A stretch of 64,000 nt of DNA, from IMG/VR virus record IMGVR_UViG_3300021602_000281; one strand, 5' to 3'. Of the stretch, positions 1 to 64,000 are shown piece after piece (the first letter of the stretch is position 1; the number at the start of each line of letters is the position of its first letter). The position numbers were made by a program, and so were the translations under genes. The notes beneath the pieces are model-generated. The model made no database searches, was not told where the DNA came from, and saw nothing but the letters and a program-made list of their open reading frames with translations. This stretch comes from an uncultured virus (IMG/VR IMGVR_UViG_3300021602_000281) (taxonomy: Duplodnaviria > Heunggongvirae > Uroviricota > Caudoviricetes).

Positions 1-24
1 GTTTTTACTGTGCTACTAATTTAG

Positions 25-98
25 TGGAGCAGGTAGGGAGAATCGAACTCCACTCAGCGCAGCTTGGAAGGCTGGCGTCCCACCTCGGGCTTACCTGC
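25..98 (-). tRNA. tRNA-Gly(UCC), atypical
   Basis: Acceptor stem GCAGGTA/TACCTGC, anticodon loop CTTCCAA, T-loop TTCGATT and encoded CCA. A at position 8, short D arm, mismatch at the base of the T stem. Confidence 0.85.
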
Positions 99-115
99 AT
101 TAAACTATGTCACAA

Positions 116-228
116 CGTTATACAGCTACACACTTGCAGGAATCGAACTCTGCCAACTCAGCCACAAGGGCCAAGCTATCAACCATTATATCTGCGTGGC
201 CTACGCATTGGTGTGTATGTGTATAACG
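116..228 (-). ncRNA. tRNA-like structured RNA with long closed terminal stem
   Basis: Terminal helix CGTTATACA..TACACAC / GTGTGTA..TGTATAACG, T-arm GCAGAG-TTCGATT-CCTGC and two further hairpins. No CCA end and no canonical anticodon loop. Confidence 0.55.
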
Positions 229-265
229 CCGTATTGTTAAAGATCGTTTATTAACTCAAGCCACT

Positions 266-294
266 ATTATATAGCCATTTGAATTATTCGTCTA
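266..294 (-). promoter_or_regulatory. sigma70-like promoter for the tRNA-like RNA and tRNA-Gly
   Basis: TAGACG-17 nt-TATAAT on the minus strand. Confidence 0.55.
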
Positions 295-327
295 CTACTA
301 CGATCTCTTAATAATCAATGACTTACG

Positions 328-402
328 TGGTGGTAACGGCTGGACTCGAACCAGCACCTTGCTCCGTATGAAGGAGGTGCACGACCGTTATGCTACGTTA
401 CC
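328..402 (-). tRNA. tRNA-Met(CAU), elongator-like
   Basis: GGTAACG/CGTTACC acceptor, loop TTCATAC, TTCGAGT T-loop, CCA. Confidence 0.85.
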
Positions 403-406
403 GTGT

Positions 407-484
407 TGGAAGTGCGGGTCGGATTTGAACCGACGGTTTTTCGGATTTGCAATCCGATGCAATGGGCCACTCTGCCACCGCACT
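407..484 (-). tRNA. tRNA-Cys(GCA)
   Basis: Cloverleaf, anticodon arm TCGGA-TTGCAAA-TCCGA, U discriminator, CCA. Confidence 0.92.
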
Positions 485-490
485 ATAATA

Positions 491-564
491 TGGCACACCT
501 CCAGGGACTCGAACCCCGACGAACAGTTTTGGAGACTGTCATGCTGCCATTACATTAGAGATGC
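491..564 (-). tRNA. tRNA-Trp(CCA)
   Basis: Anticodon arm ACAGT-CTCCAAA-ACTGT, G discriminator, CCA. Confidence 0.92.
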
Positions 565-569
565 ATAAC

Positions 570-645
570 TGGTAGGACTTGCCAGGTTCGAACTGACGAC
601 ATTCTGCGTGTAAGGCAGACGCTCTACCAACTGAGCTAAAGTCCT
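570..645 (-). tRNA. tRNA-Val(UAC)
   Basis: Anticodon arm TCTGC-CTTACAC-GCAGA, canonical D and T arms, CCA. Confidence 0.95.
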
Positions 646-689
646 GAATTTTACTGCACTATGCTGGATGCCGGTTACTAAATATATGT

Positions 690-1469
690 ATGCTAAAACC
701 ACACATAGAAATTATCGATGGATCTATTCCGCTTGACTTGCGTACACAAGTTTGGGATTATTTAGGCGACCAAACCTGGGCTGTCCTGCATAATAAAACT
801 ATAAAGAAAGAAGGTAATATTTCTTTCTTTGTCCCAAACAAAGATGGATGGGACTACTGCGAAACTAACGCAATTATCAACAAATACGGATGTTCTACCC
901 CACGTGCATTATTAGCAGTAGATGAACACTATTTAAAAGCCAAACATAAGATAATCCATGCGCTGTGGGAAAGAATTAATCTAACCCTGGGCAATAAGTA
1001 CGAAATAACCGGAGCCCCCGAGGGTAGCTTAGTTGACGACACCCTAGAATGGGAGCCAAAAACAGCGGTTCCGGGTTTAAAAGCAGGCTGGCGTGTATAT
1101 ACCAACGGCAGGCCAAACGAATCTGTGTATCGTGCATACGGCATACACAAAGATAATATTAATGTCGACGAAGAAGGCACGTTCAATATTTTATATTGTG
1201 CCAATCTAGAATGGTATCCAACTTGGCTTGGCGAATGTGTATTTTATCCCAATGATGCTGATACCGGAGACACACAACAATTTCAAAAAGAATCTAGAAA
1301 CCAAAGTAGAGACTTTCCAGTTGGTTGGCCTAGTGAAATTGTTGGTAGTGTGCCCGGCCGTCTTATTGTATACGATTCACGTGTATTACATAATACACGG
1401 GCATCTTCGTCTGTATCGAAAGGTATGCGAGTAACGATTGCATTTAGATCGCGCCTTAAAAAACAGTAA
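690..1469 (+). CDS. 2OG-Fe(II) oxygenase (prolyl 4-hydroxylase-like)
   Basis: HxD (IHKD), distal His (VLHNT) and terminal RxTIAFR. TAAATA lies 5 nt before the ATG. Confidence 0.8.
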   Translation: MLKPHIEIIDGSIPLDLRTQVWDYLGDQTWAVLHNKTIKKEGNISFFVPNKDGWDYCETNAIINKYGCSTPRALLAVDEHYLKAKHKIIHALWERINLTLGNKYEITGAPEGSLVDDTLEWEPKTAVPGLKAGWRVYTNGRPNESVYRAYGIHKDNINVDEEGTFNILYCANLEWYPTWLGECVFYPNDADTGDTQQFQKESRNQSRDFPVGWPSEIVGSVPGRLIVYDSRVLHNTRASSSVSKGMRVTIAFRSRLKKQ

Positions 1470-1472
1470 TTC

Positions 1473-1548
1473 TGGTGGAGGTGGACGGGATCGAACCGAC
1501 GACATTATGCTTGCAAAGCATACGCTCTCCCAACTGAGCTACACCCCC
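1473..1548 (-). tRNA. tRNA-Ala(UGC)
   Basis: G3:U70 pair, loop TTTGCAA, CCA. Confidence 0.95.
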
Positions 1549-1994
1549 AAATTGCTTAATATATAGTCCGGATTTACTTCGCTGTAAATCTTTTCTTTTG
1601 TATCCGGGCCTATCTTTATCTTTACAAACGGTTGTTGATAATATTGCTCAACAACCATGTTATTTAATACACAGGCAAATTGCCAATATTCTCTTAAAAA
1701 ATTAGAGTTGCCTTTTTTATCCAGTAGACATTTAAAGGATTCTAAATTATCTTCATCGGACAATTGTATAAACTTTATCTTGTTTGATAACTTTGGTGCT
1801 AAAATGTCAAACAGGATAAAATTACAAAACGACACACAATATACATCATCAATACCAGCCGACACAAATTTATCATGCAAGGTAGTAATATGTCTAATGT
1901 GTGTTACTGTTGGATAACTTTGTATTCGGTTTATACCAAATATAACTATCCGTTTATTAGATAGAGAATCAGATTCTAGAAAAAGGTCTTTCAT
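1539..1994 (-). CDS. Redoxin/PRX5-like protein lacking the peroxidatic Cys
   Basis: KRIVIF...PTVTH...GIDDVYCVS pattern resembles Prx5 (KKVVLF..PTCS..H..GIDEIACVSVND). Confidence 0.55.
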   Translation of the reverse strand: MKDLFLESDSLSNKRIVIFGINRIQSYPTVTHIRHITTLHDKFVSAGIDDVYCVSFCNFILFDILAPKLSNKIKFIQLSDEDNLESFKCLLDKKGNSNFLREYWQFACVLNNMVVEQYYQQPFVKIKIGPDTKEKIYSEVNPDYILSNLGV

Positions 1995-2033
1995 AGAATC
2001 TGATTATAAACTAAAAACAAATTAAAAGCAATA

Positions 2034-2984
2034 CTAGCCAAGTCGAATATTATTGATTAAACCTGGTAAGAATACCGAATCATACTTTGCATACAATGGT
2101 TCAGTTAATGCTTCAAACTTGGCCATTTCTTCTGCACTTAGTTCTTTATAATAAACACCAGTTTCGGCTGGATCTTGAGTAGACAATCTCTCGCTATCCT
2201 CAACAGACCATTTACGCTCTAATCGAGCGGCATTAGTTGCTGCCTTGGCTAACTTATCTTTTAACTCATCATCTAAACTGTTCCAAAACTTCTCACTAAC
2301 AATAATGCTAGTTAAAAACAAACTATGTTTTGTATCAGTAACATAACGCTTATTAGTTAAGTTAACAGTTGATAGCAAACGTGGTACTGTTGTATCAACA
2401 GCATCATGGTTATCACCTTCTGTGTGTACAGATGTCCAATAATCTTCAATTGCATGAGCGTCTGGGCAACCACCAATGGCTTCAATTGTATCAATACCAA
2501 TTGGGTTTGTACCAGTATAGAAACTTAGGTTTTTAAAGTCTGCTAAAGTTTCAATTTCTTTGTCGCTTGCAATAATACGGAAGCCGCCGCTGTATGTAAA
2601 TGCTAAACCACGAGCTGGTGATTTTTCTTTTAACTCATCTAACATACTTTGACCAATCTTACCTTCTAATACACGGGTAGCATGATCATGATCTTTAAAT
2701 AGGAAAGGTAGTTCAAGCGCCATAAATGACGGCACATTCCATTTCCATAGCTGGCTAATATGCAATTGGCTCATTTCAAGCTCGCCGCGATCCATATAAA
2801 CCATTGGGTTTTCTTTGTGGCCTTGATTGAACTTTTCAGCGTATTGCGTTGCTGTGTATATTTCAATGTCTATTGCACCATCTGTAGCAGTCTTTACTTC
2901 AGCGGCAAATGCTTGTGCTGTACGTAAAAATAACTCTACTGGGGAGTGGGCAATTAGCCACTTGATCTTTTTAACTTCTTTCAT
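2034..2984 (-). CDS. dctP: TRAP transporter substrate-binding protein DctP-like (no signal peptide)
   Basis: G.IDIEIY, ALELPFLFKD.DH, SGGFR, T.HS....IIVSEKFWNSL motifs. AGGAG Shine-Dalgarno. Confidence 0.85.
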   Translation of the reverse strand: MKEVKKIKWLIAHSPVELFLRTAQAFAAEVKTATDGAIDIEIYTATQYAEKFNQGHKENPMVYMDRGELEMSQLHISQLWKWNVPSFMALELPFLFKDHDHATRVLEGKIGQSMLDELKEKSPARGLAFTYSGGFRIIASDKEIETLADFKNLSFYTGTNPIGIDTIEAIGGCPDAHAIEDYWTSVHTEGDNHDAVDTTVPRLLSTVNLTNKRYVTDTKHSLFLTSIIVSEKFWNSLDDELKDKLAKAATNAARLERKWSVEDSERLSTQDPAETGVYYKELSAEEMAKFEALTEPLYAKYDSVFLPGLINNIRLG

Positions 2985-3074
2985 GTGGGAATTCTCCTGG
3001 GATTTTAAATATTTAGTATAGGAATACTATACATGTATTTATGTGCGGCCCAGCAAAACTTCAAACATTAAAAT

Positions 3075-3159
3075 TGGTGGAGGAAGATGGATTCGAACCA
3101 ACTAGCCCTAGAGAACAGATTTACAGTCTGCCGCGCCCCGCCGTCTGCGCCGTTCCTCC
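3075..3159 (-). tRNA. tRNA-Tyr(GUA)
   Basis: GCAGA-CTGTAAA-TCTGT, long variable arm, CCA. C at position 8. Confidence 0.92.
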
Positions 3160-3162
3160 GTT

Positions 3163-3259
3163 GTATTCTAAAACATACTAGTGTCGCGGTGATTCCGTGC
3201 TCTGCCCCACAAGGTTTTCATGACCTTTGGACGCTCTCATCTGATATGCTTTAGAATAC
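3163..3259 (-). ncRNA. Candidate structured ncRNA with 15-bp terminal stem
   Basis: GTATTCTAAAGCATA pairs with TATGTTTTAGAATAC. Internal hairpin AAGGT-CATGAAA-ACCTT. Confidence 0.5.
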
Positions 3260-3405
3260 CCTGTATTGCTACAGGATATGATAGGGATAATACCCTACCC
3301 AGGAGTCTTACTAGTGTGTTAACGCCACACTTTCATGTATCCTGTCCGCCCGTTTGCCAGATGTTTATAGTGCCTAGCGAGGACCTCGTTTCCTCTTATA
3401 ACACT
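3260..3405 (-). ncRNA. Candidate multi-stem structured ncRNA
   Basis: ACAGGATA(CA)TGA/TCATATCCTGT helix enclosing the hairpins AGTGTG..CACACT and TAGGG..CCCTA. Also CCTGTA-GCAA-TACAGG GNRA hairpin. Confidence 0.5.
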
Positions 3406-3427
3406 TACTGCACGGTGCAGCTTAACA

Positions 3428-3577
3428 TTACTTCAATTTCTTAGCAACCTCTTTCTTCAATGCTAGAACGTATGCTTCTGCCCGCTGTACTTTACTTTCT
3501 AACAAAGCAACTCTCTGCTCTGCCGACAACACATATTTGTTATCAGTAGCTCTTTGTACTTTTTTCTTGTCTAGCAT
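3428..3577 (-). CDS. Small basic helical protein, 49 aa (not in ORF track)
   Basis: MLDKKKVQRATDNKYVLSAEQRVALLESKVQRAEAYVLALKKEVAKKLK, with a strong AAGGAG Shine-Dalgarno upstream. Confidence 0.7.
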   Translation of the reverse strand: MLDKKKVQRATDNKYVLSAEQRVALLESKVQRAEAYVLALKKEVAKKLK

Positions 3578-3590
3578 TCTATTCTCCTTA

Positions 3591-3626
3591 AAACAAAAAA
3601 CCCTAGGGTTTTTAGTCCTAGGGTTC
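3591..3626 (-). terminator. Intrinsic terminator (attenuator)
   Basis: AACCCTAGG-9 nt loop-CCTAGGGTT followed by TTTTGTTTT on the minus strand. Confidence 0.85.
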
Positions 3627-3649
3627 TTAAAGTTTGCTGGATAATTTAC

Positions 3650-3811
3650 TTAATCATCCCATCCTTCTCGAACCCTACTTCTAATCTCTACTGTACTACG
3701 ACCTAAACTATTCATATTAAACGCTGGTAGGAATCCACAGTTTGACCAATAGGCTAGGGAGCCCGGTGTTAGCTGTGTATGTTGTATTGAGTGTTTAATA
3801 ATCTGTTTCAT
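3650..3811 (-). CDS. Putative attenuator leader peptide, 53 aa (not in ORF track)
   Basis: MKQIIKHSIQHTQLTPGSLAYWSNCGFLPAFNMNSLGRSTVEIRSRVREGWDD, lying between a sigma70 promoter and a terminator. Its 3' codons are complementary to the terminator 5' strand. Confidence 0.7.
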   Translation of the reverse strand: MKQIIKHSIQHTQLTPGSLAYWSNCGFLPAFNMNSLGRSTVEIRSRVREGWDD

Positions 3812-3820
3812 AATTTATCT

Positions 3821-3849
3821 ATTGTACGTTATTTACCTTTTACTGTCAA
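3821..3849 (-). promoter_or_regulatory. sigma70 promoter of leader/tRNA array
   Basis: TTGACA-17 nt-TACAAT. The spacer also contains TAAATA. Confidence 0.8.
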
Positions 3850-3856
3850 CCTTGAT

Positions 3857-4825
3857 TTAACTTAATCTGATTCTTTTGATTAAATCACCGTATTCAGCAC
3901 CAAATCCCAAGTAAGTATAACGTGCTTTGTGTTTCATGTCAACCTCATCGTCGGCACTTAGTGGAGTAATGGTAATACCATTTGATACTGCATCTGCTTC
4001 AAATTTATCTGCATCTGCAATTGCCCACTCGCGTTCAATTCGTGCTGTAATTTTAGCACATTCTTCAAATGCTGTCTGTTCTTCTTTGGATAATGTTGCC
4101 CAAAATTTCTGTCCAGTTAAAATTGTTGTAATAAACATACTGTGGTTTGTCTTAAGGATATGGTTAACCTTGGAACGTAGGTATGTTGTTTCAACACAAT
4201 CAGCTGATCCATCTGTTGGGATCGTATCCCAACCACCCCATAACAATGGGTTAACGGAAATAGTTTCTGCACCAAAGGCTTCCAGTGTTTCTGTACGTGG
4301 TGTTTTATTACCAACTACAATAACACGCTTGTCTTGTAAATCGCCTAGGCTGGCAATAGCATGATTGCTACCAACAACGCGATAGCCACCGCTGTATGTA
4401 AATGCCAATCCCTTAACACTTGTATTTTTTTCTAAATTGGCACACATTTCAGCACCAATCGGGCCTTCAACAACACGTTTAACATGATCATGATTATCAA
4501 ACATAAACGGCAAGTCTAAGGTATAAAATGCACGATCCTTTGCACCAATCATGATAACTTGAGTTTGGCTCAAATGGATATCGTCGTCTAGCGCATCAAA
4601 CAATGCATCTACAGCCGCATCAACATTTTCTAGATCATCATCAAGAATAGTTGCTAATTCTTTTGCACCTTTATATTGTGCCACGTATTCCGGGGCAGTA
4701 ATGATTTCTAGATCAAAGTGGCCTGGCAGACGTTTATTCAGCTCTTGCTTAAACGCTTCTGCTGTACGTACAAATAGTTCTACTGGCTGATGTGCGATTA
4801 GCCAACGGATTTTTCTTGGTGTCAT
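3857..4825 (-). CDS. dctP: Second DctP-like substrate-binding protein (no signal peptide)
   Basis: Paralog of 2034..2984 (WLIAH.PVELF.RTA.AF, LDLPFMF, GLAFTYSGGYR, ARIEREW). Shares the upstream TCCCAGGAGAATT. Confidence 0.85.
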   Translation of the reverse strand: MTPRKIRWLIAHQPVELFVRTAEAFKQELNKRLPGHFDLEIITAPEYVAQYKGAKELATILDDDLENVDAAVDALFDALDDDIHLSQTQVIMIGAKDRAFYTLDLPFMFDNHDHVKRVVEGPIGAEMCANLEKNTSVKGLAFTYSGGYRVVGSNHAIASLGDLQDKRVIVVGNKTPRTETLEAFGAETISVNPLLWGGWDTIPTDGSADCVETTYLRSKVNHILKTNHSMFITTILTGQKFWATLSKEEQTAFEECAKITARIEREWAIADADKFEADAVSNGITITPLSADDEVDMKHKARYTYLGFGAEYGDLIKRIRLS

Positions 4826-4903
4826 TCTGAAATTCTCCTGGGAATTGTGTAATATTATGTATTTATTTAGCTATTTGATAGCGTGGCATTGATACTAGTA
4901 ATA

Positions 4904-6061
4904 TTATTTATCTACTACATTACCCAAACAGTAAAATGGGCTAAGGAATCCAATGAACCCAACTGGTTTGCCAAATTCCATATTAAAGTACTTGGTGTCA
5001 ACACTATTAGCCAACAATGTTAACCCAGCTTGCCAATTTAGATAGGCTGTTGATCCTTTAAAATTAGTGTAGAACCAATGGTCCATTTCTGGATAGAAAT
5101 TATTGCTTGGTTTAGATACCTGGAATGTTGTTGGATCCCAATCGGGGTAAATTAACGGTCTAATTATATGCTCAAACGTAGTACGTTGTGCAACAGAATG
5201 ATTTGGCCAACGTATCAAATGATTTAGCATTTGTGTCTGGGGAGTGCTAAACCAATTTTTAACTAGATGTACTTGTTTATGCACTATTTCTGGAAAGTCC
5301 GGAGTCCAAAAAAAGTATTCATTGGTTAAATTTGTATACTCGTACATAACACGATTTGCGTGGTTTGCTTGAAAATCAATAAAGTATGTGTACCACTTCC
5401 CATCACGTATACATACTTTAGGTTTATCAACCCCGTATAATATACAAATACTCTTACCTGTGTCAGCTTGGCGTTTGTGGTCCACGTGACTTAAATTATC
5501 ATGTTTAAATGCATGGCTTGGCTGTAGGAAATCGTTTGCTCTAAATACCCACGTGTCATTTAATTCTGCTTTGATCATATCTTCACTAAAATCATGTATA
5601 GTAATTTTAGTAGAAGGACTAGTTTTGGCTATCCACGCTAAAGCCGGCTTTGTAGCAAACTCATATTCACTTAAGAAGTTTTCAGATTTACTATTATGCG
5701 GATCGTTTGTGATAATGTTCTTATCACCTTGCTCCGGATATCTAAATACCACTTCATCAAGGAATATATTGTTGAGTAAGAAACTAAAGAGAATTGTGTT
5801 TGAGTCTGACCCGCCACTAAACTCAAGTCGAATGTAATCGTAATGTTCTCTTAACTGTAATGCACGTAGGCGATATAGTTCTCTAATGTCTGTAGTAGGT
5901 TCTTCATCCCACTTTAAATTATTAAACACATCTGGATTAAAATTCCATTGTGGGAAATTATTTGTTTTTGTTGCATCCATTAACGCCGTTGGCTTGTTAA
6001 AGTGAACATTGTCACCTACTGTATAGTATCCTAATTTTTTATTATTTTCTAAGTTATACAT
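4904..6061 (-). CDS. PP-loop (adenine nucleotide alpha-hydrolase superfamily) protein
   Basis: IRLEFSGGSDS PP-loop motif, G.DKP motif. Confidence 0.65.
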   Translation of the reverse strand: MYNLENNKKLGYYTVGDNVHFNKPTALMDATKTNNFPQWNFNPDVFNNLKWDEEPTTDIRELYRLRALQLREHYDYIRLEFSGGSDSNTILFSFLLNNIFLDEVVFRYPEQGDKNIITNDPHNSKSENFLSEYEFATKPALAWIAKTSPSTKITIHDFSEDMIKAELNDTWVFRANDFLQPSHAFKHDNLSHVDHKRQADTGKSICILYGVDKPKVCIRDGKWYTYFIDFQANHANRVMYEYTNLTNEYFFWTPDFPEIVHKQVHLVKNWFSTPQTQMLNHLIRWPNHSVAQRTTFEHIIRPLIYPDWDPTTFQVSKPSNNFYPEMDHWFYTNFKGSTAYLNWQAGLTLLANSVDTKYFNMEFGKPVGFIGFLSPFYCLGNVVDK

Positions 6062-6070
6062 TTATCAAAT

Positions 6071-6158
6071 TGGTGCCTCGGGCCGGACTTGAACCGGCAT
6101 AACCATTACAGTTGAGGGATTTTAAGTCCCTTGTGTATACCAATTTCACCACCGAGGC
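6071..6158 (-). tRNA. tRNA-Leu(UAA)
   Basis: AGGGA-CTTAAAA-TCCCT, long variable arm, CCA. Confidence 0.95.
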
Positions 6159-6191
6159 GTATTCTTTATCAATTACTCCAAACAATTATTC

Positions 6192-6266
6192 TGGTGGGCC
6201 AACTAGGAATTGAACCTAGACTCAATCGATTATGAGTCGAACGCTTTACCATTAAGCTATTGGCCC
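6192..6266 (-). tRNA. tRNA-Ile2(CAU, lysidine type)
   Basis: CGA-CTCATAA-TCG anticodon arm and GGGCC acceptor, as in ileX-type tRNAs. CCA end. Confidence 0.8.
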
Positions 6267-6274
6267 ATGCGTGT

Positions 6275-6303
6275 ATTATATACTACTGTGATTTATGTGT
6301 CAA
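6275..6303 (-). promoter_or_regulatory. sigma70 promoter for tRNA-Ile2/Leu
   Basis: TTGACA-17 nt-TATAAT, perfect consensus. Confidence 0.85.
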
Positions 6304-7169
6304 ACAATTCTTGCATCGGTGCAAGTTCTACATAGGCTTTCGTTGCTGAAGCATGGCCGAGCATTTTCTACCAAGATCTTGATCATTTCCGGACCAGTGA
6401 ATAATTCTTCATACGAATTTTCAAGTAGATTTCCGATTACGTGCTTGTTTGCATAGTCCATACAACATAACGCAACATCACCATTGGGCAACATCACATT
6501 TTGGTTGAACGCTTCTGTTTTGCTACAAGTAATTGGTTTTGAATGTTGTGGACCAAACTTAATGGGTTGATCCTTTACTTGTTTTGCTATTTGCTCATTG
6601 GGTAAGCTACCAGCACGATCATGCGCGGCGATGGACCAACTGTGACTTACTCCCATTCCCGGTAGATCACGTATGGCAGGATGCACTCCGTGGTCACTCA
6701 TGGTCATTGCTTCGTAATGTATACCAGCGGCTCGTACTACTGCCTGCATACCAGCATAGGCATATTCCCATTCATCGCTAATTTTCCAACCACGCATATT
6801 GCCTGCGGCATCGGGAAAGTGTATTTTAAATATTTCAATTTGGGCAGCATGATTTATCAACAGCTCTCCCATACGGTGTACAGTTTCTTCATCCCAATTA
6901 TACAAGGTAGTGAAGATTGCCACTTTATGCCCACGAGTCAATGCAAACTCCAACATCTCTGTGCAGTCGGGATTAACCCAAGGTTCAGCCATGCCCGAAA
7001 AATCAAGGCGGCAATCTATGGGCAACTTGCTGATAGCAGTTTTAAAGGTATCAACCGTCATGTACTTTACATCATCGCCGTATGCAGTTTTAAGACTATC
7101 CTGCGGGCAATATGTACACATTAACGGACAACCAACCATGGTTGTAATTTCCATTGTAGCACGGGTCAT
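6300..7169 (-). CDS. Radical SAM protein with SPASM domain
   Basis: CPLMCTYC motif; C-terminal C..NGDVALCC.D...GN...CRTC. Confidence 0.9.
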   Translation of the reverse strand: MTRATMEITTMVGCPLMCTYCPQDSLKTAYGDDVKYMTVDTFKTAISKLPIDCRLDFSGMAEPWVNPDCTEMLEFALTRGHKVAIFTTLYNWDEETVHRMGELLINHAAQIEIFKIHFPDAAGNMRGWKISDEWEYAYAGMQAVVRAAGIHYEAMTMSDHGVHPAIRDLPGMGVSHSWSIAAHDRAGSLPNEQIAKQVKDQPIKFGPQHSKPITCSKTEAFNQNVMLPNGDVALCCMDYANKHVIGNLLENSYEELFTGPEMIKILVENARPCFSNESLCRTCTDARIV

Positions 7170-7177
7170 GCTATTAC

Positions 7178-8749
7178 TTATCGGCGTTGTCTAAAGGATT
7201 CAAAATTTGCTCTTCGTTCGCGAACTGGCTGAGCAGGCGGAACTGTTTCTGGAGCAGGTGCAGGTGGTGGTGGTGCGGGTGGTGGTGGTGCGGCTGGAGC
7301 AGGTGCTACTGGTTTAGTGCTAACTGGAACTTTTAGTTCGGGAAACTGTTTAACCAAAATAGCATAAATCTTTTTATTATCAGATCCTTGCAAGGCTTCC
7401 CTTGCTACTACGTTGTAAATTTGCTCTATCACACCCTGGTTTTTAACACCACGGCGTGCCGATAAATCTTTAGCAAAATCCATACAACGATTCAAGAATT
7501 CAGCTTTACTAATGCGCGGCTTCTTTACTGGAGCATCGGGTTTTGCTTTTGTCCATTTTTCTTTTTCAGCTGCGGCTTTCTGGTCCGCGGCGGCTCTAGC
7601 ATTTGCTCCAAACGTAGTTGGTACTACTTCTAATTGTGGATATACACTTCGACCGGGATCTTTAATAGTAGACAGATAAAATGTGTTTGCATGAAAACGT
7701 AATTTTTCATTTGTTAACTCTTCAGCGGTCCTAAAATACATAAAATCTTTACGATTTAAATCTATTGCTAGTACACCGTCATCGTCTTTACTATCTATAT
7801 AATAATTAAAACTTGCCTGTGAGTATGCTTGTAAACCAGCAGTACTATTACCAGTCTGGATAGCCTTTATAATTTTAGCAACTGATGGTGTTTTTTTGCC
7901 GCCAAAGATTAAAGTAATAACACTGGTTAATAAACCAGTTAGCGTAGTTTGATCTTTTGACGGAATATTTTTGTATAACTCAATTGCTTTATTAAGATTT
8001 AAACCAGCAGTTGGATAACCTTTTGGATATAATTGTTGTATTGGGTATACATTACTACGTTCGCCGTGTTTGTTTTTAACAAAGTTATTAATGGCAATGG
8101 CAGCATTTTCGTAACCCTCTGCAGGGCGAACTTCTTGGTCGGCAAAACGGGCGGCTCCGCCTTGTGTAGTTTTAACTTCAACTTTAATCCACTGACCACC
8201 CGTGTATACCACTAGGTCGCCCTTCTTACTGTCATTGCCTTCTGTTTTAGCAACACTGATACTTTTGCTTAATACGTTTAATCCAAATTCGCCCTTGCCT
8301 TGGCCGAGTTGCTGTTCTTCCATAATATCATCAACTAATTCTTTAATCATTAAATTAGTAGTGTATCCGTTAAAAATATCTGCAAATGTATGACGCTTCT
8401 TGGATAGTAACATACCTATGTTAACAATCTTATTGGCTTTCCACATACGGAAAAGCTCTTCGCGCTCGGCTGGGGTTGAATTAATATTTAAAATATATTG
8501 TGCTAGGCGCTTTTGTGAGGCCATAACTGCTGGATCATTTATTTCTTCTAATTGGCCGTAAACCATTTGACGGAAACCACCAGCATGAATGTGCTTTAAT
8601 AATTCTTCAATTTCTTTAAGAGTTTTAGCTGTAGCATCATCGGCTGGTAATTCTTTAATTTTAGCAGCGATAATAGATTTAAAAGAATCAATTTGGTCGT
8701 TACTAGGGCTAAGGTCTTCTAATAGGTTTATTAAGTCACGCATTTTCAT
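7178..8749 (-). CDS. Hypothetical protein with PD-(D/E)XK nuclease-like core and Pro-rich tail
   Basis: GKGE...KGDL...KVEVKT motif order; PAPPPP tail; N-terminal MRDLINLLE. Confidence 0.5.
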   Translation of the reverse strand: MKMRDLINLLEDLSPSNDQIDSFKSIIAAKIKELPADDATAKTLKEIEELLKHIHAGGFRQMVYGQLEEINDPAVMASQKRLAQYILNINSTPAEREELFRMWKANKIVNIGMLLSKKRHTFADIFNGYTTNLMIKELVDDIMEEQQLGQGKGEFGLNVLSKSISVAKTEGNDSKKGDLVVYTGGQWIKVEVKTTQGGAARFADQEVRPAEGYENAAIAINNFVKNKHGERSNVYPIQQLYPKGYPTAGLNLNKAIELYKNIPSKDQTTLTGLLTSVITLIFGGKKTPSVAKIIKAIQTGNSTAGLQAYSQASFNYYIDSKDDDGVLAIDLNRKDFMYFRTAEELTNEKLRFHANTFYLSTIKDPGRSVYPQLEVVPTTFGANARAAADQKAAAEKEKWTKAKPDAPVKKPRISKAEFLNRCMDFAKDLSARRGVKNQGVIEQIYNVVAREALQGSDNKKIYAILVKQFPELKVPVSTKPVAPAPAAPPPPAPPPPAPAPETVPPAQPVRERRANFESFRQRR

Positions 8750-8759
8750 AGTAAAGTAT

Positions 8760-9500
8760 TTATCTCCGTTCTATATCATCTTCGTCACACCGCATGCCAT
8801 ATTGTATTTCCACTATTTTGCAAGGTTCTTTAAAAGGATTGTACAGTCTATGCCAATGGTTATTGGGCACATATTGGAACTGATGCATAATACGTGCTTG
8901 TTCACCGTCCCCAAAATCAACTACACAAGATCCGTTTGTAATAAACCACATTTCGCTACGATCTGCGTGTCGTTGCATACTCAGTGTTTTCCCCGGCATG
9001 ACTATAAGCTCTTTAACTTTGGTGCCTTCTACCTCATGTAATACACGGTAATATCCCCAAGGGCGTATGGTCTTGGGTGCTTTCCACTCCTCTAGGATCC
9101 AACTACTACTGTTGGCTTTGTTTGTTCCACCAACCCCAAACACAAACTCAATTCGTATATCTTCAAACTGCATTTCTGGAATGTTTGTGTTTGTACGGTC
9201 GCCGCCGTTTGCAAATATTATATCAGCTGATGGATATAACATCCTAACATTTTTGATAGCTTCAATTGCCGAATCATCATTGTCGTTAAACAATATACAA
9301 TGATCCACAACTTTGAGATTTTGAACTACATCTATACGTTCACCTGCCGGCATAAATGCACGACCTTTTTTACGCCCAAGCCAGCTGTCTGAATTGATCC
9401 CCACTATCAGTTTATCGCCCAATGCTTTGGCCGCTGTTAAGTATTCAATATGGCCGCTGTGCAATGGGTCAAAGCCACCGGTGCAAAGTACTATTTTCAT
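8760..9500 (-). CDS. Cytidylyltransferase-like domain fused to mannose-6-phosphate isomerase cupin
   Basis: GGFDPLHSGH (HxGH) and ANGGDR; RPWG.Y..LSMQRH..RSE.W..WHRL.N..IVEIQYG..EDDIER. Confidence 0.88.
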   Translation of the reverse strand: MKIVLCTGGFDPLHSGHIEYLTAAKALGDKLIVGINSDSWLGRKKGRAFMPAGERIDVVQNLKVVDHCILFNDNDDSAIEAIKNVRMLYPSADIIFANGGDRTNTNIPEMQFEDIRIEFVFGVGGTNKANSSSWILEEWKAPKTIRPWGYYRVLHEVEGTKVKELIVMPGKTLSMQRHADRSEMWFITNGSCVVDFGDGEQARIMHQFQYVPNNHWHRLYNPFKEPCKIVEIQYGMRCDEDDIERR

Positions 9501-10252
9501 TAATTAGTTATTTGGTATAAGTTTTTATCAAACCAGCTTACAACTACATCCTCTAAACGAGCATACCCATATTTGTTTACGCTGTTTATAACGCTGTCAT
9601 TAATTAACTGTCTCTCTGCTAAATCGTACCAAGTTGGGTTGGGTGGCAGTGGCTCGTGTTGGCTAGCATAAACTCCAGCATATAACCATGGGCTATTTTC
9701 TTTTCGATAGAAGTATGCATCGCGACAATCAAATCCACTGATAGCAAGTATATACATTAAATTTAATATGTTATAACTATGATACTGGTGGCTATAATTT
9801 GATACCACCAATCTGTTATTATACATATATGTTGTTTGTGGTACTGTTAACATTAGCATACCATTGACATTTAATGTTTGGCGCCAACCACGTAAACAAA
9901 GAAACGGATCCGCGGCATATTGGAAGCTGTCATGACTCCATATTAAGTCTACGTTTGTGGGCACAACTCTTTCACAAAAGTTACCTTCAATTGGGATAAC
10001 ATTGCTCATTGCCGCGATGTCTGGTTCTAATTGTTTAATGTCGCTATCAACTGCATATATTTTAATGTTGCGTGGCTCCGGCGGATCATCACGGGTACAT
10101 AATGTTGCCCACCAATTAACATCTAGGCCGTCACCGCACCCCATATCGGCTATTGATGTTATTCCATCTAAGAACGAATCATATCCATAGATAACATTTA
10201 AAACTTCTAAGCTATGGTCATGACTTGCATGTGAGTTTTTAAATAGTGCCAT
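9500..10252 (-). CDS. Class I SAM-dependent methyltransferase
   Basis: IADMGCGDG motif I; DLIWSHD; NGML.LTVP. Confidence 0.8.
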   Translation of the reverse strand: MALFKNSHASHDHSLEVLNVIYGYDSFLDGITSIADMGCGDGLDVNWWATLCTRDDPPEPRNIKIYAVDSDIKQLEPDIAAMSNVIPIEGNFCERVVPTNVDLIWSHDSFQYAADPFLCLRGWRQTLNVNGMLMLTVPQTTYMYNNRLVVSNYSHQYHSYNILNLMYILAISGFDCRDAYFYRKENSPWLYAGVYASQHEPLPPNPTWYDLAERQLINDSVINSVNKYGYARLEDVVVSWFDKNLYQITN

Positions 10253-10487
10253 GTAAAATATCCATTACTACTTTTTCTTTAAATTGTTTTAACCTAGGTT
10301 CTAATTGATAGTATGCTTCTGCTATTTCAGCATCCGTTCCCCAAGATCTCTGTGTTGCTAAATGATACGCAAATGGCTGGCAACGTGTTTTTGCCAATTC
10401 AACTTCTACTGGATTATCGCAAGGCTTTGCCTTACAGCATAAATCAAATTCATCTAGTAGTTTGTTGGCTTTTTCTTTCCAGTCCAT
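10239..10487 (-). CDS. Hypothetical protein
   Basis: 82-aa ORF translationally coupled on both sides. Confidence 0.7.
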   Translation of the reverse strand: MDWKEKANKLLDEFDLCCKAKPCDNPVEVELAKTRCQPFAYHLATQRSWGTDAEIAEAYYQLEPRLKQFKEKVVMDILHGTI

Positions 10488-10939
10488 TACACCACCACAT
10501 CTTCCATTCCTGCTGTGCGTAATCTAACCACGTGCCCAAGCATGAAATTTTTACTTTCAATGCCTTTCATTACCCCCAACCATTTATTACGTACTAGAGC
10601 CACTTCATTGATAATTGTTTCAAAGTCGATTACTTCATCTTCACCATCAACGTATTTTTCGGCATCTCGACTTGTAAGTGCTCTAGCGTATGCTTCTAAA
10701 TACTTTTGAAAATGTTTACGTCTTATTTTACGTAGTTGGATATTAAGATATTCCAATACCGCTTCAATTTCTTGTAATTGATTAAATCGTTGTTCTGTCA
10801 GCCCCGGCAAGTTTGCTAAACTTTTTTCAACATTGCCAGCAATCTTAATTTCTGACCTGGCTATATTTAATTCTTGTTCATAATAATTAATGAAGTCTGG
10901 AATTTTTCCTAGGTCGCTTACTACTTTATTATACCACAT
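10487..10939 (-). CDS. uvsY: UvsY-like recombination mediator
   Basis: Helical 150 aa, DAEKYVDGE, C-terminal LRTAG, located near uvsX. Confidence 0.7.
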   Translation of the reverse strand: MWYNKVVSDLGKIPDFINYYEQELNIARSEIKIAGNVEKSLANLPGLTEQRFNQLQEIEAVLEYLNIQLRKIRRKHFQKYLEAYARALTSRDAEKYVDGEDEVIDFETIINEVALVRNKWLGVMKGIESKNFMLGHVVRLRTAGMEDVVV

Positions 10940-12140
10940 TGTTTATCTCCAGCCAAGTTAAGAATGTTTGTGGAAATATACTTAATGTTAAATTGGCGCG
11001 GCGGCGTACAAACTCAAGTAAAAACTCTCGTATCTGTATACGTTGTTCTTCTGTGGGAGTTGCTTTAATTGAATCTAAAATCATCGCTTGTACATTTGCT
11101 GGTAAATTGACTATGTTGGTCCGCACCTGTTCCTTACTAGCAGGATCTAGTACGTATGGCGCCATCATAGTGGGGCTGTATGCAAATGTTGGTATAATTT
11201 TGGTTCCTTTAAATCTTTCGTAAAATCTATGGAAATCAAATAACGTTAAATTAGTCAAGGTACATTGAAATGCTAATTGTACACTACTTTGCTTCAATAA
11301 ATCAACCTTATCTAAAAACTCTTGCCATTTGTTTCCGTAACGGTTAAACTCTAAAAACTCTTCAGTACATTCTGCGCTAACAACAATTAATACATTATCG
11401 AGTTGTTCCAGCTCATATATAATTTTTTCAAATCTATTAAAATTAACACCCAACCCAGTATATATTTCAATTACTGCATCGGGGTTTAAGTTTAAATCTT
11501 TTAATGTCTGTACTAACGAATTATCTAAAAACGGTTCACCACCAGTGATAGTTAATTGTTTCAGCGTTGATGCTACCAACGCCACTTCGTTTAACAACAA
11601 TTGATAATGCTTTGTAGACTTTAATGTTCCTTGACTAATTTGCAATAATACTTGATCTTTACTTGTTGCTTGATACTGTGCGTCTTGCAACGGATAATCA
11701 CCGTTGTTAACAATGTCCCTACGCCAACTACTACTAAACTCTTTACAGCAATACGAACATGTTAAGTTACAATCTCCGTTTATGGTTAAATCTACAAACT
11801 CAGGCCTTGGTTTAACATCTGTGTGCGTTCTTGCTGTGCCGCATTGCTCTAGTCTAGGGCTAATTGCACCGCGGTCTTCGGCATGCCAACAATTCTGTTC
11901 GCAACTTGCATTACGTACATTATCCAACATTTGTTGACGTTCTTGAACATTGACATCTGTATTAAATATATGCCCTGGATGTTCTTTTAACCAATCAAAA
12001 TCTACTGCATGTGGTTTAGCCGCATGACAGTTATATGTCATCTTAGACTCTAAATCAATCTTAAGAAACTTAAATTTCATTGAACAATAATAACTTCTAT
12101 CCGAAGGTTGTTCACTATGAATTTTAATAACTTCGGTCAT
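10929..12140 (-). CDS. Radical SAM protein
   Basis: CNLTCSYC..SSSW; ITGGEPF; extra N-terminal Cys cluster. Confidence 0.9.
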   Translation of the reverse strand: MTEVIKIHSEQPSDRSYYCSMKFKFLKIDLESKMTYNCHAAKPHAVDFDWLKEHPGHIFNTDVNVQERQQMLDNVRNASCEQNCWHAEDRGAISPRLEQCGTARTHTDVKPRPEFVDLTINGDCNLTCSYCCKEFSSSWRRDIVNNGDYPLQDAQYQATSKDQVLLQISQGTLKSTKHYQLLLNEVALVASTLKQLTITGGEPFLDNSLVQTLKDLNLNPDAVIEIYTGLGVNFNRFEKIIYELEQLDNVLIVVSAECTEEFLEFNRYGNKWQEFLDKVDLLKQSSVQLAFQCTLTNLTLFDFHRFYERFKGTKIIPTFAYSPTMMAPYVLDPASKEQVRTNIVNLPANVQAMILDSIKATPTEEQRIQIREFLLEFVRRRANLTLSIFPQTFLTWLEINNVV

Positions 12141-12367
12141 TACTCCTCAGACTCGTCTTCGTCTTCGTCCACGTCTTCTTCCACATACTCCTTAAGGGCG
12201 CGAGTTAATACGCTATCGGTGCCACCAAACTCTTTAAGTTCTTGGTCTCCTAGCATATCAACCATTACACTCATTAAGTTGTCAGCGGCTTCTTGGCGAT
12301 CTTTTTGCGGAATATATTGCTTTAAGATAGTATACAATTCGCTTAAAACTTCAACATCAATGTTCAT
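12140..12367 (-). CDS. Small hypothetical protein with acidic tail
   Basis: 75 aa, coupled to uvsX. Confidence 0.7.
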   Translation of the reverse strand: MNIDVEVLSELYTILKQYIPQKDRQEAADNLMSVMVDMLGDQELKEFGGTDSVLTRALKEYVEEDVDEDEDESEE

Positions 12368-13431
12368 TCTACTGTTTCCTCTTCAGGTTCGACTACTACA
12401 GTTGCATGATGTGGATTTGCAGTGAAGTCTGCCATTACTTTATCCAATGACTCATTTTCATTGCGATCCCATGCCTTACGGAATTGCTTAATAACTGTAC
12501 CATTTGTCAATGTGTATTTAAGGCTGTTGCCTTCTTTTGCCAATAAACCTTTGCCTTCAAACAAGTCAACTAAGCCACTGTACGGGTTCATGCCTTCTTC
12601 ATACGGAATCTTAACTTGTACAGATTCAAATGGTTTAGCATAGCGTGTTTTCATAATCTTACAGGCGGCGCGGATACCATTTACTGTGGTGGTTTTGTTA
12701 CCATCTTCGTCTTCTTTGAGTTTAAGTTTACGCATAGCAACAACAATACTTGATGCATAGATAAAGCCCTGTCCGCCCGAGATCTTATCATCTGGATCAA
12801 ACATATCTTGGCTAGCGTATGTGTGTGCTGTACATACTAAACCTAGATTTAAGTTACCAAACATATTAACGCAATTACGCACCAATGCCGCAAGTGCTTT
12901 AGGCTTACGACCCATGTCGCCTTTCATATCGCCTGCTTCAAACTGGTTAACGTCTGTTGGAGTTAGCAACATACCCAACGAGTCAACAACAAACAAAACT
13001 TTGGGACGTTGTTCTTCGGGCATAAGTTTGTATTCTTTAACAAACTCACTTACCATCTTTGCAACATCGTCAATCATGGCCATATTAAGTTTAAGTAGCT
13101 TATCTTCGCTAGTATCAACACCGAGTGCGTGTAGCCACTTTTCATCCAAAGCGTTTTCTGTATCAATCAGAATAACATAGATGCCTGCGTCTTGTGCATT
13201 TTTTACCAGGTTACCCGAACAGATAAAACTCTTGCCTGCTCCGGACTCTCCGGCAAATACAGTTACCTTACCAAGTGGTACACCTTTATTAAAGTCTCCG
13301 CTAATAAGATAATTCAATGCATAGTTGTTGGTACTAATCCAATCAGTTGGGTCATTAAACCCAACGCTAATACCGTCAATTGCTTTGGTGATACTTTTTC
13401 TAAATTTACTTACGTCAAATGGTTTTCCCAT
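12364..13431 (-). CDS. uvsX: RecA/UvsX recombinase
   Basis: Walker A GESGAGKS, IDTENALD, VVDSLG, SGGQG. Confidence 0.95.
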   Translation of the reverse strand: MGKPFDVSKFRKSITKAIDGISVGFNDPTDWISTNNYALNYLISGDFNKGVPLGKVTVFAGESGAGKSFICSGNLVKNAQDAGIYVILIDTENALDEKWLHALGVDTSEDKLLKLNMAMIDDVAKMVSEFVKEYKLMPEEQRPKVLFVVDSLGMLLTPTDVNQFEAGDMKGDMGRKPKALAALVRNCVNMFGNLNLGLVCTAHTYASQDMFDPDDKISGGQGFIYASSIVVAMRKLKLKEDEDGNKTTTVNGIRAACKIMKTRYAKPFESVQVKIPYEEGMNPYSGLVDLFEGKGLLAKEGNSLKYTLTNGTVIKQFRKAWDRNENESLDKVMADFTANPHHATVVVEPEEETVE

Positions 13432-13433
13432 GA

Positions 13434-14210
13434 TTATTCCTTATTGATTTGTATATAGTTTTGCTCTATGTTACTGTTAGTATAAAACATTTTTCTCGCT
13501 TTGTCTACATCTTCGAAATTACCAATTGGTAACACATTACCAACCACTTCAATGTTATGCATATTACAAAAATCTACATAACTCTTAGGCGGTTCTTCTT
13601 TGAAAGCTCTTCCTAAATGAAATTCCAATGTACCAGTTAAATCTATATAGTTACTGGTATCATTTTTAGAAAAATTAGTATCAAAGGCTAACCATTTATG
13701 ATAATGGCTTTTTCCAAGGTCTTCGTAAAACATGCTAACATTCCACTTACCAAATGACAATACACTGGTACCAAATTTATTTGGGGCTCGCCAGTTAGAT
13801 GAGTATTGAACTACTTTGATTTTTTCAATGTTGTGTGAGCCATTGTTTATATAATCAAATTCAGCCAATGCACCAGGTGCATTGTTAGAGAAAAACATCC
13901 ACATTTTTTTCTCTGCACACAAATATGTCCAGTGATTGTGTACTTCGTTTAATGTTGCATACAAAGACATATCTTCTAGCGTGTAGGTTTTAAATTTATC
14001 AATTTTAAGTTTTTCTAGATATGCATTAACTATTTCAATTGCATGTACTAGTCGTATTGCGTTTCGATTGATTATTTCGTGGAATGCTGTTATTTTAGAT
14101 AATGTTGTTACGCCTGCTTGAGACATTTGATCAAACCAATGATCCACAAACTGTTGATTTTCAACTTCAACATTAAGTGTATCACCAGTTTTAGACCAAA
14201 CAAGTTTCAT
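13434..14210 (-). CDS. Hypothetical protein
   Basis: 258-aa ORF in operon. Confidence 0.75.
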   Translation of the reverse strand: MKLVWSKTGDTLNVEVENQQFVDHWFDQMSQAGVTTLSKITAFHEIINRNAIRLVHAIEIVNAYLEKLKIDKFKTYTLEDMSLYATLNEVHNHWTYLCAEKKMWMFFSNNAPGALAEFDYINNGSHNIEKIKVVQYSSNWRAPNKFGTSVLSFGKWNVSMFYEDLGKSHYHKWLAFDTNFSKNDTSNYIDLTGTLEFHLGRAFKEEPPKSYVDFCNMHNIEVVGNVLPIGNFEDVDKARKMFYTNSNIEQNYIQINKE

Positions 14211-14220
14211 TAGAACTTTA

Positions 14221-14409
14221 TTATTTTGCAGCCAATGCTTCTTTTTCTGCCGTGATTTCTTTACGGCGTTCTTTGATGGCTTTGCTCATCTCTTGCAATG
14301 CTTTACGAGCACGGGCGGCTGATGCTTTAACTCCCTTGGCTGTAAATTTTTCATTCTCTGCTTGATATGTGGCAAATGCTGTTACTAGTTGATCGTGTTG
14401 TTGTGACAT
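14221..14409 (-). CDS. Histone H1-like (Hc1 family) DNA-binding protein
   Basis: EKF..KGVKASAARARKAL.E..K..KERRKE pattern typical of Hc1-like proteins. Confidence 0.7.
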   Translation of the reverse strand: MSQQHDQLVTAFATYQAENEKFTAKGVKASAARARKALQEMSKAIKERRKEITAEKEALAAK

Positions 14410-14447
14410 GTTAATTCCTTTTATGTGATTATAGAGATATAGAAGAA

Positions 14448-14471
14448 GGTTAGAGACCTAAGTCTCTAACC
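14448..14471 (-). terminator. Hairpin after gp32 (terminator or stability element)
   Basis: Perfect 10-bp inverted repeat GGTTAGAGAC/GTCTCTAACC, weak U tract. Confidence 0.55.
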
Positions 14472-14479
14472 ATTGCTTA

Positions 14480-15490
14480 CTATTGTTGCTTTTGACGGCT
14501 ACGGATCATTGCCAAAATATCTTCAGCTTTTTGGCTGGAAGGTTTTGGCGTTGCGACCGGTGCTGTAGGAGTCACTGATGCTGGCTCATCTACATCAAAC
14601 GGTACTTCATCTTCTGTAACAGTAGTTGCTACTGGTGCTGAAGAAGCAGCTGGTGCTGAAGAAGCGGCTGGTGCTGATTGTGTAGCTGTAGTTTGCAAAC
14701 CATAGGGCTTGTAATACGCACCCCATTTGTCTGCATCATACGGTTGACCGTCAACTGACGCTTCGAACATTTCCTTCATAACCTTAAGTTCAACGTCACT
14801 TGGCTTCTTGGGCAAGAAGTCGCCTAAGTTAAACAAACCATGCTTCTCAATTGCCGCGGCTTCAGCTTCGGTAAGAGAGTTTTCCTTACGAGCCCATGTG
14901 CTTGTGCTGTAATCAGCATAACCACCTTTGCTAGTTTTCTTAACAGTAAAGTCAAGACCGGCTGCATAGTCGGTTGGGAGGTTTTCCATTTCTGGATCCA
15001 TTAGCGCATTTTTAACAAGGTTAAAAATCTGTGGGCTAATAATGAAACGACGGATTGGATTTTCCGGAGTCTTATCATCGCTCAATGGGTTTTCACGAAC
15101 AAAGCCTTGGAACAAGTATGAACGCTTTTTCCAGTACTTACGACCCATTTCTTCCATGCTTGGTTCTTTAAACCATGTACGAACTTCTGCAAGGATTGGG
15201 CAAGGTTCGCCTGTTCCGTACATTTCAATACAAGGTACTTGAACAATAACTTGCTTACTGTCTGACTGGCCTTTGACGCCAGCAAACGGTAATTTAATCA
15301 TTGCACGTTCAACCCAAAAGAAAGAATTCTTTGGATTGGCGTCTGGGAGGAAACGGAGTTTTGCTGTGGTGCCCTCTGCGATATTCCAGTGAGCGTAAAT
15401 GGCGTTGTCGCCACCTGATTGTGAGTCGCCGCTTTTGCGGGTGTCTTGCGATTGCAGTTTTGCGCGGATTTCCGCTAATGTCATGGCCAT
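14480..15490 (-). CDS. gp32: Single-stranded DNA-binding protein (T4 gp32-like)
   Basis: LRFLPD, CPI, DF..KK..KGGYADY..S, acidic/low-complexity C-terminal tail. Confidence 0.88.
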   Translation of the reverse strand: MAMTLAEIRAKLQSQDTRKSGDSQSGGDNAIYAHWNIAEGTTAKLRFLPDANPKNSFFWVERAMIKLPFAGVKGQSDSKQVIVQVPCIEMYGTGEPCPILAEVRTWFKEPSMEEMGRKYWKKRSYLFQGFVRENPLSDDKTPENPIRRFIISPQIFNLVKNALMDPEMENLPTDYAAGLDFTVKKTSKGGYADYSTSTWARKENSLTEAEAAAIEKHGLFNLGDFLPKKPSDVELKVMKEMFEASVDGQPYDADKWGAYYKPYGLQTTATQSAPAASSAPAASSAPVATTVTEDEVPFDVDEPASVTPTAPVATPKPSSQKAEDILAMIRSRQKQQ

Positions 15491-15557
15491 GATGTTTTTC
15501 CTTTATAAAATTAAGATGGTCTTTAAATGTGCCTAATCGTATATTAGCACAGTTGCT

Positions 15558-15587
15558 AGTATACGATAATAGTATTTAGCTTGTCAA
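15558..15587 (-). promoter_or_regulatory. sigma70-like promoter of gp32 operon
   Basis: TTGACA-18 nt-TATACT with TAAATA in the spacer. Confidence 0.65.
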
Positions 15588-15589
15588 AG

Positions 15590-15615
15590 AAAAAGGCACA
15601 AATTTTGTGCCTTTT
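15590..15615. terminator. Intrinsic terminator (potentially bidirectional)
   Basis: AAAAGGCACAA-ATT-TTGTGCCTTTT. Confidence 0.75.
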
Positions 15616-15633
15616 GGTTGAATGCGTTTCGTG

Positions 15634-17100
15634 TTATCTTTTTAATCCGGCCAAGCTACGGATAAAATCTAAACTGTCAATTGATTCAATTACAGGTTCA
15701 TCCATTGTAGTAGCGCCATATTCTGGTGATGGATCTTGTTGTGGACTAACTTGTGGTGCAAAGTTTGTTTGAGCATCACTTCCGTTATTCTGTCCAATTT
15801 CAAGTTGACTTGCAATGTCTGGCATATTTGTGTCAAGCCATTGTTTAACAAGTGTACGACAATCAAAATCTGGGCCTTGACCACTTGACGAATCTGAGTA
15901 AGCGTAAATATCATCAAACAATTTTTCATCGCCAATGATTGGTTCTAACTTGGTTGTTGCATCAATACCATCAATACCAGCTGTCAATGGTGTTTTCATT
16001 AATTCTTGTAAAGCTCGTATTTTTTCTTCGTTATCCGGAGTTGCCCACGTACCTTCAGTTACGGTATCTGCCCATTCTTCTAATTCTGTGCCAAGTTGTC
16101 CAGCAGCTTCTGCCTTATATTTCTTGTATGCTTTGTATACCATCGGAAGTGCTTCGGTAAAACGATCATCGTAGATCTTTTTAACAAAACGTTCACGCAA
16201 TGCGTCCACATCAACATCTTCTTCAAACGGAGCGTCTGGAGTAAACGAATCTGCAAATGTTTGATAATGAGACTTACTTGCTAAGTGCTTTAATTTTTGT
16301 TTAAGTTGTGTATGGTGTTGGATAGCGGCTTGCGTCATATCCGATGTTTCTTGATCTTCAAATTGTCGTTTACCAGCGATTCGAACAAAACGGCTCATTG
16401 CACTCATTTCAGTGACTAAGCCACCAATGTGTTCTGCAATCTCATCATGCATTTGACCACCATTATTTAAATGCTCAGCCATTGCACGGGCACCATGTAA
16501 GTTAGTATGCCCCAATAGGAAACGCTCGCCGCGTTCTGTTTCTAAGAAAATTTCTTTGATTCTACGAGCACGGCTTCCGCGAATTTCATCGTTTACTTTG
16601 TCTTCGTGACGGATTAAAATTTTAGTGTTGCCTTGGTCGCTAAAACTATTGTAAGGTCTACCTGGTGTGCCATAAAGTCTGCTTTCAATTACCGGTGTAT
16701 CAGCTGTTGTAGCGACGTCATCTACTTTTGCCTGTTGTTTTACATCTTTAATGTCTAAATTAGATTTATTAATATCGCGTGTATCAAATGTTAGTAAGTT
16801 GCGTTTTGCAAATAGTCTTAAGTTGCGTAAAAATTCGTACCATTCTTTGCGTTGTTCGCGGTCCATTTGCCCTGAGATGTTTTGCCCAAAATATACTTTT
16901 AAACTTGTCTCATCAATTAAACTTATTGTTACTGTGCCAAATTCTGCGCCATCTTCTCCCGAGTATGTAAAGTTAAAAAACCGTGCTCTTTCGGGGTCTT
17001 GTTCAGCCTGTGCTTTTTCGTCGCCAAGGGTTACGTTGGCAAACCTTGAACGTATTTTATCAAATAATGCTGATGCTATGGATTCGATTTCTTTAGACAT
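15634..17100 (-). CDS. Hypothetical protein, putative head/internal protein
   Basis: 488 aa, acidic, ends IRSLAGLKR like the scaffold; late-type promoter. Confidence 0.7.
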   Translation of the reverse strand: MSKEIESIASALFDKIRSRFANVTLGDEKAQAEQDPERARFFNFTYSGEDGAEFGTVTISLIDETSLKVYFGQNISGQMDREQRKEWYEFLRNLRLFAKRNLLTFDTRDINKSNLDIKDVKQQAKVDDVATTADTPVIESRLYGTPGRPYNSFSDQGNTKILIRHEDKVNDEIRGSRARRIKEIFLETERGERFLLGHTNLHGARAMAEHLNNGGQMHDEIAEHIGGLVTEMSAMSRFVRIAGKRQFEDQETSDMTQAAIQHHTQLKQKLKHLASKSHYQTFADSFTPDAPFEEDVDVDALRERFVKKIYDDRFTEALPMVYKAYKKYKAEAAGQLGTELEEWADTVTEGTWATPDNEEKIRALQELMKTPLTAGIDGIDATTKLEPIIGDEKLFDDIYAYSDSSSGQGPDFDCRTLVKQWLDTNMPDIASQLEIGQNNGSDAQTNFAPQVSPQQDPSPEYGATTMDEPVIESIDSLDFIRSLAGLKR

Positions 17101-17121
17101 ATAGCTATTTAGCTGTAATTA

Positions 17122-18696
17122 TTAATATCCGCCAACCATTATAAATGGCATCGGTTCTACAAAATTATCTATGTTATCACGTAGTTCTGAGTCAAAACCA
17201 GCGTCAAAGTGTTGCAGTAATTGTATCATACGTACTGCTAGTAGTGTTGCCATTACTAAATCATCATGTTCGCCAATTTTTGCTGCATAGCTCTGACCAC
17301 TTGCCACGAATGTTTTTAATTCACTTATTAAAGGCTTGCTGGCGATATGTATTCGTTTTGTTTCTACCAAGCTCTTAAATTTAGCACAAGCTGATAGCTT
17401 GGATTTGTTCGTAGTCGTAAACCCTTTTCTGTGTCTACGTACATTACCTGCTTTGTTGGGTTCTGTTAAGAATATACCAGGAATGTTTTCTTCACCAATT
17501 TCTGCTATTGCTACCAATGCTGCTTCACCAAGGGTATTGTTTTCTACGCTATAGTATACGTTGTTCTGAGTGCCAACTGTTTCCACTAGATACTGACAAA
17601 TTTCCTTTAGTATTATCACTTGGCGCTGGACAATGGTTCTATTATGACTCCACTCTGCTACTTGTTTAAGACCTGGCAATTCAAATACTTGTATAGCCGC
17701 AGGATCACTACCAGTACCTAAACTGGGATCAAGTGCTACAATATAGGTGTGGTCTTTTTGTGGTTTTTTATACCAACGGATTTGTCCCTGTTTTTCGATT
17801 GGATCCAGGCCTGCCATTTCAACTAGGTGTAACGGGTTTATTAATGTTTCATCGTATATAATAAATTCACATTCCATCTCTCGGCGGAATCGTTCTTCAC
17901 CAAGTTGAGCCCGCATATTAGAGGCCCACTTTTCATCACGGTCTGGATGTTCTTCCCACTTGCTACGGAATGCTTTAAAGCCATTTATGCCCAGTTCAGT
18001 TTCATTACCATGTTCATCAAATCGTTTGTTAGCTGCTTTCCAAATTTGTGCAAACTGATCTTCGTCTGAGTTTGGAGTACTAGTGATAATACATTTACCA
18101 CCAGTTGCTAATGTAGGTGTAATGGAAGTCCAAAAATCTGTTGCAATGGTTGGTCTCACAAATGCAAACTCATCGCAGTATAGGAGTGATATACTCATAC
18201 CCCGGCCTGTGTTTTCTGTTGTGGTTTGGCTTACAATACGACTTCCGTTTTCAAAGTCCAAACTACCTTTGTTGTAACTTGTTACCCCTGCTCGAATAAA
18301 GTTGGGGCAGTTTTCATATGCATAACGAATACGTTGCATAATTTCTTGTGCGCCCAAATACTTGTGGGCCGCTACCAATATTGTACTATCCGGGATAAAC
18401 ATAGCATACCAAAGCAGGTAGCCGCCTGCAGAGGTCGATTTGCCCGTTTGTCTTGGCATAAGGCTAATAGAGAATCTATAATTGTGATAAGTATCAACTA
18501 GTCGTTCTTGATACTCGTAAGGATGGTACTGTATAGCACCACGCACAGGATGTTGGATAAAGAAATAATTGTCCATAAAATATTGTGGACCAGTTACGGG
18601 GTCAGCACACCTAGAGAGCTCTAATATCTGCTCTTCAGTGTAAGACATCCGTTTGTAGGGTGCCTTAATAATTGCTGTTTCAAGTTCTTTACTCAT
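17122..18696 (-). CDS. terL: Terminase large subunit (T4 gp17-like)
   Basis: PRQTGKS Walker A, YCDEFAFV Walker B, ITSTPN, HDDLVMA. Confidence 0.97.
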   Translation of the reverse strand: MSKELETAIIKAPYKRMSYTEEQILELSRCADPVTGPQYFMDNYFFIQHPVRGAIQYHPYEYQERLVDTYHNYRFSISLMPRQTGKSTSAGGYLLWYAMFIPDSTILVAAHKYLGAQEIMQRIRYAYENCPNFIRAGVTSYNKGSLDFENGSRIVSQTTTENTGRGMSISLLYCDEFAFVRPTIATDFWTSITPTLATGGKCIITSTPNSDEDQFAQIWKAANKRFDEHGNETELGINGFKAFRSKWEEHPDRDEKWASNMRAQLGEERFRREMECEFIIYDETLINPLHLVEMAGLDPIEKQGQIRWYKKPQKDHTYIVALDPSLGTGSDPAAIQVFELPGLKQVAEWSHNRTIVQRQVIILKEICQYLVETVGTQNNVYYSVENNTLGEAALVAIAEIGEENIPGIFLTEPNKAGNVRRHRKGFTTTNKSKLSACAKFKSLVETKRIHIASKPLISELKTFVASGQSYAAKIGEHDDLVMATLLAVRMIQLLQHFDAGFDSELRDNIDNFVEPMPFIMVGGY

Positions 18697-18736
18697 ATAA
18701 GTATATTTAACCTTTAATCAATGTGGTATTTCAAAA

Positions 18737-19267
18737 ATGTCAGACACACTTTTACTCAATAGCAATTACGAACCAATATCAGTGCTTCCATTAAGCGTTA
18801 TTAATTGGCAACATGCCATTAAATTAACTTACTTAGGTCGCGTACATGTTTTAGAAACATATCCTGATTGGATTATACATAGCGAGCGATTAGCAATAAA
18901 CGTTCCGTCTATCTGTGTGACCAAAGATTACTTTCATTATAAAAAATCAGTGAAATTTAGTCGCTATAACCTGTACATGCGAGATCTCTTTAAATGTCAA
19001 TATTGCGAGGATGTATTTGACTTCGAAGACTTAACTATTGATCACGTTAATCCAAGATCCAATGGCGGAAAGTCGGTATGGGAAAATTGTGTGACTAGCT
19101 GTAAATCATGCAATCATGCTAAAGGGGCTAGGTTAATCAAACCCAAGGTTGCTCCGTACAAACCCGATTATTACAATCTAGTAAATCAATGGAGACAAAT
19201 GCCGTTTGTTGTTAAACAAGATTCTTGGTATCAATACCTAGGGCGCAATAAATTACGGGTGGCTTAA
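18737..19267 (+). CDS. HNH endonuclease (McrA-like)
   Basis: RD..CQYC, TIDHV.P.S.GG...WEN.V..C..CN..K. Confidence 0.9.
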   Translation: MSDTLLLNSNYEPISVLPLSVINWQHAIKLTYLGRVHVLETYPDWIIHSERLAINVPSICVTKDYFHYKKSVKFSRYNLYMRDLFKCQYCEDVFDFEDLTIDHVNPRSNGGKSVWENCVTSCKSCNHAKGARLIKPKVAPYKPDYYNLVNQWRQMPFVVKQDSWYQYLGRNKLRVA

Positions 19268-19665
19268 AATTCACCGGGCATAAGTTTTTGACGTTTTTCA
19301 GGGTGAGCTTTGAGATATCGCTCTATGTGATCCTCAAGGCTACCAGTTAATCCTGGTTTGGTAAAATTAATAATAAACCATAGATCGTCTCCGGGACGAG
19401 CATAATACTGTTTCATTAATGCATTGCGGTCTGTTGCTGTGTAGCTAATATTACTGCCAACTGGGCTAATTATACCAGTTGCCTGGGCCTGTGGAACGTT
19501 ATCAATATTTCCACCAACCAATCCAGGTTCGGAATTTTCGCTTAGATCAGTTAACCCGGCTAATTTTTTTAATTCTCGCAGATCATTTGCATCCATGACT
19601 GCGTCATCGTCACCAGTTTCGCCCTTGGATACAAAGTGCTCGCTGGTTATACGATACTGTTTCAT
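19264..19665 (-). CDS. Hypothetical protein with LAGL motif
   Basis: ELKKLAGL; coupled to upstream gene. Confidence 0.7.
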   Translation of the reverse strand: MKQYRITSEHFVSKGETGDDDAVMDANDLRELKKLAGLTDLSENSEPGLVGGNIDNVPQAQATGIISPVGSNISYTATDRNALMKQYYARPGDDLWFIINFTKPGLTGSLEDHIERYLKAHPEKRQKLMPGEF

Positions 19666-21881
19666 TAATTAACTTTCTTGATACTTTCGTATTCAGCTGC
19701 CAATGATGCTTCTAATTCGCCAACTGATTCGTTTGCAGGCTTTGCCAAGGCATTATCACCATTTTTAAAAGTTGGACGGTCTGGGTGCATCGCTTTTTCG
19801 CCGCCGTCGCCTTCACCTGGGTTCATTGTACTTTGGCGCATAGTTTTATACTCTGGCTTAGGTGCATTAACAGGGTTTGCGCCAGCATCATCAACAGGTG
19901 CATCAGCTTCATCTACTTCAATTTCTTGGTCTGGTTCTGCAACTGCTATTACACGGGATTGTGCTTGTTGTGCAGCTTCGCCGCCGCCCAATCCAGCTAT
20001 ACGTAACATTTGCAATAATGCTTCAGCTTGTTCACCGTCGGCATTTACACTGATAGTTTTCTTACCGTCGCGACTATTATAAGTCGTGCTAATTGATAAG
20101 TTATCTTGTTCATCGTGCATGTCCTGCATTGCGCTACCAATTGGACTCATGTCACCGCAGTCCTCAGATAGGCCGGCCAATTTAGCAAGTTCATTTAACT
20201 CACGTTGCATTGCGTCCGGGTGTACTTCACCTGTACGACGTTGATAAAAATCATGCTCTGGCTTTTTATCTTTTTGCATAATATCTCTTGCTGTCAGTGG
20301 TGCTTGTCCTTGTGCCTTGCGTTGATACGCTGGGATTTCATAATCGCGTGGATTAGTTGGATCAATGCTTTCACGTTCTAGGCTATAATCGTCATCTGGT
20401 ACGCTTGGGCTGTTGCCACCATAACCGTCGATGCCTAAGTCTGCACCAAAACGATCAGCTACCCATTCATACGGGTCACCGTCGCGAGCTTTTTGTGTAC
20501 CGTATGGCATATCATCAAAGTAGTAGTCATACAAAGCATCATATAAATGATCGCTCATGTCGCCGCCCTCTTCAAAGTCTTTAACATCTCGTTTGAATGT
20601 AGCCAGGATATGTTGAAATGTTACACCACCTTCATCTAATGTTACGCTTTCCAGTAACTGAAGTTCAAGTTGAGTCATTGTTTCGTCCATCTTGTGTACT
20701 TTACCTTTAACTTTAGTTTTAGGCAAACTTGAACGACCAAATGGGTCATTACTATTTGTATATACCGGTGCTGCATCTTTTGTCGGACGGCCACGCTTAC
20801 CTGTTTTAGAATTTGAAACCTTGGGAGCCTTTACTACTTTACCATCTTCTTCATCAGGATCACCTTGGTATTCAGTTCCGTATGTACCTTTGTGCGTAGT
20901 TACATTACCCTTAACTACTTTTTCGCCTTCCGCCATGCCTTGCTCACCTAGTGCGACCTTAACTTCAACCATATCGTCCCCGTTACGTAAACCACCACGA
21001 GTAACACGAACATTTTCTTTTCCGTATTTGGTAATGGCTTGTTGTGGGGTCATGCTGGTTTGTTTCCATCGTAGTGATTTTGGATCTTCTTCTTTACCAT
21101 TAATATACGATGCCTCCGCCATACCCGGATTAACCGATTCGTTTTCCACACTAGTACTCATCATCTTCTTAAGTTTATTAGTTAAGGGATCAACGCGATA
21201 CTTAATATAGTCAGTTTCTGCTCCGTTATCACCTGTTACACTAAAGATATCTTTTCTACGGTTAAATGTTATACGTAATGTATCATATAGCGGTGCATAA
21301 GTTTTATGTAGCTGTTTTGCGTATTGTTTGTCAGTTAGCCGTTTATTTGCTGATGTTGCTGGTCTTGATTTTGCTTGTGGTTGTGGTTGAAATTTAGTAT
21401 TTCCATAATCAGGATAATGTACACCATCTTCATCTGGATCAGCATAAGTAAGACCATCATCTGGTGTTGATCCAATTGACTGTGAGTCTCGATTCCAATA
21501 TTGTTTTGATGTTTTGCCGCCCTCTGACATTCCGTGTTCGGTGCAGGTACCAGACTCGCACATAGAACATTCATTAGTATGATCGCACTTGCACTTGCTT
21601 TCGTACATACCGCACTCGTTACAAGTTTCTTCTGCTATCTTAACTGGAGTTACACCTTTGGTGTTGCCAGCGACACGAACAGCTTCGTTAGTAGTTGTTT
21701 CGGCAAACTGTTTTGCTAATTTATTTTGAACAGCATCAACGCCGGAAAGGATACTACCACGAGCCTCAACACTTTCGTAAATCTTTTTAGCAGCTTCTTT
21801 ACTAGTTTTAATTTCAGGCTTAGGTTGTAGTGCGGCTAATTTACCTAAGATCGTATATAGGTTGTCATCATGGTGGCTCAT
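19665..21881 (-). CDS. Large low-complexity putative internal head polyprotein
   Basis: Three GMxE motifs, Cys clusters, AT-hook-like KRGRP, LAGL/IAGL motifs. Confidence 0.65.
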   Translation of the reverse strand: MSHHDDNLYTILGKLAALQPKPEIKTSKEAAKKIYESVEARGSILSGVDAVQNKLAKQFAETTTNEAVRVAGNTKGVTPVKIAEETCNECGMYESKCKCDHTNECSMCESGTCTEHGMSEGGKTSKQYWNRDSQSIGSTPDDGLTYADPDEDGVHYPDYGNTKFQPQPQAKSRPATSANKRLTDKQYAKQLHKTYAPLYDTLRITFNRRKDIFSVTGDNGAETDYIKYRVDPLTNKLKKMMSTSVENESVNPGMAEASYINGKEEDPKSLRWKQTSMTPQQAITKYGKENVRVTRGGLRNGDDMVEVKVALGEQGMAEGEKVVKGNVTTHKGTYGTEYQGDPDEEDGKVVKAPKVSNSKTGKRGRPTKDAAPVYTNSNDPFGRSSLPKTKVKGKVHKMDETMTQLELQLLESVTLDEGGVTFQHILATFKRDVKDFEEGGDMSDHLYDALYDYYFDDMPYGTQKARDGDPYEWVADRFGADLGIDGYGGNSPSVPDDDYSLERESIDPTNPRDYEIPAYQRKAQGQAPLTARDIMQKDKKPEHDFYQRRTGEVHPDAMQRELNELAKLAGLSEDCGDMSPIGSAMQDMHDEQDNLSISTTYNSRDGKKTISVNADGEQAEALLQMLRIAGLGGGEAAQQAQSRVIAVAEPDQEIEVDEADAPVDDAGANPVNAPKPEYKTMRQSTMNPGEGDGGEKAMHPDRPTFKNGDNALAKPANESVGELEASLAAEYESIKKVN

Positions 21882-22474
21882 TATTTCTTTCCTTTAACTG
21901 GGCTGCTGGATATTTTATTTTGCTTGGACATTGGGCTCGTAGTACCCTGTGGGGCGGCGTTGGTATCTTTGCCGGCTTCTTTGCTATCTTCTGCAAATTT
22001 AAATTTACGACTTTCTAATTCTTTTAACAAACTGCCGATTCTACTTTGACCTGCTAGTGCTTGTGAGTCTGGCTCATCTTTTAATTCCGTTTCGTCTAGG
22101 AGGGCGCCGCTATGGTCTTTGCCACGGGCTTCTGCTTCGTCTGTATAATTAGCTTCGTTTAGATTGCGTACACATATCCAATCTACATTAATTTGGGCAC
22201 GTTCTTTAATTGTTTGACGCATGGCAATAGCTGTAGTAGGATATGCTACCTTGATATCAAATTGCCAACACTCGCAGGGACCACCCCATTGTGGAAATTC
22301 GCGGTGTTCTTGTACCGGCAAGCTCTTTACTGCACTAACACTTTCAAGTTGGAACGCTTCAAGGGCGTTTTTAATCCGCTCCATGACTTCGCCTTTGGGA
22401 TTTATCCCGGCAAGTTTGATGCGGAATTCGCTCGGCTTGCTTAATTCAAAAATGTAAGTCTGGAATGGTTTCAT
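21881..22474 (-). CDS. Hypothetical protein
   Basis: 197-aa ORF with SD and TAAATA upstream. Confidence 0.75.
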   Translation of the reverse strand: MKPFQTYIFELSKPSEFRIKLAGINPKGEVMERIKNALEAFQLESVSAVKSLPVQEHREFPQWGGPCECWQFDIKVAYPTTAIAMRQTIKERAQINVDWICVRNLNEANYTDEAEARGKDHSGALLDETELKDEPDSQALAGQSRIGSLLKELESRKFKFAEDSKEAGKDTNAAPQGTTSPMSKQNKISSSPVKGKK

Positions 22475-22511
22475 CGTTATAATCCTATATTCTATATTTA
22501 GTCTGATTGGC

Positions 22512-23009
22512 TCATTTATCCTGCTTGCTAAGTATCTGCTTTAGCAAATCGTTACGATCAAATACTACGCCCTGCCCATCAATTGGTGTATTGGCATTGT
22601 TGCCAGAGTCTTTTTTAACCTGGTAATCATGCTTGGCTTTAGCCAACTGTAGTTGTACCATTTTTAATTTCTTATCCAGTTTGGCCGTTTTAGCCGTAAT
22701 AGCATGTCCCAACATTACTCCCGCTGTTTGTAGTATAACACCACTGAACCGGGGTTCAACATTCATACCAAGATCAATTAAATCTTCTGCTTTACTTTGT
22801 GCTAGTTTGGCAAGTTCATCAAGCTCGTCATCACCTGTGTCCAAGTCTTTTACTCGGGGTAATGCGGCATCAATCTTGTCCATTGCAGCATTGACTTCGC
22901 TGATAATATCTTTATTTTCATTAACAAATGATGTAGCTTCAGACACGGTAGGATCTATAGGATCATCCGTTGGGGATAAATTAAACAACTCTTCCAATTT
23001 TTTAGTCAT
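22512..23009 (-). CDS. Hypothetical helical protein, possible terminase small subunit
   Basis: Size, helical acidic N-terminal half, C-terminal VFDRNDLLK, near head completion gene and terL. Confidence 0.4.
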   Translation of the reverse strand: MTKKLEELFNLSPTDDPIDPTVSEATSFVNENKDIISEVNAAMDKIDAALPRVKDLDTGDDELDELAKLAQSKAEDLIDLGMNVEPRFSGVILQTAGVMLGHAITAKTAKLDKKLKMVQLQLAKAKHDYQVKKDSGNNANTPIDGQGVVFDRNDLLKQILSKQDK

Positions 23010-23017
23010 AGCAATAT

Positions 23018-23452
23018 TTATTTGCTACGGCCCTGGTGGAAAATCATATCTTCGGTTACTACCCTGAATGTCATCCCTTGGGCAGCACACCATTGTTTGG
23101 CTGCGGCCCATTTTGCCATATTTAAGATAGCCGCAGCTTGATCGCGAATATTTTTGGCACCTTCAAGCGTGGTTTCTTTTTTGGGTTTAACTTCTATCAC
23201 TTCAGCATGATTGCCTCCATTGGCATCATTATACATAATAAGGAAATCTGGAACGTATATTGTATTTTTACCAGTTAACGGATTGCGATAGCTAATGTGG
23301 ACTGCTTCGCTGGCCCATTGCAATATACTAGGATTGTTATCGCAAAATTGCATGAACACAAATTCCCATGAAGACCTGTATGTTGGAGTTTTATTTCCCA
23401 CGTACTTTTCCGGAAACTGTGGTTGGAATTTACCTTGTGCGTATTTGCCCAT
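23018..23452 (-). CDS. gp4: Head completion nuclease (T4 gp4-like, TnsA fold)
   Basis: P.KYVG..YRSSWE..FCD..WASE..YVPDF..EVKP..KW.AA..W. Confidence 0.88.
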   Translation of the reverse strand: MGKYAQGKFQPQFPEKYVGNKTPTYRSSWEFVFMQFCDNNPSILQWASEAVHISYRNPLTGKNTIYVPDFLIMYNDANGGNHAEVIEVKPKKETTLEGAKNIRDQAAAILNMAKWAAAKQWCAAQGMTFRVVTEDMIFHQGRSK

Positions 23453-23454
23453 AG

Positions 23455-23844
23455 TTATGCAAGTATAGTTCGAGCTACGTAGGGATTAGTTTTAATTTCA
23501 CTGCGAGTACCAAGTACGCTAGTTGGTGCTCTATTTGCATTTAAAAATGCAATTAAATATTGATTTAACTGCCCTTTTGGTAATGTTTGAAATTGTGATA
23601 ATATTGTTAACGGATTTAAGTTTTGCGACATAGCTGTGTACAATACTGCTGAAGCTAAATTTTTTGCCGCTTCTTTATTATCGGAATATTCTTCAAAAAA
23701 TGCCGTGATAGCATTATCAGCATCAGCTGATACATTAAACGGTATAGAGTAAAAATTATTAAAATATTTTCGTGCATCATTGGCACTCGACTCAACTGAT
23801 ATATTTGGTCCAATTAAATTAGTTGCTGTTGTAATTTTACTCAT
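23455..23844 (-). CDS. Hypothetical protein (tail region)
   Basis: 129-aa ORF with GGAG SD. Confidence 0.7.
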   Translation of the reverse strand: MSKITTATNLIGPNISVESSANDARKYFNNFYSIPFNVSADADNAITAFFEEYSDNKEAAKNLASAVLYTAMSQNLNPLTILSQFQTLPKGQLNQYLIAFLNANRAPTSVLGTRSEIKTNPYVARTILA

Positions 23845-23849
23845 GTATA

Positions 23850-25343
23850 CTACTCCCAGAATCCTTTTGCAAACGAGGTTAAACTAATGATGTCGGTCTC
23901 ATTTGCAAGAGCATCAGCGAGATACTTGGTATATTCTGCATTTACAATTGATTCTCTGGTGGCGTCTGTTAGTATCGAGCTACTAAATAACCCAGTTCCG
24001 GTTAGTGCTTGGAAATCTGTAGAAAAATTTGTTGCTGCAAAGTTATTAAAACCATCACTAAACGGTTTCACTACTTTATCTGCTAAGAATTTAGCTACTT
24101 CTCCTTGAACTTGTCCGGCAATTTTTGTTACCTGTTGATTAATAAAGTTTGTTGCCTGCCCCACTGCAAATTGAATCGCCATATTTTCCGCCGTTGATAA
24201 TACTGCTTTAGGATTTGCAATTGCTGCGGCAGCGAGCCCAACAATTTGCGTACCATTTTTTCCAAGACCTTTTGTTACTCCACCGATCACTCCATTAGCC
24301 AATGTCTGTGCCGATGATCCTATAATGTTGATACCGGCTGCCTGAATTCGCTGACTTACAATTGCAGACGTGGTTAGTCCTTGCGTTAAACTACCCAGAC
24401 TTGGTATAGAAAGGCCACCGCTATTAATTGGAGTCCTAGCTGAAACGTTTGTCATATTATTTAACGTAGACGAAAAATAATTACCATAATTGGTTTTGTC
24501 TTGTGCTGGTAATACATCTGTTCTTGACCCCACCGAAGTAATAGAATTTGCTAAGTCGGTTATAATATCGTTAGTTTGCCCCACTTGTTTACCAAGGGCA
24601 TTTGGGCTAGGCACTCTATCATAGTTTAAGTCAATGAACCCGCCTGCTGTATTTTCTGTAACTGAACCAGTAAAATATTTTACTGTTTCAAATTGTATCA
24701 ACATTTCATGTTGCAACATGCTTTGAGTATCTGCTGCAGCGTGTTCGCCGTGTGCAAATCTAGTTATAATAGGATTAACTAATTGATACTCACTAAATTG
24801 TTGTTGGTACAAACTATATATTCTAATAGATTGAATATATTGATACGATTGAGTAGCCCCAAGTCCGGACAATGGTCGTGGACTATACCCCCACTCAAAT
24901 GTTGGTCTTGTTTGATATTTGTGTTGTGCTGAATAAGTAGCATCGTTGTAGTCTGGATCACGATAAAAATAACTATAATAGTCATACCAAAAACTTCTGA
25001 CAGTATCGGCTTGATCGTCGTGGAACACAATGTTTACCGGATCATATTTAATTTTGTGTTGACTAATGTTTACACGATTATAAGCATTATGGGATTTAGT
25101 CTCAACAGTAAACTTTGGCAACGATACACTTTTAACTATCATGCCCATCTCTTGGGTAAAATTTGATTTATTGTTGTTTGGTATTAGATTTGTAATATCT
25201 GGATTTAAATCAAATTCAACGTAGTATAAAAATCCGTACTTTGGGCTGAGCCTATATTGATTATTTGTAAAAATCTTAGAGGCGTGTTTGTAATCTTTAA
25301 TTACAGTACGTGTTGATCCAGCCGGATTTGGTCTAGTAGTCAT
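23850..25343 (-). CDS. Tail tube-like baseplate junction protein (gp48/gp54-like)
   Basis: N-terminal tube fold (VKSVSLPK..YN..I.YDPV.I.FHDD) next to the tail tube gene. Confidence 0.55.
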   Translation of the reverse strand: MTTRPNPAGSTRTVIKDYKHASKIFTNNQYRLSPKYGFLYYVEFDLNPDITNLIPNNNKSNFTQEMGMIVKSVSLPKFTVETKSHNAYNRVNISQHKIKYDPVNIVFHDDQADTVRSFWYDYYSYFYRDPDYNDATYSAQHKYQTRPTFEWGYSPRPLSGLGATQSYQYIQSIRIYSLYQQQFSEYQLVNPIITRFAHGEHAAADTQSMLQHEMLIQFETVKYFTGSVTENTAGGFIDLNYDRVPSPNALGKQVGQTNDIITDLANSITSVGSRTDVLPAQDKTNYGNYFSSTLNNMTNVSARTPINSGGLSIPSLGSLTQGLTTSAIVSQRIQAAGINIIGSSAQTLANGVIGGVTKGLGKNGTQIVGLAAAAIANPKAVLSTAENMAIQFAVGQATNFINQQVTKIAGQVQGEVAKFLADKVVKPFSDGFNNFAATNFSTDFQALTGTGLFSSSILTDATRESIVNAEYTKYLADALANETDIISLTSFAKGFWE

Positions 25344-25360
25344 ACTAATATTTATCTCGT

Positions 25361-25389
25361 AAAAAAACCCGGGGTTTTAAGCCGGGTTT
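25361..25389 (-). terminator. Intrinsic terminator after tail tube gene
   Basis: AAACCCGG/CCGGGTTT stem with T run. Confidence 0.75.
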
Positions 25390-25408
25390 GTTTTATGTAA
25401 AATGTAAA

Positions 25409-26017
25409 TTAGTTAACCGAATCGCCAGGTGTTAGTGTAACAACGCTTGTACCAACTCCGCCACCTACTGTTTGAATAGCGTTGTCAAATTTGATGTTAC
25501 ATGCAATTTGTACAGGATCGCTACTGCTATATGCCATATCACCGTAATCAACTGAGCTTAAGAAACAACCATCTAATTCCCACGATTCGAGAACATTAGG
25601 AGTTGTGTTTCCGTTACCGCCATCAAGCATATCAAATACAAGTTGGAACTTGTAATCAATACCACTTGGTGCACTTGATTGCTCAAGGAAGTCAAATTGC
25701 TTTTGTATCTGCTGTCCAACTAGTTTGCTTACTGCACCAGTTGCGTCATCGCGGAAGTTAACAGTAGTTTCTTGCCATTCTGGTTTACCTTGCAAGAATA
25801 CTTTACTGTTATAAACTTCAATAGTAATCGGATTAAAGTTTACGTTGGGACGCTTAATGTCCGCTACTTGCTTGGTTAATTCAGTGGTTGTGTTAGATAC
25901 GCCAAAGTTAATAAATGTCGCTCGGAAGCGATATTTTAATTTTGGCATTAACAAACCCTGTGAACCAGGTTGTGCTGCTAATGGTACTGTAAAGTTACTT
26001 AATGATGCTACGGCCAT
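25409..26017 (-). CDS. gp19: Tail tube protein (gp19-like)
   Basis: RFR..F, GK.EW..T.NFRDD, W.L.GCF..VDYG; directly follows the sheath gene. Confidence 0.85.
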   Translation of the reverse strand: MAVASLSNFTVPLAAQPGSQGLLMPKLKYRFRATFINFGVSNTTTELTKQVADIKRPNVNFNPITIEVYNSKVFLQGKPEWQETTVNFRDDATGAVSKLVGQQIQKQFDFLEQSSAPSGIDYKFQLVFDMLDGGNGNTTPNVLESWELDGCFLSSVDYGDMAYSSSDPVQIACNIKFDNAIQTVGGGVGTSVVTLTPGDSVN

Positions 26018-26051
26018 GTTATTCTCCTATTACTATTATTTATCTACTATC

Positions 26052-29000
26052 TTATGTCGACGCCATACCCAGGCTAGCAACGGTACCAGGATTATACAAG
26101 GCAATTGGAATGTAAATAAATTCAACATCTTTCATTGGCTCAATCGCTACGTCTACATAAAGTTGGTTATTTGCTATAATGCTTGGTGTATTGTTACTTG
26201 TGTCGCAAATTACTAGGAAGTCGTATAAACCACGCTTGCTTAGTACATCATGCAATGCACTTTCAATTTGATGGGCTAAAGTTTTTCTTGTAATTTGATC
26301 ATTTGGCTCAAACAAGAAACCATTGCTTACAGATTTAAAAATTGTTCTTAGATAATTTTCTAAGCGAACAACGTTAATTCTATTTCTTGATGTTGAGTCA
26401 CCTGACTTAGTTTCTTGGCCCCACACAACTAAACCAGTGCCTGGTAATTGTGTAATTGGGTTAATTTTTAATGTGTACAATGCATCGCGTAGACCTTGGT
26501 TAACACCATTGTGTATAAATGTTCCTGTAGTAGCATCAACGTGTCCAATATCTGACAAGTTATCAACTAAACCACGGTGTACACCGGCTGGTGCAAACCA
26601 TTGATAGCTTACGTTATCATTGTATAAGAATGTTCTAAGTGCTGCATGACTTGATGGGACCGCTACAGTATTACCCGACAGATCGTTTGTCAATCCAGCT
26701 GGATAATATACAGCAAGATATGGACTAGCAGTTGCTAAACCATCACCATTTGTATTTGAATTCCATCTTGAGATGGCTGTTGTAGTTGGTTCCAATGTCA
26801 TCGGTGTATCACCAATAACAAATCCGGTATTAGTACGGTCATCATTTAACGCAACTAAATTATCAATCAATTCTGGATATCCAGGAGCAACTAATAAATT
26901 AAAGTTGTAGTTATCTTCGCGCACATCTACGTTACTATCCACTGCACTTTGTAATGCAGCAACAATTAAACTTCTTTGTGCTGCGGAACCAGCCTTCATT
27001 ACACCATTTGTATCTAACCCACTGACACTAACCCACGTACCTTCATATGTCGGTAAGTTGCTTGATGCGTTTGGTACCGCTGGTAATGTTGGGAAACTTG
27101 ATGCGTTGAAATAATCTGCCACATACTTTTTAATATTATATCCGCTACGACGTGTATTAAACAACAATGCACCACGTGGATATAAACGATAGTCCGGAGC
27201 ATCCTGGTCAATAAAGTTGCTTGACAACATTGCTACGAGACTTGGAATGGTATCACTGATAACATCGGATGTTCCTGTGGTATCCCATCGAGCATCAGCA
27301 AACACAATACCATTGGATGTTATGTGATCTGTATTATCAATTGCCACCCACGTTGCTCCACTATATCTATATAGGCTTGGGTAATTCACTAGGTCACTAC
27401 TATCTAACCATAAATCGCCCGCTACTAATACTGTTGCATCGCTTTGGCTTGTTGGTTTTGTTGCACTAACAATAACGCCAGCTGGATCAGTTGCGGTTAA
27501 ATCATAACCACGTGCATCTGCTGTTACGCCATTTCTGTAACCTTTCCAACCATTGTTATTAATCATAATATCAATGTCGGCTGGGTTGCTATAATACCAT
27601 AAGGTACCAGAATCTGGTGCGCTATACGGAGCAGACAATGAATATTTTATAGTTGTAGTAATTGCTACCCAATTTGAAATAGCAACGGCGCCTGTACTAG
27701 TCATAGTAAAGTCACTACCCTGGCCCGCTACAAAGCCAGCTGTTGCAAGTGGGGTTCCGCTTACGTTTGTTAATTGTATTTGGCCGCCTGTTGTATGTGT
27801 TATTGTGATACTACCATTGCTATTAAGTCTTGCAGTAACATACGGAATGTTTGCCGCTAAAATATCAGCAACAAATGATGAAGCTGTGGTTCCGGTTAAT
27901 GTAATTGTGTGGGAAATTAACGTAATGTTTGCTGCACCTGGAATAGTTGCTGCCAATGTAAAGCTATTGCCAATTACAAATGTGCCAGGTGTTCCGCTAG
28001 TACCTTCAGTTACTATATCATCAGCATGTGTAAATGTTTGTTCCGCAAAACGTAATCCGTTTGCTGTATTATCACTGACACCAATATGTGTAATCACTGT
28101 ACCGTGTGGAACATTTACGCCACCACCAGCTGGGTCTAAGCCAGCAAGTGCATCTGCAAAAAAGTTAAACAATGGAGCAGACACAGGAACCCACGAATCT
28201 AACGATGCGCTGTACTTCTTAAGTGATGGGCTGTAGCCAACACCAGTTGAGCTTGTTTTCCACCAAACGCTACCCATTGGGCGAGGCTGTGTATCTGTAC
28301 TTAACCAGCCACCAGTAGGTTGCTGTGCATAGTTACCATAAAAGAATACCGGGCACCAGTATGTACCTGCTGTAATACCCATCTTATTAAGAGGAGTGTT
28401 TGTAGCGTCCGATTCAACTAGTGTTAAGCCACCGTCTACAGTTGAGCCGTTACTTTTGGATGCACTTGTAGCAAAAAGAGTTAGTAAACCGCCTACTACA
28501 GATGCTGTAACACCAGTAATTGCCGCAGTATTAATTGCACTGGCAATCACACTAAGTGATGTTGAACTAAATGATACTGTTGTGCCATTAATAGATATGC
28601 TACTTGCCGCCGGGCTACCGCTTAATGTTAATGTTGGGCTCGCAACGCTTGCCTGTACCGCTGGTAAAGCACGTTGCCATGCATATGATCCAACTTGTAC
28701 CCAAGTATTGTTTAATGTGCCAGCAACTGTGGTGCATTTATAAAATAAACGTATCGCGGCCGGAACAGCACCAGAAGTAGTAACGCAAACTAATGCAAAT
28801 CTACCAGGTTGTCCAACAGATGCAATTGGAGTAGATATGTTGAAACTTGTTGAGCTTCCATACATATCAACGTTGTTGTTGTATACTTCAGCTGGGTCTG
28901 TGATTAACAACGGAGCCTGGTGATTAAATGTACCAGGTGTAGTTGCTGTATTTAAAGCATAAAGACCAAATTCAGTATTAGCCAAATCTAACCAGAATGT

Positions 29001-29393
29001 ACCATCTGCAACGTTGCCAGCTGGACGAATACCTGTTCCAGTTAATTGGTTAAGATCAATGTCTGCGCGGATTGCATATAATTGGTTACCTAGGCCTAAT
29101 GCGCTGTATGCTGTCAGTAAACCATATTCGTTTAGCTCGCCACCGTTAATTGGTGTACCAGCAGAACTAAGCTGGAATGTTGGTGTGCCCATTGCCGTCA
29201 CTAAGTCACGTTGACTTGTAAATGATTGTAATAGACCAGCGTTAGCCTTAGTTGTACCCGTTGCTAATGCATTGTTGTACGTTTTATCTTGTGCTGTTGC
29301 TAGTAATACTAAGGGAACAGATCCTACGTTACTATTAACGTATTGACTCTGGTCATTAATGGAAATTTGAATTCCTGGGGATACTAGTGCCAT
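26052..29393 (-). CDS. gp18: Contractile tail sheath protein (gp18-like) with large insertions
   Basis: LVSPGI N-terminus, WFAPAG..RG, LY..KINPI, WG..T, RINV.RL, FEPND. Confidence 0.95.
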   Translation of the reverse strand: MALVSPGIQISINDQSQYVNSNVGSVPLVLLATAQDKTYNNALATGTTKANAGLLQSFTSQRDLVTAMGTPTFQLSSAGTPINGGELNEYGLLTAYSALGLGNQLYAIRADIDLNQLTGTGIRPAGNVADGTFWLDLANTEFGLYALNTATTPGTFNHQAPLLITDPAEVYNNNVDMYGSSTSFNISTPIASVGQPGRFALVCVTTSGAVPAAIRLFYKCTTVAGTLNNTWVQVGSYAWQRALPAVQASVASPTLTLSGSPAASSISINGTTVSFSSTSLSVIASAINTAAITGVTASVVGGLLTLFATSASKSNGSTVDGGLTLVESDATNTPLNKMGITAGTYWCPVFFYGNYAQQPTGGWLSTDTQPRPMGSVWWKTSSTGVGYSPSLKKYSASLDSWVPVSAPLFNFFADALAGLDPAGGGVNVPHGTVITHIGVSDNTANGLRFAEQTFTHADDIVTEGTSGTPGTFVIGNSFTLAATIPGAANITLISHTITLTGTTASSFVADILAANIPYVTARLNSNGSITITHTTGGQIQLTNVSGTPLATAGFVAGQGSDFTMTSTGAVAISNWVAITTTIKYSLSAPYSAPDSGTLWYYSNPADIDIMINNNGWKGYRNGVTADARGYDLTATDPAGVIVSATKPTSQSDATVLVAGDLWLDSSDLVNYPSLYRYSGATWVAIDNTDHITSNGIVFADARWDTTGTSDVISDTIPSLVAMLSSNFIDQDAPDYRLYPRGALLFNTRRSGYNIKKYVADYFNASSFPTLPAVPNASSNLPTYEGTWVSVSGLDTNGVMKAGSAAQRSLIVAALQSAVDSNVDVREDNYNFNLLVAPGYPELIDNLVALNDDRTNTGFVIGDTPMTLEPTTTAISRWNSNTNGDGLATASPYLAVYYPAGLTNDLSGNTVAVPSSHAALRTFLYNDNVSYQWFAPAGVHRGLVDNLSDIGHVDATTGTFIHNGVNQGLRDALYTLKINPITQLPGTGLVVWGQETKSGDSTSRNRINVVRLENYLRTIFKSVSNGFLFEPNDQITRKTLAHQIESALHDVLSKRGLYDFLVICDTSNNTPSIIANNQLYVDVAIEPMKDVEFIYIPIALYNPGTVASLGMAST

Positions 29394-29494
29394 GGTGTTT
29401 TTCCTTTATAATACATGTTAAAGTTATTTATTATAAAGGATCAAAATATAGGTAGTTGTAGGTGCCTTGGCAAAGGTTTGGGGGTAAATACTGT

Positions 29495-29845
29495 ATGCTA
29501 AAACGAGATCTATGCCCTATATGCCACAATAACCCCGTGGCTGTTAACTATATTCGCGATGATGTCTATCATTATCGCAATAGTTGCACGGCATGTATTC
29601 GACGAGGGAAGAAACTTCCAAAGTTACCTCCTTTATGGGCAAAGACTGGCTACAAGAAAAAAGACAGATGCGAGCTTTGTAACTTTAAAGCAAAATCAAT
29701 GAAGCAATTATTTGTATATCACGTTGATGGTAGCTTAAAAAATGTAAATTCGTTTAATTTAAAAACAGTATGCGCCAACTGTCAAATTGAATTAATCGAT
29801 CTTAAGCTACCATGGAAGCCAGCGGCTATTGTACCAGATTTTTAA
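29495..29845 (+). CDS. Zn-binding HNH-like protein
   Basis: CPIC, CTAC, CELC, HVDG..N..NL..VCANC. Start moved to ATG 29495, 4 nt after TAAATA. Confidence 0.65.
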   Translation: MLKRDLCPICHNNPVAVNYIRDDVYHYRNSCTACIRRGKKLPKLPPLWAKTGYKKKDRCELCNFKAKSMKQLFVYHVDGSLKNVNSFNLKTVCANCQIELIDLKLPWKPAAIVPDF

Positions 29846-30458
29846 TGTTTGTATACAGGTCTTCAATGGACCCATTGTTATCTATAATAACATCAAATTC
29901 AGTGCCCACCCATGCTGTTTCGCTAACGTGAATACCAGCTCGCTCAAGCCTAGAACGACCAGTAGCCCATGTTACGTTATTTCGTTCTCCACGATTAAAA
30001 TTAATAGCATCATTGTACCATTCCGGTAATGAACCACGTTGCACCCATACTACTTTCCCGCCAGCATCTTTAATAGACTTAATTTCGTTTGGGAATCGGC
30101 AGTCGCTAATAACAATATTGTCTTTACTAGTTCGTAGTTTGTTCTCCACACTGGCAATCCATATGTCGTTGTGAAACGCTTTGCGGCACACTTCCGTTCC
30201 CCACAATTGTAATACCAACCGTGGGGTTAACTTAGGCTTTTTTAAACGTTCTGCCCACCAAGGATCGACTTGTTCTCTCCACTCTCGAGCTTCTTTAGTT
30301 CTGCCTTCGAGCAACTCTCGATCCCACCCAAACACAGCCGCTACTGCATCCTTAAGGGTTGCCGCAAACGAATCTCGTCTAAATTCATGGAAGTTAACTA
30401 GGTAATCAGCAACGGTGTCTTTACCGCTACCAATAAAACCGCAGATGCCAATAATCAT
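29826..30458 (-). CDS. Deoxynucleoside monophosphate kinase (T4 gp1-like)
   Basis: GFIGSGKDT, FA..LKD, TPR..LQ..GTE, ISDCRFPNE, H.SE. Confidence 0.92.
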   Translation of the reverse strand: MIIGICGFIGSGKDTVADYLVNFHEFRRDSFAATLKDAVAAVFGWDRELLEGRTKEAREWREQVDPWWAERLKKPKLTPRLVLQLWGTEVCRKAFHNDIWIASVENKLRTSKDNIVISDCRFPNEIKSIKDAGGKVVWVQRGSLPEWYNDAINFNRGERNNVTWATGRSRLERAGIHVSETAWVGTEFDVIIDNNGSIEDLYTNIKNLVQ

Positions 30459-30514
30459 AAAAAAGCTCCTAGTGTATAGAAGCTATTTTTACATAATAAT
30501 TTAGTAAAGTCAAA

Positions 30515-30880
30515 CTATTTTTTAGATTTATTTAGGGCAATTGCACCAACTGTACGGTGTGGGCTAACCTTGTGGACAAAGTCAGCTTCTTGGCTACCAC
30601 GCGGACTGATACGTTTGCTTTTTATGCCATGTGCTTTTTCTGTAGCATCAATTATGGCTTCGCAAGCATCGGTGTATGCTACAGTTATCAATGATTGACC
30701 GGCTGGCCCTTCAAGATCAGGTGGGTGATGAAAATCCGGGGCACCGCCCATGTTAACACCAAATTTATAAGCATCATATGGATCTGAGCTTTGTAAATCT
30801 TTATGTATTTTCATCCCAGGCGTAGCAGATATTTGATCTGCTGGTAATTGGGATTCAATGATAATTTCTGTGATCTTCAT
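30515..30880 (-). CDS. Hypothetical protein with MKITEIIIE N-terminus
   Basis: 121-aa ORF; TAAGTA 4 nt upstream of the ATG. Confidence 0.7.
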   Translation of the reverse strand: MKITEIIIESQLPADQISATPGMKIHKDLQSSDPYDAYKFGVNMGGAPDFHHPPDLEGPAGQSLITVAYTDACEAIIDATEKAHGIKSKRISPRGSQEADFVHKVSPHRTVGAIALNKSKK

Positions 30881-30887
30881 ACTATAC

Positions 30888-31799
30888 TTATCCTGTTACC
30901 CACGTCAATGGTTGGCTACCGTCGACATAGTTCTTTAAATCTTCTTCTAGCTTTTCCATTTCAGCAACTGCTTCTTGTTTAAGTGCATCGCCGTTCATTG
31001 ATGCTCCGCCCTGCGGGCCAGCAATAGTACTAAATTTGCTACGTGCTTCTCCAATGATACGTTTAGCAAAACTATAAGCATATTCCTGTAACCACGGAAA
31101 TGCGTAAGTATCATTAAAAATCATTTGATCTGGCTTGGTATTGTATATCCAAAGTAATACCGTTTCCTGTTGGTCCAACGGAGGATTTTCTCCCTGGAAT
31201 GGCATTTTACGTACTAGAGTTAATTTCTTAGTAACTGGATTAAATGTAAAATTCATGTAACCACCAAACATACGCATTGCTAATTTTTGATAGTCCACAA
31301 ATAATTCATAGTTAGTTAAGCCGCCAACACGGCCGGCTTGCAACATGTAGGTATTTAAATATCCACTGGCAAACGGTTCAAACTGGCTGGCTGTAGTTCC
31401 TGTCACACTTCCAATACCGCGGCGAAATACTGCACGTACTGTCTGTATTTCCTTGGGCAGTATATACTCTTGCGTTTCTGGCATTAGCTGTAAAAACGCA
31501 TAACTTTCCTCGGCGGAATTTTGTGCTTTTTGGCGATACTTAACAAGTGCCTGCTTAATGGACATCTCGTAGTGTTCTTTATCTAGTTCAACATCAACGA
31601 TACCATCACCAAGGCGCATACGCACGTAGTCTGTGATTTCTGCACGTTGTTTATCGCTACTGTCAAGCACCGATCCATCAAACGCTATATGACTACCAGT
31701 TTGATGGCCGGTGTTTGCATCAAAAAGACTCTTTCCGGTTATGTTACCACCAGTGATGTTTGCTTCTGATGTGGGTGTATTTGGATATGGTGTCGACAT
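30888..31799 (-). CDS. gp13: Neck protein (T4 gp13-like)
   Basis: LG...VDVEL, W...YA...K...G..RSKF..I.GP.GG..MNG. Confidence 0.85.
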   Translation of the reverse strand: MSTPYPNTPTSEANITGGNITGKSLFDANTGHQTGSHIAFDGSVLDSSDKQRAEITDYVRMRLGDGIVDVELDKEHYEMSIKQALVKYRQKAQNSAEESYAFLQLMPETQEYILPKEIQTVRAVFRRGIGSVTGTTASQFEPFASGYLNTYMLQAGRVGGLTNYELFVDYQKLAMRMFGGYMNFTFNPVTKKLTLVRKMPFQGENPPLDQQETVLLWIYNTKPDQMIFNDTYAFPWLQEYAYSFAKRIIGEARSKFSTIAGPQGGASMNGDALKQEAVAEMEKLEEDLKNYVDGSQPLTWVTG

Positions 31800-31842
31800 T
31801 AGTTATTCCTGTGTACAGTATTTATTACCGCACACAAGAACC

Positions 31843-33012
31843 CTATGCCGTTTTAAGTAGCAATACGTCTACGCTTATACGCCCGTTGAGCCTAGTTTCT
31901 GTTGCCTTGATGTTCTCTAGAAACTTACGCAAGTCTATCTTACCAGCTTTTGCAAATTCTTTTAGCTTTTCCTCGGGTTTACGCAATGTTTTGCTAGTGG
32001 ACTTAGTTTCGCTAAAGTTAATAATGCTAGTACCTTTAACACTTAATGTTTGGTACTGGTCCACCGAAACATACTTGCCCAGTTTACGGGTTTTTGTATT
32101 ATAAACCCATAGCTCTTGTGCGCCCACAATGTCTGCGGGGTTTATGCTTACAAGTTTAAGGCTCTTATCTTCTTTGGCGTACTTGAGCTTGGCCACGACC
32201 TTTTCTTTGCTTACTGCACGTTTAACACGTACCTTTTTAGTGGCTTTTTTAATTCCACGGTACTGCTCAATCTCAGTTAGTGTTTGGTCGATGTATGCAA
32301 AGTACCGTTTGAAATCGGCTGTTTTAAGATGGCTATATCCTTCTACCAATTGTTCATCTTGTTTTTCAAAAGCCATTTTAAGCTCATCAAACTTGGATTG
32401 GAACACTTCCTCGTATTTGTTGAGTTGGCTTTGTGGCACGTTATTTGTAACAAGGAAATCGTACGTTTTAAAAGTAAACTTTTTATTTGTTGACAGCTCA
32501 TCATACTGGCCTTCTAACTCGCCAAGTAGTTCGCTGGTTTTTTCGTTAAGCCTATCTTGAATAGTGGGCACGTATGCTTTGGGTTTATCCGCCGTTACTT
32601 CAATCACTTCAGCACCCGCCAGTTTAATTGATTTACGAATATTCTCCATAATATATTCAAGATGTCTACCGCGGAACGGCATTCCTTTTCGGTGTGCCAT
32701 AATTAGACTACACGCCGTTTGGTTTATTGTTTTATCTCCGCTACGTATAAATGCTTTGATATCATCTTTAGTAAATTTAAGCTCTGGATCTTTCATCCAT
32801 TCAACGACATGCTTTTTACAATCCTTTTGACTGTAATAGTAATTGTAGTAATAAAAACTTTGGCGGAGGAAATGATCAAATTGTTCATCGGTCATTGCCT
32901 TGGCTCGTTCAGTGTCCCACTCGGGCTCAGTGCCTGTATATTTTTCATCAGCAAATAGCGGGTTCCGTTGAACCTTTACTTTCGCTCTTACTGTTTTACC
33001 GTTGAGTTTCAT
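31843..33012 (-). CDS. Hypothetical basic protein
   Basis: 389-aa Lys-rich ORF with SD. Confidence 0.75.
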   Translation of the reverse strand: MKLNGKTVRAKVKVQRNPLFADEKYTGTEPEWDTERAKAMTDEQFDHFLRQSFYYYNYYYSQKDCKKHVVEWMKDPELKFTKDDIKAFIRSGDKTINQTACSLIMAHRKGMPFRGRHLEYIMENIRKSIKLAGAEVIEVTADKPKAYVPTIQDRLNEKTSELLGELEGQYDELSTNKKFTFKTYDFLVTNNVPQSQLNKYEEVFQSKFDELKMAFEKQDEQLVEGYSHLKTADFKRYFAYIDQTLTEIEQYRGIKKATKKVRVKRAVSKEKVVAKLKYAKEDKSLKLVSINPADIVGAQELWVYNTKTRKLGKYVSVDQYQTLSVKGTSIINFSETKSTSKTLRKPEEKLKEFAKAGKIDLRKFLENIKATETRLNGRISVDVLLLKTA

Positions 33013-33502
33013 GTCTTTCCTTCACTAAGGGTTTATATGCAAATTTATTACCGTGGGCATCATACAATGCCATGTGCTGTTTCCAACCAATTGTGTCTTT
33101 TTCCAACCAAAACCAATCCAGTGCTTGTTGATCTAAGGCACCCCAAATGTTTCGGGTAGTTAAAAAATCCGGCTGCATCTCTTCTGGCAGTCGCATTAAC
33201 ATGTTACGCATTAGCCACCAATCTGTATTGTAATCAAAACAGATTATACATTCTTTTTCATATTCATGCAACCATTCTGCAAGCTCTTTGGCCACAGCAT
33301 AGCGAGTGCCCACTACTCTATCTTTATGCTTGCCCAATAAAGGTAACACATTTTCCCTTACAAATCCAGTACATGCTTCGTTCCTGTAATCTGTCAGTTC
33401 AGCATAGAATTCCCGACCGTTTTCGTCAACTAATCCAATCGCGATTAAGTCGCACTCCGCTTCAGGGAAATCCGTAAACTCTGTGTCTAAAAATACAAGC
33501 AT
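32996..33502 (-). CDS. DEDDh 3'-5' exoribonuclease (Rv2179c-like)
   Basis: FLDTEFT..LIAIGLV..EFYAE, H.AL.DA. Start moved to ATG 33502. Confidence 0.85.
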   Translation of the reverse strand: MLVFLDTEFTDFPEAECDLIAIGLVDENGREFYAELTDYRNEACTGFVRENVLPLLGKHKDRVVGTRYAVAKELAEWLHEYEKECIICFDYNTDWWLMRNMLMRLPEEMQPDFLTTRNIWGALDQQALDWFWLEKDTIGWKQHMALYDAHGNKFAYKPLVKERHETQR

Positions 33503-33508
33503 AGTGCT

Positions 33509-33537
33509 ATTATATAGCAAAATCCTTTTTTGGTCAA
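33509..33537 (-). promoter_or_regulatory. sigma70 promoter, leaderless
   Basis: TTGACC-17 nt-TATAAT-6 nt-ATG. Confidence 0.75.
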
Positions 33538-33797
33538 CTACTAACTAGTATAGCAAACATTAGATACTGCTCCAACAGGGTCAGAGATTCGTCAAATTTC
33601 GTCAATAAGTCATTGTATTTAGGGGTTATTTTGCCCGATCTGCGACAATTTATAGCCTCTTTACTAAGCTCAGCATTAAAGCGATCAACGGCGGTATACA
33701 TGCGTTTTAAATCCAGCCGTTGCTCGGGCTCGGAAGCTATAATACGACACCGAACAGCTTCCATCCTAGTTTGTATTTCTGCAAGGCTAGTAGACAT
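33534..33797 (-). CDS. Hypothetical protein
   Basis: 87-aa ORF downstream of a perfect promoter. Confidence 0.7.
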   Translation of the reverse strand: MSTSLAEIQTRMEAVRCRIIASEPEQRLDLKRMYTAVDRFNAELSKEAINCRRSGKITPKYNDLLTKFDESLTLLEQYLMFAILVSS

Positions 33798-33803
33798 AAT
33801 GCT

Positions 33804-33832
33804 ATTATACGATAAAATGGTATACTTGTCAA
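33804..33832 (-). promoter_or_regulatory. sigma70 promoter, leaderless
   Basis: TTGACA-17 nt-TATAAT-6 nt-ATG. Confidence 0.85.
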
Positions 33833-33862
33833 ACCCATAAATACTACAATATAGGAATTGCT

Positions 33863-35230
33863 ATGCCACGTTTAAGTCTATGGAAAGACGGCGCTCACAC
33901 AAACGATTATAAGTTTATGGATCGCAGAATCAGTGAAATGTTTACCATTGGTGGTACTGGTATAATGTTGAACAAATACCTTGGGGTAAACACCCAAGGT
34001 ACAAATTTAACCACTAGTGCCGCACAAAGCTCGGCAGGTAAAATTCTCACATTTAGTAACACAGTTGGTGTAAACAAAAAAGATTTTGTTTTTGGCACTA
34101 ACATACCAGCTGGCGCAAAAGTAGCATCAATGAATACCACCAGTGTAACATTGACTGTAAACACAACTGGTATAGTAGGCACAAATACTATAATTGGCTT
34201 TAGTTCCGATGCAACTAAACCAAGCTACGTAAATCAAAGCGAACAAAATATACAAGACTTATTATGGTTAGAAAACCGAGATCGTAAGTACGATAGTAGT
34301 GTTTACAAAATGCGCGGTATATACCAACGTGCAGATCAAGATTTTGATTTAAGCCAATTTGGCTTGTTCCTACAAACCGGCACCATCTTCATGGTGTTTC
34401 ATTTACGTGACATGGTTGATACTGTTGGTCGGAAGTTAATTGCCGGTGATGTTTTAGAGTTACAACATTTAAAAGATTACGATGCGTTGGATCAAGATGT
34501 TCCGGCTGCATTAAAACGATATTATGTAGTAGGTGATGCCAGCTTTGCCGCTGAAGGTTTTAGTCCAACTTGGTGGCCACATCTATGGAGAGTTAAACTT
34601 AATCCATTGGTGGATAGCCAAGAGTACAAGGACATTTTAAACCAAGTTGTTGCTGGTACTGCCGATACTAAAACAAGCGATATATTAAGTAGCCTGTCAA
34701 AATATCAAAATATTAACAATGCTATTGTTGCACAGGCAGAGGCAGACTTACCATCCTCTGGATATGATACTAGTAGCTTTTTTACATTGCCAATTGATGG
34801 GCGTGGTAATCCACTAGGCGAAGTAATTACAGCAGATAACATGGATATTGAAGCAGATAACTTAACACCACTGGCAGACGGTGGAGTTGCTAGTCCGTTA
34901 TCTAAAATGAATGGTTACATGGTTGGCGATGGTATTGCACCAAATGGTTTGGTAACCGGTGCAGGCGTTGCCTTCCCAATGTCACCATCCGAAGGTGATT
35001 ATTACTTACGATTAGATTACTTGCCAAATCGTTTATTTAGATTTGGTGGAGCACGGTGGGTTAAAGTTGAGGATTCTGTACGTACTAACTTAACGCCAGG
35101 TGCCGCAAATAATCTTACACAGCGTAGTAGTTATGTAAATAACACTAATACATACGTAGATGGTGATGGCAATACTCAAAATGAGCGTCAGCCCCTAAGT
35201 CGCGTATTAACTCCCAAGGCCGATAATTAA
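33863..35230 (+). CDS. Neck/head-closure protein (gp14-like)
   Basis: DLL..ENRDR.Y, LSQFGL, GDVLEL; precedes the gp15-like gene. Confidence 0.6.
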   Translation: MPRLSLWKDGAHTNDYKFMDRRISEMFTIGGTGIMLNKYLGVNTQGTNLTTSAAQSSAGKILTFSNTVGVNKKDFVFGTNIPAGAKVASMNTTSVTLTVNTTGIVGTNTIIGFSSDATKPSYVNQSEQNIQDLLWLENRDRKYDSSVYKMRGIYQRADQDFDLSQFGLFLQTGTIFMVFHLRDMVDTVGRKLIAGDVLELQHLKDYDALDQDVPAALKRYYVVGDASFAAEGFSPTWWPHLWRVKLNPLVDSQEYKDILNQVVAGTADTKTSDILSSLSKYQNINNAIVAQAEADLPSSGYDTSSFFTLPIDGRGNPLGEVITADNMDIEADNLTPLADGGVASPLSKMNGYMVGDGIAPNGLVTGAGVAFPMSPSEGDYYLRLDYLPNRLFRFGGARWVKVEDSVRTNLTPGAANNLTQRSSYVNNTNTYVDGDGNTQNERQPLSRVLTPKADN

Positions 35231-36610
35231 ATGCCAGTCCAATTTGCTTACGATGGCCAGATCCGTCGATTTGTTATGCAATTTATTCGCATACTATCAA
35301 ACTTCCAAGTTGAATTTGGAAAAGATTCTGCAGGCGATCGCACACTACAAACTGTGCCAGTATACTACGGAGATGTCAGTCGCCAAGCGGCAATGATACT
35401 TCGCGGTAATAGCGAAAATACGTTAAACTCTGTTCCTGCTGTTGCTACATATATCTCGGCACTGGGATATGATCGTGATCGTTTACAAAATCCGTATTAC
35501 GAAGGTGTTATGCGAGTTAGAGAGCGCACATACGACGATGTCTCACAAGAATATACACAAAACCAAGACAGCATTTATACAGTAGAGCGCATGATGCCGG
35601 CGCCATACAAACTAACCATGAAGGTAGATGTTTGGACCAGTAACACCGAACAAAAGCATCAACTACTTGAACAGATCTTACCATTGTTTAATCCCGGTTT
35701 AGAAATACAAAGCACAGACAATTACATTGACTGGACTAGTTTAAGTGTAGTATTGCTAACTGATGTAACGTATACCAGCAGAACCGTACCAGCAATGGCA
35801 GACGAAAGTATTGACGTTGTTTCATTAACATTTGAAATGCCCATATGGATTAGCTTGCCAGCTAAAGTTAAAAAGATGGGTGTTGTATCGCAAATTATTG
35901 CCAGCATATATGATGACCAAGGTGACCTAAGCATAGATATAATAAACGGACAACAAGGGTTAATGAGCCAACAAAGATTCACTCCTATGAATTACGAAAT
36001 AGTGTATATGGGGAATACCTTAACATTATATCAATATACTGCCACTGAGAATTCATCTGGAGAAATTCGTGGACAAAAGATACCATGGAAAAATATGATT
36101 AATATGTATGGTAAACTTACCAATGGTATTAGTCAAGCTAGATTGACATTCCCGTATCCCGGTGCATCACATGAGATAGCAGGCACAGTTGCGATTAATC
36201 CAACAGATGATACTCAATTATTGTTTACTCCGTTTACACCAACACTACCTGCCAATACACTGGCTCCTGTTAATGCAATTATTGATCCGTACAATGTCAC
36301 TGTCAACAGTGATATACTAAATCCAGCTGTTGGTACACGATACTTAATTTTAAACCCAATTGGAGATGCTTCTAGTGAAAGCGCAATTGCATGGGCAGGA
36401 ACTGCTAGTGGCAATGAGCTGGTGGCCAATGCAAACGACATAATTGAGTGGAACGGAACATACTGGCATGTTGTATTTGACAGCAGAGAATCAACTGTAC
36501 AATATCTATCAAATCTAAATACCACAGTTCAATATCGCTGGACTGGCGATGCCTGGGTTAAAAGTTACGAAGGATTATATAAAGCTGGTGACTGGAGTTT
36601 AGTATTGTAA
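35231..36610 (+). CDS. gp15: Tail sheath terminator/stabiliser (T4 gp15-like)
   Basis: YD.QIRR, VPV.YG, MP.PY.L, Q..EQILP.FNP. Confidence 0.85.
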   Translation: MPVQFAYDGQIRRFVMQFIRILSNFQVEFGKDSAGDRTLQTVPVYYGDVSRQAAMILRGNSENTLNSVPAVATYISALGYDRDRLQNPYYEGVMRVRERTYDDVSQEYTQNQDSIYTVERMMPAPYKLTMKVDVWTSNTEQKHQLLEQILPLFNPGLEIQSTDNYIDWTSLSVVLLTDVTYTSRTVPAMADESIDVVSLTFEMPIWISLPAKVKKMGVVSQIIASIYDDQGDLSIDIINGQQGLMSQQRFTPMNYEIVYMGNTLTLYQYTATENSSGEIRGQKIPWKNMINMYGKLTNGISQARLTFPYPGASHEIAGTVAINPTDDTQLLFTPFTPTLPANTLAPVNAIIDPYNVTVNSDILNPAVGTRYLILNPIGDASSESAIAWAGTASGNELVANANDIIEWNGTYWHVVFDSRESTVQYLSNLNTTVQYRWTGDAWVKSYEGLYKAGDWSLVL

Positions 36611-37041
36611 TGATCGAATCGCACACCGAGGGGTGTGGTGCATTGATATATGCTAAATCCACTAACCGTTATCTTTTCCTGTTACGTAACAAATCAAAGC
36701 ATTCCGGATCATGGGGAATAGTTGGAGGTAAAATAGAATCCAACGAAACAGTTATCCAAGGCTTGGTGCGAGAGATACAAGAAGAAATTGGTGTTAATTA
36801 TACCAATGCAAAATTTATTCCGTTAGAAACATTTACCGCAGACAATCGTAAATTTGTATACTATACTTTTCTAATTGGTATAAAGGATGAATTTGTTCCT
36901 ATACTTAACGAGGAACACAGAGGATATTGTTGGGTTGAACTTAATGATTATCCAAGGCCACTGCATCCTGGACTATGGCGTAGTTTTAATTTTGATATCA
37001 TTAAAAAGAAAATTAAAACGTTAGAATCAATATTAAACTAA
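36610..37041 (+). CDS. Nudix hydrolase
   Basis: Nudix box GGKIESNETVIQGLVREIQEEIG. Confidence 0.92.
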   Translation: MIESHTEGCGALIYAKSTNRYLFLLRNKSKHSGSWGIVGGKIESNETVIQGLVREIQEEIGVNYTNAKFIPLETFTADNRKFVYYTFLIGIKDEFVPILNEEHRGYCWVELNDYPRPLHPGLWRSFNFDIIKKKIKTLESILN

Positions 37042-37778
37042 CCAATATCTGCTTCTATTACAAACTCTCTAAACGTAATTTGTCTAAAATTCATTAGGCT
37101 ATGAAATACATCACTTGCATACCAATCTTTTGTGGGCATCACACTAACAAAGTCTACATCAGAGTATGTTTCCATAACAGATTTTAAAGTTATGTTCCAA
37201 AATGTTTCATCTTGTTCCGCTTCACTCGAAGGATAGCCATTTGTATTTTTGTATACATTATTAACCGGGCCAAGACCGTGACATCCATCGTAGCCCATTA
37301 AAAATATTTTCTTATGTCCATCAAAACATGCTAGATATACAGCTAATGCACCGGCATCATAACTTACGTTTTGTGGGATTAAATAAAATTTACTAGGGTA
37401 CGATATAATGTGCTCACCGTTTGAATATACGATATGGTTTTCTGTATAACCAGACTCTGCAATTTCTTTGACTATTGTGTCGCCAACTGCCACTAAAAAA
37501 TCTGGGGTAAAATCTCTATATAACGCATTGCACCCATAACTTTGCAGTTTATCTTTTGCAAGTAGCCCGCCGCGGTGATTGGCAATATGTGTTAGATCAA
37601 ATTCTTTTCGTGTTTCGCCGTTGCCAATGGCAATAGCTTGCCCTGTGGTAAATGTATTGGATACCTGTGTAGGAACATGTTCTGTCAATGGAACCCACTC
37701 ACCTTTTGTGTACGATAGTTGTGTGATAACGCTTTCGCCGGCGTATTCACTACGATACATTCTTTTTAAATTTTGCAT
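37038..37778 (-). CDS. Hypothetical Rossmann-like protein (DUF115/glycosyltransferase-like)
   Basis: IGNG.T, YGCNALYR..PD.LV, IFLMGYD motifs. Confidence 0.5.
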   Translation of the reverse strand: MQNLKRMYRSEYAGESVITQLSYTKGEWVPLTEHVPTQVSNTFTTGQAIAIGNGETRKEFDLTHIANHRGGLLAKDKLQSYGCNALYRDFTPDFLVAVGDTIVKEIAESGYTENHIVYSNGEHIISYPSKFYLIPQNVSYDAGALAVYLACFDGHKKIFLMGYDGCHGLGPVNNVYKNTNGYPSSEAEQDETFWNITLKSVMETYSDVDFVSVMPTKDWYASDVFHSLMNFRQITFREFVIEADIG

Positions 37779-39926
37779 TTAGAATCTCCCCACGACTACT
37801 TCAATCGTTTCTATTGTGTTAGTATTTATCGTGGTTAATGCTTTCCCTATAACACACCCCGGAACAAATTTACTGTTATCTATTGCTTGTGCGACCCCCG
37901 GAATATCGCTAGTGACCACAATTTGTCCTTTACGCACTGGGCCAATTACACGACACGGAACCCGCCCAGTTAATGCAACTTCTAATCCTTCGGCCAAGGT
38001 ATTCATACTATACCCGGGATTAGTGGATATCACGCCTGCTACCGTGGTATCATAACTGGTAGTTGATATCGTGATTTCTTTTTCTCCACCAAACACAACA
38101 ACGGTACCGGGAGGATAATCTAAATCGGAACTGTACTTTTCTGCTAAGTCGGCGTAGAGTGCTTTACTGGCCGTACCGTAAAGCGTTCCGTTATCGCTGT
38201 CAAGGAAGATACGTGGCGTTCCTGCAGAACATACATACATACCCCAATGATTAGCCGGGGCGCCAGTTGTCGATGCAATGGCAAAATTACTAGTATATGT
38301 ATAACAGTAACCAATACCGTACATAGTATTTAATGTACTGCTAGTTGGTACATAGCTTCCGCCAATACTATAAATTGCCCCGGTCGTTGATACTGTTTCA
38401 ACTGACGCATATTGTCCATCTAGAAAGCCGGCAGCTGCCGCGGAACGTTTTAATGAGCCGGAGGTTGTTATAGCTCCAAATGTTGGTGTTGCTGATGTTG
38501 CAACACTTTGACCGATGCTAAAAGTTACTGCGCCTGTTGCGCCCGATACGCTAACTCCGGTGCCTGCAACAGCACTCGTCACTCCCGAATTGGTAATAGT
38601 GACTGCACCGGTTGCTCCTGACACGCTAATTGCTGTACCTGCCACCGCACTTGTTACACCGGCATTGGTTAGCGTAATTGAACTACCTAAACTTACGGCG
38701 CCGCCGCCACTCATACCAGTACCGGCTGTTACGGTTACAGAACTATTAACTAGACCGGCATTTGGCAATCCAGTACAGCTGGTCAATGTACCAGAAGAAG
38801 GAGTTCCAAGAGCTGGAGTCACCAATGTCGGGCTGGTCGAAAGGACATTATTTCCAGAACCAGTGGAAGCCGTAACACCTGTGCCGCCTTGGGCTACCGG
38901 AATCGTTGTAAATCCAGATCCAATGCTACCCGCAGTCAATGCACCAACTCCAGTGATACCTGTATATGATCCAGAGATTTGAGCACTTGGTACAGTACCA
39001 CTTGATAAGTTACTTGCGTTTAATGAAGTTAAGTATGTACCTGTACCGACATGGTTAGCACTAATGTTACCGACTGTGCCAGCATTTAATGTACTTGCTA
39101 TAATAGTACCAGTTAGAGTTGTGCTGGCCGCGGTAAATGCTCCGCTTACAGCCAGTGATGTCAAGGTACCTACACTAGTTAAGCTACTTGCCGTAACACC
39201 GCTTGCTAATGTTGATCCACTTAGTGTTCCGGCTGGTGCAACTACCGCGGCAGTTGAGGTAGTACTAACTCGCCCATATGCGTCTGTTGTTATAACTGGA
39301 ATGGCTGTACTGCTACCGGTTGTAACTGCTCCTGGTCCAGTCAGTGACATTGTTATGTTGCCAGTGACAATACTTAGGTTACCAGGGCCGCCAGATGTAC
39401 TGGCTACCCGAGTGCCGTTATCATAAACCCCACGACCATATAATGTACTTTGTACATCTGTATTACCAGTGGTCGCAAAAGCACCAGTTACTGTAATCGG
39501 ATTAGAACCGGTGCGTCCAATATAGTTTGTGGTGTTGGTGCTACCAAACACAAGATAACCTTGCGTACCATCTTGCTGGCCTTTTAGTGCCATGGTGTTA
39601 GCAATGTTAACATCACCTAACCATACATCGTCCCCAACTGCATAGTTTGTACCATTTCCGTTGTTGGTTGCATAGAATTGGCCTGCGGTGATGTTACCAG
39701 TTGTTACATGTGCAGAGTTACCAGTAAAATAATAAAGAGATGCAGCACCAAGGGTGCCGCCGCTGTTGTATTGTACTTGTCCAGACACCCCAGCAGGTGA
39801 ACTTCCACCACCACCTGAACTAATTACGTTGTTATTTCCGGCCCAAAATAAGCCGGCAGTAGTATACAGTCCTGCATTGACTGTTAAATTACCATATACT
39901 GTTGATCCGCCTTGTAGTTTTGCCAT
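37779..39926 (-). CDS. Fibre protein with C-terminal YADLAE (peptidase G2/intramolecular chaperone-like) domain
   Basis: G/T/S-rich repeats, YADLAEKY..GRVPC.V.G..IGKAL. Start moved to ATG 39926, 7 nt after TAAATA. Confidence 0.75.
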   Translation of the reverse strand: MAKLQGGSTVYGNLTVNAGLYTTAGLFWAGNNNVISSGGGGSSPAGVSGQVQYNSGGTLGAASLYYFTGNSAHVTTGNITAGQFYATNNGNGTNYAVGDDVWLGDVNIANTMALKGQQDGTQGYLVFGSTNTTNYIGRTGSNPITVTGAFATTGNTDVQSTLYGRGVYDNGTRVASTSGGPGNLSIVTGNITMSLTGPGAVTTGSSTAIPVITTDAYGRVSTTSTAAVVAPAGTLSGSTLASGVTASSLTSVGTLTSLAVSGAFTAASTTLTGTIIASTLNAGTVGNISANHVGTGTYLTSLNASNLSSGTVPSAQISGSYTGITGVGALTAGSIGSGFTTIPVAQGGTGVTASTGSGNNVLSTSPTLVTPALGTPSSGTLTSCTGLPNAGLVNSSVTVTAGTGMSGGGAVSLGSSITLTNAGVTSAVAGTAISVSGATGAVTITNSGVTSAVAGTGVSVSGATGAVTFSIGQSVATSATPTFGAITTSGSLKRSAAAAGFLDGQYASVETVSTTGAIYSIGGSYVPTSSTLNTMYGIGYCYTYTSNFAIASTTGAPANHWGMYVCSAGTPRIFLDSDNGTLYGTASKALYADLAEKYSSDLDYPPGTVVVFGGEKEITISTTSYDTTVAGVISTNPGYSMNTLAEGLEVALTGRVPCRVIGPVRKGQIVVTSDIPGVAQAIDNSKFVPGCVIGKALTTINTNTIETIEVVVGRF

Positions 39927-39942
39927 AGTAGTGTATTTATCG

Positions 39943-41457
39943 TTATATTCCGTAGCGTCTGCGTAGGGCATTAAAGTTGTTGGCTACTTCGTCGGCTGAT
40001 AATCCACGATTATATGCCATAAATGCGCCCACACTACCACTGGCGTATCCGGTAGTTCCCATATTTGTACTATCTATAGCCATCAGTGGAAAAAATGTAT
40101 TGGCACCGGGACTTGACCAAGAAATATTATTGGTACCAACACTTACGCCGTTGACATAGGCTGTGGCTGTAGTTCCGTTATAGGTAATTACTAGATTGTA
40201 CCAGGCATTTAAACTTTGAGTTGATGTTGCTATCACCGTATCTGCAGCTCCAGTCCATTGTCCAAATTTTATTACACCGGTTGCAGATATTTCCATAGCA
40301 CTATAGTGATAGGCTGTGTTAATAGTTGCCTGACCTGTGACAGCCACCAATTGGCCTGCACCTGTTGGGTACACCCACAGATTCATGGTATAGGCATTGA
40401 AGGTAGTAGAATTAAATAGTGTGGTGCTGTGAGTTGTAAACTGGCTACTTGCGCCGGCAAAAGTTAATACTGGACCGCTGTTGTTGTAGGTATATGTTGG
40501 ACTGTTAGATAATGTGTAATTTTTACTATTAACAGTTAAATCATACCAAGTTGATCCTACGTTGGCAAAACTAGCCGACTGTGTAGAATCCAACCAAACC
40601 ATCACCGATGAATCTACCACTGGCGCTCCTGTAAACTCATCAATTTCCGTATATACTTCTGCGGTGCCGTCGTTGACTTGTCGTTGGGCCACTGTTGTTC
40701 CACGATTAAATGGTCCTATAGCAGTCCAGGTAGCTGTGCTATTGTTGGTTACGGTGTAATTGTTTGGGCTGTTGTCTTTGATAAAGTTAGCAGAGTCAGT
40801 GGCATTTAGCAGTAAACTTGTGCCTGGTATAGAAGGTAGTATTGCCTGCGGTGGAGTAAAGTTGGCGGTGTAAACTGCTGTGCCGTTTACTACGCGAAGA
40901 TTGGAAATATATCCTGGAAAATAAAAAAAAGAGCCACCATTATATCGACCTACATTAACTATTGACGTTGTTCCTGGAGTATAAGTAGTTGTTCCGGCCA
41001 ATACCCCATTTACATAGCCACTTGTGGTTGTTCCGCTTCTAACAAACGCAATATGATTCCAGGCATTTATTGTGGGAGTAACTGCGGACATTGCCGTTAC
41101 GCCATTTACTCCATCGTCGGCCACTAGTTGATTAGATGAATTTTTCCACAAATTAATTCCACTATTGCTACCATTGTTAAAACTAACTATAGTGGTTTGT
41201 GTTGATCCAGTTGTCCAGTAACACCACATCTCCACGGTCCAAGTTCCGGATAAATTTGGACTTGTAGCAGACAAGTATTGTGTTGTTCCGTTAAAAGATA
41301 TAGCACCAGTGCCCAACGTAACTTCATCAAATGCAGAAGCATAAACTGTATTAATTGTTGTACGAAACTTAGCCGGAGAAATTGATGTATACTCGTCAAA
41401 TGTTCCGTTGACAAGTAGTGTTCCAGTTTTAGTTAATCTAGAAGTTAAAGTTGGCAT
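39943..41457 (-). CDS. Concanavalin A/LamG-domain lectin-like virion protein
   Basis: WTVEMW, WNHIAFVRSG..YVNG, GYISNLRVV; second domain ends YNRGLSA.EV..NF. Confidence 0.8.
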   Translation of the reverse strand: MPTLTSRLTKTGTLLVNGTFDEYTSISPAKFRTTINTVYASAFDEVTLGTGAISFNGTTQYLSATSPNLSGTWTVEMWCYWTTGSTQTTIVSFNNGSNSGINLWKNSSNQLVADDGVNGVTAMSAVTPTINAWNHIAFVRSGTTTSGYVNGVLAGTTTYTPGTTSIVNVGRYNGGSFFYFPGYISNLRVVNGTAVYTANFTPPQAILPSIPGTSLLLNATDSANFIKDNSPNNYTVTNNSTATWTAIGPFNRGTTVAQRQVNDGTAEVYTEIDEFTGAPVVDSSVMVWLDSTQSASFANVGSTWYDLTVNSKNYTLSNSPTYTYNNSGPVLTFAGASSQFTTHSTTLFNSTTFNAYTMNLWVYPTGAGQLVAVTGQATINTAYHYSAMEISATGVIKFGQWTGAADTVIATSTQSLNAWYNLVITYNGTTATAYVNGVSVGTNNISWSSPGANTFFPLMAIDSTNMGTTGYASGSVGAFMAYNRGLSADEVANNFNALRRRYGI

Positions 41458-41460
41458 TGA

Positions 41461-44280
41461 CTATCCAAAAATTGTGTCAATGCTATTTGCTGTACTGTTG
41501 AATACTGTGTACGCACTACTCACAGAGTTTGCTTGCCATACATAACCTACACGATTGCCAACATATATGTTACCACCAACTCCGACACCACCTGTACTAA
41601 CTATTGCGCCAGTTACGTTTGATGTAGATGCTGTACCACTGGTACCAACAATGTTTCCTGACGCTATAATAGTACTTGATGTTGTTACTGTTGCGCCTGT
41701 TAACGTTGCTCCAGCATTACCAATTGTTCCAGCATTCAAAGTTGATGCTATAATAGTACCACTTGATGTAACGGCACCAACACCCAATGATGTTAAGGTA
41801 CCAACCGATGTAATATTAGGTTGGGCCGCAGTCTGCAACGTGCCGGTTACGGTAGCACCTGTATTACCAATGGTGCCAGCATTTAGTGTACTTGCAATTA
41901 TTGTTCCGCTTGATGTAACTGCACCAACAGCAAGTGAGGTTAATGTACCAACCGATGTAATATTAGGTTGGGCCGCAGTTTGTAAAGCACCAGTTAAAGT
42001 AGCGCCTGTGTTACCAATGGTGCCAGCATTTAGTGTACTTGCAATTATTGTTCCGGTTAATGTTGAACTGGCCGCGGTAAATGCTCCGCTTACAGCCAGT
42101 GATGTCAAGGTACCAACTGATGTAATATTAGTTTGGGCAGCAGTTGATAGTGTACCGGTTAACGTAGCACCTGCGTTACCAATCGTTCCAGCATTTATTG
42201 TACTTGCAATAATTGTGCCGGTTAGTGTAGCACTGGTACCAATATATGTAGCACCTGTATTACCAATTGTGCCAGCTTGTACCGTACTTGCAATTATTGT
42301 TCCACTTGATGTAACTGCGCCAACGCCTAATGATGTTAATACTCCCAATGATGTAACGTTTGGTTGTGCTGCAGTTGATATTGTACCTGTTAGTGTGGCA
42401 CCTGCGTTACCAATTGTACCTGCTTGTACTGTACTTGCAATTATTGTGCCAGCGGCAGTAAGTGATATTGTATTAGCAAGAAATAGTGCGCCTGATTTAA
42501 TTGTTCCTAAGGTTATTCCAGTAAACACGTTTCCTGTATCATTGCCAGTGTCGTAATACGTTAGATATCCAGTATTATTTACTCTACCAAGGAATCCGCA
42601 ATTGTCGCCATTGGTCACTGTGTAGTAGTGAAACTTAATACCAATATCTGCGCCGTCATTTGCTACCAATGGTGTTAAATCATTTGGAGTATGTAAATTA
42701 ATAATTGGATCTTGTATACTTAAACTTGTTGAGGCAATGCTTACGCTTTGGCCGGCTACTGTTAAATTTCCACTAACTACTAAATTGCCTACTGCTGTTG
42801 TGGTTACTCCAGCAGTACCAAAAGTAACTAATCCAGCCAATGTTGTGATATTTGGTTGTGATGCACTTGATGAATTTAGTGTTCCGTACAATGCCGCATT
42901 TGCATTACCGATGGTACCAGCTTGTACTGCACTAGCAATTATTGTTCCGCTTGATGTAACAGCACCAACACTCAATGATGTTAAGGTACCAACCGATGTA
43001 ACGTTTGGTTGTGCGGCCGTTTGTAAAGTGCCGGTTACAGTAGAACCTGTATTACCAATGGTACCAGCTTGTACTGTACTTGCAATTATTGTTCCACTAC
43101 TTGTTATCGAAGCAGTAGTAGTTGCACCAGTAACGCCCAGTGTTGAATTAAATGTGCCAGACGTAAATGCGGCTGTACCTGGTGTTACATTACCAATGGC
43201 TTGTGCTTGTAATCCTCCGGTGGTTGCTGTTGTAAATGCGGCTGTACCAGGTGTTACATTACCAATGGCTTGTGCTTGTAATCCTCCGGTGGTTGCTGTT
43301 GGTAAAGTTGATGATCCACTTACAGCAAGAGAAGTTAATGTACCAACTGATGTAATATTTGGTTGCGACGCTGTTTGTAAAGTGCCGGTTACGGTAGAAC
43401 CTGTATTACCAATAGTACCTGCATTTAATGTTGATGCTATAACAGTACCGCTTGATGTAACTGCACCTGTTACTAAAGATCCCGAGTATACAGCACCGCT
43501 GATTCCGGCGCCGCCTGTTATTTGTAAAGCACCTGTTCCTGTGCTTGTGCTTGCTACACCAGAACTTAAAATTAAATTACCAAATCCTGCAGATGCAGTT
43601 GATGATGATGGGGTTGCTCCTGCCGCGGCCAACGTAAATGTTGCACCGGACTGATGAGCTAAAGTAATACCCGAGGATGTTGTGCCTAAAGTTGCTCCAC
43701 CTAGATCAATTGTATTACCACTTAAATATAAAGTTCTAAATCTTTGTGTTGGGCTACCCAGGTCGTAAATTACGTTTGCACTTGGTAATATGTGTCCAGT
43801 TGTTAGGTTTCCTGTAATTGATCCAGTGCCGCCAATATTTAATGCACCACTAATGCCTGCGCCGCCGGCAACAACTAATGCGCCAGTTGTAGTATTAGAA
43901 CTAACGGTTCCAGAATTAGCAACCAAGTTACCAGCAACAACTTCAACCCCAAGGACTGTTTCTGTTTGTCTAAACAATGCTATCCCGGTAACTGTGAGAT
44001 CACCTTGTACTGTATGTGTTCCACTAACCAATGGCGCATATCCAGTGATAGCAATATTACTGTCAGTAACACCTGTGTTTGACGTAAACGAAGTAACAAA
44101 CGCATTGCCCGATTCACTCCAGTATAATGCAACGTTTGATACTAACCCGTTAGCACGATTCATTATGAATCCAACGTCTACGTTGGCTACTGTCGCACCG
44201 GCATGTAACACAGTGAGTGGATCAGATCCTGCAAAAACGCTGGTATCTAGTTGCCCTATTCGTGGTTTAGTTAATGCCAT
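41461..44280 (-). CDS. Repetitive fibre protein
   Basis: Many TIIASTxxAGTIGN and QPNITSVGTL repeats. Confidence 0.8.
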   Translation of the reverse strand: MALTKPRIGQLDTSVFAGSDPLTVLHAGATVANVDVGFIMNRANGLVSNVALYWSESGNAFVTSFTSNTGVTDSNIAITGYAPLVSGTHTVQGDLTVTGIALFRQTETVLGVEVVAGNLVANSGTVSSNTTTGALVVAGGAGISGALNIGGTGSITGNLTTGHILPSANVIYDLGSPTQRFRTLYLSGNTIDLGGATLGTTSSGITLAHQSGATFTLAAAGATPSSSTASAGFGNLILSSGVASTSTGTGALQITGGAGISGAVYSGSLVTGAVTSSGTVIASTLNAGTIGNTGSTVTGTLQTASQPNITSVGTLTSLAVSGSSTLPTATTGGLQAQAIGNVTPGTAAFTTATTGGLQAQAIGNVTPGTAAFTSGTFNSTLGVTGATTTASITSSGTIIASTVQAGTIGNTGSTVTGTLQTAAQPNVTSVGTLTSLSVGAVTSSGTIIASAVQAGTIGNANAALYGTLNSSSASQPNITTLAGLVTFGTAGVTTTAVGNLVVSGNLTVAGQSVSIASTSLSIQDPIINLHTPNDLTPLVANDGADIGIKFHYYTVTNGDNCGFLGRVNNTGYLTYYDTGNDTGNVFTGITLGTIKSGALFLANTISLTAAGTIIASTVQAGTIGNAGATLTGTISTAAQPNVTSLGVLTSLGVGAVTSSGTIIASTVQAGTIGNTGATYIGTSATLTGTIIASTINAGTIGNAGATLTGTLSTAAQTNITSVGTLTSLAVSGAFTAASSTLTGTIIASTLNAGTIGNTGATLTGALQTAAQPNITSVGTLTSLAVGAVTSSGTIIASTLNAGTIGNTGATVTGTLQTAAQPNITSVGTLTSLGVGAVTSSGTIIASTLNAGTIGNAGATLTGATVTTSSTIIASGNIVGTSGTASTSNVTGAIVSTGGVGVGGNIYVGNRVGYVWQANSVSSAYTVFNSTANSIDTIFG

Positions 44281-44315
44281 ATTTTATACAAATCCATAAT
44301 ATTCTATGTATTTAT

Positions 44316-44344
44316 TAAAAAAACAAAAGGGCCCGTAGGCCCTT
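44316..44344 (-). terminator. Intrinsic terminator
   Basis: AAGGGCC-TACG-GGCCCTT followed by TTGTTTTTTT. Confidence 0.8.
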
Positions 44345-44362
44345 GTTGTTAAAAAATTGCTG

Positions 44363-45847
44363 TTAAAGTCTGCCAGCTACCACTTCAATTTGTCCTTTGG
44401 CCCCTGAAAAATCGCTTAATGCCTTGCCAATTACAGTTCCCATTCCTGGGTTATCCTTGGATTTGGCATAGCCAAATCCGGCACTAACCATCATGTCGCC
44501 TTTCTTAACTGGACCAATTACATTACATGGTACACGACCAGTTAATGCAACCGGAACTACGTTGGCTCCGCTTAGTCCACCATTCATCAAATGTGCTGGA
44601 TTTGTAGATACTACCCCAGCAACAGCCGATGTTTCTGTGCTGGCTAAAGTAACTTCATATTCTCCGCCAAACATTACTACAGTTCCTGGTGTATATAATT
44701 TGTCGCCTTGGTAATTTTCTGCCAAGTCAGCGTACTGTGCTGTTGTTGCTTTACCGTACATTGTACCAAAATAATTGCTTACACTACCAATGTCGCCGGT
44801 CCCCGATGTTCCGCTTTTAACAATAGATGGTACTGTAATTTGTGTTGTGAAAGTTGGGCTTGTACCAAAAACTAGTGCGCCAGTTCCTGTTTCATCGGAA
44901 ATAATTCCAGCAAGTTCTGATGAAGACGTTGCTGCATGAACAGAAAGTTTATTAGAAGTATAAACAACTGTTCCACCGGTACCAAATGCCACAGATGATG
45001 AATCAGTACCTGTAAAAGTTAGTGTATTTGATACTGATAATGTTTTAGCATTTGTAAGTGTTAGTGTGCCAGTACTGCTTGTAATAGTTAATCCATTGAT
45101 ACTTGTTGCCAGTGCCGCGCCCAATGTAGGTGTAACCAGTGTTGGACTGGAACTAAGCACCATGCTACCAGTTCCAGTAACTGAGTTACTTAATGCAACA
45201 CCACCATATGTTAATGCCGATGATAATGTAGTTGCACCAGCTATGTTCAATACCCCGCCAACATAAGCGGCGCCTGCAATACCGGCGCCACCGGCAACTT
45301 GTAAAGCACCGGTTGTGGAACTAGTTGATGTTGTTGTTGGAATAATTCTAACGTTTGATGTGCTTGCCCACATTACCTGTGTGCTTGTACCCGAGTCACC
45401 TGCGTATACACGAATTACATCGTCACCTGCGCCTGCGCTAGATTCTGCTGTAATATATGCTTTACCATCAACAGACTTAACACCACCTAAACTTGACCAT
45501 GCGCTACCTGCACCAAATCCTTCAAACGAACTAATGGTGCTGTTATAACGAATCATACCTAGCGTGGCTGCGCCTGGGCGTTGAGCTGTTGTTCCAGCTG
45601 GAATTTGTATTGATGTTGTTCCTGTAGAAACTAAGTTTCCACCAAGATATAAGTTTCCGCCAATACCAGCACCACCAACAACCACTAATGCGCCTGTTGC
45701 TGTTCCTGTGCTGATAGTACTTGCACCTGCAACAATGTTGCCGGTGCCGATGATTGTACTTGTTGTGCTAATTGCACCACTAGTGCCATCGATTGTGGTT
45801 GGCCCTACCGTTAGACCGTTACGTACTACAAAGTTATTATTTGCCAT
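44363..45847 (-). CDS. Fibre protein with C-terminal YADLAE domain
   Basis: P.GTTAQRP..GMIRYN module, YADLAENY C-terminus. Confidence 0.78.
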   Translation of the reverse strand: MANNNFVVRNGLTVGPTTIDGTSGAISTTSTIIGTGNIVAGASTISTGTATGALVVVGGAGIGGNLYLGGNLVSTGTTSIQIPAGTTAQRPGAATLGMIRYNSTISSFEGFGAGSAWSSLGGVKSVDGKAYITAESSAGAGDDVIRVYAGDSGTSTQVMWASTSNVRIIPTTTSTSSTTGALQVAGGAGIAGAAYVGGVLNIAGATTLSSALTYGGVALSNSVTGTGSMVLSSSPTLVTPTLGAALATSINGLTITSSTGTLTLTNAKTLSVSNTLTFTGTDSSSVAFGTGGTVVYTSNKLSVHAATSSSELAGIISDETGTGALVFGTSPTFTTQITVPSIVKSGTSGTGDIGSVSNYFGTMYGKATTAQYADLAENYQGDKLYTPGTVVMFGGEYEVTLASTETSAVAGVVSTNPAHLMNGGLSGANVVPVALTGRVPCNVIGPVKKGDMMVSAGFGYAKSKDNPGMGTVIGKALSDFSGAKGQIEVVAGRL

Positions 45848-45881
45848 GGTTCCATATTCCCCGTGTCAGCATTTTGTTAAA

Positions 45882-48800
45882 TTACATTCTTCCTACTACT
45901 ACTTCAATTTGTCCTTTGTCTCCAGTAAAGTCATTTAGTGCTTTACCAATTATTTGACCAAACTGTGGTGTTGTTGTTGACTTAGCGTATCCGTTGCCTG
46001 CTGATATCATTAAATCACCTTTCTTGACTGGACCAATTACATTACATGGTACACGACCTTGCAACGCCAATGCTATAACATTAGTTCCAGTTAGCTCGCT
46101 ATTCATTAAGTGAGCTGGGTTAGACGATACAATACCTGCTACTGCTGTTGTATTTTCTGTGGCTTCTGTAACTTCTTCCTCACCACCAAACATTACCACT
46201 GTACCTGGTAGATATGTATTGTCTGCTTGGTAATTTTCTGCCAAGTCAGCGTATTTGGCTGTTGTTGATACACCGCTAAATGTTGTCGCATATACTGTTG
46301 CAAATGTTGCACCAGATCCTCCAATGTCGCCAACGCCGTTTGTACCACTATGAGTAATACTTGGTACTGTGATACCAGCAAATGTTGGACTATTACCTGT
46401 ACCAATTGCTTGACCAATGCTAATGCTACACGAATCACCAGTTGTGGCGCTTACCGAAACGCCTGTGCCAGCAGCAATACTTCTTACACCAGTATTAGTA
46501 ACAGTGACCGCGCCAGTTGCACCGGACACACTAATTCCTGATCCTGCTACAGCACTTGTTACACCACTATTAGTAATAGTAACTGCTGTTGTAGCACCTG
46601 TGGTTGTTTGTGACGATAAGCTAATACCGGTGCCAGCTGTGGTGTTAACTGTGGTAACTGTGCGTAAACTGTTATCGTATATACCTTGGGCATATACTGT
46701 GCTAGTATGTGCTGTGTTACCTGAAATATTTAATGCAGCCGCTGTTATTGTACCAGTAAAGGTTGGGCTGGCGCTTAATACGTTATTGCCGCTACCAGTT
46801 GATGTTGTAACACCAGTACCGCCCTGTGCCACCGGAATTGTTGTAAATCCAGTTGTAATACTACCACTCGACAATGCACCAACGCTTACCAATCCAGTCA
46901 TTGTGGTAATGCTGTTTTGTGTTGCTGTTGATACTGTACCAGTTAACGTAGCACCTGTGTTACCAATTGTTGCAGCTCTCACGGTTGATGCATCAATTGT
47001 TTGCACAAACTCAGTTGTTTCAATTGTTGTATTGTTAATTGTGCTTGTTGTACCATTAACTGTTAAGCAACCTGTTATAACAAAGTTACCTGCGGCAGTT
47101 GTGGTTATACCCGCAGTACCAAAGCCAGTTAATCCAGTCATTGTGGTAATGCTGTTTTGTGTTGCTGTTGATACTGTACCAGTTAGTGTAGCACCTGTGT
47201 TACCAATGGTACCAGCGTTTACTGTACTTGCAATAATTGTTCCAGAACTTGTGATTGCAGCCGCTGTTGTGGCTCCAACTAAACTTGTGGTGCTAGAATG
47301 GGTAACAACACCACTGGCTGTTATAGCACTGGCACTCAATGTTCCAGTAAACGTTGGGCTGGCACTTAATGCCATGCTACCAGTGCCAGTAACTGAGTTA
47401 CTTAATGCAACACCACCGTAAGTTAATGCCGATGATAATGTAGTTGCTCCGGCTACGTTCAATACACCACCAATGTATGCCGCACCAGATATACCAGCGC
47501 CGCCGGTAACTTGTAATGCGCCAGTTGACGTACTTGTGCTTGCAACACCGGAGTTAGCAACTAAGTTACCAAAATTAGCAGTACTCTGACCAGCCGCTGA
47601 TCCAGTTACACTAAAGCTACCACCCAATGGGTTAGTAATTGTAACTTGACCACCAGTGCCACTAATAGTTGCACCTGCTAGATAAATGGTACTACCACTT
47701 AGCCATAAATCTTTCCAACGTTGACTTGCACTACCTAGATCGTAAGTTACGTTTGCACTTGGCAATACTGAACCAGTTACTGTTGTGTTGCCACCAATAT
47801 ATGTTGCCCCCGATACTCCAAGTCCACCACCAACTATCATAGTACCAGTTGATACACTTGTACTTGAAATGCCTGCATTGGATAGCATCGCACCATTGCT
47901 AAACCACTTAGAGCGCAGTACTGGGCCTGACGAACCTGCATATACATAAGCACCGTCATTATCAACGCTGAATGACACATAGCCATTTATGCTGGTTAGT
48001 TGTGTAACAGTTGATGTGGTAGTTAATCTACGTACATCAATTAGGTCGCCACTTGCAGGTGCTTCCGTGAATGTCATTGTTGTGCCACTCACTGAGTAAG
48101 CCAATGTTGGTATCTGTAAAACACCGTTAATACTAACGATTGTACCTGCTGTTGTTGCTGTACCACCTAGGGTAAAGTCAACTTGACTGCCAGTACCATT
48201 AAAATTCTCATCGGTAATAATTGTAAATGATGTTGTAAATACTACCCATGTTGTTCCATTGTATACTTCTAAACCATTTGAGGTACTGTTATATCGCAAC
48301 ATGCCAGTTGTGTCAGTTCCGCCGATTGAGCTTGGTCTCTGGGCATTAGTACCAACCGGTAACAAGATAGAGTCTGTTGAATTTATCTGTAGTTTTGCGC
48401 CGCGAACTGCTGTTGCTGATGTTGCAGAGTTACCAATTATAACTTGGTCATATGTTGCACTTGGTTTTGCCCAAATTAATGTGCTATCGTTAACACCTTT
48501 AATTATTGTGTCTCCACCGGCTACTTGTGTACTATTTAAAGTTGTTGCTTTACCAAAGAATACGTTAGCAGAAGCGCCAATGCCGCCAACTACTACCAAT
48601 GCACCAGTTGTAGTACTTGAGCTGTCTGTGCCGCTTCCAGCAACAACGTTTCCGCCGGCAATAATTGTGCTTGACCCAGTTATTGTTGTGAATGCACCAC
48701 TAGTAGCGCCAGTTGCACCAATTGGTGATCCATTAATGCTACCACCTGTGATAACTGCGTTGGCTGTGCTAAAATTAGTTACTGCCACTGTTGTAAAGTT

Positions 48801-51800
48801 ACCAGTACCTGGTGTTACATTACCAATTGCTTGAGCTTGTAATCCACCTGCTGTTGCTGTGCTTAAAGTAGTTGCGCCAGTTACCCCTAACGTACCAGAA
48901 GCAGTAATTGTTGTAAATGCACCAGTACCCGGAGTTACGTTACCAATGGCCTGTGCTTGTAGTCCACTTAATGTTGTTGCACCTGTAACCCCAAGAGTTG
49001 AACTAAATGTACCTGTTGTGAATGCACCAGAACTTGCAGAACTTGCACCAATTGATGATCCATTTACACTACCACCAGTGATAACTGCGTTGGCTGTGCT
49101 AAAGTTTGTTGTAACTAATGTTGTAAAGTTACCAGTACCCGGAGTTACGTTACCAATGGCCTGTGCTTGTAGTCCACCTGCTGTGGCAGTACTTAATGTT
49201 GTTGCACCTGTAACCCCAAGAGTTGAACTGAATGTACCAGTTGTAAATGCACCCGATCCAGGTGTTACATTACCAATGGCTTGAGCTTGCAGTCCACCTG
49301 CTGTTGCTGTAGTCAATGTAGTTGCGCCAGTAACACCCAATGTACCACCAACATTTAATGCGTCACTAATACCAGTGCCGCCGACAACAATTAATGCGCC
49401 TGTACCGGTTGTTGTGCTTGCAATACCAGTTGTGTTGATAATGGCACCGTTGGCAGCAAAAATTGTGCTGACTGTGCCGCCTGAGTAAACATCTCTGTCT
49501 CTAATTGTTGCACCAGTTACGAAATTGATACCAGCGTTGGCATAAAGAGTGGCGCTGTTAGTGTAGGCCTGCATACCCAGGCCCGATACACCGTCACTGG
49601 ACCGTACCTGCATTACAGAATAAGGATTTGGGCCAGTGGCCGCTCCAAACACACTGGCAAATTGAGTTGTAGTCACATTACCGTATGCACCGCTGTTGAC
49701 TTCTAAACTAGTACCAATCTTTACATCGCCAGCAATACCAGCACCACCCCGAACTACCAGTGCGCCTGTTGTGGTGCTGGTGCTGGATGTGGTTGCAGCC
49801 GCTACTAAGTTGCCACTAGCAATAGTTGTGCCACTTGATGTTAATGTTGTAAATGCACCAGTGCCTGGTGTTACATTACCAATTGCCTGTGCCTGTAATG
49901 CGCCAGCTGTTGCTGTTGAAAGAGTTGTTGCACCAGTTACACCAAGGGTACTGGAAGCGGTAATTGTTGTAAACGCACCAGAACTTGCAGAACTTGCACC
50001 AATTGATGATCCATTTACACTACCACCAGTGATAACTGCGTTGGCTGTGCTAAAATTAGTTACTGCCACAGTTGTAAAATTACCAGTACCCGGTGTTACA
50101 TTACCAATGGCCTGTGCCTGCAGGCCGCCTGCTGTGGCAGTTGGTAAAGTTGATGCTCCACCAACATTTAATGCGCCACTAATACCAGTGCCGCCTGTTA
50201 CTACAAGAGCACCAGTTGTTGTGTTTGTACTTGCTGTTCCACTTGCAGCAACTAAATTACCAGAAGCAATAGTTGTTCCACTTGATGTCAATGTTGTGAA
50301 TGCACCAGTGCTTGGTGTAGCGTTACCAATTGGTGTATTGTTAATACTTGCAAAACTTGCGGTGCCAGCTGATAGTAATCCAGCAACATATAATGCACCA
50401 GCAACACCAGCACCACCAGCAACATACAATGCACCGGCTGTTCCAGACGTTGTTCCCGATGCGGCTGTTGTATTGGCTAACCATAACGCACCGGTTTTAA
50501 TTGTTCCATATGCTGTGCCGACAAACACGTTGGCCGAGTCATTACCCTTGGCATACCATTCTAAGAATCCTGTGTCATTTGCACGGCCAACAAAAGCGTG
50601 GCTATCAGCTGTGTCGTAATAGTGGAATTTAATACCAATATCAGCTAAATCGTTACTGGTCAATTGTGCTAAGTCTGCCGGAGAATGTAAGTTAATAATT
50701 GGGTCTGTTACGCTTAAACTGGTTGATCCAATGCTTACACTTTGTCCAGATACTGCTAAGTTACCATAAATTGTTACGTTGGCGCCAAAGAATGAATCTT
50801 TTGCAACTCCAATACCACCCGATACTACCAATGCGCCTGTGCCGGCTGTGGTAGCGGCTGTTGCATTAGTTAAAGTAGTTGCGCCACTTGCTGTTAATGT
50901 GGTAAATGCACCAGTGCTTGTAGAACTTGCACCAATCGGTGATCCATTAACACTACCGCCTGTGATAACTGCATTACCTGAGCTAAAGTTTGTTGCAACC
51001 AATGTTGTAAAATTACCAGTGCCCGGTGTCACATTACCAATGGCCTGTGCTTGTAATGCGCCAGCTGTTGCTGTACTTAAAGTTGTTGCACCAGTTACAC
51101 CAAGTGTTGAACTAAATGTACCTGTAGTAAATGCGGCTGTACCAGGAGCTACGTTACCAATTGCTTGGGCTTGTAATGCGCCAGCTGTTGCTGTACTTAA
51201 AGTTGTTGCGCCAGTTACCCCCAATGTACTACTTGCTGTGATTGTTGTAAATGCACCAGAGTTTGCAGAACTTGCACCAATTGGTGATCCATTAACACTA
51301 CCACCAGTGATAACTGCGTTGGCTGTACTAAAATTAGTTACTGCCACAGTTGTAAAATTACCAGTGCCCGGTGTTACGTTACCAATAGCTTGGGCTTGTA
51401 GTCCACCTGCGGTAGCTGTTGAAAGAGTTGTTGCTCCAGTTACACCAAGTGTTGAACTGAATGTACCTGTAGTAAATGCGGCTGAGCCAGGCGTTACGTT
51501 ACCAATTGCTTGGGCTTGTAGTCCACCTGCTGTAGCAGTTGAAAGAGTTGTTGCTCCAGTTACACCTAATGTACCGGAAGCAGTAATAGTTGTAAACGCA
51601 CCAGATCCAGGTGTTACGTTACCAATAGCTTGGGCTTGCAGGCCGCCAGCTGTGGCTGTAGTCAATGTAGTTGCGCCAGTTACCCCCAATGTACTGGAAG
51701 CAGTAATAGTTGTAAATGCACCAGAACTTGCAGAACTTGCACCAATTGGTGATCCATTTACGCTACCACCTGTGATAACTGCATTGGCTGTGCTAAAGTT

Positions 51801-52991
51801 TGTTACTGCCACTGTTGTAAAATTACCGGCGCCCGGTGTTACATTACCAATTGCTTGGGCTTGTAATGCGCCAGCTGTTGCTGTAGTAAATGCGGCTGTA
51901 CCAGGTGTTACATTACCAATTGCTTGTGCCTGTAGGCCACCTGCTGTTGCTGTACTTAATGTTGTTGCACCAGTAACATCAACTGTTGAACTAAATGTAC
52001 CAGTCGTAAATGCGGCTGTACCTGGTGTTACATTACCAATGGCTTGTGCTTGTAATGCGCCGGCTGTTGCTGTACTTAAAGTTGTTGCGCCAATTACCCC
52101 TAACGTACCAGAAGCAGTAATTGTTGTAAACGCTGCCGATCCAGGTGTTACATTACCAATTGCTTGGGCTTGTAATGCGCCAGCTGTTGCTGTACTTAAA
52201 GTTGTTGCGCCAGTTATACTCAACGTTGAGCTATATGTGCCGCTTGTAAATGCGCCAGTACCAGGAGCTACGTTACCAATTGCTTGGGCTTGTAAGCCGC
52301 CTGCTGTTGCTGTGCTTAAAGTAGTTGCACCGGTTACAGCCAATGTACCACTTGCAGTAATCGTTGTAAATGCTGCCGATCCAGGAGCTACGTTACCAAT
52401 TGCTTGTGCCTGTAATCCACCTGCTGTTGCTGTGCTTAAAGTAGTTGCGCCAGTAACACCCAGTGTCGACGATAAAGTAGTTGCGCCAGTAACACCCAAT
52501 GTTGACGCCAACGTTGTTGCACCACTTACATAAGAAGTACCATTTATCGTAGAAGATACTCCAGTAATATTGCCAACTTTTACGTTGGCCCATCCAGAAT
52601 TAGTAATTGCACCGGCACTAGTACCAGTCTCAGTGGTCAGTATGCCTTCAAATGCTGAGTCTGCTTCTTTCCATACCCACGCGGCATTTACTGCACCGTA
52701 CGGTGCCAACGAACTTAAATTTCTGTTTACTAAAATACCAATATCGTAACTAGGAGAGCCAGTGTATCCATTATTAAAAACAACAATAGGATCATTAATA
52801 TATGTGTTAATGGAATTTAATTGCGTGTAGCTATTCGATACTGTTAAATTTCCAAGAATAGTAATGTTACTATTAAATGTTACCGCTGTTGCAAGTAAGT
52901 TACCTGTAATAGACCCGGCCGCCAGTTTAGCCCCGGCTTGAATGGTACTATCAGTTATTTGGTTATTCTGTATTCTTGTTAAATTGGCCAT
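45882..52991 (-). CDS. Giant repetitive fibre protein, 2369 aa
   Basis: About 17 LQAQAIGNV(T/A)PG repeats, shared modules, YADLAENY C-terminus; AGGAG SD. Confidence 0.85.
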   Translation of the reverse strand: MANLTRIQNNQITDSTIQAGAKLAAGSITGNLLATAVTFNSNITILGNLTVSNSYTQLNSINTYINDPIVVFNNGYTGSPSYDIGILVNRNLSSLAPYGAVNAAWVWKEADSAFEGILTTETGTSAGAITNSGWANVKVGNITGVSSTINGTSYVSGATTLASTLGVTGATTLSSTLGVTGATTLSTATAGGLQAQAIGNVAPGSAAFTTITASGTLAVTGATTLSTATAGGLQAQAIGNVAPGTGAFTSGTYSSTLSITGATTLSTATAGALQAQAIGNVTPGSAAFTTITASGTLGVIGATTLSTATAGALQAQAIGNVTPGTAAFTTGTFSSTVDVTGATTLSTATAGGLQAQAIGNVTPGTAAFTTATAGALQAQAIGNVTPGAGNFTTVAVTNFSTANAVITGGSVNGSPIGASSASSGAFTTITASSTLGVTGATTLTTATAGGLQAQAIGNVTPGSGAFTTITASGTLGVTGATTLSTATAGGLQAQAIGNVTPGSAAFTTGTFSSTLGVTGATTLSTATAGGLQAQAIGNVTPGTGNFTTVAVTNFSTANAVITGGSVNGSPIGASSANSGAFTTITASSTLGVTGATTLSTATAGALQAQAIGNVAPGTAAFTTGTFSSTLGVTGATTLSTATAGALQAQAIGNVTPGTGNFTTLVATNFSSGNAVITGGSVNGSPIGASSTSTGAFTTLTASGATTLTNATAATTAGTGALVVSGGIGVAKDSFFGANVTIYGNLAVSGQSVSIGSTSLSVTDPIINLHSPADLAQLTSNDLADIGIKFHYYDTADSHAFVGRANDTGFLEWYAKGNDSANVFVGTAYGTIKTGALWLANTTAASGTTSGTAGALYVAGGAGVAGALYVAGLLSAGTASFASINNTPIGNATPSTGAFTTLTSSGTTIASGNLVAASGTASTNTTTGALVVTGGTGISGALNVGGASTLPTATAGGLQAQAIGNVTPGTGNFTTVAVTNFSTANAVITGGSVNGSSIGASSASSGAFTTITASSTLGVTGATTLSTATAGALQAQAIGNVTPGTGAFTTLTSSGTTIASGNLVAAATTSSTSTTTGALVVRGGAGIAGDVKIGTSLEVNSGAYGNVTTTQFASVFGAATGPNPYSVMQVRSSDGVSGLGMQAYTNSATLYANAGINFVTGATIRDRDVYSGGTVSTIFAANGAIINTTGIASTTTGTGALIVVGGTGISDALNVGGTLGVTGATTLTTATAGGLQAQAIGNVTPGSGAFTTGTFSSTLGVTGATTLSTATAGGLQAQAIGNVTPGTGNFTTLVTTNFSTANAVITGGSVNGSSIGASSASSGAFTTGTFSSTLGVTGATTLSGLQAQAIGNVTPGTGAFTTITASGTLGVTGATTLSTATAGGLQAQAIGNVTPGTGNFTTVAVTNFSTANAVITGGSINGSPIGATGATSGAFTTITGSSTIIAGGNVVAGSGTDSSSTTTGALVVVGGIGASANVFFGKATTLNSTQVAGGDTIIKGVNDSTLIWAKPSATYDQVIIGNSATSATAVRGAKLQINSTDSILLPVGTNAQRPSSIGGTDTTGMLRYNSTSNGLEVYNGTTWVVFTTSFTIITDENFNGTGSQVDFTLGGTATTAGTIVSINGVLQIPTLAYSVSGTTMTFTEAPASGDLIDVRRLTTTSTVTQLTSINGYVSFSVDNDGAYVYAGSSGPVLRSKWFSNGAMLSNAGISSTSVSTGTMIVGGGLGVSGATYIGGNTTVTGSVLPSANVTYDLGSASQRWKDLWLSGSTIYLAGATISGTGGQVTITNPLGGSFSVTGSAAGQSTANFGNLVANSGVASTSTSTGALQVTGGAGISGAAYIGGVLNVAGATTLSSALTYGGVALSNSVTGTGSMALSASPTFTGTLSASAITASGVVTHSSTTSLVGATTAAAITSSGTIIASTVNAGTIGNTGATLTGTVSTATQNSITTMTGLTGFGTAGITTTAAGNFVITGCLTVNGTTSTINNTTIETTEFVQTIDASTVRAATIGNTGATLTGTVSTATQNSITTMTGLVSVGALSSGSITTGFTTIPVAQGGTGVTTSTGSGNNVLSASPTFTGTITAAALNISGNTAHTSTVYAQGIYDNSLRTVTTVNTTAGTGISLSSQTTTGATTAVTITNSGVTSAVAGSGISVSGATGAVTVTNTGVRSIAAGTGVSVSATTGDSCSISIGQAIGTGNSPTFAGITVPSITHSGTNGVGDIGGSGATFATVYATTFSGVSTTAKYADLAENYQADNTYLPGTVVMFGGEEEVTEATENTTAVAGIVSSNPAHLMNSELTGTNVIALALQGRVPCNVIGPVKKGDLMISAGNGYAKSTTTPQFGQIIGKALNDFTGDKGQIEVVVGRM
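48690..52520. repeat. Imperfect coding tandem repeats within the giant fibre gene
   Basis: Recurrent GTTAC(A/G)TTACCAAT(T/G/A)GC(T/C)TG units. Confidence 0.85.
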
Positions 52992-53162
52992 TACAGTAAA
53001 GCTCCTATTTTTATGTTATATCGTATTTACCATAGTCGTAAGGAAACATTCCAACCTGCATATTATTTTAAAAAGTCGGAATGGGATTATAAAGCTAGAT
53101 GATCGTTAAGTAACACTATTACTTAAGAATGGGATAGAAGTATATAACTATTTATAAAAACT

Positions 53163-54968
53163 CTAGAATCCGCCTGTCAGCGCACTACGTTTCCATGTAT
53201 TTGATGCTGTGCATACATAAATGTAATTGGCGTCCCAACATATTTGCCCGGCTACCCCGGGAGAGGTTGCTGTTTTTGTAATTGGCGTAGATGAATATAA
53301 TCCTGTTACTGTAATATTTCCTGTTATAGACACATCAGTATTAAAAATATTATCACCTGCTTGGGATACTGCTAGATATCGTATATCAATTTGATCCGTT
53401 ACAGTTGGTGCTTCTGTAAATGTCAACGTTGTACCTGATACCGAATATGCATACGTTGGTTGTTGTACTGTACCGTTAATACTAACTAAAATACCATTTG
53501 CTGTAGTAACGTTGCGTAGAGTATAGATGCTTGTTCCGTTACCAAAAAAGTTTTCACCATCAATATTAGTGACTACACTGACCCAGCCAGATCCATTATA
53601 AAACTCCACAGCATTATATTGATCGTTATATCGAATATATCCTGCTAATGGGCTACTTGGTCTAGCAATGTTAGCACCGGTTGGTAATCCAATTGCTGTT
53701 GATGAATTGAATGTTGTAACTGTTGTTTGGTACGGGCTAATTATGTCGGCTTTAATATTTCCGTTGGTAGTATATGTTGCAATAATATTGCCGGCTGTAA
53801 TATTGCCAGTGGTTGTAATTGTATTACTTCCAAAATTTGATAGCAATAACGTCACATTGGCATTACTATAATTGCTGAATAGTACCGGTACACCATTCCC
53901 CCAAAAGAAACCATTGGTTAGTAAGTTACTCATACTTACATTGCCGGACGCACTAATTATTCCTGTTGAGATATTTCCCACAAACAAATTACCAACAATG
54001 CCGGCTCCACCGGATACACGTAATGCACCAGTTGATGTGCTTGTGCTTGCGGTTGTGTTTGCCAACAACATCTCGCCGGATTTAATTGTACCGTATGCGG
54101 TTCCAACAAACACATTTCCTGTATCGTTACCACGCGAGTACCATTCTAAAAACCCCGTGTCGTTTGCTCTACCAAGGAATGCTGCAGAATCAATTGTATC
54201 ATAATAGTGTAATTTAAGACCAATGTCATAATTATCATTTGATATTAGTGCAGTTAAATCGCTTGGGGAGTGTACATTAATAATTGGGTCAACAACAGAT
54301 AGGCTAGTAGATCCAATGCTTACGCTATTACCAGAGATTGTTAAATTACCATTAATGAATACATTGCCACTGCTACTGCTAATACTATTTCCGGAAATGC
54401 TTAAATTACCAATGGTTAATCCATTTGGAAATGTTGCCAGTCCCTTGGACCCAACATACCTTGCGCCCGACACATATACTGCAACACCAATTGTGCTTGG
54501 TACGTTTGTGTCTGCAAAGTTTAATACTCCGGATTGATAGTCAAAATACCACGAATCGTTATTGCCTGATCCATCAACTGGTAGAGCAGTTAGCGATTGT
54601 GGTGTTGCACTACCGCTTACCCCGGTATATACTTTAACAGCATACCCAGCACCAAATTCAGGTCCAACCCAGTCTGTTAAATTGGTTTTCCAGGTACGAT
54701 TAGTTGCTGATGTTCCATCGTTTGTGGCTTGTACTGTACTAGATAATGTATCTCGATAAACCGATATCACACTAGTGTTTGCTGTTGGTAATGTACTTAC
54801 TGTAGAAATTAAACTACTTTGTTGCCATACCGTGTCGCCACGAATTAGTAATGGACTTGCAATAGATTCATTGGCAGGACTTTTATTCGTTAAAGTATCG
54901 GTCTTGGATATACCATAACCAATTTTCTTTAATAGATAGTCTACTTTTTGTCCGTCGGTTATAGCCAT
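53163..54968 (-). CDS. Fibre/structural protein
   Basis: WYFDYQSGVL domain, DPIIN.H..HYYD module, VSING..Q.P module. Confidence 0.75.
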   Translation of the reverse strand: MAITDGQKVDYLLKKIGYGISKTDTLTNKSPANESIASPLLIRGDTVWQQSSLISTVSTLPTANTSVISVYRDTLSSTVQATNDGTSATNRTWKTNLTDWVGPEFGAGYAVKVYTGVSGSATPQSLTALPVDGSGNNDSWYFDYQSGVLNFADTNVPSTIGVAVYVSGARYVGSKGLATFPNGLTIGNLSISGNSISSSSGNVFINGNLTISGNSVSIGSTSLSVVDPIINVHSPSDLTALISNDNYDIGLKLHYYDTIDSAAFLGRANDTGFLEWYSRGNDTGNVFVGTAYGTIKSGEMLLANTTASTSTSTGALRVSGGAGIVGNLFVGNISTGIISASGNVSMSNLLTNGFFWGNGVPVLFSNYSNANVTLLLSNFGSNTITTTGNITAGNIIATYTTNGNIKADIISPYQTTVTTFNSSTAIGLPTGANIARPSSPLAGYIRYNDQYNAVEFYNGSGWVSVVTNIDGENFFGNGTSIYTLRNVTTANGILVSINGTVQQPTYAYSVSGTTLTFTEAPTVTDQIDIRYLAVSQAGDNIFNTDVSITGNITVTGLYSSTPITKTATSPGVAGQICWDANYIYVCTASNTWKRSALTGGF

Positions 54969-54969
54969 C

Positions 54970-57180
54970 TTAGTGAGTTGCCGTTTCTATTGTCAATGCT
55001 GTTAAACTTTGTCCGCTTGTTAATGCCACACGTACATAAATTTCATTGCTTGTTGCATTTGTTGAACTTAACGATCCAAATGTTGCTGTTACGCTCTTAA
55101 GAGATTGTGCTGAATTTAATATTGCGTTACCACCAACAGCACACCCAGCACTACCGTTTGCCAAACTTCCTGTTCCAGGAATACCTGCACCACCATATGC
55201 TGTACTTACATCTAGCCACCCATTGGTGCTTGATGCATAATTTGAACTTTCTGTTAGGCCTGGCATTGCTACCCATAGGCCGGCTATTGTTCCAGTATAC
55301 TTAATATCAAATTTACTAACAGCGGTACGTACAAATTTCATTGTAAAATATTGTGTTGCGGCCTGTGTGGATAAATTTGGTCCAACTGGATAATAACCTG
55401 TAGAATAATTTGTTTGGCTCCATGTCAACACACCTTGGGCGCCACTACCAACAACAATTGCATCCGATGATGTTAATGCAGACGTTTGGCTATTAAAGGT
55501 TGCTTCACTTCCGGTGTATGCTGGGTTATTAGTACTGCCTGGATTTGCTACACGATAGCCGTTGCCAGAACCGGTACCAACAGAATTAACTGATATGCTA
55601 GTTTCTTCAATGTTTGTTGTTGTTCCAACTTTATATAATACAGTAACACCCAACGCTGTTGTAAATGATTGTGCTGTTGAACTATATCCGTTGAATGCTG
55701 TTAAACTTGGTCCGGTTGCGCTTGAACCAAACGAAGTTGATGATGTTGATGCCGCAGCAGTTTCTAAATATGCACTACCCGAACTTCGATATAGATCTTT
55801 CACCAAAGGTGTAGTTGGTGCTGGTGTTAGTCCACTATACGCCACCGAAGTTGGTGCTTGCCATGCTCCACCTGCAGAGCCAGTGACAAAAGTATCACTG
55901 GTATAATACATGTCGCCACTTAAATTAGAAACGTTTCCTTTTAATCGTAATACAGAACCTGTAGTGATGTGCGGTATAGTACTAGAATAAATTACTGCAT
56001 TTGTTGTTAGTACTGCGTTTGTGCCGGCTGTTGTGACGTTGGCCCAAGTTGGTCCGGTCACTGTTGTGTTGTCATAATAAAATAATACAGGATTAGTATT
56101 AGCACCATTGTAGGTGTCATTGAGTAATACTGTATTCCACCCCGGTAATGCTGTACCAGTAGCGTAAGAAGTAAATATTCTCCAGAAATTAGCAGTGACC
56201 GCGCTGTTAACGCTGTTGTAGTCTAGGTTTCGACCAATGCGTAAGTTACCTGCAGAAACGTTCCCGCCGGACACCAGTGTATTTGCACCTGCAGCTTGAC
56301 CGTTCCAATAAACTGTTACAGTTCCCGAATCGCCTAAGCCAACATCAGCAATGTTACTTGTGGTATATGTACTTGTTCTAATAGCCGACACCGTCGCACC
56401 AGCTGTTGCTTGATATGTGTTGCCAAGTGCATTATCTGTTTGTACAAAGTTACAAATTCTAGCTGAGGTAGTAGCAGTTAACAATGTTAATGCTGTTGTT
56501 CCCGGAAAAGCCGGAGGACTAGGAGGTACCAATTTACCTAGTATATAATTTAATTGTGCTAAACCATCTGTCACAGTTGTACTCGTTGTTAAGGTCACTG
56601 CATTACTTATAAGATATCCAGAGGCATTGGCACCTAATGTAATGGTGTTTCCTTTTAGTGCAGATAAATTAGCATTTGTACTTACAATGGCTGCATTTGT
56701 TATAACTGCAATGTTACTAAATGTATCATCTAATGTTGCAATTGCTTCAGCAACATTCATGCCGGTTGTTAATGCGTTGGTCCCAAACGGATTAGATGCA
56801 AGGGCCGTTGATCCTAAGATAAGATTATTGGCAGTAAAGCCTTCAAGGCTGGCAATAACACTTAGATTGCCCCATGCCAAATTACCACTGCCATCAGTAT
56901 ACGGAATATCAACAGGATTGCCGCCGGTTATTCTGAGATTAGAGATTAAACCAAAATTAACTTGATTATTATTACTTGATATTGTACTACCGGTAATTAT
57001 AATATTGGCAAGACGTACATTGCCCGGAGAATCAAACGAGTATGCAGGGCTGGCATTATTAATACCAACCCGACGATTTGTTACGTCCGCATATATTAAA
57101 TTTCCGTCAATGGCAAGATCTGTTCCCTGGCGTTCCAGGTTACTAAACAGCATCGGTCCTGTAATACGTCCTATTGCCAT
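54970..57180 (-). CDS. Structural beta-rich protein
   Basis: MAIGRITG N-terminus, NRRVGIN, T/S/G-rich. Confidence 0.72.
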   Translation of the reverse strand: MAIGRITGPMLFSNLERQGTDLAIDGNLIYADVTNRRVGINNASPAYSFDSPGNVRLANIIITGSTISSNNNQVNFGLISNLRITGGNPVDIPYTDGSGNLAWGNLSVIASLEGFTANNLILGSTALASNPFGTNALTTGMNVAEAIATLDDTFSNIAVITNAAIVSTNANLSALKGNTITLGANASGYLISNAVTLTTSTTVTDGLAQLNYILGKLVPPSPPAFPGTTALTLLTATTSARICNFVQTDNALGNTYQATAGATVSAIRTSTYTTSNIADVGLGDSGTVTVYWNGQAAGANTLVSGGNVSAGNLRIGRNLDYNSVNSAVTANFWRIFTSYATGTALPGWNTVLLNDTYNGANTNPVLFYYDNTTVTGPTWANVTTAGTNAVLTTNAVIYSSTIPHITTGSVLRLKGNVSNLSGDMYYTSDTFVTGSAGGAWQAPTSVAYSGLTPAPTTPLVKDLYRSSGSAYLETAAASTSSTSFGSSATGPSLTAFNGYSSTAQSFTTALGVTVLYKVGTTTNIEETSISVNSVGTGSGNGYRVANPGSTNNPAYTGSEATFNSQTSALTSSDAIVVGSGAQGVLTWSQTNYSTGYYPVGPNLSTQAATQYFTMKFVRTAVSKFDIKYTGTIAGLWVAMPGLTESSNYASSTNGWLDVSTAYGGAGIPGTGSLANGSAGCAVGGNAILNSAQSLKSVTATFGSLSSTNATSNEIYVRVALTSGQSLTALTIETATH

Positions 57181-57191
57181 ATTAGTAAGTC

Positions 57192-57620
57192 CTATGCAGC
57201 AACGTCGGTGCTGTTAATATTGTGAATTATAGTAATCTTGTTTGGCATCATTCCGTTGTTGGCTGGTGGTGTACTTGTAAATGTAATCGTTGTTGTTCCG
57301 TTTAACGTATAGTTGGTAGTTGGTTGTTGATATACTCCGCCAACAAACACAGCAATACTGTTTACATTTGATTCTGCTTGTGACATTAAAAATGTCTGTG
57401 CGACACCATCAGGTGCAATGTCGTCTACTACAAGAGAGACAGTTCCAATTTTGGCAACTTGATTCCAAGAGTTGTTATAATAAAATTCAATTCTACTATT
57501 GTCTGAATTAAATCTAATTAATCCAGTAGATGGTGCATCAGCCAAAGTTGTGGTGCCAATTGGTAATCGTACTCCAAGTGAACCTTGTGCAATGTCTGGA
57601 TTTTTAAGAAGTCTTCCCAT
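57192..57620 (-). CDS. Small structural protein
   Basis: LP.GT..GLIRFN and VFVGGVYQ.P modules shared with fibres. Confidence 0.7.
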   Translation of the reverse strand: MGRLLKNPDIAQGSLGVRLPIGTTTLADAPSTGLIRFNSDNSRIEFYYNNSWNQVAKIGTVSLVVDDIAPDGVAQTFLMSQAESNVNSIAVFVGGVYQQPTTNYTLNGTTTITFTSTPPANNGMMPNKITIIHNINSTDVAA

Positions 57621-57621
57621 T

Positions 57622-57936
57622 TTAAATTCCGATTGAACTCACTGTTGCTGTTACAGCAGATGCGTTGCTACAGTTAGCCATGATTGCATCACCTACGCCG
57701 CCTAAAATAAATTTCTCTGCATAAACAATTAATGTGTTATATGCTGTCAATGAATAATTTGAATAAATTACTGTACTGTTACCTGCTGTACTTCCGCCAG
57801 GTACTACATACACGTTAACTGTTTGTGTATTGTTAGTATAGTTTGCCAAGTGAATTGTAGTTACCGCAGTTGTTCCCGAACTGTTAACTAGTATATTTGC
57901 CGCTGTTGTTGTTAATGCTGTGTTTGTGATTGCCAT
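57622..57936 (-). CDS. Small beta-sandwich structural protein
   Basis: 104-aa ORF in late operon. Confidence 0.65.
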   Translation of the reverse strand: MAITNTALTTTAANILVNSSGTTAVTTIHLANYTNNTQTVNVYVVPGGSTAGNSTVIYSNYSLTAYNTLIVYAEKFILGGVGDAIMANCSNASAVTATVSSIGI

Positions 57937-57948
57937 TTTAAATTAGTC

Positions 57949-58545
57949 CTATCCGAATACAATACTGTAAGCAACTGCCTTACTTTTTGTCACAAGCTCT
58001 TGAGCTGTGTATGTGCTATTAGTTATATACAAACCCGATCCACCGCCCGATGGCGTTTGTGCATACACTACATTATAACCTGCAACTGCTGTTGGTGCCA
58101 CTGTGGTATTTTTTATAGCAACGTTATCATCAAATTTTACAGTATGCATGGTTGAACTGTATATACTATACGTACTCATATCTAAATTAGATACTGATAA
58201 ACTACCGCTTGTGGCTATGTTAGCAAATGTGCTTCCGTCTGAACTTATCTGCCAGTTCGTGACGTTTTCATTCCACCGTAATGCAACGTTGGAACCTAAT
58301 GATCCTCTATCAATTTGAATACCAGAAAAGCCGGGACTTGACACACCAGCATTTGTTTCGCCTTTATTCAATACAACAATATTATCTGTAATGTCTGTGT
58401 TTGTGTGACTAATACTCTGACTGTTACCACCAATTTGTAAGTTACCATCAATGAATAAGGTGCCAGTTGAGATTACTACATTTGCACCTGCAGTTTCTTT
58501 GTTGGTTATGGTATAATTACCTAATATTCTTTTTGTGGTTGCCAT
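57949..58545 (-). CDS. Structural protein
   Basis: I.DN.V.LN.GE..G..GI.IDRG fibre-type module. Confidence 0.7.
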   Translation of the reverse strand: MATTKRILGNYTITNKETAGANVVISTGTLFIDGNLQIGGNSQSISHTNTDITDNIVVLNKGETNAGVSSPGFSGIQIDRGSLGSNVALRWNENVTNWQISSDGSTFANIATSGSLSVSNLDMSTYSIYSSTMHTVKFDDNVAIKNTTVAPTAVAGYNVVYAQTPSGGGSGLYITNSTYTAQELVTKSKAVAYSIVFG

Positions 58546-58602
58546 CGTAAATAACCTTATTTTAGTATATTTAGCCCAAGTTAATAGATTGTTTTTTCAA
58601 AT

Positions 58603-58626
58603 AAAAAGGGACCGAAGTCCCTTTTT
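58603..58626 (-). terminator. Intrinsic terminator, UUCG loop
   Basis: GGGAC-TTCG-GTCCC-TTTTT. Confidence 0.88.
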
Positions 58627-58644
58627 ACATAATGCTAACTTAAA

Positions 58645-59088
58645 TTAATAAGCAGAAACGTTTGCAAAACCAGCACCAGCAACGGTTGGGGTTAATACAT
58701 AACGATACTTGTTACCAGCAAAATCGTAAACAAATTTGTTAGTAATACGACTTGCATTAAATGCTGCGTTGGCTGAGGTATATCCAGAAATGCTGCCTTG
58801 GCTAGCTGTTCGTAGACCACCTGTTGCATTAACTAGTGTTACTGTTGTAATGCTAGTACCTGCTGAAGCAGAATTTGCTACACGGAATTTACGTGATCCT
58901 TTTTGTGCAATAATATAACCGTGAGTCACTTGTGCATTTGCTGTAGTGTTGTACGATACATCAATTGTTTTTACACCAGTTGTTGTGATAGATTGACTTG
59001 GGCCACCTGTACCACCAGCTGCTCCAGGTATGTCTTGACTATGCAATGTGCCGTTTGTTTCTTTATAAGCGATTTTTAACTTTGCCAT
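58645..59088 (-). CDS. Putative capsid decoration protein
   Basis: Monocistronic gene directly after MCP with its own TAAATA, strong SD and terminator. Confidence 0.55.
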   Translation of the reverse strand: MAKLKIAYKETNGTLHSQDIPGAAGGTGGPSQSITTTGVKTIDVSYNTTANAQVTHGYIIAQKGSRKFRVANSASAGTSITTVTLVNATGGLRTASQGSISGYTSANAAFNASRITNKFVYDFAGNKYRYVLTPTVAGAGFANVSAY

Positions 59089-59180
59089 TTTATTTTCTCC
59101 TTTAAATAGCGTTCTAGGCTACCCGAAGTGGCTATACTCCAAGAATTCTTATGAACATAACTATTTATGGTACAGCCAAC

Positions 59181-59207
59181 AAAAAAGGCAACCGAAGTTG
59201 CCTTTTT
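59181..59207 (-). terminator. Intrinsic terminator after MCP, UUCG loop
   Basis: GGCAAC-TTCG-GTTGCC-TTTTTT. Confidence 0.9.
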
Positions 59208-59241
59208 GTACCTTCCCATCCCTGGGTTAGTTATTCCAATA

Positions 59242-60420
59242 TTATTGGAATGATAGATTTGCTACAGCGATTTCGCCAACGTAGTCACCAGCGTTACCTA
59301 AAGATGATGCTGTGTTTGTTAACTCAACATATCCGTAACGTGTCATGAACGATACGACTGGTTCAAAAGTGCTTGGATCTAGAACAACACCAGAGCTCAT
59401 CAAAGGAATATAAGGGCAATAGAACGCAGCTGCATCAGCTTCGCTAGAACCTTTATAACCAACTAGAACTGCTTGGCTGTCATTTGCATAACCGTCAACA
59501 TAAATCTTCATTGCACCGTTCAATGTACCAACAAACTTAGTGTTTGTAGGAGCTTCAAAAGTACCTTCTGTTGTACGGGCAAATGCGCTTGTTGTAGCAG
59601 ATTGTAATACTGTTAATGCAGCTGGGGAAACAACAGCCCAGTTACCAGCACCACGACGTGTACGCTGAGCGATCAAGTTAGCTGTACGGTTGACTAGAAC
59701 AGCTAAAGCAGCGTGTTCGTCACCAACGAATGTAGCAGTACCTGAAACGGCAGCTTGGTCGAATGTGAAGTCAGTTGCGGCAAGAGCACGTAGTGAACCA
59801 AGAATCTCTTGATCAATTTCTACAGTGATTTCTTGTGCTAAAGCAGCCATAATTTCAGCTTCAACATCTAAACCGTGCATGGATTGTGCATCCTGAGCGG
59901 CTTCAAATGTCCAACGAGCTGACAATTTGCGTGTCTTAGCTTCAACAACTTGTTTCAAGATTTGAACGTTGATACGGTTACCAGCAACACCTTCTAATGC
60001 GGATGTTGAAGTAGCTTGACCAGTAGATGAACTACCAGAGTATGCAACAGCAATCTTAAATGGGCTCAATGCTTCATCACCAGCAGCAGTGGATGTTGCG
60101 TATGCGCTTGAATCAGTTTGGTTGTCAGCGTAACGTACACGTAGTGTATGGATCTGTGCAACTGGACCTGTCATTGGTTGTACACCAACGATTTCGTTAG
60201 CGATAACAGTTGGCATAACACGACGGATAACAGGTAGAATAACACGGTTAAGTGTTGCTACGTTACCAGCTTGTGTTGCACCGCCTGAAGCGTTTTCTGC
60301 TAACATCTTGCGAGTGTTTTCTAAAATCACACCCATTGTGGTTCTCTTCGAACCTTGTAGGCCTTCTAGCAGGGCATCTTTTGTTTCGCCCCAACGGCTT
60401 TCTAATAATGCTTGTGTCAT
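59242..60420 (-). CDS. gp23: Major capsid protein (T4 gp23-like)
   Basis: GVQPMTGP, VEAKTRKL.A.W..E.AQD..HGLD.EAE, FYCPYIPL, TRYG. Confidence 0.97.
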   Translation of the reverse strand: MTQALLESRWGETKDALLEGLQGSKRTTMGVILENTRKMLAENASGGATQAGNVATLNRVILPVIRRVMPTVIANEIVGVQPMTGPVAQIHTLRVRYADNQTDSSAYATSTAAGDEALSPFKIAVAYSGSSSTGQATSTSALEGVAGNRINVQILKQVVEAKTRKLSARWTFEAAQDAQSMHGLDVEAEIMAALAQEITVEIDQEILGSLRALAATDFTFDQAAVSGTATFVGDEHAALAVLVNRTANLIAQRTRRGAGNWAVVSPAALTVLQSATTSAFARTTEGTFEAPTNTKFVGTLNGAMKIYVDGYANDSQAVLVGYKGSSEADAAAFYCPYIPLMSSGVVLDPSTFEPVVSFMTRYGYVELTNTASSLGNAGDYVGEIAVANLSFQ

Positions 60421-60445
60421 GATATTTCCTTTTCCTATTTAGGGT

Positions 60446-61555
60446 TTATTTAAGCCCTGCTAAACGTTTCATTTCATAAACATTGTTATATGTCTCTGAA
60501 GTTTCAACGGCAGTTTTAGCAGTTTTATCGCCAGTTACTGCTGTACGACTCTCAGTTAAAACAGCAGCTTTTGGGGCTACTTCTTTAACAGCGGAATTGT
60601 TCAACACAGCTGGTAGATACTTCTCGTATGCAGACTGAAGACGATCAGTCGTTACACTTTCAAGTAAGTCACGCATAATTGCTGACTTTTCTTTGTTCAA
60701 AGGTTTCAACATCTCGCCAAGTTTTTCTTTGCGTTCTGCTGTTTCTTTGATAATACGTATTTCTTTTTCTTTTGTCTCAACTAGAGCTTGCTTATTTTTA
60801 ATTGCCGAAACTGCTTCCGACAACTTATTAGTTACTAAATCTACTGTAGATTGTAACTTACGGATCTGCTTGTTCTCATTTAAGTGAGTACCGGCAAATT
60901 CGCTAGCATACGCTTCAAATAGACGACGTCCAAACATGTTCTCGCGAGCAATTTGAATGTCTTCTTTTAGTTGAGTCAACTCTGACTCTAATGAACTGGT
61001 TACAGCCTCTTTAACAGCGACAGCGGATTGAGCAATGAACTTGGTTTGAAGTTCAGCTAATTTAGCTTTACCTTCACGAACTAGACGAACTTTAGTTTCC
61101 ACTACAGCACGTTTGTCTGACTCAAATTCCTTGATTTCTTCTGCCAAAGCACGAATTACAAACTTTTCTAATTTGCCAACGGCACTTTCGTATTGTTTGC
61201 GGTCCGAGCGTAGTTCTTTAATTTCTTCTGATAGTTTTGATACCATGAAATTATTGAACTTGCTTGCGCTTTCGACCATGTGTGTTTTAAACTTAACGCG
61301 GTCTTCTGCTAATTGTTTTTTTTCATCTGCAAACTCTGAGAGTTCAGCAGTGAGAGACTCAGTTACCATTTTGTCCAGAGCTTCAACCATAACTTGTTTA
61401 TCGTGTTGATAACGTTGACTAAATTCTTCACGCAGTTCTGCACGTACTTCTTCTTTAGCTTCGGTAATACGTGTTTCCCAAGCTTCGGAAATCGCTGTGC
61501 GAGTTTCTTCGTTAATAATTCCGTTATCCAACAGTGGTTTGATAGCATCTAACAT
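60446..61555 (-). CDS. gp22: Prohead core scaffold protein (gp22-like)
   Basis: Long E/K-rich coiled coil between protease and MCP. Confidence 0.85.
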   Translation of the reverse strand: MLDAIKPLLDNGIINEETRTAISEAWETRITEAKEEVRAELREEFSQRYQHDKQVMVEALDKMVTESLTAELSEFADEKKQLAEDRVKFKTHMVESASKFNNFMVSKLSEEIKELRSDRKQYESAVGKLEKFVIRALAEEIKEFESDKRAVVETKVRLVREGKAKLAELQTKFIAQSAVAVKEAVTSSLESELTQLKEDIQIARENMFGRRLFEAYASEFAGTHLNENKQIRKLQSTVDLVTNKLSEAVSAIKNKQALVETKEKEIRIIKETAERKEKLGEMLKPLNKEKSAIMRDLLESVTTDRLQSAYEKYLPAVLNNSAVKEVAPKAAVLTESRTAVTGDKTAKTAVETSETYNNVYEMKRLAGLK

Positions 61556-61567
61556 TGGATATTTCTC

Positions 61568-62206
61568 CTATAGTTTCAAATCTTTGATAAGGCGGGTTAC
61601 TGCCTCTTTCAGGTACTTCTGTACTCGTTGATTACCACTGGCTTCACGTGCCATTTCGAACACCTGATTTCCCCCACGCATATTCATTAAGCTCTCATAG
61701 ATTGCTTTTGGATAGGCATGCGGAGCACTAGGCTGTGCTACAACGTCCACGGTAATGATTTCAAAACCACTAACGTGTCCACTACTTTCGTTTACTTCCC
61801 CAGATCCACGTGAACTAACTCCTAGCTTAACGCCAGAAGTAAGCATAGCTCTTACAAGCTCGCCCATTGGGGTAGGTAATACTTTTAGTTTTCCAAAACC
61901 AGCAGGGCCATCCATCCACATTTCTGTGATCATATGGCTTACGCGGTCTAGATTAATCTTTAAATCGTCTGGATGATCCACTTCGCCTAAGACGGAGTAG
62001 CCACCTTTGATTTGATCATTAATTGTACCAACGGCTTTTTCAATTTCGTGAACGGGGTAAACTCGTTCGTTAGCGTTTTTAACGCCTCCTTCGATGAATA
62101 CCCCTTTCATATAGAGATCTTTACCTTTCCCGTCGGCTGCATCCTCGCTTAATACTTGGATACCAGCCCGGTCAAAAGTTAAGTTCTCTTTTAGGTACAA
62201 AGCCAT
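61568..62206 (-). CDS. gp21: Prohead protease (T4 gp21-like)
   Basis: N.N.R.YP, GE.DHP, TPMG, GVSSRGSG, D.VA.PS. Confidence 0.95.
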   Translation of the reverse strand: MALYLKENLTFDRAGIQVLSEDAADGKGKDLYMKGVFIEGGVKNANERVYPVHEIEKAVGTINDQIKGGYSVLGEVDHPDDLKINLDRVSHMITEMWMDGPAGFGKLKVLPTPMGELVRAMLTSGVKLGVSSRGSGEVNESSGHVSGFEIITVDVVAQPSAPHAYPKAIYESLMNMRGGNQVFEMAREASGNQRVQKYLKEAVTRLIKDLKL

Positions 62207-62219
62207 TTGTAGTTCCTAA

Positions 62220-63284
62220 TTATTTCTTGCCAGTATTTTGTACTTGCACGGATTTTTTAGATACTGGAACCGATCCGTCAGTTGTTTGGCCTTCTTTACC
62301 ATGTTCAGTGCTATAATCACCTTCTTTGGTTTTGAAGCTAGACTTACCAGCGTTGCCGCCAGGAACGTTTACATTACCAGACTTTAGCTGACCTGGCTTT
62401 GGTGAGCTAGGAGCTGATGTACCGTCTTGATTCTGTTCGCCGCCTCTTGGAGTAGCAGTCTTGCCACCAAAGTCAGCACCTGGGCCAGTAATAGACTTGT
62501 CATTTACACTTGTCTTTTTACCAGTTGCACCAACTGCGTCGCCTTCGGAAGCGCCTGTTAGATTCATATCTTGAATCTTGTCAACGTATTCACGCATTAA
62601 TTCTGTTGTAGATTGTTTACGGCTTTCAAATGGTTTGCCGCTTGTGCCTGATCCTGATTTACCAGAACCACTTGCACCAGAACCACTTTTCTTGTCATCA
62701 GCCGCTTTTTTCATCGACTCTTTCTTGTTACCGTCTTTATCTAGGTCTAAGAAGTCTGGTTTCTTACCTTCAGCAAACTGTTCTTCGCCTTGATCCATAC
62801 TTTGTTCGTCGCCGCCCATGTCGTCCATACCTGGCTCTTCAGCTGGCATTTCATCGCCCATGTCAGCACCCATATCGTCGCCGCCAGTGTCGCCCATGAT
62901 CTCGTCAAACTTAGCTAATAGCTCGTCTAACTTAGCATCAATGTTCATGACTGTTTCATCATGATTTGGCTCTGCGCCCATGTCATCACCTTCGATACCA
63001 TGATCACCGTCCATTGGCAAATCGCCACTAACTTCGTCGTCTGCATCAACATCGTCAATGCTAAATTCGTCTTCTTCTTCGTGTACAGATTCTTCTGCGC
63101 CGATCTCGTCAACCATTTGACCAACTTGGTCTCCGGCAACTTGTTCTTCTACAGATTCTTCGTCTTCTATGATTGACTCATAGATATCACGGCTTTTTTC
63201 AACTACGATGTCGTGAAATAATTCACGGGCTTTTTGGTCTTCATCATTAATGATGTACTCAATTAATTTCTCAAACTTGTTCAT
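62220..63284 (-). CDS. Acidic prohead core protein (gp67/68 position)
   Basis: Highly acidic low-complexity ORF between portal and protease. Confidence 0.6.
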   Translation of the reverse strand: MNKFEKLIEYIINDEDQKARELFHDIVVEKSRDIYESIIEDEESVEEQVAGDQVGQMVDEIGAEESVHEEEDEFSIDDVDADDEVSGDLPMDGDHGIEGDDMGAEPNHDETVMNIDAKLDELLAKFDEIMGDTGGDDMGADMGDEMPAEEPGMDDMGGDEQSMDQGEEQFAEGKKPDFLDLDKDGNKKESMKKAADDKKSGSGASGSGKSGSGTSGKPFESRKQSTTELMREYVDKIQDMNLTGASEGDAVGATGKKTSVNDKSITGPGADFGGKTATPRGGEQNQDGTSAPSSPKPGQLKSGNVNVPGGNAGKSSFKTKEGDYSTEHGKEGQTTDGSVPVSKKSVQVQNTGKK

Positions 63285-63390
63285 GTGAACTCCTTTTAAA
63301 TGGCTTTGTAAAGTTATTTACAAAACTACGTATATTTAGGGGTTAAATGGGTGTTTTTTGACGAATTTGGCGAAGATACGCCTAAACTTA

Positions 63391-63624
63391 TTATAAGCCT
63401 GGGGCGCCGCCAGCTTCTGGGGCTGGTGCATACTGTTTTGCAACTGCTGCTAACTTCTGCTCGTGTTCCAACTTACGCACATCGTGGCTTTGTCTTAATT
63501 GATTTAAGTGAGCCAATGTTACTCTTGAGCCCGCACGGCTATCGCTTTTTTTGGTTATATTGTGATCTTGTTTCTCATCACGGTAGCCAGTTGGTGCTGG
63601 GTCAAATAGTTCTAAAATGTACAT
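63391..63624 (-). CDS. Hypothetical protein
   Basis: 77-aa ORF, TAAATA 8 nt upstream. Confidence 0.7.
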   Translation of the reverse strand: MYILELFDPAPTGYRDEKQDHNITKKSDSRAGSRVTLAHLNQLRQSHDVRKLEHEQKLAAVAKQYAPAPEAGGAPGL

Positions 63625-63648
63625 AGTATAGCTATTTAACCTTTTTAA

Positions 63649-64000
63649 TTAAATTGTAGGAACCGCGCCAACCGCGCCTGCTGCACCTTGATTACCCGGC
63701 CCTGTTGCACCTGGTGCCGATTCGGGACCGCCGGCTTCTGGATTGCTGGCTTCTGGGCCAAGTCCTTCTAAGTCACTTTGTATTCCGCCGGGACTTACAC
63801 CAACACTACGCAAGCCAGGAGCATCGGGAGTTGCAATTTCTGTATCTCCACGTTCTTCTGCAAACATTACTTCGTTTTCACTAATCTCTTGCTCAGTCAT
63901 ACCTAAATAACGTTTCATTAAGTAGCGTTTGCTCAGATAAGGAAATTGCTCTAACTGTGTAAATGTTGCGATACGAGCAGAGTCAATGTCTGCCTGGCGA
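63649..64000 (-). CDS. gp20: C-terminal part of portal protein (gp20-like), truncated by window edge
   Basis: Open frame to the edge: RIATF..PYLSKRY.MKRYLG.TE.EI; position upstream of core and protease genes. Confidence 0.75.
   Translation of the reverse strand, partial: RQADIDSARIATFTQLEQFPYLSKRYLMKRYLGMTEQEISENEVMFAEERGDTEIATPDAPGLRSVGVSPGGIQSDLEGLGPEASNPEAGGPESAPGATGPGNQGAAGAVGAVPTI

Follow-up and report, generated by a model that had tools for sequence, protein, structure and literature searches.

A candidate ribosome-mediated attenuator with an all-amino-acid leader peptide ahead of a phage tRNA block

On balance, we favour the interpretation that a short unit on the minus strand of the analysed DNA (a stretch of 64,000 nucleotides from an uncultured freshwater phage, hereafter the window) is a ribosome-mediated transcription attenuator heading a phage tRNA block, whose leader peptide samples all, or nearly all, of the 20 amino acids. 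The unit includes a small open reading frame (ORF), the amino-acid diversity encoded in it, two competing helices and a location before a tRNA array, all of them read from the window and its relatives; judged from these sequences, slow decoding by ribosomes probably leads to more transcription of the tRNAs.

Promoter, leader ORF and family conservation

The preliminary description of this DNA had proposed a TTGACA-17-TACAAT promoter followed by an ATG with no Shine-Dalgarno sequence (SD), and both were found on the minus strand: the -35 hexamer TTGACA (3849-3844), a 17-nt spacer and the -10 hexamer TACAAT (3826-3821), matching consensus at 11/12 positions, and the leader ATG at 3811, located 9 nt past the -10 hexamer as measured here and without SD. 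A promoter scan of the window returned 32 sites, near the 27.7 expected, and the match therefore counts only through its conservation in relatives: TTGAC with a TAnAAT or TATACT -10 element was present in 18 of 20 loci, and a leader start 6-11 nt past the -10, again without SD, in 18/20. One locus (L004) has a different upstream gene, yet conservation begins at the -35. Within the spacer there is a motif specific to the family, AAAAGGTAAATAA (3841-3829, minus strand), which occurs once in the 64-kb window. The 5' end of the transcript would fall a few bases ahead of the ATG; near-leaderless starts of this kind are weak in many bacteria.

The near-leaderless leader ORF (3811-3650, minus strand; 53 codons plus TAA) encodes all 20 amino acids among its 53 residues by means of 37 distinct codons, and residues 1-44, located 5' of the antiterminator strand, include 19 amino acids, Asp being confined to residues 52-53, in agreement with the preliminary description; runs of a single amino acid are absent. 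The probability of at least 37 distinct codons in 53 was 0.009 (the null being stretches taken from the long ORFs of the window itself), and that of a complete set of 20 amino acids among 53 residues was 0.016-0.09, varying with the null; the all-20 composition is mildly unusual for this window alone, and its significance comes from the family. Among the codons listed earlier as typically rare, AGG, CGA and AGA are rare in the phage's own usage (1, 3 and 6 per thousand), and ATA, CTA and GGA turned out to be ordinary (15, 13 and 18 per thousand). Leader codon adaptation was unremarkable against the same usage (0.63 vs 0.67 ± 0.06, P = 0.26), and the rare-codon idea was rejected against this reference, which may not be the usage of the host. 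A tRNA-like or tmRNA-like identity of the ORF region was also rejected, as neither ARAGORN nor Rfam gave a match in it.

Inside the ORF there is a hairpin (hairpin 1, 3745-3767, minus strand), a candidate RNA-polymerase pause hairpin whose 3' arm lies on the invariant GCCTATTGG (Ala-Tyr-Trp codons). A hairpin was present at this position in 20/20 loci, built of different sequences in three of them (L029, L044 and L007), and 81% of its cells were paired versus 20-53% when slid; covariation was not significant (188/500 shuffles reached the score), and pairing of hairpin 1 with the antiterminator strand was looked for and not found.

At the DNA level the family sample comprised 20 distinct loci, and at the peptide level 71 distinct sequences (35-55 aa, median 41 aa), the divergent relatives being recovered via the downstream non-coding motif, the downstream small protein and a peptide profile; a narrower peptide alignment was used, the broad one being too variable for locus finding. 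An ATG-to-stop frame of 38-53 codons, running from the promoter-proximal ATG into the hairpin, was present in 20/20 loci. Indels within the leader ORF (alignment of nine loci) were of 6, 9 and 24 nt, all multiples of three, and only 1.5-11% of base-shuffled leader ORFs remained open (mean 6.6%). Comparison of the loci demonstrates selection on the leader reading frame.

All 20 amino acids were present in 42 of the 71 peptides, 19 in 15, 18 in 12 and 17 in 2. The proportion of all-20 peptides expected at 40 aa is 0.17% from the window proteome, 0.66% from the family composition, 0.48% from real segments and 0.6-3% from base-shuffled open frames; shuffling within alignment columns gave 11.9 ± 2.7 all-20 peptides (maximum 21), and 0 of 2000 shuffles reached 42. 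At least one all-20 member was found in 15 of 22 clusters formed at 70% identity, and the diversity persisted at peptide identities as low as 24-34%, in keeping with the earlier expectation that it would outlast peptide divergence. Cysteine occurred exactly once in 51 peptides, twice in 5 and not at all in 15, the single Cys being scattered over 13 alignment columns. One to three amino acids were missing from 29/71 peptides, mostly Cys (15 peptides) and Val (11). On this comparative evidence, the amino-acid diversity of the leader peptide is under selection.

The amino-acid-level constraint, as read from the same alignments, is weak: entropy by codon position was 0.92/0.93/1.03, and 36% of the single-base codon differences were synonymous. 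The neighbouring small protein (44-57 aa) showed an ordinary coding signature (1.18/0.87/1.40, 49% synonymous) and contained just 13-17 distinct amino acids. Searches with the leader peptide gave 0 PHROGs families and 0 Pfam families for the window peptide, and among 39 members there were three with chance Pfam matches only (E ≥ 0.11); AlphaFold2 (39 sequences) predicted no secondary structure (pLDDT 56.5, pTM 0.13). The leader peptide contains two conserved motifs, AYW[S] and INSDREP, whose conservation a pure codon sensor leaves unexplained. The codons of INSDRE vary synonymously (AGT/AGC, GAT/GAC, CGT/CGC, GAA/GAG), a sign that the peptide sequence itself is selected; those of AYW, in which the hairpin 1 3' arm lies, are invariant even at synonymous sites, so that their conservation may be an RNA constraint. 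Conservation of the peptide as a functional protein, named in the preliminary description as one of the outcomes that would count against a sensor, is a point on which these two motifs bear.

Competing helices ahead of the tRNA array

The intrinsic terminator lies at 3590-3628 on the minus strand (5' arm 3628-3617; 3' arm 3607-3596; U-run 3600-3595 and 3593-3590) and encloses a conserved 9-nt loop, ACTAAAAAC (3616-3608, minus strand), owing to which it is skipped by a simple terminator scan with loops ≤ 8 nt. A GC-rich stem followed by a U-run was found in 19/19 loci reaching that far, the stability being -16.4 kcal/mol in the window and ranging from -12.4 to -20.1 kcal/mol across the 19. The arms vary together in relatives (CCCTAGG, CCCTGG, CCTCGG, CCCCAGG); this co-variation was read from the sequences, since in the covariance-model alignment the antiterminator of the long form is misplaced and some terminator arms are displaced.

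The antiterminator (3619-3677, minus strand) consists of an outer helix, 3677-3670 with 3626-3619, and an inner helix, 3659-3652 with 3646-3639, with the stop codon (3652-3650) at its apex, on the stem/loop border; both this hairpin and the terminator (given earlier as 3626-3591) lie where the preliminary description had placed them. The antiterminator, which excludes the terminator, shares 4-8 nt with the terminator 5' arm, and it forms part of the whole-transcript minimum free energy (MFE) fold (-55.9 kcal/mol, z = -2.68, 1/200 shuffles as good). An outer pair changes from U-A to C-G in two loci (L008 and L007). Twelve loci have a shorter form, in which the homologous helix contains the last codons, the stop codon and four columns of the terminator 5' arm; here 93.4% of the cells were paired versus 23-51% when slid, 7/19 pairs (15 cells) had changed on both sides, and 0/500 shuffles reached the score. 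Covariation among close relatives alone (five sequences, 90-92% identical) amounted to one pair only and was not usable. The complementarity expected in homologs has been kept through compensatory changes. Stop position has likewise been kept, inside the helix in 12/12 short-form loci and at the apex in the long form, although the length of the ORF varies between 35 and 55 codons. The comparative checks that the preliminary description had named as able to refute it thus all turned out in favour of its reading.

Folding with a masked ribosome footprint, suggested as a check, switched the structures in the predicted direction. When the A site was placed on the stop or four codons before it, the MFE folds contained the terminator in 18/18 loci; with the ribosome stalled 15 codons before the stop, they contained the antiterminator in 14/18. 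Folds without a ribosome gave the antiterminator in 14/18 and preferred the terminator in 4/18. In silico, the position of the ribosome on the ORF would thus decide which helix forms. A strand that sequesters the antiterminator when there is no translation (the analogue of the trp 1:2 pairing) was looked for and not found. In the short form, Asp and Glu are mostly encoded within the last eight codons, which border the zone that is sensed; a ribosome stalled there would cover part of the antiterminator strand.

The first gene that the switch would gate is a 49-aa ORF (3577-3428) encoding a coiled-coil-like small protein, whose SD, AAGGAG (3589-3584), sits right behind the terminator U-run (gene and SD, 3428-3589, minus strand); this gene was found 3' of the terminator in 17 of the 19 loci reaching that far. 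Between it and the first tRNA gene there is a non-coding stretch with conserved blocks (3160-3427, minus strand), which corresponds to no Rfam family at E ≤ 1 and from which a motif retrieved six related loci. The tRNA-Tyr(GTA) gene follows (3075-3159, minus strand), 432 nt past the terminator, and further co-oriented tRNA genes are located at 1548-1473 and 645-328 on the same strand.

The claim that the element precedes a tRNA array was corroborated in 4/4 large records, with 11-39 co-oriented tRNA genes downstream, the first of them 391-838 nt past the element; same-strand tRNAs upstream/downstream of it numbered 1/21, 0/22, 3/11 and 0/39. The element is single-copy in each record, including one of 354 kb rated 98% complete. 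All 20 amino acids are represented in the 39-tRNA array, and 17 in each of the others. Within the tRNA block there are also genes and further sites resembling promoters, such as the one at 6303-6275 ahead of a tRNA-Met, and the switch may therefore govern only the proximal part of the block. We make no claim that leader amino acids are matched to the tRNAs of the array: the 98%-complete record has an all-20 leader, and no Lys or Val tRNA was seen in it. One leader lacking Cys and Val precedes an array without Cys, Val and Trp tRNAs in its visible part, the contig being cut. DNA and protein searches of a deposited-phage collection gave nothing close, and the nearest record (G001) is without the element.

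Cover of the region was observed in an RNA library. A 588-nt contig from a single run (X3, depth 16) spans 3225-3812 and bridges the terminator, the contig upstream of it has a depth of 3.9, and the DNA run is flat at 20-26; the bridging contig is a weak hint of read-through, as these are contigs of one run with DNA carry-over possible. The contig ends at 3225 and 3812 were rejected as RNA ends, since contigs break at graph branches and overlap by 28 nt (3785-3812). The bin 3170-3223 had no cover in X3. Another run (X20) contributed small pieces only.

Proposed mechanism and alternative explanations

From this arrangement we infer that the near-leaderless ORF is translated, that its ribosome is coupled to the polymerase, and the direction and physiological trigger of the switch, as follows. 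Hairpin 1, in the middle of the ORF, may hold the polymerase paused until the ribosome arrives. The last codons of the ORF would then pair with the sequence just 5' of, and overlapping, the terminator 5' arm, forming the antiterminator. A ribosome keeping pace to the stop codon would unwind or block this helix, the terminator would form and transcription would end near 3591; a ribosome delayed upstream of this, at whichever codon is hungry, would leave the antiterminator intact, and its persistence would let the polymerase continue into the gene for the small protein, then the non-coding stretch and the tRNA genes. Smooth decoding would lower tRNA transcription and slow decoding of any kind would raise it, linking the supply of phage tRNA to decoding capacity by feedback.

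More tentatively, large freshwater phages may run a closed loop on their own tRNA supply, in which a near-leaderless test peptide, held by selection to the full amino-acid set, reports slow codons, gates an array with tRNAs for up to all 20 amino acids and shuts it once decoding is smooth. The slow codons could arise from loss of host tRNA, from its cleavage or from codon mismatch; a link to anticodon nucleases is speculation.

Three other explanations were weighed against ribosome-mediated attenuation. The unit might be no more than an ordinary gene for a small phage protein, ended by a terminator of its own; the peptide would act in trans, the hairpin would stabilise the 3' end of the mRNA and read-through would be incidental. 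Gene callers did annotate the ORF as a hypothetical protein, its frame is intact in 20/20 loci, and both AYW[S] and INSDREP are kept family-wide, the INSDRE codons with synonymous variation. We nevertheless consider this unlikely: the remainder of the peptide is weakly constrained, it has no predicted fold (pLDDT 56.5, pTM 0.13) and no family, and a Cys wandering over 13 columns, together with the compensated presence of rare residues, is unlike a structural role; moreover, the ORF lacks an SD whereas the next gene has AAGGAG, and the helix pairs specifically with the terminator 5' arm and covaries with it. The same RNA switch could instead be set by an arrest peptide, whose nascent-chain motifs stall the ribosome on one specific signal, the stall position choosing between terminator and antiterminator and the all-20 trait being secondary. 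AYW[S] and INSDREP, the only strongly conserved peptide features, would suit such a role, and INSDREP, in short-form peptides, falls among the final 12 residues, a segment expected in the exit tunnel when the ribosome comes close to the stop. In long-form peptides, such as that of this window, however, the motif equivalents are 17-32 residues from the stop, and the distance to the switch is therefore not kept; the synonymously invariant AYW codons, located in the 3' arm of hairpin 1, may reflect an RNA constraint, and the all-20 excess and the wandering Cys are left unexplained, all of which makes an arrest peptide improbable, slightly more so than the protein gene.

Least probable, with only a slim chance in our view, is a trans-acting small non-coding RNA of about 220 nt, running from promoter to terminator, with an incidental or secondary ORF, like small RNAs derived from attenuators. 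Among close relatives the unit is 92% identical versus diverged flanking genes, and its substitutions are mostly non-synonymous; a C/A-rich unstructured 5' part is followed by a strong terminator, and trans-acting attenuator RNAs have been reported (PMC6614838). Against this, the frame survives indels of 6, 9 and 24 nt and peptide identities down to 24-34% although just 1.5-11% of shuffles are open, amino-acid diversity is selected, and there is no Rfam family. Such an RNA can coexist with the attenuator and need not replace it.

Relation to known systems

If attenuation operates as proposed, this would be the first attenuator to sense overall decoding capacity with tRNA as its output, extending leader-peptide attenuation from single amino acids to general translation capacity and to RNA genes. 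Selection across the family for "one of each" amino acid in a peptide of 38-53 residues is an unusual evolutionary signature, which could help to find further sensors. Expression of phage tRNAs would become conditional on decoding trouble, providing a testable link between the two sides of a current debate over the reasons for phage tRNA genes and over their control, in which the parts of the literature consulted explain phage tRNA genes by codon compensation or by escape from tRNA-targeting defences (PMC10264068, PMC11555353). At the level of abstracts, the literature searched holds no account of an all-amino-acid leader gating a phage tRNA array.

T-box riboswitches share with this unit a terminator/antiterminator choice that reports tRNA status. 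They differ in that uncharged tRNA is bound directly by the RNA, for which an ORF is not required. Apart from tRNA, no Rfam family was detected at E ≤ 1 in window positions 1-9000 or in five related loci, and because the reading frame is conserved, sensing by a ribosome rather than by a T-box is indicated.

Sensing of translation stress by stalling on a short ORF has precedents in mef/mel(msrD) (PMC4335068), toiL-topAI (PMC12121999) and the whiB7 uORF (PMC10274678), in which, according to the portions of these reports consulted, stalling at many positions, rather than lack of a single amino acid, alters downstream expression. As described there, those leaders differ in answering antibiotics or particular starvations and in controlling resistance or stress genes, and the same portions report neither an all-20 family trait nor control of tRNA genes for any of them. 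The leaderless polycysteine short ORFs of mycobacteria, attenuators according to the part of the preprint consulted (bioRxiv 10.1101/834739), resemble this leader in being regulatory ORFs at or next to the 5' end, without SD, which govern downstream genes; there, runs of Cys codons sense cysteine, whereas here Cys is mostly single or absent and the whole alphabet is sampled.

In architecture the unit resembles the leader-peptide attenuators of enterobacterial amino-acid operons: a promoter-proximal short ORF, a terminator before the regulated genes, an antiterminator sharing a strand with the terminator, an ORF end so located that a ribosome at the stop would prevent the antiterminator, and possibly a pause hairpin inside the ORF. 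In those systems (trp, his, leu, thr, pheA, ilv), the leader ORF contains a run of codons for the end-product amino acid. The pheL leader peptide belongs to this class (PMC3082878). The unit described here differs in being phage-borne, in its near-leaderless ORF without SD, in having a tRNA array downstream instead of biosynthetic enzymes, and in that no strand was found trapping the antiterminator when there is no translation, so that the default would be read-through. What its sequence presents as new against known attenuators is the leader itself: it has no run of regulatory codons for a single amino acid, and its peptide holds nearly all, and often all, of the 20 amino acids once or a few times each.

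Anatomy of the element and its relatives

The element lies on the minus strand and opens with a sigma-70-type promoter (TTGACA 3849-3844, 17-nt spacer, TACAAT 3826-3821; 11/12 matches), followed 9 nt past the -10 by the ATG (3811) of a 53-codon leader ORF without a Shine-Dalgarno sequence (SD), ending at TAA 3652-3650. Stem-loop folding placed the terminator at 3628-3617 and 3607-3596 (arms), with a 9-nt loop and a U-run; a simple terminator scan (loop limit 8 nt) passed over it solely for that loop. The alternative hairpin, or antiterminator (3677-3670 with 3626-3619; 3659-3652 with 3646-3639), was included in the MFE fold of the whole 228-nt transcript (-55.9 kcal/mol, z = -2.68). The preliminary description had proposed this hairpin together with the promoter, the SD-less ATG, the all-20 ORF and the terminator, and each was located where it had been placed. 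Directly downstream of the U-run, on the same strand, are a strong SD (AAGGAG 3589-3584), a 49-aa ORF and, beyond 268 nt of non-coding sequence, tRNA-Tyr. The mechanism that we consider reasonably likely is a ribosome-mediated attenuator ahead of a phage tRNA block.

Around the promoter, a second promoter-like site (3914-3942, minus; TTGACA-17-TATACT, 11/12) sits 93 nt ahead of the leader promoter, within the 3' end of the gene upstream, and is also present in two related loci (L012 and L010). The leader promoter spacer bears AAAAGGTAAATAA (3829-3841, minus), a single occurrence in the 64-kb window; its ATAAATAA core, unusual in a spacer, is kept immediately upstream of the -10 in 18/20 loci, and the motif may be a candidate binding site for a regulator of this promoter. 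The terminator loop (3608-3616, minus) and its homologues are 9 nt long, conserved as ACTAAAAAC / ACTAAACAC / ATTAAAACC among otherwise diverged loci, and resemble a portion of the antiterminator 3' strand (ACTAAG).

The window leader contains 20/20 amino acids and 37 distinct codons. Taken alone, this composition was only mildly unusual: P = 0.009 for at least 37 distinct codons in 53, and, for a 53-residue peptide with the full amino-acid set, P = 0.016 with the composition of the window's proteins as null, 0.024 with segments of real proteins and 0.09 with base-shuffled open frames. The codons initially singled out as rare turned out to be mostly ordinary in the phage's own usage, with unremarkable overall adaptation (P = 0.26). 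Consequently, the case rests on the relatives.

Nothing close to the element was found in the deposited-phage collection. Searches of viral and metagenome contigs, together with the protein collection, provided four close relatives (81-98% peptide identity), in which the unit from the -35 to the U-run was about 92% identical, above the flanking genes, with mostly non-synonymous substitutions; covariation was absent among them because the sequences are too similar. In L004, a related locus with a different upstream gene, conservation starts at the -35. This locus also carries, at 1865-1950, a decayed second promoter and the first 12 leader codons, stop-terminated, upstream of a 197-aa gene not found at that place in other loci, an arrangement suggesting that the insertion of a gene duplicated the element's head. 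Divergent relatives were reached via the downstream non-coding motif, the downstream small protein and a peptide profile, giving 20 distinct DNA loci and 71 distinct peptides (35-55 aa). A covariance model built from the relatives with a shorter leader ORF (short form) retrieved 19/19 complete loci, including the window, which has the long form (42.7 bits, E = 3e-8).

A retained reading frame with a nearly complete amino-acid set

The layout was common to 20/20 loci: an ORF of 38-53 codons, a long hairpin with the stop codon inside it or at its apex, and a terminator. The promoter was found in 18/20 loci, with the ATG 6-11 nt past the -10 (two consecutive ATGs where the gap is 6-7 nt), and an SD plus small protein gene followed the terminator in 17 of the 19 loci extending that far. 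Leader indels in an alignment of nine loci were of 6, 9 and 24 nt, and only 1.5-11% of base-shuffled leader ORFs stayed open, so that an element acting purely as non-coding RNA is unlikely. Translation of the near-leaderless, SD-less ORF is assumed. Selection on the exact peptide sequence is weak: entropy by codon position was 0.92/0.93/1.03 in the leader vs 1.18/0.87/1.40 in the neighbouring small protein, the synonymous share of single-base codon differences was 36% vs 49%, and the leader peptide matched neither a Pfam nor a PHROG family and had no predicted fold. The INSDREP motif is conserved with synonymous codon variation; part of the peptide therefore seems to be under its own selection, which does not fit the attenuator reading.

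The 71 peptides (median 41 aa) contained all 20 amino acids in 42 cases, 19 in 15, 18 in 12 and 17 in 2, the all-20 counts being inflated by kinship among sequences; clustering at 70% identity left 22 clusters, 15 with an all-20 member. The probability of all 20 at 40 residues was 0.17% (window-proteome composition), 0.66% (family composition), 0.48% (real protein segments) or 0.6-3% (base-shuffled open frames). Shuffling residues within alignment columns, which preserves both conservation and composition, gave 11.9 +/- 2.7 all-20 peptides (maximum 21), and 0/2000 shuffles attained the observed 42; the lineages therefore complete the set by different placements, and the trait is kept in divergent relatives, as the attenuator proposal had anticipated. 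Cys is the clearest example (exactly one in 51 peptides, two in 5, none in 15, over 13 alignment columns). Unless their presence is selected for, the repeated relocation of rare residues is difficult to account for. The neighbouring small protein is longer, yet has only 13-17 distinct amino acids. Two features fit the attenuator poorly: 29/71 peptides are without 1-3 amino acids, and short-form Asp and Glu lie mostly in INSDREP, among the final 8 codons, on the border of the sensing zone.

Antiterminator, terminator and mid-ORF hairpin

The 12 short-form loci share a helix of about 19 bp: its 5' strand consists of the stop codon and the four or five codons ahead of it, and its 3' strand extends into the terminator 5' arm. 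In this helix 93.4% of cells were paired (23-51% with the partner slid), 7/19 pairs had both-side changes (15 cells) and the covariation score was matched by 0/500 shuffles. The four columns common to helix and terminator arm are paired, one displaying GC, GU and AU. The long form has about 24 nt inserted at the apex and retains the outer helix, in which C-G replaces U-A in two loci (L008 and L007). The pairing is thus conserved with compensatory changes, as the preliminary description had predicted. By inspection of the sequences, whose alignments shift register, the terminator arms also differ in step between lineages.

Equilibrium folds of the ATG-to-U-run segment in 18 loci, with a 28-nt ribosome footprint forced single-stranded, agreed with the proposed switch: the terminator formed in 18/18 loci with the A site placed on the stop codon or 4 codons ahead of it, and the antiterminator in 14/18 without a ribosome and in 14/18, 13/18 and 11/18 (mainly short form) with stalls 15, 12 and 8 codons ahead of the stop. 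Transcription order would favour the antiterminator beyond these folds. As no strand was found to enforce termination when translation is absent, read-through would be the default.

A mid-ORF hairpin was predicted in 20/20 loci, with its 3' arm on the invariant GCCTATTGG (Ala-Tyr-Trp codons); in three loci (L029, L044, L007) it is made of different sequences. It was 81% paired (20-53% slid), and covariation was not significant. It is a candidate polymerase pause hairpin that would explain, at the RNA level, why AYW is invariant down to its synonymous sites.

tRNA arrays, expression and known systems

The element is single-copy in four large records (G002-G005; one of 354 kb, rated 98% complete) and precedes co-oriented tRNA genes in 4/4, in agreement with the placement first proposed: upstream and downstream tRNAs numbered 1 and 21 (G003), 0 and 22 (G004), 3 and 11 (G002), and 0 and 39 (G005). 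The gap to the first tRNA is 391-838 nt in these records and 432 nt in the window. All 20 amino acids are served by the 39-tRNA array, and 17 by each of the two other arrays examined, one of which is cut off at the contig end; a leader containing every amino acid thus precedes tRNAs for nearly all of them. Promoter-like sites and protein genes also occur inside the tRNA block, a poor fit to full control by the switch.

In one freshwater metatranscriptome, a 588-nt contig (depth 16) spans 3225-3812 and bridges the terminator, the adjoining upstream RNA contig has a depth of 3.9, and a DNA run is flat at 20-26. These contigs are compatible with a start next to the ATG and some read-through; they come from a single run, cannot define RNA ends and may include DNA carry-over.

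Several features of the block were noted. A perfect consensus promoter (6275-6303, minus; 12/12) lies directly ahead of tRNA-Met (6266-6192) and tRNA-Leu, so some tRNAs upstream of the element are outside the switch. The leader/tRNA-Tyr unit lies between two paralogues of about 320 aa (2034-2984 and 3857-4825, minus), each with a match to phrog_31178 (unknown function), and tRNA genes are interleaved with protein genes throughout the block. The G005 locus (L047, G005:C1:22900-39720) has its 39 tRNA genes in 15 kb downstream, one with an odd 2-base anticodon call. The first gene past the terminator (3428-3577, minus) and its homologues encode a conserved 44-57-aa protein with a strong SD, a heptad-like core (…EQKVALMEAKV.RAEAQV…) and no family match, always the first product of read-through. 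The non-coding stretch from this gene to tRNA-Tyr (3160-3427, minus) has near-invariant blocks, a 35-nt motif of which retrieved 6 related loci, and no Rfam family match; its homologue in L001/L004 exceeds it by about 110 nt. One or more stable RNAs, produced together with the tRNAs, may be encoded there.

The family-wide sequence signature makes the element directly testable. A literature search at abstract level returned no description of a leader with all amino acids or of phage tRNA arrays controlled by attenuation. As far as abstracts describe them, uORFs of resistance and stress genes that sense ribosome stalling follow a similar logic, and mycobacterial polycysteine ORFs have a leaderless start like the phage leader. 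The leader-peptide attenuators of amino-acid operons work in the way proposed for the phage element, which has their structural hallmarks but lacks the codon run that defines them.
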